Origin: Octopus vulgaris
Taxonomy: Eukaryota
Assembly: GCA_951406725.2 (NCBI GenBank)
Contig: OX597835.1
Coordinates: 25,296,001-25,360,000 of the forward strand
Length of the DNA stretch: 64,000 nt
Direction: 5' to 3'
The first letter of the stretch is position 1. The number at the start of each line of letters is the position of its first letter. The notes under the pieces were generated by a model. That model did no database searches, was not told the origin of the DNA, and saw only the letters and a program-made list of their open reading frames with translations. A program made the position numbers and the translations under genes. This document shows, one piece after another, positions 1 to 64,000 of the stretch.

Positions 1-100
1 AAGTTTATGTGTATGTGTAATCATCATATAAAAACAGAGAAACATAGTCGATTTTTTTAATAACTCATATGCTTGCATTCATTACAATAGTATAAGAATT

Positions 101-300
101 ATAGTATTTTACTTGAGTAATAAGTCACACTTGTGTATAAGTCACATAACAAATTTAGTATTAAATCTTGGTACAAAATATTTTTTCTTTACAGTTTTAG
201 CTTTGCCCTATGTAAAAGTCATGTCCCAGTTTTTTGAGGGGTTTTATTTACCAGTCAATTCAGGTATAAAATAGCACAACTTATACACAAGTAAACAAGT
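101..300. mobile_element. Decayed Tc1/mariner (pogo/Tigger-like) MITE
   Basis: Inverted ends tacttgagtaataagtc / acttgtgtataagtc versus acttatacacaagta. Confidence 0.4.
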
Positions 301-569
301 CACATAACCACAAAGGAAGTTTAAAGAAAACACACACACACACAATTGCTTTTCTAATGAGAATATCATATTATTCTGGTCAATGAAAAGTTGAGGTAGG
401 GGGGAGCTATCAATTAACCTAAGTCATTGTGTCCAGTAAACAGCCAGAGAAGGACAGCACTGAAATGTGAGCAACCATGGTCAAATCAAGCTTAGTTTAA
501 GTTCAATCAAAGTGAAATTAACTGGTGTGATTGACATTATACAAGTCACGTGACCAACATGATTACAAC

Positions 570-1510
570 CGACTGAGTGGATAAGACAATTTCACCAAGA
601 AGCTTCAAAATTTAGGTCATTAGTCACAAACGAGGAGATTTTGAGAAGAGCAATTGGAAACAGCCAGGACATGGTTACCACTTGACAGCAAACATAAAAG
701 GGGTGAGCCAAAGGTCACTCGGTAGCAGTTGGGTCACAACTGCTGCATGAGGCTGTACCAACATAGCAACAATTCAGCCTGGGTGGCCACATTGTCTGTC
801 TAGCTGATCAATGGCATGCAAAAACAATCATGAATAGGCACTTGATGGCAGGCATAAAAAGGGGCAGGCCAAAGGTCACTTGGTAGCTGTTGGGTCACAA
901 CTGCTGCAAGAGGCTGTACCAATTCAGAGCACCAATTCAGCGTAGGTGGCCACATTCTCTGTCTAGTTCAGGGGTTCTCAACCATTTTTATCTATGGACC
1001 CCTTTGATTACTATTTTTTTCCAGTGGACCCCCATAGCCATTCAATGTCTAAAAACTAGTTTTATAGAAACTTCTTTCGAAATTCCTGTTTTGTTTTTCA
1101 CACATTCCTTTGTACAAGTCAAACAATGTAAAACATTAGAGAAAGAAACCCAGCTGTTTCTTGCATTACATACCACATCTAAAGCAAATTTTTTCAGGGA
1201 CCCTTAAACTACTATTGTGGATCCCAAAATTTACTATTTTGCTGTGTGGGTCCCCCAAAATCTTATATGAACCCTCAGGGGCCATATGGACCCCAGCTGA
1301 GAATCATTGGTGTAATTGATCAATGGTACACAAAGACAACCATGAACAGGGTACCACTTGATTGCGGGCATAAAAGGGGTAGGCCAAAGATCTCTTGGTA
1401 GTAACTGGGTGAATAAGACAATTTCAGCCACAAGTATCAAAACTTGGATTTTTTGTCACAAGGAGATTCTTAGAAGAGCAAAGTCACAATCACTGCAAGA
1501 GACTGTAGCA
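570..1510 (+). mobile_element. Locally duplicated, decayed RTE-like LINE 3' fragments
   Basis: Three copies of cacttga..gc..gcataaaa.gggg.aggccaaaggtcact.ggtag; one frame reads LGGHIVCLADQWHAKTIMNRHLMAGIKRGRPK, resembling the RTE C-terminal W.GHV.R...RGRP motif. Confidence 0.5.
969..1309. mobile_element. hAT (Charlie-like) MITE, older
   Basis: TIRs CAGGGGTTCTCAACC / agctGAGAAtCAtTG; decayed 8-bp TSD gtctagtt/gtgtaatt. The empty site is visible in the neighbouring repeat copy (gtctagctgatcaatgg, ~798-814). Confidence 0.7.
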
Positions 1511-2625
1511 GAGCACCGTTTCTGTTTGGTTAGCCACATGGTTGTCCTTGCATACAGGTTTGTCCCCCATATTCCTCTTCAGCTGAGTGATTCTAATCCT
1601 GCGGGCTTGTGGGTGTCGGTGTCATGTGAAAAGCACTCGTGCTACTGCCATGTAAATAGGGCCCATGCTGGTGCTGGGTAAAAGCACCCAATGCATTCTA
1701 TAAAGTGGTTAGCATTAGAAAGGGCGTCCACCGATAGAAGCCATGCCAAAACAGAATTGGACCCCAGGCAGCTCTTCAGCTGGCCAGCTCCTGTCAAACC
1801 ATCCAACCCATGCTAGCATGGAAAGCAGATATTAAAGGCTGTTTGATAAACTACGAAAGTTTCTTGGAAATGTGCATTTGTCAGCTGTGTATCAAGTTGA
1901 GCTGTCAGCTCTTGAGAGCAACATTGCCTGTTCTGGGGTGGGTTAAGGGGTAATGTGCAGGTTTGCTATGTTGAAAAGTGCTGATGACATGTAAAGTGGT
2001 TGAAATTAGGAAGGCCATCCACCCATAGAAACCATGCCAAAACTGACATGGACCCCTAAGCAGCTCTTCAGCTGGGCAGCTCCTTTCAAACTGTCTAACC
2101 CATGCCAGCATGGAAAATGGACATTAAATGATGAGTATTAATTTATTATTCTCATGACCTTGTGGTCATGAGTTCAAATTCTGCACAGTCCTTTGTCATA
2201 CCCCTCTGTGAACACATGTGGCTGAGCGGTTACGATATTCAGTTCACGGTTGTAAGGTTGTGAGTTCAAAAACAGGCAGCGCATTGTATCCTTGAGCAAG
2301 TCACTTTATTTCACCTTGCTCCTGTCTACTCAACTGGCAAAAGTGAGCAGTACCTGTAATTCAAAAGGCCAGCTTTGTCACATTCTGTTTCAGGCTGAAT
2401 CTACCTGAGAACTACAAAATGGGTATGTTAAGGCTGTTTTGCTGAGTGGATCAACTGGAACCTTAATCGTCATAACTGACAGTGATAGTTTTTTTGCTTC
2501 TACACAATGACTGGTTTCAAACATCAAGCCCTAATATTTGAATTTGATCAATACGAGGAAATGAAACAGAGTAATGATACCTTGTAAGCTTCAGCTTCAA
2601 ATAAATGAAATAAATTCTTCATATA

Positions 2626-2796
2626 GGCACAGGAGTGGCTGTGTGGTAAGTAGCTTGCTTACCGACCACATGGTTCCGGGTTCAGTCCCACTGCGTGGCA
2701 TGTTGGGTAAGTGTCTTCTACTATAGCCTCGGGCCGACCAAAGCCTTGTGAGTGGATTTGGTAGACGGAAACTGAAAGAAGCCTGTCGTGTATATG

Positions 2797-2835
<39 letters not shown>

Positions 2836-3052
2836 ATGTATGTTTGTGTGTCTGTGTTTGTCCCCCTAGCATTGCTTGACAACCGATGCTGGTGTGTTTA
2901 CGTCGCCGTCACTTAGCGGTTCGGCAAAAAGGAGCGATAGAATAAGTACTGTGCTTACAAAGAATAAGTCCCAGGGTCGATTTGTTCGACTAAAGGCGGT
3001 GCTCCAGCATGGCCGCAGTCAAATGACTGAAACAAGTAAAAGAGTAAAAGAG
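2626..3052 (+). mobile_element. tRNA-derived SINE, family A (full length, internal microsatellite)
   Basis: A box tggctgtgtgg, B box ggttcagtccc, (AAAGAGT) tail. More than 15 full or partial copies, e.g. 8093-8470, 8563-8980, 12940-13320(-), 16695-17055, 36095-36482, 45210-45520, 63820-63980(-). Confidence 0.85.
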
Positions 3053-3248
3053 AGAGATATACTGAGTCATTTCATTACCCATTTGTAAACCTATACATGT
3101 GTGTGTATGTGGGTGCATGTGTATCATGCTCTGAAGCACAGAAAGACCTGTAGTAACTAAGACACGAACTCAGAACAGCACTAACACAGCAGTTGTGGCC
3201 CGTTCTGAAGATGAGGTGAACAAAAGGTGTTGTGTTGATTATACTTAC

Positions 3249-3395
3249 ATTTCCTCTTTCTAACAAAAGTTGGCATTTACTAAGACAATCTGGGGAAGAA
3301 GCAAAAGCAACAAGGGCTTTCTCGGCATCACTGCGTAAACTGCTGTCAGCAGTTTCGTACATCTGCTTGCACAGATTCTCCAGTTGTAGTAATTC
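3249..3395 (-). CDS. XPO7: Exportin-7 (XPO7/RANBP17 family), coding exon 2
   Basis: 147-bp phase 0-0 exon with a pyrimidine-rich acceptor (ttctcttcttag) and a gtaagt donor. Translates [49 protein letters not shown], matching the recalled exportin-7 N-terminus (LENLCKQLYE...AEKAL...[15 protein letters not shown]). The gene continues left beyond the window. Confidence 0.95.
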
Positions 3396-3821
3396 CTAAG
3401 AAGAGAAGCAAAAAGAGAGAGAAAGAGATAAACAAGTGAATTTCCCAATCACAAGAAAAAATCATACCTTTATCAACAAACAGAAGCAACAAAAGTTTTT
3501 GCACTCAAAAAGTAAAATACAATTACCTTGTTATTTTATGCATATATTTGTGTATGTTTGTGATATATATATATATATATATATACATATATATATACAT
3601 ACATACACACCATAAAAACCCAGGTAATTTGCACACCTGTGTAATTTATGCAGGTGACTTTCAGGATAAAATTTGTTAAAAAAGGCTTCTACTCATGTAG
3701 AGGGGGGAAAGGTTTTCAATTTAGTCGTATTTAGCATAAATTCACTTACTTATGATTAGATTTTATTAAATTTTCATTAAATAAAAATAATTTCTGTTTA
3801 ACAGGTATCACATTGAAAGCT

Positions 3822-4281
3822 AAGTCCTTCTGGTGACGTTGATTGCCTGGGGCTAAAAGCATCAGTAACACTCCCCCCTCCCAGTGGCTAGCCACATTCA
3901 GATGGCTGATACCCCTTACGTTGTCGAGCGGTTACTGTTTATATCTCGTTCAGAGATTTATTATTGTTTTCAGACAGTTTTTCTACATCAGTGACAGTGG
4001 TTACTGTGAAAAACATTATATATTACTTGCGAGGGGACTCCTTCATCGAAGACCGGTGCTTACCATGCGTTGACGAGAGGCAATTACCTTGAAACTATAG
4101 TCCGTATGTAGTACTCGGGTCTTCGAGGGAGGATGACCTCCCTTTGCAAGTAACACAAGGACACTGAGATAGTGTCTAAAGTCCTTCTGGTGACGTTGAT
4201 CGCCTGGGGCTAAAAGCATCAGTAACCCCCCCCCCCCCAGTGGCTAGCCACATTCAGATGGCTAATACTCCTTACGTTGTC
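3822..4281 (+). mobile_element. Retrozyme / Penelope pseudo-LTR-like element (~1.3 copies of a 357-bp unit)
   Basis: Direct repeats of ~103 bp at 3822-3925 and 4179-4281 flank a hammerhead-ribozyme motif. Confidence 0.6.
4064..4108 (+). ncRNA. Minimal type I hammerhead ribozyme motif (two core deviations)
   Basis: CATGCG-TTGACGA-GAGG caatta CCTT-GAAA-C tata G-TC|CGTATG. Stem I CATGCG/CGTATG, stem II GAGG/CCTT, palindromic stem III ACTATAGT, GUC site ending at 4102. Stem I extends through TCGAAGACC/GGTCTTCGA. Confidence 0.7.
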
Positions 4282-5233
4282 TGTGTTGTTTATCATAAAC
4301 TTTATTTTACATTTCTTGCCCACAAGAGATTATGTCCGATCTTTAGTATACTGCTGTATGTCTTCTCAAATCATGATCACAGGAAAAGTTGTTAAGAATT
4401 ACCAACAAAAACAAAGCTGATAAATATGCACAGGTGTTGCAAATCAAGTTTAATTACCAATAAACACTAGCTTGGATGACACTTTACTCAACCAACAGAG
4501 GTGACCAATCAAACTGATTATGTAAACAGAGTTCTTTTCTGCCTATTCTTGTCGGAACTTTTGATACGGAGTATCGAAATTTTAATCCCTTTTACACTTA
4601 CAAAATATAAAGCAAACTATAAAATTTGTCATTACTGTTATTGTCAGTATGAGCGGAACTTATAAATCATTTACTGCAAAAGAGAAATTAAGTATGTGCT
4701 CCACTGTGATAAGTAGAAACTCGAGGCAATCTAAAATATGGCCCAGACCATGTTTACCAGCATGAACATCAGACTTCAAAAAGTAGTTAACCGGTTAATG
4801 GTTTTAGTTACTTTATATTGAAAAAGTAAGCAATATACCATCCAGCATAAATAAAAGTTAACTTCATTATGTGTATTTAAGCCATTATTTTTCAGTAAAA
4901 ACCTATTCTGACATTAAATGAGTCAACTTCCAGTACGAATTTTTACATTTTGTATAAATGTAAACATAAAGAAAGCAAAGACTGAAAATTTCCAGACAAT
5001 GAATATTTAAGTATAAATATTTAAATATTAATATATTGATTAATCAAGCTTATACAGAGTACAAAAGACGGAGAAAATTAAAGGGGCGTCCAATATATTG
5101 GCCTGGGGTTATAGCAGGAAACACTTTCCCAAGGTGTTGTGCCATTTGGTAGAAAAGTGAACTTCTTTCATACAATTGATACAACAATTTAGAACAGCTA
5201 CGAAGACATTTCTCATCAGCTATTAATACGCAT

Positions 5234-5270
<37 letters not shown>

Positions 5271-5273
5271 CAT

Positions 5274-5600
5274 TGGCTCAGTGGTTAGAGCATCGAGCTT
5301 ACGATCGTGAGGTTGTGAGCTCGAATCCCGGACCGGGCTGCGTGTTGTGTTCTTGAGCAAGACACTTTATTTTTCACGTTGCTCCAGTTCACTCAGCTGT
5401 AGAAATGAGTTGCGACGTCACAGGTGCCAAGCTGTATCGGCCCTTGCCTTTCCCTTGGACAACATCGGTGACGTGGAGAGGGGAGACCGGTATGCATGGG
5501 CGACTGCTGGTCTTCCATAAAACAACCTTGCCCAGACTTGTGCCTTAGAGGGTAACTCTCTAGGTGCAAACCCATGGTCAGTGTCTGACCGAAGGGGGTC
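5274..5600 (+). mobile_element. tRNA-derived SINE, family C
   Basis: tRNA-like head tggctcagtggttagagc...tcgaatccc followed by ttgagcaagacacttt...cactcagctg body. Other copies at 10810-11050, 11170-11480 and 40034-40890. Confidence 0.8.
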
Positions 5601-6038
5601 AGAAAAAAAAAAAAAACAGTCGATGACTGGCATCTATGCTAATGGAGTGCTAATAGCACCATCCGAGCATGATCGTTGTCAGAGCAGCTAACTGGCTTCC
5701 GTGCTGGTGGCACGTAAAAAGCACCATTCGAGCATGATCGTTACCAGTGTCGCTGAAAAAATATTCGACTGGGTGCCGCTGGACTGCAGGTGGCATGTAA
5801 AAAAAAGCACCATTTTAGCATGGCCGTTGCCAGAACCACCTGACTGGCCCTCATGCTGGTGGCACATAAAAGCACCCACTACACTCTTGGAGTGGTTGGC
5901 GTTAGGAAGGGCATCCAGCTATAGAAACTCTGCCAGATCAAGATTGGAGCCTGGTGCAGCCATCTGGTTCGCCAGTCCCCAGTCAAATCGTCCAACCCAT
6001 GCTAGCATGGAAAGTTAGATAGATATACATACATACAA

Positions 6039-6123
<85 letters not shown>

Positions 6124-7413
6124 CAAGATGTGTGTCTGTCATGTCGTTGAAACTAGAGATCCACCCAACTGATTTTAATGAAATTTTAAACATGCATTAC
6201 ATAGGGTCCATGGAGTGTCATGGGTCAAAAAACTTTCATAAAGCAAATTGGAAGTAGATTGAGAAAAGAGATCCTCAAACAGGATTGGCCTAAATGTTAC
6301 TCCACACCACAATCAATATGAAACAAACATTTCGTGCCCAGAATAAAAGCCGTATGTGACAAATTTTTCCCATTGTGCAAAAACAGAAAACAGGATCCCT
6401 GGTGAAAGGGAGATTCTTATGAGATGACGGACAAAGACTGAGAACCGTCTGAGTAAGCATCCCAAAAGTGGCAAGAAGTCTTGCCTGGAGAGAGCACTAT
6501 TGGTGATTGAGAAAAGTCTGCATCAGTCTCATGAAAAGGGGAGAGCAAATAAAGAAGCTTGGGTTTATAGAAAACATCAAGTGGAACCCTAAAGCCTCAA
6601 TACGCCACAAGATAGGACCCTTCTTCCAAAAAGAACAAACGACGACAGAGTGGACCTAAAGAGTAAACAAGCAACGAAGACAAACATTAAAGGCACCTAA
6701 AGTCTGCTAGAAATAACAACCAAATCTCTTCTGAAATAATACTCCACAACCTTCAAGACAAATTTTTAAAAGGGGTGCACATCAGATAACGTAGTCCCTG
6801 ATACACAAAGACAGGTTGGACACTGCTAAAATGCCTTTGATTATACAATAAGATCACATCAATCAGAACTGACACAAAAGGATTCAGCGACATAAGCAAA
6901 GTGAAATGGTTATATCTAAGAATCAAAAACTAGATCACAGACAAAGAACAACAGAAGCTAACCTAATTCCTATGGTATTTGTTGTTGTTATTATAGACTA
7001 AGAAACAATAGCTAAAAAAAACATCTTTGGCCAATAAGCATACAACAAATGGCAATATATTATTAATAGCAATTGAATAAATATCTGAAAGAGTGACAGT
7101 CATTGCAAGAAATACACAATAGACTATTGATTTCTCCCTTACATACAAGAGAGTGGATGGAAATCAGCTGAACTTACCCACTTAAATTACAGGTACTTTC
7201 TTTTAATATGCATCTGGTGCACCAAGGATTCAAATTTAGTCTGACCTAACTACAGTATTCAGAGAATCAACAACAATAGTTGCTGCTGTAGTTTAGCCCC
7301 AGGTCAAACTTGATCAGATAGGCCTATGATGGTTTCAGCTGTAATCATCCCACTCTTTATTCAAGTGTAATGTAATTTAGAATTACATTATCTAATATCT
7401 CCCTTTGTTTTAA

Positions 7414-7633
7414 ACCTTTAGCATTCAGATTACTCTGTCAGATGTAATGCTTATTTATTCAAATTGTCTTGAATTGATCATGCACTATCTCATAGATTAG
7501 AGACTTTGATGATGTGACTGTTTATTTTTAGAATAACGTCAGAGGGAGTATATGAGAGGCCAGATATGGCTAGTGCAAAGATAAAACTGGTAGAATATTT
7601 TGGCTGGATATGACCAGTTTAAGTACTAAAGGG
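7414..7633. mobile_element. piggyBac-like MITE (TTAA target)
   Basis: ttaa|acctttagca...tactaaaggg|ttaa. Further copies at ~9110-9300, 11525-11750, 13890-14000 (partial) and 19645-19860. Confidence 0.7.
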
Positions 7634-8716
7634 TTAAAGATAGTAGAGTGTAATTTGGTGGTTATTTGTAGTGGAGTGAATAACTGAGAAGAGGCTCACT
7701 CAGTTTAATTTTGTCATTAGTATGCATAAATACATCAGTTTGGAAAATTTGAAAACAATAATGTGAAAATTTGAAATGCTTCAAGTGGTTGGAACAAATT
7801 TAACAAGATTCTTTGCTCTGAAATAATTTTGGAGCTAAAAGTTCTCATCAGAGCAGTTCCTGGGAAACACACTGACATCCTATCCCAGAGTAGACAAGTT
7901 TCTCATCCAACTTAGTTCTATGAAGTTGGGGACACAGGAGCCTACGGAAAGAGAGGGGGGGTTCAAAACACACTGCATTTAGTTTAATGCACATCTATGT
8001 AAAAAGCTAATTTTTCTTTCTCAATCTCACACAAGCTTTACTGAACAAATTCAGTGCATTCTCGTAAATTCATTGTGGTGATTAACAAGATGTGTGGCTG
8101 TGTGATAAGAAGCTTGCTTCCCAACTACATAGTTCCAGGTTCAGTCTCACTGCGTGGCACCTTGGGCAAGTGTCTTCTACTATAGCCTCAGGCCGATGAA
8201 AGCCTTATGAGTCAATTTGGTAGATGGAAACTGAAAAAAGCATGTCATGTATAAGTGTGTGTGTGTATGTCTTTATGTTTGCCTCCCACCCCTCACTCCA
8301 CCATTTGACAACTGGTATACTAACATCCCCTATAGTGTTAGCAAAAAAGTCCGATAGGGTAAGTACCAGGTTTTAAAAAATTAAATATATACTGGGGTCA
8401 ATTTGTTCAACTAAAAAATCCTTCAAAGCAATGCCCCAACATGACCGCAGTTGAATGAATGAAAGCGGTTAAAAAAAAGACATTTCTGTCTCCAACACTT
8501 GTTAACAGTTAGAAGTAAAGTTGTTTTACACAATACAGCAAGTAGAGAATGTTGTTCCATTGGTGTTGGCATGGCTGTGTGGTTAGTAGCTTGCTTCCTA
8601 TCGTTCCAGGTTCAGTCCCACTGCATGGCTCCTTGGACAAGTGCCTTTTACTATAGCCTCGGGTCGACCAAAGCCTTTTGAGTGGATATGGCAGAAGGAA
8701 ACTGAAAGAAGCCTGT

Positions 8717-8770
<54 letters not shown>

Positions 8771-11700
8771 TATATTTAAGTGCATGTGTCTGTGTTTCTC
8801 CTCTCACCATCGCTGGACAACCGGTGTTGGTGTGTTTAGCAGAGACCGATGGACTAAGTACTAGGCTTACAAAGGAATAAGTCTTAGGGTCGATTTCTTT
8901 GACTAAAACCTTTTAAAACTAAAGCCATGCTCCAGCATGGCTATAATCAAATGACTAAAACAAGTAAAAGAATGAAAGAATCTGACACGAGAAAGGCAAG
9001 GGCCAAGTGGAGCTTGGAACCAGTGTTGCTACAGATCAACTCAGAAAGAGTCAAAACAAATATCGCAATGCATTGCTTTGATGGTGTTTAGATGTTATGA
9101 TTGAGTTTAACCTTTTTGCATTTAAACTGGCCATATCTGGCCAAAATATTCTACCTGTCTTATGACCAAGCCTCTCACACCTTACCCTACAATGTTATTC
9201 AAAAAATAAACAATCACATCATTGGAATCTCAAAGCTACAAGACAATGTATGATTAATTAATAAGCATTACATTTGACAGAGTAATCTGAATCCTATAGG
9301 GTAAAGGAAAATTTGGATGCTATTCCTAGCAGATCAAGAGACCACATAAAGGTTTTGCCTTCATCATTTTATCCAATATGTTGGCAACAGATGCTTCTGA
9401 TTGGCTATAATTACATATATTTAAATGTGATGTTGCTTTATTATTAATTTCTAGCATCGACAATGCAGAACTACATCAATGAAGAAACTTTGAAATACTT
9501 CAAGTGGTTGGAACAAATTTGAAAAGATCCCCTGCTTTGAAATAACTTCGGGGCTAGAAGCTCTCGTCAGAACAGTTCCTGGGTAACAAGCTGACATCCT
9601 ATCCCAGAGCAGACAAGCTTCTCATTGGACATAATTCTGACAGACAACTTGAGGGATATATATGAAGCACCCGGCTCTGGAGGCAGCAAAAGAAGAAAGA
9701 AAGAAATCAAGTAAACATCACATACAGGAGAATATAAGGATGAGTCATTTGCCCTTAACATAAGTAGTAGTATTGGTAGTAGTAGTAGTCATTCAGTGTG
9801 ACATCAAATCATTTATACTACTACTACTACATGCACCCCACTACGACCAAACACAGACCTATTACCTCTCCAGGGAAATAAGATAATCTGTTAAACTTCC
9901 ATTGACATATAAGCAACCAGTGATCGGTCTGGTCTTTTCCACACTCAGTGACTAGAAAGAACATGGCGGGAGGGGGGGGAATATTCGACAGCACTAGTTG
10001 TGGTTGATGTTGTAGTTGTTGCTGTTTGTAGTCTACAAGTCTAGTAAGCTAAATGTACCAGTTATTTCAGTCAGACAGTAATAGTTAACCACTAATAGCA
10101 GGTCAGTGAAATATATTTAGTGCAACCAAAAACAGACATGTTCATTTATTTTTTTTGCTTGCTTATTTTATTTTATTTTATTTTATTTTGGTTGGTTCTT
10201 TGTTCTTGTGTTTAAATTTGATTTGGGTTTTTTTTTTGTTTTGTTTTTTTTCCCCACCACCACCACTACCATTTCATTGGCTCTTGAAACAAAGATTCCT
10301 AATTCCTAGTTGCAGAAAAGTTTAGTGCATCATCCTAAGAATCCAATTTTCAAAAGACTTCGGTTTTCTGAGTCACCCACTTTACACAGTTCAACCATTA
10401 AAAGACTTCACTCTCAATAAAACAACCCACAAACAACACATCTCCAAGACAAGAAGATTCTACCTGCTGAAACAAACATGCACATTTTTAATACCCTCCA
10501 CCCACCACCACACACACACACAATAGCTTCTTTCAGTTTTCATCTACCAAATCTAGAAGGCTTTGGTTAAGGTGCCGTACAGTGGGACTGAACCCAAAAC
10601 CACATGGTCAGAAAGTGAACTTCTTAACCACACATCCCTGCCTGCACCTAAGATGTTTTAATTTTTAAAAAAATATATTTATAAAAATAATATTAATAAT
10701 AATTCACCAATTTTAAAATAATAAGTTGTTATACGTTGTTGTTGCATTTTTCATATGAAGAAATTCTCTTGTAAAAAATTTTGTTTCTTATTAAAATTTG
10801 GGTAATTAACAATCATGAGGTAGTGAGTTTGATTCCCGGACCAGGCTGTGTTGTGTTCTTGAGCAAGACACTTTATTTCACATTGCACTAGTTCACATCA
10901 CTGGTGCCAAGCTGTATTGACCTTTGCCTTTCTCTTGGGCAACATCAGTGGCATGCAGGGTCTTCCATAAACCGACTTATGCCTCGGAGGGTAACTTTCT
11001 AGGGGCAATCCCATGGTCATTCATGACTGAAGGAGTCCTTTACCTTTTACCCTATGTACATAAAATTGTGTAAGGAGGGAAGGCTGGTATGCATGGGCAA
11101 CTGCTTGTCTTCCATAAACAACTTTGCCTGGACTTGTGCCTCGAAGGGTAACTTTCTAGATGCAATCCCATAGCTCAGTGGTTAGAGTGTTGGACTCACA
11201 CTCATGAGGCAGTGAGTTTGATTCCCAGACCAGGCTGTGTGTTGTGTTCTTGAGCAAGACACTTTATTTCACATTGCACTAGTTCACTCTGCTGTAGAAA
11301 TGAGTTGCAACATCACTGGTGCTAAGTTCTGTCAGCCTTGGCCTTTCCCTTGGATAATATCTGTGGTGTGGAGAGGAGAGGCTGGTATGCATGGGTGACT
11401 ACTTGTCTTCCATAAACAGACTTGTGCCTTAAAGGGCAACTTTCTAGGTGCAATCCCATAGTTATTCATGACCAAAAGGGGGAAGGGGACTCTTTACTTT
11501 TAACACCATTATCATCATCTTTAACATTTTAGCATTCAAACTGGCCATATCAGGCCAAAATATTTAACCTGTTTTATGTTAAAACTAACTGACCAGATCT
11601 GGCCTCTTAAACCAACCCTACAATGCCATTCTAAAACTAAGCAAGCAGATCACAAAAATCTCTAAACTACAAGATAATGCATGATTAATTCAAAACAATA

Positions 11701-13418
11701 TAAATAAATAAGCATTGCATTTAACAGAATAATCTTCAATGCTTAAAGGGTTAATATCCATGTCCCATGGTGGCATGTGTCAGACAATTTGACGGGATCT
11801 GATGGATCCAAGGTCTGCATCATGATCCAGTGATAGCTTTGGCATGGTTTCTACAGCTGGATACTCTTCCTAATGCCAACCACTTTATAGTGTGTACTGA
11901 GTGCTATTTTTCTGTGCCACCAACACCAGTGTGGTTGCTATGAGGCTCGCAAGTCTAGAAAAACCTAAAGTGAAGCAGGGGTGTCAGTAAAACATAAGAG
12001 TTTTTGGAATTTTGGAAAACTATACAAGGGTTTACACATTCGAATAAGTGTGAGAGCCACAGGTCAAGTGAATAACAATGTAATGATACAGGATTGAGAA
12101 ATGAAGCTTGCTAGTTCAAATACGCATCATCATTATCGTTACTCAGTATCTGTCTACCATGCTGGCATGGGTTGGACGGTGCAACTGGAGCTGGCAAGCC
12201 AGAGAGCTGCAACAGGTTCCAGTCTGATTTTGGTTTAGTTTCTACAGCTAGATGACCTTCCTAATGCCAACCGCTCCACAAAGCATTCTGGGTGCCTTTT
12301 ACATGTCATTGACATGAGTGCCTTACAAGTGTCACTGGCACGAGTGTCTTATATGTGTCACTAGCACAGGTACCGTTTACATTTCACAAGCACAGTTGCC
12401 TTTTATGTGCCACCAGAACATGTGTCTTTTACATGTCACCAGCACACGTGTCTTTTATGTGTTCCTGGCACTGGCCCAGAGAAAAAAAATATAGTGAAAA
12501 TGTAAATACTGAAGACACAAAAACAAAACCTTTGATCTCAACATCAGAGGTTAATAGTTTGAAAAATGATCAATTTATTACAAAAATAACTTATCTCAGA
12601 GATTTAGACATAGTTGTCAAATGTCTAACACTAAGAACAGTTAAGGTTATTGTTATACTGATAATACTAATGTGATCTTCAAATCACCTACTCATTATGC
12701 ATTTGGATTACAATGAAGTGGGTTGTTTTGTGTGTGGACAACAGGGTGGGATTTTCTGAATGGCATGCCTAACAAAAAAAAAATGTGTTAAATTGTGGTC
12801 CACTTCCCAAAAACAAGATTGCCCATGCCTCATCTATACAATTGCTAGTTCTTCAAGAAACAGCAGCCAAATCTCCTTTAAATCATGCTCAGTCATTTAA
12901 AAAAAGAAAGGATACATTGAATGATGTAGATCATAGATATCTTTTATCTTTTACTCGTTTCTTTATCTTTAGAGTGTGGCCATGCTGGAGCACCACCTTG
13001 AAGAATTTTTAGTCAAATAAATCAACCCCAGCACTTTGCTTTTTCCAAGCCTGGTACTTATTCTATCAAACTCTTTTGCCAAACTGCTAAGTTACAGGGA
13101 CATAAAAACACCAACACTGGTTGTCAAGTGATGGTTGGGGAGACAAACAAACACACACACATTAACTTTTTTTAGTTTCCGTCTACCAAATCCATTCACA
13201 GGCTTTGGTTGGCTCTACGTTATAGTAGAAGACACTTGTCCAAGGTGCCACACAGTGGGATTGTACCCAGAACCATGTGGTTGGAAAGCAAGCTTCTTAC
13301 CACACAGCCACACCTGTGCTTATACACAAAAGTGTATTTCAGTTGGTGACCCTGGAGCAAAGAGCAGTACCCAGGACCTTTGTAGGCCTCTAAAGACCAA
13401 TGAGATCTATGCCATTAA

Positions 13419-13858
13419 CCCTTTCATTGCCATATTTCTCTTGAAATACATGTTTCAAATAATTTTGAAAATAACAAGGAATTTAGTAAGATAATCTTGT
13501 CGTTTTCAAGCTAGTACTTGGAACATAAATTAATAAGGGATTTTGAGGAAAGGTTGTAATTTAGGTCATTTTAACCCTTTCATTACCATATTTCTGATGA
13601 AATATATCTCTTTCCTTCAATTAATTTTTACAATAATTAAGTATTTAGTAAAATAACTTTGTCGTTATTTAGCTGAAGGTTGCAACTTAAATTATTACAA
13701 AATGATATTTTGATAGAATATTTTTAATTTAGATCACTGGGTTGTTTGTTTCCTAGAACCGGAGGTGGTCTTCAGCAGGTTGGTAACAAAAGGGTTAAAA
13801 CAGTAAGTTCATATCAGAGAACCACAGGCAGTCCCAGCCAGGCTGGTTAACAAAAGTG
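13419..13858. mobile_element. Second piggyBac-like MITE family, one copy nested in another
   Basis: Outer ttaa|ccctttcattgcc...aacaaaagtg|ttaa contains inner ttaa|ccctttcattacc...ggtaacaaaaggg|ttaa at 13575-13794. Confidence 0.75.
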
Positions 13859-15382
13859 TTAATATTCATTAAACTGTTTAGTATTTAACCCTTTAGCATT
13901 AAATCTGGCCATATCCAACCGAACCCAAATATTCTACCTGTTTTATGTTAAAACTGACTACATCCAGCCTCTCACACCTACTCTACAATGTCATTGTAAA
14001 AATATTAGGTGCAGGCATGGCTGTGGTGAGTTTACTTCCCAACAACATGGTTCTGGGTTCGGTCCCACTGTGTAGCACCTTCAGCAAGTGTCGTCTACTA
14101 TAGCCTCAAGCTGACCAAAGCCATAAAAACCATGCCAATACAGCCACAGAAGCTTTCTGCAGTCTCTACCTGGCCAGCTCCTGTCAAACCGTCCAACCCA
14201 TGCCAACATAGAAGGTGAACATTAAACAATGACAATGTGTTGCCAAGAGCCCGAAGATTGCTTGGAGACACAAGGTGTGTTATAAAAAACCTGCCTAGAC
14301 ACATGTCTTCATAGCAAAAACTACAAGTAGCTCTTACCTTTATATTGCATACATTAAAGTAAGTATGTATGTATGTGTTTTAGTCACCTTCTCTGGACAC
14401 AATATAATAGTTATGAGCGTCACTGTCATACAAGCAGTGTCATTCATTTGGGGCTCCTTCGTGAAGGGCATAGTCAAACAAATTGACTGCCCACTAGTAC
14501 TTATTCTGTCAGTCTCTTTTGCAAAACTGCTAAACTATGAGGCCATAAACAAACCAACATCAATGTCAAGTAGTGGAGGAAAGACACACACACATATATG
14601 TGCACGTGTGTGTGTATACATACACACTGACTTCTTTCAGTTTCTGTCAAACAAATACACTCACAAGGTTTTGGTTGGCCCGAGGCTAAGGTAGAAGACA
14701 CTTGCTCAAGGTGCTATACAGTGGGACTGAACACAGAACCAGGTGATTGGGAAGCAAACTTGTTACCACACAGCCATGCCTTATTCAAAGAATGTTTGCT
14801 GAAATCTGTATGATTCTCCACTGAGACCATGCTAGTTCGAAAATAAATTCTAAAGTCAGCTCACACAATAAGACAATAAATTGCGCTAGAGTCAGAATGT
14901 ATAAGAAGCGAGACAGTATTAAGATATAAAAATTTCTTTTTTTTTTCTCCCATAACATTTTTTTTTATGTTGTCATTCAAAAAAAACATATTTTCTTCCT
15001 TCTCCCAGATAAGATTTATGCAAAGAGAAAAAAAAAACAAAAACAAAGAAACTATTTCTAATATGAAGCTAACATATTTTAACTAAATAAATGGAATATT
15101 TCATATGAAAAAAAGAAAAAAGCCCTGTCATTTAAATCAATAATAAGCCACTTTCATTTTAAATGGAGTATATTTAATTAGAAATGCAGCAAGCACATTA
15201 TTCAGAAAAAAAATACTTGAGAATATTATCAGGCAGTTCTGCACCCCACCCATCTCCCTAAACTACATTCAAAGAAATTCTGGATTTCTTCCAAAAGACC
15301 ATTTTCGATGAAAATCTAATTTACCAAAGGAGTGCTTTTCAAAAAATATAATTTCATAAAATATTAACTTGAAAAAATTGTC

Positions 15383-15670
<288 letters not shown>

Positions 15671-18302
15671 ACCGACCAGACCATCAGATGTTGTTACACA
15701 TCGCTGGTCACAACGCGTTCGCATTGTTTTAGCCTTCGAATGACGCCACCTTGCTGGCTCAGTGAGCAGGCCTATATATATATATATATATATATATTGT
15801 AAATCCCCACCCGCCAAAAAATGAAGAACAATTACAAGAAAGAAAAAAAAACAATTCGAAGACATGGCACATGCAAAGTATCAGCAGACGCTAACTAGGC
15901 TATCAGACGTTGCACATCACTGGTTACAATGTGTTTTGCATTGTTTTAGCCTTCACATGACACCCCAACCCTGGCTAGACAAGCAGGCCAACATTCCCCC
16001 CACACACACCAAATAAAAGCAGGATTGGAGTAATGTGAAATGAAGTGTTTTGCTCAAGAACACAACACATCACCCTATCAGGGGATTGAACCTATAATCT
16101 AGCGATTGTGAGTGCAACAGTCCTAACCACTATATATATATATATCATCATCATCATCATCGTTTAGTGTCCGCTTTCTATGCTAGCATGAGTTGGAAGG
16201 TTCAACTTGGGTCTGGGAAGCCAGAAGGCTGCACCAGGCCTAGTCTGATTTGGCAATGTTTCTACGGCTGGATGCCCTTCCTAATGCCAACCACTCCGAG
16301 AGTGTAGTGGGTGCTTTTTACGTGCCAGACGAGGCTGGCAAACGGCCACGATCGGATGGTGCTTTTTACATGCCACCAGCACAGAGGCCACGTTCGGATG
16401 GTTCTCTTACGTGCCACGTAGCCGTTGCCAGCGCCAATATAAATAAGAAAATGGAGAAACAATTTAGCTTGTTCATCAACTTTCGGATATTAGAATGTTG
16501 AATTATTTATTCATTTAACAAAATGAGAACCTTAATAGCATAAAGTAAAAGACATTTGCCCAAGGTGCCATTGCAGTAGAACTAAACCCAAAGCCCCATG
16601 GTTGAGAAGAGAACATTTTAACCACCCAGCCAGGCTTGCAACTATATTTGCACTCATATTTTTCATTTGATTATTTGGCTGCATGGGATAAGTGGAGGCA
16701 TGGCTGTGTGGTAGGAAGTTTGGTTCCCAGCCACATAGTTTCAGGTTCAGTCTCACTCCATGGCCTTTGGGCAATGTCTTCTACTATAGCTCCAAACAAA
16801 CCAAAACTTTGTGAGTAGATTTAGTAGGCAGAAACTGAAAGAAACCAGTCATATGTGTGTGTGTGTGTGTCTGTTCTCCACTTGACAACTGGTGTTGGTT
16901 TGTTTACATCCCCATAACTGTTTGGCTAAAGAAACAAACCGAATAAGTACCAGACTTAAGAAAAAAAAAACAAGTACAGAGGTTGATTCATTTGACAGAA
17001 ATCACTTCCAAACAGAGCTGTATCATGGCTGCAGTCAATGACGGAACCAAGCAAAAGCTAAGAGAGAGTCAGAAGAATGAAGGCACCATCCACTACCTTT
17101 TTTGAAGGATCTCACAAACAAGAGTGGCAGAAGGGAAAAGGAGAAAAAAAAAATGAAAAGCCAGAAGACTGCTCTGCTGGCAGCAACAGAGTAGACCCTT
17201 CTACAATAACCACTCAAAAAAGCCAGGTTATCCCAGACACTAGACCAAGCTGATACTTCCTACACTGGTGTATTTGGGTAGCAACATTCCACTAATATAT
17301 ATACAGTTTGAGAAGACAACCTTACATTCTATTCAGTATTCTCAGTTTCCCAAAATAAATATACATGCCTTATGAATAATCACATGAGAAGGACAATTGT
17401 CATCATCATCGTTTAACATCCGCCTTCCATGCTGGTATGGGTTGGACAGTTTAACAAGAGCTGCCCGGCAGAAGCCTACATCAGACTTCTGTGACTGTTT
17501 TGGTATGGTGTTTTTATGGCTTGATGCCCTTCCTAACATCAACCACTCATCAGAGTGGACTTAGTGCTTTTTACATGGGACAAGCACAGGCGAGGTCAGT
17601 TTTAGCAAGGTTTTTACAGCTGGATGCCCTTCCAAATGCCAACCACTTTACAGTGTGTGCTGGGTGCTTTTAAGTGGCACCTGCATTGACAGGGTTCCCA
17701 AGTACTTACAAGACAAAAAAAAATCTCTTTTGAGAGTGAAGGGGGCATTGGAGGAGGTGCTCTTATGTTAGATGATGAAAGGTTATAGTGAGGCAGAGAG
17801 ATACAAACAGGTGTCTTGCTGTAGAGGAAGTACAAGGACATCCGGCCAGAGAGAGAGAGATCAAGAATGAAGACAAAAACAGGTGCACTGTTACAAAGAA
17901 AGCGCAGGAGGAGAGAGAAAGGAAGAGAGAGAGAGAGAGAGAGGCAGACAGCAGGATAGAGAATATAGCAAAGTACCAGACATACCAACAAGGGATGGGG
18001 GATCAGAATATAAATGGGATGGTTGAGTAAAGGAAGGGAGAGACATAGATGGTGGCAAGTGCCAGGGCAGAAGACAATTGTACATCCTGCTCAAGGCTTT
18101 AATTTCCCTAATGTACATACATACTTCCTTGTTTATCATTGTTTTTACATCTGCTTTTTCAAGTTAAACAGGACATTTCAAAGCAATAGGCACAGGTGTT
18201 GCTGTGTGATAAGGAGTTTGCTTCTCAACAACATGCCTCTGTGTTCAGTCCCATGCCGACCAAAGCCTTGAGTGGATTTAGTAGCCAGAAACTAAAAGAA
18301 GC

Positions 18303-18346
<44 letters not shown>

Positions 18347-18437
18347 GTAAATCCCAAAAAGAACACAAAAAACAAAACAACACAAAGATGTGGTACATGT
18401 AAAGTATTAGCAGATGCACAGGGAAGGAAAGAAAGAT

Positions 18438-18474
18438 GGTTTAACGTTTCGAGCAGATGCTCTTCTTCAGAAAC
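18438..18474 (-). ncRNA. Minimal hammerhead-like motif of Penelope type
   Basis: Minus strand: gttt-CTGAAGA(A)-GAGC atct GCTC-GAAA-CG-TTA|aacc. Perfect 4-bp stem II and palindromic AACGTT stem III; stem I is only ~3 bp and the core has one extra A. Confidence 0.45.
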
Positions 18475-18531
18475 AGGAAAGTCCAATAGAAGAGAAGACA
18501 GAGGAAGAAAATTGCTAACAATTCATGTGTG

Positions 18532-18574
<43 letters not shown>

Positions 18575-19212
18575 CCAAGTCATACCAGCATGGAAGGTGG
18601 ATGATGAAGATTATATATATAGATAATCTAAATAACATGTTAAATGATGATGGCAATGATCATGGAAGGGTCAATAAAATAATTATGTGCCAAGTACTAA
18701 AATCGATATTACTGACTTTATCCACTTCCTGAGTTGATGACATGATACCACCTGTCTAAGAAATCATTATCAATACTATCAAATGCCTCCATGGCACATC
18801 ATCATCATCAACAAATGCCCACTTTACCAGGATTCTGCAGATCAGATAGAATTTGTCGAGGCAGATGTCCTTCTGCTTGCAACCCTCACCTGTTTCCAAA
18901 CAGGATAATATTTCCCCATAGCCAAACATGTTCTTCAAAGAAGACTGGAAACAAACAACACCACCTGTAAGACAGTGATGCTCATTTACAACCACCACAT
19001 TATGTCAACACAAGGGTACACACACATATTCTTTATTCTTTTACTTGTTTCAGTGCTGGAGCACTGCCGTCAAACAAATCAACCCCAGGACTTATTTCTT
19101 AAGCCAAATACTTATTCTATTGGTTTATTTTGCTGAACCACTAAGTCACAGAGACATAACACATCAACACCAGTTGTCCAAGTGGTGATGGAGTGGGAGG
19201 AAACAAACACAG

Positions 19213-19265
<53 letters not shown>

Positions 19266-20510
19266 CATACTGTGGCCATGCTGGGGCACTGCCTTGAGAG
19301 GTTTAACTGAACAAATTTACCCTCGTACATATTTTATCAATCTCTTTTTTTTCTTTCAAATTGTCAAGTTACAGGGACATAAACAAACCAACACCAGTTG
19401 TCATGCAGTGGAACTGAACCTGGAATCGTGATTGCAACGCAAGCTCCTTAACCACATAACAATGTCTGATTATACAGAACATATTACATAGCAAAAGGTG
19501 TGAGCACCCACTTCTACTCAATAAAGAAGTTAAATAATAAATCAACTGGAATGAAATGGATCAATGAGTTTCTCTTTTATTATTTCTTCTTTTTTTTTAG
19601 GGAGAAAAAGCAAAATGACCCCAAAAAAGGTAGGTACACATTAACCCTTTTAGCATTCAGATTACCATGTCACACATAATGTTTATAAGCTCATTTTGTT
19701 TTCAGTTTATCAGGCATTATTTCACAGCAACAATATCTCAAGGCTACGATTGTTTATTTTTAGAATGACATTGTAGGATAGGTGTGAGAGGCTGGATCTG
19801 GCTGGTTTCAACGTAAAACAGGTAGAATATATGGGACGGCTATGGCCAGTTAAAACACAAAAAGAAAGAAAAGGAGAGAATTTCTGATTAATTCATGTGA
19901 CAAGCATAAGGTGGAGATTTGAGCAAATTACCTTCATATTCTCCTCACCTTACAATCTTAGAAAAAGGAACGACACATTGGATGTGGTTCTAGGTACACT
20001 GTGTCTGAATAAAAGATGGGATGATCATAAATTTGTTCAATTAGAACAAACCTATGATCAACAAAGAATAAACAACAAATGAAGAAATGCTTATAAGTTT
20101 ATATCTGTTTACATGTCATACAAGAAAAGGTGAAAGTCTAAGTAATGCCTATTGTTGAGAGTCAAGTCCACAAAGATATATTTTGGGCGGAAGCATGGCT
20201 GTGCGACAAGAAGTCTGCTTCCTAATCGTGTTTTCAGGTTCAGTCCCCTCTGCGTGGCACCTTGGTCAACCAAAACCTTGTGAGTGGATTTGGGAAATGG
20301 AAACTGAAAGAATCCCATCAAAGGAGTGGCTGTGTGGCAAGTAGCTTGCCTACCAACTACATAGTTCCAGACTCAGTCCCACTGTATGGTACCTTAGGCA
20401 AGTGACTTCTACTATAGCTTTGGGCCGACCAAAGCCTTGTGAGTGGATTTGGCAGATGGAAACTGAAAGAAGCCCATTGTATGTATGTGTAAATGTCTGT
20501 GTGACATATA

Positions 20511-20911
20511 CTCTTTACTCTTTTACTTGTTTCAGTCAGTTGACTGCGGCCATGCTGGAGCACCACCTTTAGTAGAGCAACTCGACCCTGGGACTTATTC
20601 TTTGTAAGCCCAGTACTTATTCTATCGGCCTCTTTTGCCGAACCGCTAAGTGACAGGGACATAAACACACCAGCATCGGTTGTCAAGCAATGCTAGGGGG
20701 ACAAACACAGACACACAAACATACACGCACACATATATATATATACATATATACGACGGGCTTCTTTCAGTTTCCGTCTACCAAATCCACTCACAAGGCT
20801 TTGGTCGACCCGAGGCGATAGTAGAAGACACTTGCCCAAGGTGCCACGCAGTGGGACTGAACTCAGAACCATGTGGTTGGTAAGCAAGCAACTTACCACA
20901 CACTCCTGCGC

Positions 20912-20912
<1 letters not shown>
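20511..20912 (-). mobile_element. tRNA-derived SINE, family A
   Basis: Near-complete reverse complement of 2626-3052, adjacent to two plus-strand partial copies at 20185-20480. Confidence 0.85.
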
Positions 20913-20959
<47 letters not shown>

Positions 20960-21377
20960 GCACACACACACTGAGCCCAGATCAGACTGGAGCCTAGTAC
21001 AGCTCCCTGGTTTACCAGTTCCAGTCAGTCCCTCTAACCCAAAGTGCCCCCAAACATTTTCGGGCCGCCACCCACTAGACACCAAGGCCATATTCCTAGC
21101 GCCCCCACCCCAACTAACCATCACAAACATAGACCTCTTTCTGAAGCAAATTCAAGGCAATTGTATTTCACAAATAAAACTTAACGAACCCATTATTTTG
21201 TTTTTACATGAATAAGCAACCCTATTATCACTCCACTTTTTACATGAATCGCTACCCCATTATCGCCCCACCTTTCTTCAACGCCTCCTTGGAACTTTCC
21301 ACCGCCCCCAAGGGTGCAATACTGCCCACTTAGGGAACCCTGTCAGCATGGAGAACGGACGCTAATGGTGGTGATGA

Positions 21378-21412
<35 letters not shown>

Positions 21413-21649
21413 CCAATGTGTCTTTTCTCTTAATAGGAGATGCAATTTGACAGTTATTTCTAGCGAGTCGAGTTACCATGTAGTGGTTCCCTTCTCATTT
21501 ATTTGACGAAAGAAGTATGTGCTGAGAATTCCCACGTCAATTATTTTACTGCACACGATTGTGTTTGTTTGCTTTACATGGCAATCGGGAGATCGAAAAC
21601 ACGATCGCCCCGAAATGATTCTAAAACACGTGCTTATATCAGTGTAGAG

Positions 21650-21853
21650 CAGTGCTCCGCAACCGGTATGCCGCGGCACGCTGGCGTACTGCGAGAAGAT
21701 ACTAGATACTAGGTGTGCCGCAGTGTAACCTGAATATGATTTTTTTTCCCCCCCGCTATACTTTTAGTTATGTTGTTAGTTCATGTGTGACGCCGAATTT
21801 TGAAAAGAATATAAGTGTACCGCAAGTGGGAAAAAAGTGGTTGCGGTGCACCG
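21650..21853. mobile_element. hAT (Charlie-like) MITE
   Basis: TIRs CAGTGCTCCGCAACC / GGTTGCGGTGCACCG; perfect 8-bp TSD GTGTAGAG at 21642-21649 and 21854-21861. Confidence 0.85.
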
Positions 21854-21925
21854 GTGTAGAGGGAGGAAAGAACAGAAGACAAACTAGCCAAAGGAATGAG
21901 GAAAATAGCACTCAACACGTGGCGT

Positions 21926-21972
<47 letters not shown>

Positions 21973-24759
21973 CACACACACACTCCACACAGAGAAACGG
22001 AGAGAGGGTGGTGAGCAAGCTAACATACTACGAAGTCTAGACCACATGCGGATTTTTAAGCCGTCTAATATTCACTGAGAACCTTCGACACAATCGACAG
22101 TCGCTCAATGCTTCCTAATCTTAATTATGATGGCTAAGCACAGAGTGAAGTTATTTTGACAATCCGGTCCCGACTTCACTTCAACTGCATTTTTATACGG
22201 CCAAGGATGTAATCGGTCAGGTCGCCAAGCCTCCTTTAGATCACACCCTCATCGTCTTGAGAGGTTCTGGGTTATCTGCACACCGGGAAGAAAAAAACGG
22301 GGATGGTTATTAGCCGGGATACCTTTGAAAATAAGTCTGTTTGAGCAGCGCTGACCTAGGTGACTAAACAACTATCGCCAATGAACGAGTCTCCAGGTGG
22401 ACAGTCTTGCTAGAAATAAAGGGACAAATTTCCTTCAAAAAAGAATAAAAAAGGGATGGTGAATAACGTCGTGCGGCTGACAAAAGCTTTGTCAGTGGAT
22501 TTGGTAGACGGAAACTGAAAGAAGCCCGTCGTGTGTGTGACTGTCCCCCCCACCATCGCTTGACAGCTGATGTTGGTGTTTACGTTCTCGTAACTTAGCG
22601 GTTCGGCAAAAGAAACCGACAGGATAAGTAAGAATGAATCCTGGGGTCGATTTGTTCGACTAAATGCGGTGCTCCAGCATGGCCACAGTCAAATGACTGA
22701 AAAGAATAAAAGAATATATATATGTGTATGTGTGTAAAGTGGTGGTTATGGTTGGAACGCCTTTGACCATAAATCAACTAGTTCATGGCTGATTGGGAAG
22801 AGATTAAAGAACGACAATAACAACTACCTGCGGACAAGCATCTAATGGGAATGTTCGATCTGCTTGAAATAGGGGATTTCCCATTAAAAAAAAAAGGCAC
22901 AGAGACACATTGGAGTGATGTAGGCCTTTATAAACAATGTCTGAAAGAGAAAATAGATGGGGGAGGTACATCCAACACGAGATCAACAACTGGTGAATGA
23001 ATGTCGCCCACTCCCGTTTCATTTGATTTTAAAAACTGCGAGAAATACCATCGTCTCCCATCTCAGGAACATTCGTTGAGGTGGAGGAACAAGAAAAAGT
23101 CCTCGAGTCGGGAAAGCCACGAAGGATATTTCTGTTAAGAATATCCAATTTGGCGTCTACACAAAAACAAAAGGCACTACTACTACTATTCCTTGGCCTT
23201 TCATCCTTTCGGGGTCGATAAATAAAGTAACAGTTACGCACTGGGGTCGATGTAATCGACTTAATCCCTTTGTCTGTTCTTGTTTGTCCCCTCTATGTTT
23301 AGCCCCTTGTGGGCAATAAAGAAATAATAATAATTATTATTATTATTATTTAGGGAGGCGAGCTGGCAGAATCGTTAGCACGCTGGGACGAAATGTTTAG
23401 CGGTATTTCGTCTGCCGTTACGTTCTGAGTTCAAATTCCGCCGAGGTCGACTTTGCCTTTCATCCTTTCGAGGTCGATAACCTAAGTACCAGTGACACAC
23501 TGGGGTCGATGCAATCGACACATTCCATCCCCCAAAACTGCTGTCGTTGTAGCAAATTTTGAAATCATTTTGAAATTATTAATAATAATAATAATAAGAC
23601 GAGCAAGTAGAATCGTTAGCACGCTGGACAAATTGCATGGCAACATTTTCTCCTGCACTTTACGTTCTGAGTTCAAGTGCCGTTGGAGGGTCGACTTTGC
23701 TTCTGCTCCTTTCAGGGTTGATAAAGTGAGTACCAGTCGAGAACGGCGGTGGCAGGGGAGCGATTTTATTGACTGGCCCCCTTCCCTACAAAATTTCGGG
23801 GGTTTTTTTGTTGTTTATAATAAAAAAGATTATTATTATTGAAACAGAATGGAGCGAGTCATTCAAGTCCGGAAGACATACCAACCTCTACGTATTCCAT
23901 CGAAATGTTAGAAATAGCTGATAAATGTATCCCTCAAATCACACCCAACCGTCTTTTAAAAAAAATAAAAGAAGGGGGGGGGCATAGCGGAGGTAAAGAA
24001 TACGCACACCACTCGTTCCCAGCGTAACCCTAATGCTGAAAATAACCCTAAACACCGTATTCTTTGCTTTCGCCTGGAAGAATTAGATATTGTAGTCCAA
24101 AATATATTGTGTTTGACTGAAAAAAAATCAAAAGACGGAATAGTCACGGCTAGAACACAGTAGATCTCAAGTCTGCTTGGAGCAGTACTGACCAAGGGTT
24201 AAACAGCTACAACAAACAGAGAAACAATGTTCTTGTTCCAAAAGAAACTAAACAATAATATCACCATCATCATCACTACCACCACCGCAAACATCTACTA
24301 CTACAACCACTACTATAATTACCACTACTACTACAATCACTACTACTACATTCAACATCAACACAACTATCACTAACATCACAGCTACTACTACTACTAC
24401 TACAATTATTATTATTATTGCTTCTTAGATCTGCGACAAATTAAAGGGAAATTCCCCAAAAAAACCCCATCGAAAAGGGATATTAAGGAAAGGGAAAGTG
24501 GAGAAGGGAGAGGGAACGAAAATAAACACGATCGTCCTCCATGTTTTCCTTCCCTTCCCCGCCCCTCATTCCGCATTAACTGAAAACAAAATAATTAAGG
24601 CCCATATACAATTAGCGCGGATGTGTACATGCGACTGTATGCGCGTTTCCTTTTGAACGGGTGATACTCCATCTCCGCATTTATTCGCGCATGGATGTGT
24701 ATGCCAGTACAGATATATATATTCCATGTAAATATACACATCAAGCCTGCTTTCATATA

Positions 24760-24808
<49 letters not shown>

Positions 24809-24897
24809 CGGGTGCATTAGCCTTCTATCACTCTATATATGAAAATAAGATACATGCATCTTTTCTTATATATAAATAAACATATCTATCTATTTAT

Positions 24898-24953
24898 CTA
24901 GATAGATAGATAGATAGGTAGATAGATAGACTGATAGATAGATAGATAGTTAC

Positions 24954-25010
<57 letters not shown>

Positions 25011-25020
25011 CAGACAGACG
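24898..25020. repeat. (GATA)n microsatellite
   Basis: Directly visible. Confidence 0.9.
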
Positions 25021-26597
25021 ACTACATACACATGTGTATATCGATATATTATAATCATCACATTTCGTTGTATTTGTATACAATGACAAACCAACAAACC
25101 AGATTGCGGCTATGCATGTATGTATGCGTATTGCATAGCAAACGGCGAGATATATTCTCTCTTCTTGTCGGGACAGCAGATTTAAAACACGGAAGATGAG
25201 GGAGGACATACACGCGTGCGACTGTGTATGTCTGTATACACATTACATCTATTTGGCTGTCTTGGTGGAAACTCCACAAAGATGATACACAATTCATCGC
25301 ACAGACATTTCACACAGCAGCAACAAACATCAAACAAGCAACTACCATGTTTTCATGTCGAATTTACTCACTGAAAGAAACTTCGGGCAGGGTGGAATTT
25401 TGTTTCCGAATTTTTTATTTCCGTCGGGTGTCAGGTTTATCTGAGACAGCGTAATTTCACTTGATTCTTATTCATCTTTAAAACAATTTTTTTTTTTGCG
25501 GAGTATTTCTTAATAATAGAAAAAAAATCGCGAAACCTTTTAAATCAACATAATATAACAATAATAATAATAATCAAGGTGGTGCGCTGGCATAGTTGTT
25601 AGGGCGCCGAACGAAATGCTTAGACAAGTTCTTCCGGCTTTTCATGTTCCGAGTTCAAATTCCGCGGAGGCTGGATGTGCCTTTCATCTTTTCGGAGTCA
25701 ATGTAAACGACTTATCACCGACACCTCCCACCAAAATTCTTGGCCTTGTTCCAAAATTTGGAATTATTATTATTATATGGATTGGCTGACTCATTTGAGC
25801 ACACTGTATTTTATCCGGCTCTTTGCATCCCGAGTTCGTATCTCGTCGACGTCTCTACTTCGCTATCTATCATCAATCTGGAGTCGATAAAAATGAAGTA
25901 CTACCAAGTTACTAAGGTCGATGGTATTCAATGAACCTCTCCCCTCAAAATTCTTAGTTTTTTATCTAAATCCCGTGCGAATCAACTTTGTGTAACATCC
26001 TTCCGATAGGATAATTTTTTAAAAACCCTAGTTTTTTTTTTTGTTTAACTAGTTCCATGAATTCATCAATACCCTCCCCACAAATAAATACGAGTAGTTT
26101 GTGCTTATATATGTGGAATTAATGTTATTATAGCTTAGCTGAGCGCGAAATGTTGGGAGAATTTTGTGTTCGATAAAGTACCTGTCGTGTACCAACCAGG
26201 CTCTATTTAATCTACTATAACCCTAACTTTCTTTCGCAAAATAAAAAATAAATAATAATCATTATACATATGTATGTATGTACATGTAGTAGCCTTGTGT
26301 CTGTGTTGTTTGAACAGTAACTACGGAAGAGCGCGAAATGTTAAGGGAGGGGGGCAAGATTATTGAACAAGGAGTGAAAACGGTTGGGGGTGGAGAGATG
26401 TGTGTGTGCATATATATATACACACATATATATATATATATAACATTAGGATATGAAGGGGTGGGTAATATCATGAGGGGGTGACATTTTTAACACATTT
26501 TTTAGATTTTTTTCTAAAATGAATAAACTAAATCTATATGTATATCATATATATTTAAGCATGTTTGTGTGTGTGTGTGTATATGTGTATGTGCATG

Positions 26598-26632
<35 letters not shown>

Positions 26633-27009
26633 TTGTGGATTTATTTATATACACACAGACAGCGATGTGTATATTATATGTAACCATCAGCAGAAACAGT
26701 GAAATATTGGTGATAAAGCAAAGTAGAGAAACAAAAAAAAGGCTTAAATTTTCTGTGATTAAAAATAATAACTGATAGACATATACAACACATACATGCA
26801 TATATATATACACCTTTATACATATATCTAGAAGTATCTATATTACATATATATACATTTATAATCTATAATCGCTGGAGTGCGTCTGTTATTAGTTGGA
26901 TCTTGAGGGATTCTTGAGATGTCTTTTAGGAATAAACAAACACCGAATGGAACACACTTCATTTTATGCAGACATATATGTGAAATGTATGCTTATATAA
27001 ATATATATT

Positions 27010-27014
27010 TATGC

Positions 27015-27054
<40 letters not shown>

Positions 27055-27187
27055 AGTGTATTTATACACATATATGTAGATTTGTATACATATATATGTA
27101 TAATATATTTATATATATATATATATATGAGAAGTGTATTTATACACATATATGTAGATTTGTATACATATATATGTATAATATATT

Positions 27188-27228
<41 letters not shown>

Positions 27229-27283
27229 AGTGTATTTATACACATATATGTAGATTTGTATACATATATATGTATAATATATT

Positions 27284-27323
<40 letters not shown>

Positions 27324-27620
27324 TGCAATGTATGTATATGTGTACATATGAATATATATGTGCGTATATAGATATATATATGAAGTGTATATATACATAC
27401 ATCTGTGTATATATTAATATATATACCATGTATGTGTATATATATATATATATTTGTGCATGTATATGTAGTGTGTTCATATGAATATATATGTGCGTAT
27501 ATATATATATATATATATGAAGTGTTTATATACATACATCTGTGTATATATTAATATAAATATATATACCATGTATTTGTGTACATATATATATATATTT
27601 GTGCATGTATGTGTAGTGTG
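27010..27620. repeat. AT-rich compound tandem repeats
   Basis: Three ~80-95 bp units starting gagaagtgtatttatacacatatatgtagatttg separated by (TA)n, then two ~135-bp units. Confidence 0.8.
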
Positions 27621-27961
27621 TTTATATATTTTTGAGTGTGTATGTGTATAGATATATACATATAGATTTATATAAATATATATACATATATATGTGTATA
27701 TATATTGTATGTACATAAATACATGCAATATATATACATATATAAATACACCATAAGTGGGGGAAGAATAGAAAAAAAAAACGTAGCTACACGTGAACAA
27801 TCGATGGAGATATAATGGCAGGAAGTTGAAGAACTGGAAAACAAGAACTCGAACAGCCACTATGGGAGAAGAAGGCCGTGTCTGAAGAGGTAAGATGCCA
27901 GTAGGAATGGTGCATCTGTGAGTAAACAAACAGCAAAGCATGATCAGAACGGTAAACTCAC

Positions 27962-27976
27962 CTGTTCTTCCGCCAT
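27962..27976 (-). CDS. XPO7: Exportin-7, coding part of exon 1 (MAEEQ)
   Basis: Minus strand reads aaaaATG GCG GAA GAA CAG|gtgagt. Strong Kozak context and donor; phase 0 joins exon 2 in frame. A very short first coding exon is also the vertebrate XPO7 layout (MADHVQ). Implies intron 3396-27961. Confidence 0.8.
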
Positions 27977-28046
27977 TTTTGTATTCCCACACAAACATAA
28001 CGAACGCACCGTTCGAGAGTAAAGCTAAAGCGCAAGCTGATTGGCT
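27971..28046 (-). promoter_or_regulatory. Putative XPO7 core promoter / 5' UTR
   Basis: NF-Y-type CCAAT box (AGCCAATCAG on minus, 28037-28046) and a YY1-like CGCCATTTT overlapping the start codon (27971-27979); local CpGs are retained. Confidence 0.5.
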
Positions 28047-30185
28047 GATTTCTCTGGGAGAGATACTACTCTCCGACCCCTGTTTTCTTTTTGTTTTTTA
28101 ATCTCTCTTTATCTCTCTCTCTCTCTATTTATCTATTAATCTATTTATTTGCCTGTTTCTCTTTCTATCTATCTATATATCTATCTAGCTATATAAATAC
28201 TTGCCTATCTATCTATATGCCTGCTTATCTAATTTCTCTATCTACCGCAGTTTCTATTTCACTTTCTCTCTTACTCCCGAGGAAAGTAGGATGAGGGTTG
28301 GATGGTTTGAAATATAAGGAGAAAAAAAAGAAACGTAATTATTGATAACACTTTTAATGCGAGCTTTAAATCCATCCGCCTCTCCTCCTTTCCTTGCAAC
28401 TTCTTCATCCCTCTCGCAAATCCCCAACCATCTTAAATCTGCTGGGTTCGAATTTCGCTTTCTTACTCAGTTTTCTAAAACTTGAGGGCTGGATTGCTCA
28501 AGCTTTGACATTTGAGAAGAAACTAGAAGGGACGTAACTGCTGTTGGATTTTCTGTTTAGCAAGCCCTTTCAAACTTTCCCTACAGTTCCCGTACAGGAC
28601 TTCAGCCTCGCTAGCTCAAGGAACTGAGTTTCGTGCTCTCCACCCAAACCCCTCCGTTTCTTGAGGGTCGGACGTGGTTGAGCGCGTAAGTCTTGATGGT
28701 TAAGAAGGCATACAAGGGACGAAACTCACACCATTACAATAATCTCATTTCGCTAGCTCTTTCGTTCAAGGTTCACTTTCTTTCTCTTCTCCGTTTACTT
28801 CGGTATAGTAGGTGAAAGAGCCCAAACTTAGAGATTTTGGCAAGCAACACAAGGGATGTAACTGCTGCCTACATTTCGAGCTTTTCTTTCACAATTTGTG
28901 TAATATTCCCACCCCTTCTCGTAGCTTTTTGATCGTTCTCTAACTTTAGGCCATACACTAATTATTAACTACTCCTTTGCCCAGTATTTCACAAAGAGAG
29001 TAGAGTCGGTAAAACTAATATATGGGGCGGGCAAATTGTTATATTTAATATAATTTTGTGCAACGTCATCGTGAAAATGGATTATATATGTGTAAACTCT
29101 ATTTTGTCTTCTGTTCAATAAGGAAGTAATGGCGAAAAAATTCCTAATAATTGTGTGAACCACTGCCCTTAGTTCATAGGTTCAACTTTCGGTTTCTCAT
29201 TTATAATCCACTCCCTGCTTGGGGCACATGCTTTGAAATTCGAGAAAATGACACAAGGGACATAACTACTGGTTTCTTTTCTGCGAGCGAAAGTTTACGT
29301 AACACTTCCCTTCCACAATATGACCCTTACTCCTGGGTTGTGGTTCGCTCTAACTCCCGCTACCTCTCTTCGCTTGCTTAGGGAGTGTCGGTTGAGGATT
29401 ACCTTGAAAACAAGAACACGATACAAGAGACATATAACTGCTTAATCACCGTTTTTTTCTTCTGTGTTGCTTTACAGATTGACGAACCCTTTTCTTTTCC
29501 AAATTTCCTGACTCATCCCGAATTAAATAAGGCAGTTTGTGCGTTGTCATCCACCCTGCTGAATATAACAACCAATAAATCTCTCTCAAATCTCATCTTA
29601 CCATTTTAAAAATTGGATAGTTTTAAAAATTTACTTCTTTTATTTCGACCACGATTACAAACAGAGGATGAAATATCTATAGTTAAGCGTCTGAGGAAAA
29701 GACTAAAAACCCGAAACTCTCTTAAGTTATTATTTGAGAATCAACAAAAACAAAGACGTTTATTTGTATACAACACATACATATCATCATCGTCGCCATC
29801 ATTTGGCGTTTATGCCCCAAGGTGGCGCATGTTAAACGATTTGACAAGATCTGATGGGCCCAGGGGCTCCAGTGTCTGCTTTGATATGGTTTCAGTGCCC
29901 TTCCAAATCACAACCACTTTGCAGCATGTACTAGATCATTGTGTGTGTGTGTGTCCAGTACTTGTGAGGATGACAAGACTATGAACCTAAGGAATGAGGG
30001 CAAGGGTAGCTATAAAGCTAGGAGATGAGGGGTAACAGTTTGAGAAGTGGCCAGAGCAGAACAGGTTTCTTGTAGAAGAGCTACATGACTATTCACAGGA
30101 CGAAAGAAGGTGAGACTGATTGGATGAAGTCAGAAAGTGATAAAAATAGTAGTGGTGAGGGTTTGAGTGAACCTTTCAAGGTACA

Positions 30186-30367
30186 GTGACCAGTAATAAA
30201 GTCACAATTTTGGCTAGGAAAAAAGTCACAATTAATTTATGGTGGACGGTAATAAAGTCACAGGAAAAAAAGTCACAATTTATGGGATCTGGACAAAACA
30301 CCCCTAGGCAAAAAACCCTCAGACAAAATTCCCCTAGACAAAACCCATGTGACTATTACCTGGATTC
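30186..30367. mobile_element. Small Mutator-like MITE with subterminal repeats
   Basis: G...C termini, imperfect TIRs around AGTCACA/TGTGACT, internal aaagtcaca x4 and gacaaaa.ccc x4. 9-bp TSD caaggtaca/caaggaaca with one mismatch. Confidence 0.6.
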
Positions 30368-31139
30368 CAAGGAACAAGGTGGGCAGAAATGAAATGAGTG
30401 AGGCAGAGGGACCAAAAGTGTGGATGGATGGAAGTTGCAGGAGTGTATGGGGCAAGTAAGAGATGGAGAATGACTTGGATATAGAAGCCAATTACTACTA
30501 CAAACCAACGGACTCTACACAGTACCTACTATTTTCTTCATGCCACCCAAAACACTAAATCCAAAATTCCATTTAACCTAGCTAGAAGAACCCAAATATT
30601 TGTATTTCAATCTGAATGTTCAGAATAAAAGATTCCTTGAATTCCCCATTCCCCTGTATAAAGTAGGGTTGAAGGATAGTTGTAGTGAATGAAGGATGAC
30701 AAAATGATGCTAGAGTTAGAGGGAATAGGAGATAACTGATTGTATTGAACAACAGAAGAATAATGCCACAGTAGACAGGAGAAAGAAATAACATGGGATG
30801 GGCAGGCTGCAGGAGTGGGTGGAGAAGAGAGAGGCAGCCCTTGTACTATATTATATAGAAGAGGGTGAGAGGCATATGGCACTGGAGGAGGAGGAGGAGA
30901 GATGATTTGGTGACTCAGAGATGGAGGAGTGATCAGTAAAAGTGTGGGGGCAGAGGACAATATTTATTTATGGATGAAGAACAAATAACAAATGAAACGG
31001 TTCCCGGGAAGTAAGAAAAGAAGGTGGTATCTATAATGAACTACAGTAAAGGAGATTCTGGGTGGCAGGGGGTGTTTTGAGGAGGTAGGAAATTCGGTAA
31101 AAGGCCCAGTTATCCATTACACAGCGCCACAAGAACTCA

Positions 31140-31850
31140 GTTTCACCAAGATGAGTGGGTCTCCTTGAGAACAGCATATTGCAAGTTTTCCTGGTCCTGG
31201 TCCTCTGTGAGATTCAAGGTTCTGAGATGAGCCTTCACCACTTTTCCCTGTATCTTCCTGTGTCTCCTTCCTTATTCCACAAGCTCCATCCACATTAAAT
31301 GAGTGGCACTTCTTTATACAACAGTCTTCATCCATATGCATCATGTCCATACCAGCATATTCTTCTTTCTTGTACACTACATCTGACTCCTATTATGCCC
31401 AGATTTTCTCTCAGTATATTCCCATTATTCTGTTGTGTATGGGGAGAGTAATTTTCTTTTTGTGCCTCATAACACACTCACTGGTAAAATCTCCACTTTT
31501 TTCTTATTTTTATTGTCCTAAAATTTTCGTTGCGTCTTGCAACCTTTTCAATAATTATAAGAGTCAAAACTATTGGAAAGGTTGCAAGACGCAATGAAAA
31601 TTTTAGAACAAAAAAAATAAGAAAAATGTGGAAATTTTACCGGTGAGTGTGTTATATTATAAGGCACAAAAAGAAAATGACTCTTCCCAGACACAACAGA
31701 ATATGCTTCATCACACGAACTCATATAAAGAATCTTGCAAACCAAATCCAAAAATGAAATATTCCTATTATGTTTTTCATGCACACTTACATCACACATA
31801 CTTACGAAACATGCTTGCTTAATTTCCTTCTAGTCTTCTCAAGGCCTCTG
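31140..31850 (-). mobile_element. Decayed RTE LINE 3' fragment
   Basis: Broken frames RRLEGN*ASM..CDVSVHE and MMHMDEDCCIKKCHSFNVDGACG; homologous to 38790-39010. Confidence 0.65.
31426..31703. mobile_element. Hairpin MITE (TA-flanked, Tc1/mariner-type)
   Basis: About 125-bp inverted arms tattctgttgtgt...ttgcaaccttt / aaaggttgcaag...acacaacagaata; interrupts an RTE fragment. Confidence 0.8.
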
Positions 31851-32386
31851 CATTCAAAGCTCATGTTTGCAGCATTGTAATTCAAGTGCAAGCATCATAC
31901 AAACTACCCTTCTCTCTGAAGAAAAAGACTTATATATGTGTATGTACATACATATATGTGTGTGTACACATACACATGCGCACACATATATATATATACA
32001 TATATATATTATATATGTGTATATATATATATATGTGTGTGTGTGTACACATACACATGCGTTCACGCACACCATGATCGCTTCATTTGATGTAGTAAAT
32101 CTTTATACTACCATTCTACACAAGTACATACTTGAGGCATTGAATCAATAGCTTTTTTGGCTAAGAAAATTTCCTGATGAAATTCCAAACTGGAATTCAT
32201 CACAAGATTAAAATTCGTCCTTCAAAACAATTTCTTCATTTTCAAGGAAAACATTATGTAAAGCATAATATGTTATACATGTATGTATATTGTTATAATT
32301 GGCTTTTTTTAATAAATAAATAGACATAATATAATGTCTAAAAGTTGATGAGCACCACCTCTTGATCCCCTCCGTTTTCTTATTGC

Positions 32387-32442
<56 letters not shown>

Positions 32443-32714
32443 CATATACACATGTTTTTATAAGCACTGAAATGTGTACTGTTAGGTATCAATAAGATGG
32501 TAATTATTTTTGAACGTAGAGACACCATGAGAACAGCAGAAATATTGGGTAAATTATTGATTTCTGTCTCACCCAAAAAGTCAGAAATCTGGCAATTTGG
32601 CAGGAAATATATCTGCCCAACTCCAAAACAATAAAAAGCAAGATTATCCTCTGTAGGATTTGAACTCTGAACATAAAGATTTGGAGTAAATATGTATTTT
32701 ATCCAATATTCTAC

Positions 32715-34167
32715 TGTAGCGGACTCTCTCTCTGTTATATATATATGAGTACAGACGTAATACATAACAGCTAGCCTTCAGCCGCTCTTTTGCACCCTGT
32801 TGTGTCCACTACTCTGATTGGTTGGTATTGGTGCACTTTTGTCTCTTGTTCTGTTACGTGCCAATGTGCAACCCAACCAATCGCAGCCTTCTGATAAGGT
32901 TACGTGAGACAGTCTCTTCTAAACCTCAATGTGCACCGACTGTTCACTATATAATGCTAGCTTCAACACCGTCTTTCATCTTTTGGTTCCAGACCTTCTA
33001 AGGTCTAACCACTGACCACAGAGCATACAGCTAGTTTCAGCGACAACACAACAGCAGCCACATGGAGACTCAACTTTGTCCAGCAGCATTCAGGACATCC
33101 ACTCATGTGGTGGAGTGAACAAACACAAACACCCACATACATAACCATCCACCCAGGGTTACAAAGTGAATAATAGATCATTCTTTTCATTATTATGCTT
33201 CAATGCTTACTGGTATTTCGTCTGTCTTTACATTCTGAGTTCAAATTCCACCGAGGTCGACTTTGCCTTTCATCCTTTCAGAGTCAATAAATTAAGTACT
33301 AGTTGCATACTGGGGTCGATCTAATCGACTGGCCCTCTCCCCAAAATGTTAGCATCTTAACGTCATCAACAACATCTCTCTACGTACACAGCAACCAGCA
33401 ACCCTCGCACAGATTCTATCTCAACACTGTTTGTGAGTTACTTCCCCATGATTAACAGCAAATAAAACCTGTGTGAACTCCTGTACCAAGTAACCTGGAC
33501 ATAGCATTGTAGCCACCACTTCGTACAACACGTACCGCACAGGCTCTGCTTCTTCGCCTCAACTTCTTATTTCTTTATTGCCCACAAGGGGCTAAACATA
33601 GAGGGGACAAACAAGGACAGACAAAGGGATTAAGTCGATTAGATCAACCCAATGCATAACTGGTACTTAATTTATCGACCCCGAAAGGATGAAAGGCAAA
33701 GTCGACCTCGGCGGAATTTGAACTCAGAACGTAAAGACAGACGAAATACCGCCTAGCATTTCGCCCAGTGTGCTAACGATTCTGCCAGTTCGCCGCCTTC
33801 AATTTCTTGTTACAGCACTTCAGCTATCGTGTACCTTGACTACCAGCTGGTATTTATCAACCATGTGTCTGAACATTCTTCTGACGTCATATTATAGACT
33901 CTCTCAATGCTCTGTACTTAATGCACACACTTACACATTATGTATACATGACGGCCTGTCTATTATATGTATGTATGTATGACGCATACACCCACATGTT
34001 AACACATGAATAAAATCTTTCTCTTAAACATTCTACCGGTTGTGTCTCCCTTTTCCTTCTGACACTTGTACTCATTCATCTTTTGTGTATTTATTGTAAT
34101 CAACTGTGTGATGTACTAAAGGAGCCATTCTCGTCACCTCTCCTTCACACGGTCGTTTACACTACCA
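32715..34167 (+). mobile_element. Possible solo LTR interrupted by SINEs
   Basis: TGTAG...CTAC(C)A ends, CCAAT motifs, TATATAA (~32948) and AATAAA (~34009). No clean TSD. Confidence 0.35.
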
Positions 34168-36659
34168 ATTCTGCCAGTCCACCATCTTTTCAATGGAATC
34201 TTTTATCTAAGGCGGCAAGCCGGATGAAATGCCTAGCGGTATTTCGTCTGCCGTTACATTCTGAGTTCAAATTCCACCGAGGTCGACTTTGCCTTTCATC
34301 CTTTCCGGGGCAATAAATTAAATACCAGTTACGCACTGGGGTCGATATAATCGACTTAATCCGTTTGTCTGTCCTTGTTTGTCCCCTCTGTGTTTAGCCC
34401 CTTGTGGGTAGTAAAGAAATATATCTTTTGCCTGTTTCAATCATAGGACTGTAGTCATGCTGGAGTACCGCATTGGAGGGTTTAGTCAGACAAACTCACT
34501 CCAGTGCTTAGTTTTTCTCAGTCCACTACTTATTCTATCAGTCTCTTTTGTTGAACTACTAAGCTATGAGAGACGTACAGAAGCCAACATTGGTTGTCAG
34601 GTGGTGGAGTGAACAATCACAAACACAAACACCCACATACATAACCATCCACCCAGGGTTACAAAGTGAATAATAGATATTTCTTTTCATTACTATACTT
34701 CAATGTAAGATGGCGAGCTGGCAGAATTGTTAGCACACTGGGCAAAATGCTTGGAGGCATTTTGTATGTCTTTACATTGTTGTTTGTTCCTTCTCAAGCC
34801 ATGCCTGCCTCATAAGGTCTGGTTTCCTGGTTTCATAGGCATATAAATTCCCCACCTGGATGAGATGCTGGTCTGTCGCAGGTGAGCTGCTAGATGCAGG
34901 AGGAAAGAGTGAGAGAAAGTTGTGGAGAAACAGTCAGCAGAAGAGTTCACCATCACCTTCTGCCAGAGCCGCATAGAGCTTAAGTGTTTCGCTCATAAAC
35001 ACACACATTGCCTGGTCTGAGATTCAAACCCGTGATCCCTCAACTGTGAGTCCGCTGTCTAACCACTAAGCCATATGCCTCCACTCTACGTTCTGAGTTC
35101 AAATTCCGCCAAAATCAACCTTGCCTTTCATACTTTCAGGGTTGATAAATTAAGTAGCAGTGAAACACTGGGGGGGGGGGTGTCAATGTAATCGACTAGT
35201 CCCCTCCCCCCAAATTTTTAGGCCTTGTACCTTTAGTAGAAAGGATCATCATACTACTTAAAGACAGCAAGCTGGCAGAAATGTTAGCACGCCGGGCGAA
35301 ATGCTTAGTGGTATTTTGTCTGTCTTTACATTCTGAGTTCAAATTCCGCCGAGGTCGACTTTGCCTTTCATCCTTTCGGGGTTGATAAATTAAGTACCAG
35401 TTACGCACTGGGGTTCATATAATCGACTTAATCTGTTTGTCTGTCCTTGTTTGTCCCCTCTGTGTGTAGCCCCTTGTGGGCAGTAAAGAAATAGAAATGT
35501 TAGCATGCCGGGCGAAATGCTTAGTAGTATTTCGTCTGTCTTTATGTTCTGAGTTCAAATTCTACCAATGTTGACTTTGCTTTTCATCCTTTCGGAGTCA
35601 ATAAATTAAGTACTAGTTGCATATTGGGGTCAATCTTATCGACTGGCCCCCTCCCCCAAATTTTCAGGCCTTGTGCCTAGAATAGAAAAGAATTGTTAGC
35701 ATGCCAGGCAAAATGCTTCACGGTATTTCATCTGTCGTAACGTTCTGAGACCGAATTCTGATGAGGACAACTTTTCCTTTCATCCACACGGGGTTGATAA
35801 AATAAGTACCAGTTGAATACTGGGGCCAACATCATCAAGTAGTACTCTCCCCTCAAAGTTTAGATCTTGTGCCTATAGTAAAAAGTATTATAATGCTACT
35901 ATGAGCTGGGAGGATCATTTGCACTCCAGGAAAAATGCTTAGTAGTACTTCATTTATCTTTACGTTCTGAGTTCAAATTCCACTGAGGTCGACTTTACCT
36001 TTCATTCTTTCAAGGTCAGTCCCCGAAATTACTGGCCTTGTGCCAAAATTTGAAACTGTTATTATCCTACTATCTTATCCAAAAAGATGGTAAAAAGCTT
36101 GCTTCCCAACCACATGGTTCCAGGTTCAGTCCCACTGCATGGTACTTTGGCCAAATGTCTTCTACTATAGCTTCGGGCCAACCAAAGCCTTGTGAGTGGA
36201 TTTGGTAGATGAAAACTGAAAGAAGCCTGTCGTATGTGTGTGTATGTGTGTATGTGTATGCATATATTTGTGTGTGCATCTGTGTTTGTTCTCCCCACCA
36301 TTGCTTGACAACCAATGATGGTGTGTTTATGTTCCGGTAACTTAGTGGTTTGGCAAAAGAGACCAATAGAATAAGTACCAGACTTACAAAGAATAAGTCC
36401 TGGGACTGATTTCTTTGATTAAAACCCTTTAAAGTGGTGCTCCAGCATGGCCACAGTCAAATGACTGACACAAGTAAAAGAATCTGCTGATTAAGGGAGA
36501 ATAAGAATTATAAGCTTCTTTTAGCAGTAGCTATGTTGTCAGAAGCATGTAAAACATTCCTTAAATTAGCAAGAGATTAGAAACTAGGTTGGTTTTTTAA
36601 AGACAATATGGTACCGAGACAATGAAAATCGTTAGAAACTTAAACATGTTTTGTTTGGT

Positions 36660-37370
36660 TCCCAAGTTGGCCTTGACTGAACAGATGTATAATCAAAAGA
36701 CATTCCAGCCAGGACCATCTGATCTTTTTATTTTTGGCAGACAAGGTGTATTTAGAATCACATTATCCAGTGCATCCTTCCTTTTTTAAGGCAATAGTGC
36801 GTGATTTGAGGGACATTTGACTGCTTCAGGAAGGTCAAGTGACCATGTAGCATCTCTTTTGTTGGTTTCCAATCCTACCCATGCTAGCATAGAAGGCAGA
36901 CGTTAAACGATGATGATGATGATGATGATGTTATTGTTTAACCCGAGGTCAGCAGACATATGATTAAAGGTGTTCCAGTTGTGGCCATCCTGTCTCTATT
37001 CCATGTCCAAGGAACCCTGGACTGCATGAACATGATCCCAATAGATCCATTTTTAAGATGGTAATATTGTGATTTGAGTAAGATTTGACTGTTATTTCTA
37101 GCAAGCTGAGTGACCATGTAGAGACACCATTATTGTGTGTTTATTATTGTATTTTTATTATTGCATGAAAGAAAGTGGCTGAATGGTTAGGGTGATTGAT
37201 TCATAACCAAAGGATATGATTTCAATTCCCAGACTGAGCAATTAACCTTGTGACAGACTGGAATTTCATTCAATGTAAGTATTGTACATTTTTAAGGTGA
37301 CAGGGTGATTTGAGGTGGATTTGGTTGCTATTTCTAGCGGTTTAGGCAACCACATACAGGCTTTATTACT
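36660..37370 (+). repeat. Cluster of an older dispersed repeat (gtgatttgaggga.atttg.ctg.tatttctagc family)
   Basis: Three diverged copies here; others near 6700-6890(-), 7290-7700, 19910-20080(-), 24070-24200(-) and 58510-58690. Confidence 0.55.
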
Positions 37371-38094
37371 GGCTGACGATTTGCTGTTTGATGAAGGAGA
37401 ACATGATAAGAGCATCTTAAAGAAGATTAAGGCTAGTTAAGGATTAAAGTTATTGCTTCTCGTCTTTATATTCATTTTCTCTATCCTTTCTTTCCTACAA
37501 CCCCCCCTCTTGCCTCTTCTCTCTCCTTACTCTCTCTTTCTCATTCATTTTTCTCTCACATCTCTTCTCTTTTATCACCTTATTTTCATAGTTTACTTTC
37601 CCTCATCCTCTCTCTCTCTCATTCTTCTTCCAAGCTGTTTCTCTTCTCTTATGTTAGACTATTTCCTTGGGAGGTCCTCTCTCTCTTTCTTGCTCTCTCT
37701 ATCTATCCAACTGTCTGTCTGTCCATCCGTCCGTCTGTCTATCTGCCTGTCAATTTGTCTGTCTGACTATCTATCTATCTACCTATCTATCCCTATATAT
37801 AATTAAAATAATGAGGGTACGCTGATGATTTACAGATATTTTGCATTTTGCAAGTATTAATAATGAAATCATGAAATGTAGGTAAACATGACGCATCATA
37901 CTAACCGTGGAGCCTGGAACAATGGATGCAGAGGGTACATGCACACCTCCTAAACTTTTTGCGGGGTGCAAAACCAAAATTTGAACCCCTACTTACTTTT
38001 CTCAGGTTTAGAAAACACTGTGTAAAAAAGTGATCTGTGAAAGTAACTTGAATTTAGGTTTGTTTTCAAAGAGCAAAGAACAAAAATAAATATG

Positions 38095-38445
38095 AACAAG
38101 AGCACTCAGAGAGTGCAAACTTCCACCAAGACAACACCAACGCCCTCTCAACGATTAACCAGAGATTATTTTTAAAATGAGAATATCCGAAATAAACTCA
38201 ACTGCTCTCACAAACGAGGATACTCAAAAATTAAGTAAAAAAAACAAGAAAAATAATCCTGAATCCTTGTCCAGTATCAGATCAATCCCAAAATCTAATC
38301 AGTTTGTGCTAGTCATGAGGTCAAACGTTTCTGAAAATTTCATCTAATTCCATCCAGCGGTTCTTGAGATATCTTGTCCATAGACAAACAAACAAACAAA
38401 CACAACTGAAAACAATACCTCTGCCTTCAATAAGGCAGCAGCAAT
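38095..38445. mobile_element. Helentron/HINE-like non-autonomous element
   Basis: Starts aacaagagcactcagagagtgcaaac; ends in a (CAAA)n microsatellite then acctctgcctt...aaggcag hairpin. This subTIR + microsatellite + palindrome layout is typical of HINEs. Confidence 0.45.
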
Positions 38446-38789
38446 ATAAAGAACAAGACCTTGTTTGAGAAAAGTTTTGGACCAGAGTTTGCACCCCTAA
38501 GCAAATTTTGTTCCCGATCCAGTGATACTAACTATATTTGTGTTCAGTATCTTCAGTATTTCACACACAAACTGCTCAACCATGTAACAGCACACAATTC
38601 ATAACCAAGCTTCATACAATCTACTCTTCACTCAGAGAGAAAAATCCTTAAAATCTTCTCTATGCTGTTCTTAACCTGGTTATCATATTTTTGGAACCTT
38701 CTCCTCTCTTCCACTGCTAATTAAGTCTCTCAGTTAACAGGAGCTATTGACATCTAAGGATCTCCTAAACTGTTTGAAGTCATTTCATG

Positions 38790-39010
38790 TCAGATCTGCA
38801 ATGCTAGTGTGCATATATGACTAAGAGCTGATGCACTGAGAGAAAAATTAGGCACAAGAGGAATCAGGTGTTGTGTGCAAGAGAAAATATTGCACTGGTT
38901 TGGTGACTTGATGTGTATGGATGAGGACAGCTGCATAAAAAAGTGCTGTTTGCTGAAAGTGGATGGAACTTGTGGAAGACATGGGACAAAGTAGTGAAAG
39001 GGGACATGAC
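38790..39010 (+). mobile_element. Decayed RTE LINE 3' fragment
   Basis: Reads ICNASVHI*LRADALREKLGTRGIRCCVQEKILHWFGDLMCMDEDSCIKKCCLLKVDGTCGR, the typical RTE ORF C-terminus (L.WFGHV.RM). Confidence 0.7.
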
Positions 39011-40137
39011 AAAGGGCTGAGATTATTGGCAATTTTCTGTAGTCAAGAAGGCCCATCGATCACAGCAGAAACGATATCAAAAAACTACCTTGGTTATGCT
39101 TGTACATGTGGGCCCCTACCCCTGCCTGTTAAGCATTTCCTCCACATCTCAACACCCAATACTTGTCACTTCTCAATCAATGCTGCTACTCAAGACAGCA
39201 AGCTGGCAGAGTTGTTAGCATGCCGAGCAAAATGCTTAGTGGCATTTTGTCTATCTTTACATTCTGAGTTCAAATTCCACCGAGGTCAACTTTGCCTTTC
39301 ATCCCTTTGGGAGTCAATTAAATAAGAATCAGTTGATAACTGGGGTTGATAAAATCAACTTACCTCATATCTGAAATTGCTGGACTTGTGCCCAAACTTG
39401 AAACCAGTTGATGCTGCTGCTCACCTGCTGTAATTACCCAAGAGCAGAATGGACTCTCCCTCCCAGTTCCTTCATCTTTTCCCCCTGGAACCACCTCCAT
39501 TTCTCATTATTATCCCTATTCACACACACTATTTCCAATGATCACCTCCCTTCTGTGCCTTTTAGCCATTGCTCTCTCTCCTCTGCCATACTTCATTCTT
39601 AACATCTCTCTTATCTGCAATCACTTTCTGTGCCCTCTCTAATCTGTCAATCTGTCTCATCTACCACAGCTCCTGCACTCACAAGCCATGCTCTCTCACT
39701 ATCTCTCACCATCACTCACTACATGCACCTCTTAGCCTATCCCTAGACATCTTTTTTCTCACTTTTATGAAGCATTCTCCATCTCCCCCTCCATCCCAGC
39801 AATCCATTGTTGACATCCTCTCCTACACCTACCTTGTATATTTTGAGATGCTCCAGCATCCCAACACTACTCCTGTCTTCTTTCCAGCTTTCTATCTACT
39901 ACCACATACCCTTATATAATACAAGGTAGCCTTGTATCCCAATTGCAAGACATCTGGGCCTATTCTTTCATCTCACTCTAAGCCTGCCAACGCTTGGCAT
40001 GGAAAAATCATGCCTCCTCTCTCTCTAAAGTTCGTGGCTCAGTGGTTGGAGCATCGAGCTCACAATCAGAAGGTAGTGAGTTCAATTCCTGGACCGGGCT
40101 GTGTGTTTTGTTCTCGAGCAAGACATTTTATTTCACA

Positions 40138-40710
40138 CTAGCAATATAGCCTGGCGTTGCTTGGGTTTATTTTTTAGTTGCACTTAAAATGGCAGACTTT
40201 GATGTCGCGTTAACAAAATTTTGACATGGTTTCAATCTATGAATAAAAGTAGTGTGGTGATGCTCGAGTTTGCTGCAAATATGTAATACCGACTTCAATT
40301 GTTGGTTAATATTCCTTCTATTAACATTATGGAAAAAAAAATTCTTTTCAACCCTTTAGAATTGGAATTTTTGAAAAGTAAAAATTTTGCATTATGTAGC
40401 TTGTTATTCTCTTTAAGTGAACATTTTTCTGGTTGAAATACACCGAAAAATGGCAACACAGCAGTCAAAAAATCGTAAAAAATAGGGATTTTCATAGAAA
40501 AAAAAAAGCACTTTTTTGATGTAAATAACATTTGGTCTTAACATGGTCCGATTTGAAATTTTTCTTGTACGGAATGAAGAGCAAGCCTTCTTCTATCATA
40601 CTCTCAATCTTGGTCAACTTGGTCAACTCTCTCAGAGGAGATAGTGTTAGTTGAAGGCTACTAAACTTGCCACACACACACACAGACAACTTCAGTTTTA
40701 TATTTACAGA
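40138..40710 (-). mobile_element. Non-autonomous Helitron inserted in a SINE
   Basis: On the minus strand starts TCtgtaaatataaaactgaagttgt and ends cccaagcaacgccaggctatattgCTAG, like 43735-44123. Splits a SINE cleanly at tttcacA|Ttgc with no TSD. Confidence 0.85.
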
Positions 40711-40925
40711 TTGCTTCTGTTCACTCAGCTGTAGAAATTGCGATGTCACTGGTTCTAAGCTGTATTGGTTTTTGGCTTTCCCTCGGATAACATGGGCGAC
40801 TGCTGGTCTTCCATATACAACCTTGCTCGGAGAGTAAGTTTCTAGGTGCAATCCCATGGTCATTCATGACAAAAGGGAGTCTTTACCCTTTAACCCTCTC
40901 TCAAATACGAACCCCTTTCCCATTC

Positions 40926-41532
40926 GGATCTATTCCTTTTGAACAGCACATGTCAACACAATTTCTAGTTAACTAAACACTTTAAAACTTTGTATACTGG
41001 TAGAATATGTCAAAATAAAAGATTTTTTTTCTCTTGGCTTTCTTGATAAAATTGTAATTCGTTTGTTTAATGTAGTTTAATTTTTCGAATTTTAACCAAT
41101 CAATTGCCTCTAATTGAGCTAAAATCATTTGCTGCATCTAAAACTGAGACAACATCCTGTCACTAACCCTAACCATCACCCTCACCCTAACCCTAAATTT
41201 TAGCCTTTCGTTTTTTTTACACACGTAACAATTAAATTAATTTAAAAATTAAGAAAAAAAAATTTAGGGTTAGGGTGAGGGTGAAGGTTACGGTTAGTGA
41301 CAGGATGTTGTCTCAGTTTTAGATGCAGCAAATGATTTTAGCTCACTAGAGGCGATTCATTGGTTAAAATTCGAAAAATTAAACTACGTTAAACAAACAA
41401 ATTACAATTTTCTCAAGAAAGCCAAGAGAAAAAAATGTTTTATTTTGACACATTCTACCACTATACGAAATTTTAAAGTGTTTAGTTAACTAGAAATTGT
41501 GTTGACATGTGCTGTTCAAAAGGAAAAGATCC
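40926..41532. mobile_element. Palindromic MITE, GGATC termini, 8-bp TSD, telomere-like core
   Basis: Nearly the whole element is an imperfect inverted repeat (~280-bp arms). TSD TCCCATTC at 40918-40925 and 41533-41540. (TAACCC)/(GGGTTA)-like runs at ~41163-41195 and ~41264-41297. Confidence 0.85.
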
Positions 41533-42005
41533 TCCCATTCAGTTCAGGGAGTATTTTCCTTTGTTTCTTTTTCTTTCCCCCTTTTCCTTCTTCCTGTTCA
41601 TTTCTTTACTTGCTTCGCAAATTAGTTGGCCGCTTCACTAATGCTGGTGGCATGAAAAAAGCACCCAGCACACTCTGTAAATTGGTTGGCATTTACAAGA
41701 GCACCCAGCTGAAGAAACCATGTTAAAGCTGACACTGGAACTCGGCATGGTCCTTGCAACTCACTGGATCCGTCTAACCCGTGCCAGCATGGAAAATGGT
41801 CGTTAAATATTTGTTGTTGCTTGATATATATGTATATATTCTTTTATTTGCTTCAGCCATTCGGCTGGAGCGCCACCATGTAAAAAACAAAAAAAAAAAA
41901 AAAGATAACTGAGATTTATTCCATTTTCACAATATAGAAAATGTGAAATAGAGAAAGATATAATTTTTAAACTAAAAATATTAAAAGACATTGATTAATC
42001 CCATC

Positions 42006-42421
42006 GGATCTTTTTGATTTGAACGACAGTTTTTCTAGCGGTGTCATATGAAATTGTCACCCATAATTATGACCCAAGTATCGATCTATTGCATTTCAAT
42101 ATGTTTTAGGGTTAGGGTTACAGGTGAGAGGAAGGGTATCTTTTTTCTTCACAAATGTAAATAAACCCAATCTGTTTCTTAAACGAGGGACATATTCATA
42201 CGGCACAGAAGGTTTTCTTTTTACCTCAATAGACGTCAGTGATTGGTTGAAATTGCAGAAATTGAAGAAAAAAAACAATATCTTACAAACTATAGAATTT
42301 TCTCAATAAAGCCAAGAGAAAAAAATGCTTTAAAAACACATTCTACCACTATACGAAGTTTAAAAGTGTTTAGTTACGTGGAAATTATTTTTAAAAACTG
42401 CCGTTCAAACCGAAAAGATCC
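42006..42421. mobile_element. Related asymmetric MITE, GGATC termini, 8-bp TSD
   Basis: TIRs GGATCTTTTTGATTTGAACGACAG / CTGCCGTTCAAACCGAAAAGATCC. TSD ATCCCATC at 41998-42005 and 42422-42429. Right part is similar to the arm of 40926-41532; ttagggttagggtta near 42106-42120. Confidence 0.82.
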
Positions 42422-43734
42422 ATCCCATCTCTGCAGAAAAAAAAATAAAAAACAGGAGAAAGTTCAATAAATGATTGATTATCATTTTTGTTTCTTAGTT
42501 TTTATTTCAGATATTAAATAAAATGCTACATTTCTTCCTCATATGTGTAATGTCCATTATACATATAAGGTATTGCTTAATTAATGACTGAAAATATTGT
42601 TTAATTATTTTAACAATTGTTTACGGTTGCGGCATTTTCTCCCTTTACTCTTTTCCTGTTCTTCAAGAAAGAAAAAAAACACCAGCCGAAAAGCAAAATT
42701 CAAAAACACACCAATAACATAATTCCAATTTCTTTCACGAAATTAAAAATTTGGTTAATGAGACAATAAATTTATGCGTCAGCGAATTAATTTCTTCGGT
42801 GGCTGAACCAGTAAGACGTCTGGCGGGATAGTTTTGTCCCCTTTTCCACTTGAGTTCGAATTCAACCGAAGATGACTCATTTTTTTCGCAATTACTCATG
42901 GTGAAATATTATATTTAAGCCTGATTGTCTATACTTGTATCTTGTAACTGTTATTTTTCTTAATAATAGGATCACATTAGTCTTGCATCTCGGCATATTT
43001 CGTAAAATATATTCTCTTATTTGTCAATGTCTGTCCTCTATATCGAATATACCATTAAAAGCAGTGTATTTACGTTTTCAGTTCAAACCTCGCCAAAGTC
43101 GACACTAACTTTCGCTCTAGGATCGATGAAATAATTTTGAACTTAAAAGTCACAGGGGAAAAAACAATTATTTTTGTTAAAAAAAAATCACAAGAAAAAA
43201 TGCCCTATTTAATTTAAATTCTATGTTGATTAAAGTAATAAAACAAATAAAAACAATTACTATTTACTTTGGTAAATCATGTTCTTTTCAGATAATTAGA
43301 ATTCCAGTCGAAAAGAATTAAAAAAAAAATCATTTATTAATAATACACTTGCTAATTAATGATGCAATTATGCACACAATTTCTACATTATGACAGCTCA
43401 ATTTTTAAAAAAATTAAAAAATGGCACGACCTGCATCTTTTATCCTTTTACTTGTTTCATACATTGGGGCACCACTTTGAAGGGGTTAGTCGAACAAATC
43501 AACCCCAGTACTTGTATTTTTAAAGCTTGGTCCTTATTCTCTCGGTCTCTCATGACGAACAGCTGAGGGGCGGAAACAAACCAACGCTGGTTGTCAAGCG
43601 GTGGTAGAAGACAAACACAAAGACCCCCCCCCACTGTGTATATATATATATATATGAAAGAAAAAAAGGTGTATTTCATATGTATTAAATCTGTACATCA
43701 CCCCCAATACTTCTAACACACACACATATATATA

Positions 43735-44123
43735 TCTTTATATATAAAAGTGAAGTTGTGTGTCTGTCTCCTACGATTTAGATTCCTAACTACTCCCACA
43801 TTTTGCGGTGCAGTGTAACCAAAAGTGGGTATCTTATAGTCGTGATTCATATCGAGCCCTTCTGGGTATTAGCGCGCGTCTACGATGAGTCTACGATTAA
43901 AAAAAAAAATTACCATAATTTTTTTCCATTTTAATGCATTTTTTCCGCTATTATATAAGGGAAGTAACTCTCTAAAAATGTCTACGATGAGTCAACGATT
44001 TAAAAAAAATTTACCATAATTTTTTTTCCATTTTTAATGCATTTTTTGGCTATAACTCTCTAAAAAAATGCTTATATAGTTATTTCCCTTACAAACCCGA
44101 GCAACGCCGGGCGATACTGCTAG
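43735..44123 (+). mobile_element. Non-autonomous Helitron
   Basis: 5' TC, subterminal hairpin CCCGagcaacgcCGGG (44096-44111), 3' CTAG, inserted between A and T with no TSD. Confidence 0.85.
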
Positions 44124-44811
44124 TATAATATATATACTAAACCACTGGCTGCCGACAACTCAGATACATATATATATATATGTATGCATGAGTGAGTGTG
44201 TATAAAAGAAATTTAATAAGATCTCTCTCCCCTCTCTCTCTATGTGTGTGTATATATATATATACACGCACACAGACTTCTTTCATTTTCATATACAACA
44301 GACTTCTTTCATTTTTTGTCTACTTACAACACTTTGGTTAGCTCGGTACTGAAGGTGCCGTGCAGTGGTACTGAACCTGGAACCATTGTGGTTGCTAAGC
44401 AAACATCTTATTAATCAGCCACACTTGTGAAAATGAAAATTATTCAAGATCTTAAATAAAACAATAAAATATTTAGAAAACTATTAAATACGCCCAAACA
44501 ACAATAAATCAATCGTTTTTGAAGTTTTTCTGGTGACTTTTTTTTCCTCCTAAATTCAAAATAAGTACTGTCAAGTACTGACCTAATAATATAATCATAA
44601 ACTGCCGGCTGATGTCTATCAACTACACGTGGTATCCAGACCGGTTGTTCAGTTTTTACTTCCCCCAAATTTATACATAAAATGTCTTAATATCATGTGT
44701 AATTAAAATCCCAATCACCTATTTCTCATGTAAAATTTTGTTTTACTTTTTGTGTTTTTAAAACACATTATTACTTGTCTAAAATTTACCATTAATCTAT
44801 TTTAGCATTAA

Positions 44812-45027
44812 GGCGGCGAGCTGGCAGAAACGTTAGCACGTCGGGCGAAAAGCGTAGCCGTATTTCGTCTGCCGTTATGTTCTGAGTTCAAATTCCGCCG
44901 AGGTCGACTTTGCCTTTCATCCTTTCGGGGTCAATTAAATAAGTACCAGTTACGGGATCGATATAATCGACTTAATCCGTTTGTCTGTCCTGTCTGTGTT
45001 TAGCCCCTTCTGGGTAGTAAAGAAATA
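44812..45027 (+). mobile_element. tRNA-derived SINE, family B
   Basis: A box agctggcagaa, B box gagttcaaattcc, central gtcgactttgcctttcatcctttcggggtc block resembling the Meta/MESC-type SINE domain. Many copies at 23190-23830, 25578-25960, 33205-33345, 33568-33797(-), 34209-34421, 35085-36060, 39190-39405 and 56530-57085. Confidence 0.85.
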
Positions 45028-48000
45028 GATATTTTCGTGTTCTGAGTTCAAATTTCGTCGAAGTCGACTTTACCTTTCATCTTTTCGGGGGTCGATAAAT
45101 TAAGTGCCAGTTGTGTATTGGAGTCGATGTAATCGACTTACCCCTCCTCCGAAATTGCCGGCTTTGTGCCAAAATTTGAAAGCAATATATTTCATCATTA
45201 ATTTTAGACGTAGGCTGGCTGTGTGGTCAAGAAGTTTGATTTCGAACTACATGGTTCCGGGTTCAGTTCCATAGTATGTCTTTTGGGCAAGTGCCTTCTA
45301 CTCGGGCCGACCAAATGCTTGTGAGTAGGTTCGGTTGACAGAAAGTGTGCGTGTCTTTGTTTACATCCCGGTGTTGGTTTGTTTATGTCCTGTAACTTAG
45401 CGGCTCGGCAACAAGAATAAGTACCAGTCTTAGAAAAGAAATAAGTTTGTGGTCGATTTGTTCGACTAAACACTTCAGGGCGATGCCCCAGCATGGCCGC
45501 AATCTAATGACTGAAGTATGTAAGAAATATAAGATACGTTTTGAAATACAATTTTATTTTACTTTCAGAGCAAACAGCCATTATCATATTTCAGTTTTAT
45601 TCTTATTTATTTATAAAACACAAAGAAAAAAAATCGCTTAACATTAACGGAAAAAGTCGAACAAAAAACAATAAAGACAAAATAACAATGGAACTCTTTC
45701 AATGTGACAAGACAATGGAAATATTTTCCTAAACAACGGCTGCTCCCTCATTACAACACATGACTACCAAAGACAGAGAAAGGCAATGTGGAAGACGGTG
45801 TTAATTTTTACACAACATTTTAAACCAGTTAACGACGTTAATTATTAGTTTTATAACAAGTATTTCATTTATTGAGTTTCAGTAACACAGATATACATTT
45901 TATATATTCTCTTATGTTTGTTCGAGTCGTCTTTTAAGTAAAAACATAGAAATTTTATGCATCGAAGCCTGTCGTTCATGTCTGGTTTACCTCCCTTATA
46001 CATAACGAACGCTCCCTTCAACGTCCGCTTAATTTCACTTCCTGTTTAATGACATTTTTTTTATTAAAGGAGCGTTTATCGCCTCTTTGTTTATTAATCA
46101 GAAAATCCTCGAGTTTACAGTTGTAGAAGTGTCAATCTTCGCACACATTTAACATTTGTAAACTACTAATTAATAATGATATGGGACTACCGTCTGAGGT
46201 CCTCTACACGTAACAACCAGATGAAAACTGCAGAAAATGGTAGGGAGTGTTCCTTTCCTTAAATTTCACATTATCTCCTCTCTATCTAAGACCTCTTTGT
46301 TCATTGGTCTATCAATGTTCTTTTGTTTATCTCCTTTTTTATCACAATTGTTCTCCTCGTTAACTTGTTATCTGTGACAGTGGTTAATTATAAACCTCAA
46401 CGTCACTCTTACATGGTGCGTGACTTTAATTGTCTCCCTTTAACCGCTTCTAAACCTCTTAAACTTGGACAATCACCGCTCCCTTGGTCAGCAAGTTGCG
46501 CGCTTAAAATTAAAACTCTTGCAAATATCATTGACTTTTTAACTTTTTTATTCTTTAAATGTCATTCCAGCCATCAAATAAACACTGTGTAAGACTTACC
46601 AGTTGTTTTTAATTCGTATTTTAAACTCAACTGATCGATCGAAATACGCCAAGGGTTTAAATGTTGCCAAAGTTTAAAAAAATACTGTGAAAAATTTATT
46701 GAACGAAATCCTTTTAAAATTCTTTTTTTTTTTCCATTTACATTATTTCTCTCTCCATTCTTAAGTTAATTTTCTTTTTAAAACTTTCCCCAGAAATTTA
46801 AATATCGGCCTTTTAATAATAAATGTAATTCGAGCAAATTCGCTTATTCCTCATGTTTTATATATTTGACTAAAATTTCAGCAATCTTTGGCAGTTAATT
46901 TCAAACGGGGATGAAATTTTGATCCCGTTTCTTGTTCGAGATTTTGCCCTCGCATGATTTCTTTTGATTTATTAAACTTTATCCCGTTCATCCTTTCATT
47001 GCAAAATGAAATCGAAATTGTGTAGAATTTACTTTTTGATCAAACAATATGTATTCAACGACATAACTTTATTGGACGTTACTTCCTGTATTTTACTAGT
47101 ATAATTGATTTTACTTTATAATTTTGTCAATTTTAAACCTTTTTGTTAATTTCCTAACTTTTCGTGTTTTTTTTCCTAAATAATAACTAAAGAAGTGGAG
47201 ATATGGCATTTATTTTAAAATTACACATATGTTAAAAAGTATTCAAGAAATATTTTTAATGTCAATTTAAAATGTTTTAAACTAAAAAAATAAAAATGCA
47301 GATTGTATATATTATCAAACAAAAGTAATGAATTTTTAAATATCTTTTCGTTCTGCACGAAAGAAAAATTTATCTGTATTAAAATCAATTAGAATAGAAC
47401 ATATTTTGTTTTAGATCGATTTAAAATTATGCAAAAAAAAAACCTCCAATTAACACAGAAAGTTAGTGATTTAAGATCGATAAGTAGCAATAGTTTAATG
47501 CTTTTAATTTTCTTCCATGGATCTTGTTAAATTTCTTCCAACCACTATATTATTTTCAAGAATTGTAATTCTGATGTGATTTTGTATGCTGATGTCGAAA
47601 ATCGTCTTCATTTTCCGCCTTAGAAATCAAGTTACAAGCATTTAAAACAAGCGGGTGAAAATTTGAAAAACTTCCAAGTGGTTGGAAGAAATCGAACAAG
47701 GTCTTCTTTCTAAAATAAGTATATAATGTATATAAATATATATATCGTTGCTAAGCCAACCTGTGAAGCGTAGCACAGGGGTGAAGGGGAAAAAAATAAT
47801 AAACCTTGTGCTACGAAAGAAAAAGCAGTATTATCTGACATTAATATTCTGTGATATTTGCTTTTTTCTTCTTCCCCATCAGCAAGCAATTATTCCTTAT
47901 TAGCTCTTGTCTAATAGAGCCTGCATTAAAAATAAACGTCAGCACTAACTTAAAACTATTTCAGAAAGACCCCCAAAAAAAAATTAATAATAAGGTTTGC

Positions 48001-48103
48001 ATGAAACCAAGTTTTTTTTCGTTTCCTCTTTCATACAAAAGAGAAAGCAACGACATGGTTTCTGGATTCGATTTGATTTTATTTCCCAGCAATCCGTATC
48101 AAA

Positions 48104-48145
48104 TGACGTCACATGATTCCACTTCTGGCCTGAGTGCGCCATTTT
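48104..48145 (+). promoter_or_regulatory. Putative PPP2R2 core promoter (CRE and YY1 motifs)
   Basis: Perfect CRE TGACGTCA at 48104-48111 and YY1 CGCCATTTT at 48137-48145, 140-180 bp upstream of the ATG. Confidence 0.55.
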
Positions 48146-48281
48146 GAAATGTCGATGGTAGGGGTAATAGTTATTCCTTTACCATCGTAGGTCTGCCATT
48201 TACGGTTCCTACATTATTTTACTAACCACAGCCACTTCCCTTCTCCTACTGTTGGATAGTACAATTATTTCTCCGTTTACG

Positions 48282-48288
48282 ATGGCGG
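48282..48288 (+). CDS. PPP2R2A: PP2A B55 regulatory subunit (PPP2R2/twins), coding part of exon 1
   Basis: acgATG GCG G|gtaagg: 7 coding nt, phase 1, joins exon 2 to give MAGNGGEIQWCFSQVKG. Same 7-nt first coding exon layout as vertebrate PPP2R2A. The symbol denotes the family only. Confidence 0.8.
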
Positions 48289-49005
48289 GTAAGGAAGCTA
48301 TTGGATTTCCCCCTTTGCTAACTTGTAACATTCATTAGGCTCTTACGCGATGTTCGCCTCTTCTCATTTCTTCTTTCTCTTCATCTCTCTCTTCTATCTG
48401 TCTATCTCTTGACGCATGAGCATAAGGATATCGATGTACGTCTGTATACATACATTTCATGTATGTATATATACATACATCGATGTATGCATATAAACAT
48501 AAATGGATATGTCGGTACTTGTCAATTGTCGTGGTCCCGGTTTTGCACACGCGAATTCGCGCGCGCGCGCGCGCCAGACGTAGGTACTCGATACTCGAGA
48601 TCCTACGAGGTGACTTGCGCATGCGCAGTGCAGAATTCGCGCGTGCGCGTTAAACCCCCCCCCCAAAAAAAAGGTGTTGGATTTCACTAAAAATATATGT
48701 GTGTGTGTGTGTGTATATATAACATTTTCAATTTTACACAAAAAAATTACATAGTCGCTTTCCTCGCGGATTTACAGAGAAATGAATTAATTACTATTTT
48801 ACAGAATAAAATTAATGAATTAATTATATAAATTAAATAATTCTTGAAAATTAATTAATATTAATAATATTTTTTGAACAAAGTAAATAATTTATAAAAC
48901 TTGGTTAATAATTTTTTTTACACAAACGCGAACGTATATAATTTGTGAAACTTTTTTTTTTTACAGACGTATATAATTTGGTAAACTTAATGAATTAATT
49001 TCTTC

Positions 49006-49425
49006 TCATCATCATCATCGTTTAACGTCCGTTCTCCATGCCAGCATGGGTTGGACGGTTCGACCGGGGATCTGGGAAGCCAGAAGGCTGCACCAGACTC
49101 CAGTCTTATCTGGCAATGTTTCTACAGCTGGATGCCCTTCCTAACGCCAACCACTCCGAGAGTGTAGTGGGTGCTTTTTACATGCCACCCGCACAGGTGC
49201 CAGGCGAGGCTGGCAACGGCCACGGTCGGATTGGTGCCAGTCGAGGCGGCTCTGGCATCGGCCACGATTCGGATAGTGCTTTTTACGTACCACCAGTCCA
49301 GGGGTCCTGGCATTTGCCGGGTGCCACACTTGCCCCAACATGTCTTCGCAAGCAAAGGGGTTGGCATGGGTGCCTGTCGTGGGATGAGGTTCGATATCAA
49401 CTTCGCTTGCCTCAACAGGTCTTTG
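49006..49425 (-). mobile_element. SINE (family with (GAT)n tail) inside the left foldback arm
   Basis: Same family as copies at ~5620-6013, 12130-12470, 16145-16430 and 17400-17700; shared 3' block ggcgttaggaagggcatccagctgtagaaac...ggacgttaaacgatgatg. Confidence 0.8.
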
Positions 49426-50006
49426 TGTATAAATGTATAAATTTTTCGCACTAAATTCTTTCCGTAGAATTTATAAAAAAACGCGCAAAATTATTCCGTA
49501 GACTTTATCAAATTAAAAAACGCAAAATTAATATATTTTTTGAAATTGCAAATTATTTAGAATATAAAACAAATTAAGTTAAATTTTAAAAATAAATGTC
49601 ATATACTTATACTCTGTAAGGTGCTGTGTTCACACTTCAATTTACTATTTTCTAGAAATGTTGCTTTTCTAATTGAAACAATTTTTCTCAATCTCCATTT
49701 AAAAGTCCATAATGCCTCTTGAGCCATATCAAAATGAACAACTTTGAATTACCCGGTGGTGGTGGTGTGAGGTTCTAATTTTTTTTCTGATCTCTCTTTG
49801 CCCCCTCTTTATCTCAGTTGTTCATTCAGCTAATATTTAGAAAAATTTTCGCGCCCAATTTTTGTTGTCGCGGGAAAAGATGAACGATTTAAAATAAATA
49901 TATCTTAATTGTAGTGTGAGAAAGTATATATATTCTGATGACAAAATATATTATCTTTCAAAAACATCCCAAATTTATAGACTATATCGTGTAGGTTTAA
50001 GAAATA

Positions 50007-50037
<31 letters not shown>

Positions 50038-50482
50038 ATATATACATATATAGTAGAGAATGAAACATCTTTCATCTGTCTCCCCACCACACCTCCATCT
50101 AGGGGGGCAAAGAGAGATCAGAAAAAAAATTAGAACCTCACACCACCACCACCGGGTAATTCAAAGTTGTTCATTTTGATATGGCTCAAGAGGCATTATG
50201 GACTTTTAAATGGAGATTGAGAAAAATTGTTTCAATTAGAAAAGCAACATTTCTAGAAAATAGTAAATTGAAGTGTGAACACAGCACCTTACAGAGTATA
50301 AGTATATGACATTTATTTTTAAAATTTAACTTAATTTGTTTTATATTCTAAATAATTTGCAATTTCAAAAAATATATTAATTTTGCGTTTTTTAATTTGA
50401 TAAAGTCTACGGAATAATTTTGCGCGTTTTTTTATAAATTCTACGGAAAGAATTTAGTGCGAAAAATTTATACATTTATACA

Positions 50483-50902
50483 CAAAGACCTGTTGAGGCA
50501 AGCGAAGTTGATATCGAACCTCATCCCACGACAGGCACCCATGCCAACCCCTTTGCTTGCGAAGACATGTTGGGGCAAGTGTGGCACCCGGCAAATGCCA
50601 GGACCCCTGGACTGGTGGTACGTAAAAAGCACTATCCGAATCGTGGCCGATGCCAGAGCCGCCTCGACTGGCACCAATCCGACCGTGGCCGTTGCCAGCC
50701 TCGCCTGGCACCTGTGCGGGTGGCATGTAAAAAGCACCCACTACACTCTCGGAGTGGTTGGCGTTAGGAAGGGCATCCAGCTGTAGAAACATTGCCAGAT
50801 AAGACTGGAGTCTGGTGCAGCCTTCTGGCTTCCCAGATCCCCGGTCGAACCGTCCAACCCATGCTGGCATGGAGAACGGACGTTAAACGATGATGATGAT
50901 GA
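50483..50902 (+). mobile_element. SINE, mirror copy inside the right foldback arm
   Basis: Reverse complement of 49006-49425; the ORF track gives identical peptides on opposite strands. Confidence 0.8.
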
Positions 50903-52346
50903 GAAGAAATTAATTCATTAAGTTTACCAAATTATATACGTCTGTAAAAAAAAAAAAAGTTTCACAAATTATATACGTTCGCGTTTGTGTAAAAAAAAAT
51001 TATTAACCAAGTTTTATAAATTATTTACTTTGTTCAAAAAATATTATTAATATTAATTAATTTTCAAGAATTATTTAATTTATATAATTAATTCATTAAT
51101 TTTATTCTGTAAAATAGTAATTAATTCATTTCTCTGTAAATCCGCGAGGAAAGCGACTATGTAATTTTTTTGTGTAAAATTGAAAATGTTATATATACAC
51201 ACACACACACACATATTTTTAGTGAAATCCAACACCTTTTTTTTTGGGGGGGGGGGTTTAACGCGCACGCGCGAATTCTGCACTGCGCATGCGCAAGTCA
51301 CCTCGTAGGATCTCGAGTATCGAGTACCTACGTCTGGCGCGCGCGCGCGCGCGAATTCGCGTGTGCAAAACCGGGACCACGACAATTGACAAGTACCGGA
51401 TATGTCTATATTAATATATACATACATGTCGTATATGCATATACATTAAAGTACACACACACATGTGTGTATGTATGTATGTGTGTGTGTGTGTAGCTTT
51501 GCATCTGACAATGTATGCGTATAGTTATACTGTTTGTATGTGTGTATATGTACACACACCTGTGTATATATAGCCACACCTGTGTATATATATGTAATCT
51601 TATAGCTATGCATGCATGTATATATATGTATAATATATCTAGCTATACATCTTTCTATGTGTGTGTGTACAGTTTTACATCTGTGTATATTCATAATCTG
51701 CATAGCTGTATGTTTCTGTGTGTATGTATGCACATATATGTATATCTTTATATTTGTGTATGTATATATAGATGTAAAGGTGTATACACGCATATATGGA
51801 AAGCTATATCTATATATAGCTTTAAATTTATGTATATATACATGTGTGTGTATAAGCTTTACGTTTATATATATAGCTTTATACCTGTATATATCGATGT
51901 ATAGCTTTACACCGATGTGTGTGTGTGTGTGTCTCTAGACATACACACCTTTACATCGATGTACGTTTATATATGTATATAGCGGTACATCGATGCATAT
52001 ATCGCTGTATATCTGAGTGTAAGCGTGTATAATATGCGAAAATATCCGTGTCTGCATTTATGTAAGCAGAGTTTTGCATCTGATGTAAGAACATGTATGT
52101 ATGTATGTGTGTGTGTGTGTATACACATGTAAAAATCCAATCATATACACACACACTGACAGTCGTATGTATGTATATGTATATATATATAAATAAATAT
52201 ATATATATATATATATGTGTGTTTATATAACTTGGTGCATGTGTACGTATATATGCGCACGCATGTGTATGTCTGCATGCATGTTTGTGTGTATCTGTAC
52301 AGATATGTATGAACAGCTATGCATACATGTCTGTTTGTGTGGTGTG

Positions 52347-52377
<31 letters not shown>

Positions 52378-53070
52378 ATATACACACATATATATCATCG
52401 ATTTTACATCAGTTTTTCCTTTGAGGCTGTTTTATGTCTGAATGCCCTTCTTGACTGCAATCTCGTATGACTTGCAATGATACAGTGTATTTATTTTAAA
52501 ATCTGGGATGCTCACGGTATAATATTCATTATTTGTCTGTGCAAACCTACATAGATCTATACATACATGTATACATATATTTGTCTGTAACCTATAAACA
52601 TACACACACACTCACTCATCAGTGTGTGTGTGTGGCTAAGAAGCTCGCTTCCCAACCACTTGGTTCGAGGTTCAGTCCTACTGTGTGGCACTTTTGGCAA
52701 GTGTCTTCTTCTATACCTTTGGGGCAACCAGAGTAATGTAAATGAATTTGATTGACAAACTAAAAGAAACCCATTGTGTGTGTGTGTGTGTGTGTGTGAC
52801 TTGATATCTTGTGATTGTTGTATGCAAGGGTCCCCAGCATTCACGCAGTGTCCTTCATTTCTAATCTTACATCAAATGAAAACATGTCCAGTTGCAGGGA
52901 AATTATCACTTTACTTGGAAACAAGTGAGAACTGATGACAAGAAGGACATCCAGCCATAGAACATCTGCCTCAATAAATTCTGTCTGACCTATGCAAGCA
53001 TGTGATATACAACGATATACAATGTCAGTATGTAACCTATAAGCATAACATATATATTTGTCTTTTGTAG

Positions 53071-53139
53071 GTAATGGTGGGGAGATCCAGTGGTGTTTTT
53101 CTCAAGTGAAAGGTACCATAGAGGAAGATATCACTGAAG
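53071..53139 (+). CDS. PPP2R2A: PP2A B55 regulatory subunit (PPP2R2/twins), coding exon 2
   Basis: Acceptor tttgtcttttgtag, donor gtaggt, 69 bp, phase 1-1. Translates (G)NGGEIQWCFSQVKGTIEEDITE(x), matching the B55 N-terminal motif IQWCFSQVKG..DDV.EAD. No further exon recognised in the window. Confidence 0.93.
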
Positions 53140-53879
53140 GTAGGTACTATTACATTATTTTGTTTCATTTTTCTTTATACACAGTATTGGCTATCTGACC
53201 AGTTCATGGCTTTAGTGTTTCTTGTTACTGTTGTTGTGTTACATATCTTGGGTATTTTTGTCTAAATGTGGTAGTTCTCAGTGATACAAGAATCTTAGAG
53301 ATGCACTTGTTTGCTCTCTGCCAACTATAAAGGTTTATGCTATCTTCAGTTAGTCTTGATTGAATAGCATTGCAGTTCTGTTTCAGAATAGCCTTGATCT
53401 GGGGGCAAGTATACTTTCCCAAGTCCTGTTTAAGTTGATGGTCCTGGATGTGAATAGCAGTGAAGGTCATTGCATGTTTTCATTAAGGGCTATTTACTGA
53501 CTGGGGGGATTTCTTTAGATGCTGAAAGACATTTCTTTGAAACTCCTGCTTATTGGTGTTTCCTAGCTATTGGAATGGTATTTTGCTCATATGTTGAAGT
53601 AGCTGTTAGGAAAGTGCAGTATCCACCCAAACTTGCTTCGACAGTTCCAGTTGCCATCTGGGTATCACCTGAATTTCCCTAATGCATCTGTGGATTTGGA
53701 CAAACTGTAGCAGGTCATCTATATTGCATTTAAATTTTCATTAGACTTAATGATAGTTGCAACATAAATTGTCGACGATACCAGTTAGTTGGTTATGTTG
53801 ACCACAGACTTTAGGACTTTACTGTCAACTGAGGCAAAACTAATAGAAAGGGATCTGGTTATTGGAAGCTAGCTGCATG

Positions 53880-56345
53880 CTTGGTGACAAACGTCTCAAG
53901 AACTAGATTAGCGGATTTTTTATGTGGGGAGTGCTGACAAGGACTGTCATCAAGTTATCATCAACAACAGGTGGTGAATCTCACTTGTGAGAAAAAATAT
54001 TAGAATCTGTTAGTTTTAGAAAAGTTATAGAGAACAGTAGTGTAGCTATAGGATGGAGGGACGAGGAAGCACTTGGGGTTTACTGTGTAATCTTCTACAA
54101 GGGTGGAGGGGCAGCAAATTCAAGGGGTTTGCTGTGAAAGCCTGTATAAGGGCATAGGGTCAGCAAATTCAAGGGCTGTCCTGGCAATTAAGGAGATGCC
54201 AATCAATCAATTAGAAGAGATTCATAGAAAAGGCATTGCCAAACACTGTTCTTGTAGCAAGTACAGCCATTGACCATTTCTTCATGAAGCATGAAGGATA
54301 TATTTGTGCTGGGGTGTTTATGCTGAGGGAAATTGGATGAAAGGCATTTGATGTGCCTTGGTATCAAGAAGGGCAGTGTGAAAAAACAAAGCCAAAACAA
54401 AACATGTTCATCTTCAACTAACTGCAATGGGCATGGCTTCTTTGATTCCAAGCACGTTTATTACTTTGCCAAACTTTTTGTGAGGAGTGATAAGTGAAGG
54501 TGGTGGACATTGATACCTCTCTTGAGAGCCTCCAGCAAATCTCATTTGAACATGTAGAGTACTGCAAAAAGCTGATTTCGGCAAGCAAAATAGTAGATAG
54601 TTTGAACTGCTCTGCAAGACTAGATGACTCTGTCTTATGATAAAATTTGTTACATGTCTGGCTTGCATGTTGCTACTATTTGGTCTACAAAAACTGGCAG
54701 TAACTGGAAAGATTCTCAGCCAGGTGAGTTGACGGAGGGTTGAAACAAGAGGAACATATGAAAACAAAACAGCTTTGGGTTCATAACTCAAACTAAACAC
54801 AGATTATAGCAAAGGTACTTGTCAAAGGTGAGGTTGGTATTTGCAGTTGGAGACAAATTTATGCTTTCCCTAGGAAATCTATTCCCTGACAATGTCTACC
54901 TTGTGCAGAACCTCATAAAATGAGTCAGGAATACATCGGGCTTTAATGGGTCCTTGATCAATTTAGATCAATCTAAAGCTTACAAGATTAAACCGTTGCT
55001 ACTTGGAGGCTTTCCTAAATGCAATTGGTTTCACTTTCATCTTCTGAGCTTGGATCACTACGATGTGTAGCATCATCTGTTTGGTAGTTAAACTAAATGG
55101 TCGCTTATCTAAACCCCTTTTCTCTTTTTTTTTTTGTTTGCATCATATGCTAGGTCAGTCAAGGGTTGGTTCCCTATTTCCTTTCTCCTGAATGTTTTGG
55201 TGCTTGAGCCATTGCTGCAGAAATTTGAGATGTTTAGGAGCTTCTTGCTTGAACTGGGATACAGGTGAGCTCTGTGTGTATATGCAGATATCACCATTCT
55301 TTGTACCAGACTTGTTGGTATTTGAATTGGTAGGCACCATACAGGAGGTGTACAGTGAGATCACAAGACCCACATTAATTGTGGGGAAAATTGTGGACTG
55401 GCAACTTGGCAGCTAGAGAAGCAAGATTTTGTAGGCTTGTGACACCTGTCACTGGTCCGATGATCTGGTTAAGGTGCTTGAAGTTTGGTTTTAGACCAGA
55501 TCTTTTGAATGATAAAGGCTAAAATAGGTTGTAAACAAGGTAACCACTCACACTCAGAAATGGTTTGAGTGGAAGCTGTTGCATTTGAAAGTTTAAGCAG
55601 TGGTGGCTAATACTCTCATCACTTTGGTGTGCAGCCACTGGAGTGGTGTACTTTGTTCAAACAAAATGCTACTACAGTGGAGTGTGTGCTCTTTCACTTC
55701 ATGCGAAAGGGTCAAGTTCTGCTGGTCAAGAGGTCTGTCTGCAGCTAGCAACAAGTCCAGGAAGTTTCAGGATGCTGTGGTTAGTGATGTGTAGGCACAT
55801 GCTGAAGCTCATCATGATTAGGCTGTAATCTTGGTTTAAACACACTGAGCTTGAGTTTTTAGCATCTAAAATGTTGCATAGTGTTCCTTGCACTCTTTGC
55901 CAGCCAAGCAATGTGGTCAGCAGAGCATCAAGTACTGATTTCTCTAGAAGATTAATGGAGGGTATGAGCAATGATGGTTTGGGAATGACTTGAACTCTGT
56001 TACACAGGACACTGTTTGGGACAGATGCCAAAGACTTACAACTATTAGCAACTATGGAAATGAAACCGTTTTGTACGCTATCAATCAGAATACATGGATG
56101 GCAGGTTTGTAAACTTGTGTCAAATAACTTGCTGTCACATGCATGAAGGACAGATCTGGCTATCAGCTGAGTCTATGGCGAAGACTGACCTACTGCCATC
56201 CTATGGTAAGGACTGGCAGGTAATTTTCTTCTGCCTGGTGATTACATCAAAGGAAGATTTGTGGTGGATGAGCTTAATAAGCTAGATTAAGGACAAGGTT
56301 TCCTTCGGAGACATTGCCTAGCAGTGTTGTGTGTGTGAGCTACTA
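53880..56345 (+). mobile_element. Heavily decayed L1/Tx1-clade LINE (RT remnant) in PPP2R2 intron 2
   Basis: Frameshifted RT motifs in the expected order: LNTDY (~54792), LDQSKAY (~54963), YLEAFLNAIGF...WI...VVKLNGRLS, RSVKG.FPIS.LL.VLVLEPLLQK (~55152) and VYADIT (~55277). Boundaries approximate. Confidence 0.75.
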
Positions 56346-57574
56346 GATTGAAGTGTCACACTAAACCAGGTATTTTGTGTGGTATGCTCCAAATTAATCT
56401 GGGTGGATTTCCTCTCCGATTTTTTCCCAGTTGGCGTTACCGTTTTATTTTCACTTTCATTTTACTCATTACACCCACTCGCTTTTTTCTTTCTCTCTGT
56501 AATTTCGTCCTTGTATTTTTCCCTCATCTTGGGATCCTTTGGTTCGAAGTCAGGACAGATAGAGGCCTTTCATCCTTGCAGGGCCGAAAAATAACAAATA
56601 CCGGTCAAATATTGGGGTCGATTTAATCGACTAACCCTCCCCTAAACGTCTTATGTAAGAAACTGGCGGAATCGTTAGCGCGTTGAACAGAATAGATCAC
56701 TTTCGGTTGAAATCGTCTTTACTCGTCATGCCTCGGGGGTCGGTAAAATAAAGTTCCAGTTAAACTACTAACGTCGATTTTAATCAACTATCCCCTGCTC
56801 TCAAAATTACTGGCCTTGTGCCTGAATTAGAAACAATTATCGAGGGTGGGTGGATAGGCAGAATTGTTACAGCGTCGGACAAAATTGCCTTAACTGAATT
56901 TCTTCCGGCTATTTTACGTTCCGGGTTCAAATCTCACCGAAGTTCATTTTTTACTTTTTCATCCGCCCAGATTCGATAGAATAAAAGTACCTGTCCCAAG
57001 CCTCGGCTTGGTCGATTTCACAGACTGAGCCACTCCACTCCACCCTCAAAAACTGCTGGTTTTTGTACCTAAATTTAAAACCAATCATTACATCTTGTCC
57101 TAACATGAATGATCTCTATTTAAATTTGTTGTCTTTTTTTTTTACTATATTATATATATATATCGTTTTTTTTTTCTATCACTTTCCATTCTTTATGTCT
57201 TCGTCCCTCTCTCTCTCTCTCTGTATAGCTATGTCTGTCTGTTTGTCTTTATTCAGCCATTTGTGTGTCTCTCCCTCTCCCTTCTTGTCCACCTCCTTTA
57301 TCTCTCCATGTCTCTCCATCTATCTTCTCAGCCTGTCTGCTAATATATACATCTATCATATTCATCTTTTTTTTCTACCTATGTCTATCTATGCTTGTCC
57401 GGTTATCTCACGTCTATATGTCTCTGCGCGTGTGTGTATCTGTCTGTCTGTCTGTCTCTTACCTTCATTTCCGCTTAAAGCATTACTAACGTTTTATTAC
57501 ATATATTTAAAAAAAAAAAATTCTCTCTCGATTTCATATCGCATTACCTACCGCTTGCTATGATGATACTACTT

Positions 57575-57995
57575 AGCGGTGATAATTGTCACTGTTCCAC
57601 AATGATAGAACAATTGTACTTTTTTTTCACTGGTTACACTAACAGCACAGTGCTAACTGTAATATCACTAGCTATAAGGATTAGTAACCACTAATTGAAA
57701 TATCATTGGCAGCACTGATTAGCACAGCGGTTAATCGTAACATCACTGGTTGCAATGATTAACACAGTGGTTAATCGTAACATCACTGGTTGCAATGGTT
57801 AGCACAGCGGCTAATTGTAATATCACTGGCTATAATAATTAACACAGGAATTACTTGTAATATCAGTGACTCTAATTTTAGCTGGGTAGTCATAATTGTG
57901 GTGTCACTGGCTACAATGATTGGTGGTGGCACGCTGATAATTGTAATAATACCACCGGTTGCAGTGATAACTCGGTGTCTGGCTACAATGATAGC
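57575..57995. repeat. Degenerate 40-bp minisatellite (~9-10 units)
   Basis: Unit catcactggttgcaatgattaacacagtggttaatcgtaa at 57741 and 57781, with progressively more diverged units on both sides. Confidence 0.75.
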
Positions 57996-60900
57996 AAGGC
58001 TGGTGATAGTGGTCGGTGATACAGATAATAGTAGTTATATTTTTCTGTATTAATCTTTCGCCTGGCCGAAGCATTTTCACAAATATATTCTAAACGCCCA
58101 ATACTCGTTTTCGGATTTTTGTAAAGTTACCCCCTTTTTTCATATCTTCTGAGTAATACGAAAACCTTCCATTCATAAATCCCAGTTTATTCTTTGCTGA
58201 CTGATAAAAAGGAAGAAAAGAAATGTATAGTATATGATGCATAGATGCCGGAGGAAATATGTCCCGTGTCTTACGAGTGATTCACAGGACCGGGTTAGGG
58301 AAATGATTACTGATCTCATGATATAACTGGTATTAATTTTATCAGTGTAGGTCTGTCTGATCGCGACATTTCTAGACAGCTCTCTGCTTGTTTTGGTTAT
58401 GATTGGATACTGGACTCGCTGTTAACGATAATGATCTGCTGCAGACTTGTGTGAATGTGTGTCTTTTCTATATTAGGGCAACAGTGGAACACTTGGTAAG
58501 GCTGCTTTTGCAGTTGTCGTTTAATCCAAGGTCAGCCTCGATTTTGTAGGAGGCGTTCAAACCGTGACTGTTCTCTCTTTCTATAAGGTATTGTGTTGGT
58601 AGGACTACAATACTGAACAGCACAAGTTGTGATTTAAGTGGGGTATTTTGCAGCCATAATTTAGTAGGTCGAGAGACCGCATAAAAGGCTTTCGCTCCAG
58701 CGTGTGCCTTGCCTGCAATAAGTTTAATTACGTCCCTTTGCGTTTTGTTTTCGAATCTAGACGTGGTTGACCTTGCTTCCTCCCATCCTAAGGCCCGGGT
58801 GGGGGGGGGGGGGTGACAATAAAATACCAATCAAATAATGAGTTCTGTTCAATCGAACGTGTGGGTCTTGTGTCGATAATAGTGATTATCAATTAACGGA
58901 AATTCTCATTAATTTCGTTGCAATACGTCTCTTACGATTTTTAAAAAAATGTGATTCCTTTGCCGCTTCCAAACGAACACATTCGCGTAACCCCCTCCTT
59001 TCTCTGTTTTGTTTATTTAATCTTAATTTTTCCCTTCATCATTAGTATCCCAACACCTCGCATCAAACTAGGACGCGGTGGTTTTTATTTTTATGGGGTA
59101 GGGATTGGCTAGCCTCTTCATTGCTCTTAACAAGATCATCCCTCTTTCCTTTAATACGAAATATATCCCTATCCATCTCTTCTATAATTTTTATATTATG
59201 ACTCTTCCCTCTGTTCCTTCATTAATGCTAATTATGAACCCACCACTTGCTATGGAATATTTTTCCATGTGCTGATAGATCTGGAAAAAAAAAAAAAAGA
59301 ATGAAATTTGGTTAGAACTAGCTACAAGCCAATTCAGTATACTAATAGTTACGCCTGGGCAGACTTGGTGATTATACTATGACAAATATATAGTTATTGA
59401 TCTTCTTCATGTGTCGGCCCCTGAACTAATTTTTGATGTCCGACTTACCTCCCGCTCCCTCTCTCTGTTTACCCAGCAGTAACACGCATATGTATGTATA
59501 CAAATCACAAGTTCAACTCACAATATATATATATAGGTGCCTATACTTATACGGCATGTTTTGTACTCTGTGTATACTTATATATATATAGAATGTGTGT
59601 GTTGAAAAGACTTTACAAACTGTTTGTTTCGTTGAATGAATCATCAACTCAGAGTGACAACAATTGAAGTTTTTCAGCTTCAATAAAACACTAATTTACT
59701 CTACCTCTGGTATTCGAGTACTATTTTTTTTTGCTGCCTATGTACTCACGTGTGTGCGTGCGCGGTCGCACCTCTGGCGTTAGATAATTCCTGTTAAAAA
59801 TACGTACCCGCCATCTCATGTTACAACAAGTTTCATAACTATATAAATGATGTTATTTAAAAACAGTTTCCCCATTATTTCGTTGAATTGGAAGGAAGGG
59901 TCTCCACTCCGGCTTCATTTTGAATGAGAACATGTTGGAGCCATGTTAGACAGACACCTCATTGCAGTGCTTTTCAAACCGACAAACACCCACTCCTCCA
60001 CAAATATTTGTGAACATGCTTGGTGCCCCACTTCCTATTAAGATCGAATAGAGTTTGCAGTCATATAATCTCAACATCTTAGCTTTTATTATTAAAGATG
60101 GTAGTTTGCCGCTTTTTCCCCATTTATTTTCACATGCTTGTCTTTGGTGTCGAGTGCACTGGTAATTTTTGTAGCTGTGGGGAAGTAGGTTCGTCTCTCT
60201 CACTGGGCATTTTCGCTGTTGAATGGCACCGTGACTTTTTTTTTAAGAATATATTATTTGGACACTGTTAGTGTATGTATTGGACCATACCGAAATAGTT
60301 CTTCCCATTTTTAAGCCCATTCATTGTAATTCAAGAGTGATTTTGCTTATATTTCTAGTAGGGTTGGCGACTGTTCAGACTCTTTTCTGCAACACTGTTG
60401 TGTGTGTGTGTGTGTATAGTTAAAGGTGTAACCCCTATGCTATATACGTGCCAGGGGATTCTAGAACTTCAGTAAATGTTTGACAGGGATATGGAGATAT
60501 ATATAATAATGGGGAAATATATATTTCAATCTTGAACCAGTTTGTCTCCATAAAAGACTATCGCCTCTCCTTTACACACACACACACACACTGTTGATGA
60601 GACAACGAAGGTAGGTAGCTAGGTATAAGCAGCCAATCTTTTTCAAATCACACACACATACATGTATAATCTTCAAAAGCGGTGAAAAAAAACAAAACTA
60701 TCTGAATCACAGCTGGAATATTTCTTTTGATCAGAGGTGTGTCTGTTCGATCTTTGGTCAGAGGTGTGTCTGTTCGATCAGGACTGATTGTCAAACACCT
60801 ATCCCAATAACCGAGCACTGATGTCATTCATCATCGTATCTGCCTCGGTATTTGTTTCTCCAGAGATCCACCGCCATTCAGAAATAAATAAATAAATACA

Positions 60901-63900
60901 TAACTAAAATATTCTCGTTTGAATGAAACAACGTACTGTTTTGTCTTCTCTCTCTCTTTCTGCTGCTGCTACTACTACTACTACACCATCTCGTGCCCAT
61001 CAGGCCTTGCTCGCCACTTCCGACCTCATCTCGAATCCGCCCACCATTAATTACGCCGACTCTTCTGGAGTTTTTTTTTTCTCGCCCGCCCTCTTCCTAC
61101 ATTCCTCAACGTCAAATCCCATGAAAGCGATTTCCCCACCACTCCGTCTCTCTCGTCGTAACCAACCTGTTAATTTTTATTCAGTGCCAATCATCATCAA
61201 CCTCATCAGTTCACACTGATCAATAAGAACAGCTTCCCACGTGCTATGGGCGAGGTCCTTTCTTCCTCCGAATCGACGGTTTAAAATATGGAGTGTACAT
61301 CCATATACAGCAGCCTATTATTACATTATCTTAGATTTTACACTGAAACAAAAATTCACACACACACACTATTCATTCATTCATTCGTCCATCCATATGG
61401 ATTGATAATTATGTGTATATGCATATATGTATTGCAGTGTATAATTTTCCTGTCTCTCTAAAACTGAAAGTAAAGCACTCCTTTTAAAATAACTTTTATG
61501 TGCCGATACAAATGACATAACCGGTGTGAATATTAATATATGTATATAATATATATAGTGTGTGCGAGTATACATACTTGCATAAATACACGTGTGGACT
61601 GTAGTTTTGTAGACGGTCTTTTAGTGGTGCGATTATCTCATTTTTGCCTACCAATTCCACCCGTATCTTTCCGTTTCATATTCCATAAGGATCAAACTGC
61701 TCCATTGAAGGAGACGCCTCTGCCATGTTACGTACGAACCAGTGTCTGAGACCTGTGAAATAATTAGACCATGAGTAGTTGGGCGCTACTTATATTCATA
61801 TAGACATTTTTTCTTTTTCTTTTCTTTTTTTTTTTTTGTTAATATGGTCACAAGTCGAAACGGGGGCGAAAAAATACCGTAAGCAAATTGTATTGATACA
61901 GGCATACCTCAAATTACGTTGTTTCGAGTTACGTCTTTTTCGAAAACGTACCTGAAAAATATGTATATTTTTTTTGGCGGGGTGAATGGGGAAAAAAAAA
62001 GAGGGGAGGGGCTATCGCTAAATGGTGTTAATATTTCCACTTTGTGACAGCAAACCGAGAGAATGCCATCTTTTATGATAACTTTTACTCTGTCTTTTTT
62101 TTCGCTTTTGTTAAGTCATTTTTGACTGCTCGAACGAGAGGAATGGGAACGGGTGTCTGTCGGTTGCAACACGTTCGCCTCCTCTCTCGAGTTTGTACAT
62201 AACGAAATATATCTTATATCATTTATAGGTCATTATGTAAACCCGTTAATTTATTTACCGTACACACAAACACATCGATGTATGTGTGTCCGTCCATCCA
62301 TGCATATTCCTTTGCGTCTGTGCTCCGTATAGAATGTTAGTCACATTGCTGCTGCTACTACTATTACTACTACTACTGTTGCTTCTCTTAGGGGGTGTTG
62401 TTTCTGTGACTTACGAGCAATCCCTGTGTTGCCTTTCCGTTCGATATTGAAATGACTGTGCGTGCATATATATATATATTTATATATATATAACCCACCT
62501 GCTTGAAATGATTGTGTATACGAAGCCTTTCTCTCTGTGTGTATGTGTACACATACACACACGCACGCACACAGAGCCAGTGGATGCTTCTACCAAGCTG
62601 TCACCGGTGTTTCATGTCGATGTCCACAATGCTCCAATTCTTTCAATCAGAACCGTATTCCACCCCCACCCACCACACGCACCTCTTGTCAGTCGGAATT
62701 GAATTAAAATTTTATTTTTAGACTGTAGTAGAATCTTCGCGACTGTTTGAGCTCATTATTTTGTTTTATTTTTGGCCGACGCTGAGAACTCCACTAGATT
62801 TCGTTTTGTCTACTCTTGATGACGATAATAATCATCATCATCATCGTCATCATCAATTATTACCGTCATTATTTTCATTATCCTCATTGTCACCACCATT
62901 GTAATTATCACCCTCATTATCGTCATTCCATCAGTCCTTTGTTGAAATTACACCCGTAATTTCCACACATTATATAGAATTTTTTTTTTCTCTTTTTGGC
63001 AAAAATGAAAAGAAAAGGTAATTTTTCTAGATTGTTAATTTTGACATATTTTCTAGATTAATTTGATAATGAGTGATGGTGGTTGATGATTGTTGTCGAC
63101 TTTATCTTTCTTTCATCTTTCCAAGTTCGATAAAATAAAGTAACCCCACATTTTATGCTAGGTGCCTGTGTTAGAAAATTATTTTAATTTTTAGGAGCTT
63201 CAGACCATTAGCTTAATAAATAAAGCTTGTATAGGAAGAGCAAGGTACTTGCTACACACACACACAAAGCATATTATGAAGATGGGCTTCAGTTAGTATA
63301 CCTGTCCGAGACCTGTGAATGAATATCTTGCGATCCCATAAATAAATTCAGCCCCTTGATTTTTAAGAGGAATTTTCCCGCCCAGGCTCCCAAAGCGCGC
63401 TTGTTCTTGCAAAAATTCTTTCGCAGACAGTATACGCGTGCACGCATGCGTGCACACAATTCGCCAGGCACTTAGGGAGGGCTTCTTAATGATTTCTTCC
63501 ATGGATAAACGAACCCATCTATCTGAAGAGACAGTCATCTCCACCTGATGAATGGTCAGCAAAGTCCACCCTTAGGCTATTCATGACTTAACTTCCATTT
63601 CTCTGTTTGCATGGACCACATGGAACTTGTTGAGGCAGATTTTCTGTGGCCGGTCGCACTTCCTGTTCTAAAGCGATAGAGGATTTCCTTGTGGCCAGAC
63701 AGGTTTTTCATTCAAACCCAGAAACGAGCAGCGTTATTAGTATGACGGTGATGCTCATTTACAACAACGAAGCTAAGACAAGGGTGCGCGCATGCACGCA
63801 CTCACACTTATACACGATGGGCTTCTTTCAGCTTCCGTTTATTAAGGTCACTCACAAGGGTTTGGTCTGTCCTGGGTTAGACATTTGTAAGACATTGGCC

Positions 63901-64000
63901 GATGATGTGACTTAGTGGGGGACTGAACCCGAGAACACATGGTTGGGAAGCAAGCTTCTGAAACCACACAGCCACATTTGCGGAAAAAAAAAAAATTTAA

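Follow-up and report, generated by a model that had tools for sequence, protein, structure and literature searches.

A dispersed family of 357-bp units without ORFs was found in the octopus genome, and the insertion at 3822-4281 of the window (the whole 64-kb stretch of DNA that was analysed) belongs to it. Judged from its sequence, the family is by structure an animal non-LTR retrozyme (PMC7229834). We consider it probable that the reverse transcriptase (RT) and endonuclease of Penelope-like elements (PLEs) copy it from a small, probably circular RNA, and that 3822-4281 is a 1.3-unit copy made in this way. The local novelty is a natural U3.G8 hammerhead core that kept spreading. The value of these observations lies in the natural series of cores and in the insertion footprint, not in the 3822-4281 copy.

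An insertion of 1.3 units in intron 1 of XPO7

Sequence comparison bore out the initial annotation in its claim of direct repeats of about 103 bp, spaced 357 bp around a hammerhead fold at 4064-4108 (Table 1). The two repeats (3822-3925 and 4179-4281) start 357 bp apart, or 356 after a 1-nt indel in a C run, and they differ by 5 substitutions and 1 indel over 104 columns. The broader proposal, a partial-tandem insertion of a retrozyme family with a 357-nt hammerhead-bearing unit, was upheld as well, and tandem arrays were found at other loci. The 3′ end of the insertion was placed at 4278-4281 and the 5′ end at 3822/3823, inside a microhomology. Comparison with empty copies of the host repeat revealed that about 13-17 AT-rich bases of the target had been lost, and no target-site duplication was seen in the same comparison. 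The target itself (3611-3822 and 4278-4954) is an unclassified, older dispersed repeat with 511 first-look candidates in the genome.

The exons of XPO7 at 3249-3395(-) and 27976(-) place the element in antisense orientation in intron 1, between exon 1 and exon 2, and the antisense position claimed earlier was thereby confirmed. The copy has just one arm, of the short-end type, and a single ribozyme, and is therefore unable to release a monomer alone. No sign of a host function was seen for this single intronic copy, which is most likely inert.

Table 1. Coordinates of the features of the insertion and its surroundings (window positions)
Feature	Position	Strand	Remarks
XPO7 coding exon 2	3249..3395	-	100% identical to an Octopus exportin-7
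Host (target) repeat, left part	3611..3822	.	Older, dispersed; empty-site copies
Whole insertion	3822..4281	+	Single 5′-truncated arm, 1.29 units, one hammerhead; host-repeat copies lacking it are continuous at this site
One complete 357-bp unit	3822..4178	+	Unit position 1 = 3822; no notable ORF
Hairpin just upstream of first 3′ end	3889..3908	+	Conserved across sister families
46-nt "tail" bounded by the fixed 3′ ends	3923..3968	+	Ends at unit ~101 (3922) and ~147 (3968)
Extended interrupted stem I	4038..4132	+	Predicted fold; would hold both monomer ends together after cleavage
Type I hammerhead, canonical architecture	4064..4108	+	Read from sequence; predicted cleavage after C4102
Stem I	4064-4069/4103-4108	+	Read from sequence
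Core positions 3-9	4070..4076	+	U3 and G8 (wobble replacing C3-G8), family-wide
Stem II, 4 bp, with 6-nt loop	4077-4080/4087-4090	+	G10.1-U11.1 wobble, family-wide
GAAA	4091-4094	+	Read from sequence
Palindromic stem III	4094..4101	+	Predicted to form an 8-bp helix in the dimer (-7.2 kcal/mol) and to be unstable within one monomer
Partial second unit	4179..4281	+	Runs to unit position ~101, the short ("S") fixed 3′ end
Host (target) repeat, right part	4278..4697	.	Empty-site copies
XPO7 exon 1, coding part	27962..27976	-	Start codon ATG at 27976(-), then GT donor

The hammerhead fold

The sequence at 4064-4108 was scored against the type I hammerhead core (C3 U4 G5 A6 N7 G8 A9 / G12 A13 A14, A15.1-U16.1, H17 and three helices), and every position was found to agree except position 3, which is U. 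A descriptor of the motif, composed after the motif had been seen and permitting U3.G8, matched only at 4064 in the 64-kb window and had no match in 200 local shuffles. The long interrupted helix at about 4038-4132, which the initial annotation had drawn as an extension of stem I, was recovered in the MFE structure with z -4.72, and none of 200 shuffles was equally stable. The palindromic stem III that it had also described was located as claimed. The 6-bp helix I, the 3x1 internal loop and the 6-nt loop II are conserved, and may resemble the loop 1-loop 2 tertiary contact of Schistosoma.

Two other expectations failed. The covariance-model check returned nothing, as no Rfam hammerhead model matched at E<=10 in 1-10000 or 3800-4300; the core is off-consensus. 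The fold had also been set beside minimal type I hammerheads such as those of Penelope pseudo-LTRs (pLTRs), but helices of 6 bp (I), 4 bp (II) and 2 bp (III) are the canonical metazoan architecture (PMC4209133). Minimal PLE hammerheads are described with a helix II of 7-8 bp, a helix I of 4-5 bp and an extra base between 9 and 10.1 (PMC4209133); with 4 bp in helix II, 6 bp in helix I and no extra base, that type was rejected for the octopus unit. The 357-bp family has U3.G8 where a Watson-Crick 3-8 pair is expected, and its sisters have such a pair as C-G or U-A. The fold is thus best regarded as a predicted hammerhead and a candidate self-cleaving ribozyme.

A dispersed family with an unusual core

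A search of the genome (2.8 Gb) with the unit gave 2946 first-look candidates; 40 of these were scored and yielded 90 matches, the best being 92-97% identical. The exact core was found genome-wide with U3 at 246 places and with C3 at 6 (reversed control, 0). Both U3 and the G10.1-U11.1 pair were invariant in 44 of 44 distinct copies taken from the 30 best loci, and they are therefore traits of the family and not decay of the 3822-4281 copy. It follows that the two core deviations listed in the initial annotation are real without being peculiar to this copy, and that its description of a weakened copy has to be given up. The consensus it had expected (C3, CCTC) was wrong for the 357-bp family and turned up in a sister family instead.

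The family loci are built of arms in which up to 3.5 units follow one another head to tail, and an inverted arm is often present as well. The non-coding unit (GC 45%) has a period of 357 bp, inside the 150-450 bp of retrozymes, carries a type I hammerhead, and is dispersed over all large contigs without an RT ORF of its own; its copies have fixed 3′ ends and unique flanks, and a few loci (L038, L039) are segmental duplicates. In four contig sets presumed to be RNA, the unit and the flanking repeat were covered alike; contigs of this kind cannot show ends or circles.

Sister families and compensated changes

Sister families were 63-79% identical to the 357-bp unit. A generic canonical-core pattern produced 1275 matches (control, 105), and the commonest type among the first 100 of these was a 353-bp family (68% identity to the unit) in which the pairs are C3-G8 and G10.1-C11.1 and loop III reads TCGA. 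This fully canonical sister (L102:1148-1750 and many other loci) has a median identity of 98.6% and arms of up to 1.8 kb, and is the strongest candidate to produce an active circle. Further relatives carried U3-A8 with loop III TGCA, or C10.1.A11.1 (some with U4C), also with loop III TGCA, while relatives with a CG loop and either C3-G8 or U3-A8 gave 365 matches. Both C3-G8 and U3-A8 subfamilies occurred in a sister family of 358-359 bp (L273-L314), whose palindromic loop III has 2 nt. The subfamily with the C10.1.A11.1 mismatch (L109, L123, L124, L129) has spread nonetheless, several of its copies being U4C as well. In addition, U at core position 3 was found to recur among unrelated families in the genome.

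The palindrome of stem III was kept across the families in the variants TATA, TCGA, TGCA and CG, and when loop III was left free in the pattern, 1050 matches were obtained, of which the first 100 included 96 palindromic ones, as counted from the listing. The 3-8 pair was U.G in 71, C-G in 78, U-A in 22 and C.A in 3 of 174 distinct stretches, a sample that follows the search patterns used. Covariation was scored in 10 representatives, where 7 of 21 pairs had two-sided changes and 96.6% of cells were paired; slid partners gave at most 51% paired and 0 two-sided pairs, and 1 of 500 shuffles scored as high, although the 10 rows are related, and related sequences can beat shuffles without structure. 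In a tree built after masking the core (35 of the 174 stretches, at most 3 per core type, 270 columns, midpoint root, recombination not excluded), the CG-loop lineage adjoined young members of the 357-bp family and C3-G8 emerged within U3-A8 rows. Because the sister families show compensated changes in the 3-8 pair and in palindromic stem III, the compared sequences identify the motif as a real hammerhead lineage under structural selection.

These changes bear on the reading that the repeat is satellite-like DNA, spread through duplication at the DNA level, with a hammerhead-like motif by chance. The failure of Rfam to find a match and the few segmental duplicates would suit such DNA. Its presence on every large contig would not, nor would the fixed 3′ ends, the unique flanks, the compensated core and palindrome or the absence of the descriptor from 200 shuffles. 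Covariation and end structure largely refute this reading, which we find scarcely credible.

The insertion footprint

The ends of the arms were mapped in two sets. In 49 loci, which were picked by similarity or core and of which two are segmental duplicates, 80 of 87 outer ends fell at unit positions 97-105 (47 ends) or 141-150 (33 ends). When the set was chosen via the 3′ motif, 82 of 90 arms ended in two windows 46 nt apart, and their 5′ ends were scattered over the whole unit. Inverted arm pairs had one end of each type in 24 of 26 cases, and (TA)n adjoined 48 of 82 ends as compared with 238 of 5000 background positions. The canonical-core sister behaved similarly, with 60 of 66 arms at fixed ends, all 19 pairs mixed and 55 of 60 ends at TA.

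The marks described for PLEs are an optional tail of 30-40 bp, partial tandems and a 5′ copy in inverted orientation (10.1101/2021.04.23.441226), and the tail has been traced to two internal RT start sites (PMC11167929). The 357-bp family displays two fixed 3′ ends, 5′ truncation, an inverted 5′ arm and an AT-rich target, and its two fixed 3′ ends are likely two RT start sites; the hairpin at 3889-3908 would be a candidate RT-binding element. This Penelope footprint of tail and inversion is a feature absent from the initial annotation. The footprint itself is directly visible in the family, and we infer a PLE enzyme behind the insertion. It links a retrozyme to the two-site initiation of PLEs independently of sequence homology.

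The same tail, inversion and (TA)n footprint would be expected if the repeat were the 5′-truncated 3′ stub (pLTR) of a protein-coding Penelope element, and ORF-bearing PLEs with hammerhead pLTRs are abundant in the genome. However, where an arm exceeds one unit, as 19 of 82 do (up to 3.5 units), it runs on into the same unit again, the scattered 5′ ends have no common upstream body, and in the 26 loci scanned for ORFs no arm continued 5′ into an RT-GIY-YIG ORF; the PLE in one locus (L055) is a separate insertion. The sampled pLTRs, moreover, carry minimal U3-A8 hammerheads and are unrelated in sequence. We therefore hold a pLTR stub to be very improbable and keep to a retrozyme without its own ORF.

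Penelope-like elements in the genome

A very young PLE family (L149:2045-4396, L151:1713-8497) was found with 21498 first-look candidates. Its unit of about 4.4 kb has two overlapping ORFs, of 446 aa (no Pfam match) and then of 784 aa, the latter with RVT_1 and GIY-YIG domains and a CxxC linker; its pLTR has a minimal U3-A8 hammerhead and a tail of about 34 nt. A second young family (L322-L347) has 781-aa frames, about 67% identical to those of the first, and a pLTR with a minimal U3-A8 hammerhead.

Both families were considered as the autonomous partner, and neither showed homology to the 357-bp unit. No sequence common to the unit and the sampled PLEs, which comprise these two young families and a few divergent fragments, was detected (best E 0.28), and a clan-profile search for pLTR matches was negative in 39 loci. 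Widely spaced hammerhead pairs were rejected as pLTR pairs and proved to be segmental duplicates or fragments.

The probable template RNA

Measured from the cleavage site, the fixed ends are 177 and 223 nt downstream, and the site was read through in 48 of 82 arms. No pile-up of 5′ ends was seen at that site in the 82 arms (within 5 nt, 1 observed against 2.9 expected), and the same test was negative in the canonical sister (2 observed against 2.0 expected). Given the read-through and the lack of a pile-up, a cut linear monomer is therefore not the usual template; a circle or an uncut multimer is likely. Copies differed by 2.3% within a locus and by 7.4% between loci (0.7% and 1.7% in the sister), and locus-private variants were found in all copies of a locus, some on both arms. 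Such likeness fits one template per insertion and a circle that is read repeatedly, a process proposed for retrozymes (PMC7229834, Discussion); read-through and shared variants are also compatible with an uncut homogeneous multimer or with gene conversion at a later time. Folded as a circle, the monomer gave z -4.2, and the canonical sister -7.2. Stem III is absent from the predicted monomer fold and forms an 8-bp helix in that of the dimer.

The uncut multimer is central to a different reading, in which the repeat is a non-autonomous, PLE-mobilised element whose hammerhead is vestigial in this subfamily, with uncut read-through multimers as the RT template and no circle made. It would account for the fixation of U3.G8 and the G.U pair in 44 of 44 copies and for the spread of the C10.1.A11.1 and U4C subfamily regardless of its core. 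The arms are also shorter than those of the canonical-core sister, 2 of 82 exceeding two units as compared with 12 of 60 in the sister (p 0.045 in a Mann-Whitney test, with age as a confounder). In experiments on a PLE, single C3 or G8 changes abolished hammerhead cleavage and such mutants left insertion in vitro unchanged, with no reads ending at the cut site (PMC11167929), and 8 of 9 Xenopus retrozyme dimers are reported to have failed to cleave (10.64898/2026.07.22.740005). On the other hand, the 3-8 pair and the palindrome went on changing with compensation, and a lineage nested near the 357-bp family in the core-masked tree moved from U-A to C-G. The circular fold of the whole unit is stable in the terms given above, and linear copying with 5′ truncation alone would be expected to shrink the arrays at every round. 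On balance, a vestigial hammerhead seems to us unlikely, and the circular template is preferred.

RNA editing written back into DNA was rejected for the 357-bp family, since in the set of copies sharing 93% identity or more, 0 of 6 variants were A>G or T>C; in a looser first pass, the figures had been 7 of 9 locus-private shared variants against 7 of 56 single-copy variants. Over four families, A>G made up 7 of 22 shared variants as compared with 20 of 209 (p 0.007, post hoc with five contrasts tried), and outside the 357-bp family (families B, E1 and E2) it made up 7 of 16 locus-shared variants. Editing of the template RNA could lie behind this excess in B, E1 and E2, a weak lead given the small numbers.

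Proposed mechanism

In the mechanism that we favour, multi-unit loci would be transcribed, and two hammerheads would pair through palindromic stem III and are predicted to cut after C4102. Cleavage would be slow in the 357-bp family owing to U3.G8 and G10.1.U11.1, and it would free a 357-nt monomer with its ends held by stem I. By analogy, a host ligase may then circularise the monomer. A PLE protein would nick AT-rich DNA, mostly (TA)n, and reverse transcription would begin at either internal site (177 or 223 nt downstream of the cut) and continue past the cut site over a length of 0.1-3.5 units; where both sites were used on two DNA ends, inverted arm pairs would result. Counting against this explanation are the absence of an Rfam match, a U3.G8 pair unlike the natural core pairs reported, the loss of cleavage on single C3 or G8 changes in a PLE hammerhead (PMC11167929), and the lack of homology to the PLEs sampled.

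We also put forward, as a tentative and rather doubtful extension, that the octopus retrozyme clan is a natural allelic series of cores (C3-G8, U3-A8, U3.G8, C10.1.A11.1, U4C) on one scaffold of 353-359 nt, all inserted by PLEs from circles. The 357-bp family would have crossed the 3-8 pair via a U.G wobble still able to cleave in the dimer or with the PLE protein, and the rate of cleavage would set the length of the arrays.

Comparison with known systems

Animal non-LTR retrozymes of coral, mussel and axolotl, as described in PMC7229834, share with the octopus family ORF-less tandem units of 150-450 bp with GC <50%, a canonical type I hammerhead with a short palindromic helix III, a highly paired predicted circle and the lack of an LTR, PBS or PPT. 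The octopus family differs from them in its U3.G8 core with G10.1.U11.1, in its short arrays (mostly 0.1-2 units), often inverted, and in a target deletion at 3822-4281 in place of a long TSD. The available text of PMC7229834 does not mention octopus or cephalopods. No cephalopod hammerhead retrozyme was found in the literature searched, which for most hits meant listings and abstracts; the supplement of PMC7229834 could name cephalopod families.

Vertebrate non-LTR retrozymes have in common with the octopus family a proposed dependence on PLEs and an occurrence as monomers, dimers and multimers of ~300-400 bp. Their status as non-autonomous PLE derivatives was argued from co-occurrence and pLTR homology (10.64898/2026.07.22.740005), whereas for the octopus unit no pLTR homology was found in the PLEs sampled and its link to PLEs comes from the two ends, the inverted arms and the TA targets, a footprint absent from the text consulted on the vertebrate elements. 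With EN+ PLEs, such as Poseidon PAc of Anolis, it shares an optional tail, explained by a pair of RT start sites lying downstream of the hammerhead (PMC11167929), together with 5′ truncation, partial tandems, an inverted 5′ copy and AT-rich targets (PMC11167929; 10.1101/2021.04.23.441226). It departs from those elements in having no ORF, a tail of 46 nt rather than 30-40 and a canonical instead of a minimal hammerhead.

Natural cores have been reported with C3-G8 or U3-A8 pairs (PMC3088659; PMC4209133), and the U3-A8 covariation is also present in two octopus sister lineages. In the literature searched, which did not extend to the key mutational papers, no family with a fixed U3.G8 wobble was found; the octopus family with this core has at least 246 copies. 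The enzymes that move animal retrozymes and the need for hammerhead cleavage in Penelope-type mobilisation are presented as open in the field (PMC7229834, Discussion; PMC11167929), and the sister families offer ready-made core variants for testing the importance of cleavage.

Other elements in the window

A second hammerhead, of the minimal type, was noticed at 18347-18536 (-), with its motif near 18474, between two (TA)n tracts; this 190-bp stretch is likely a PLE pLTR stub. A short remnant resembling a PLE RT was seen at 30481-30555, and three to four diverged direct repeats of 65-86 bp occupy 5626-5871.
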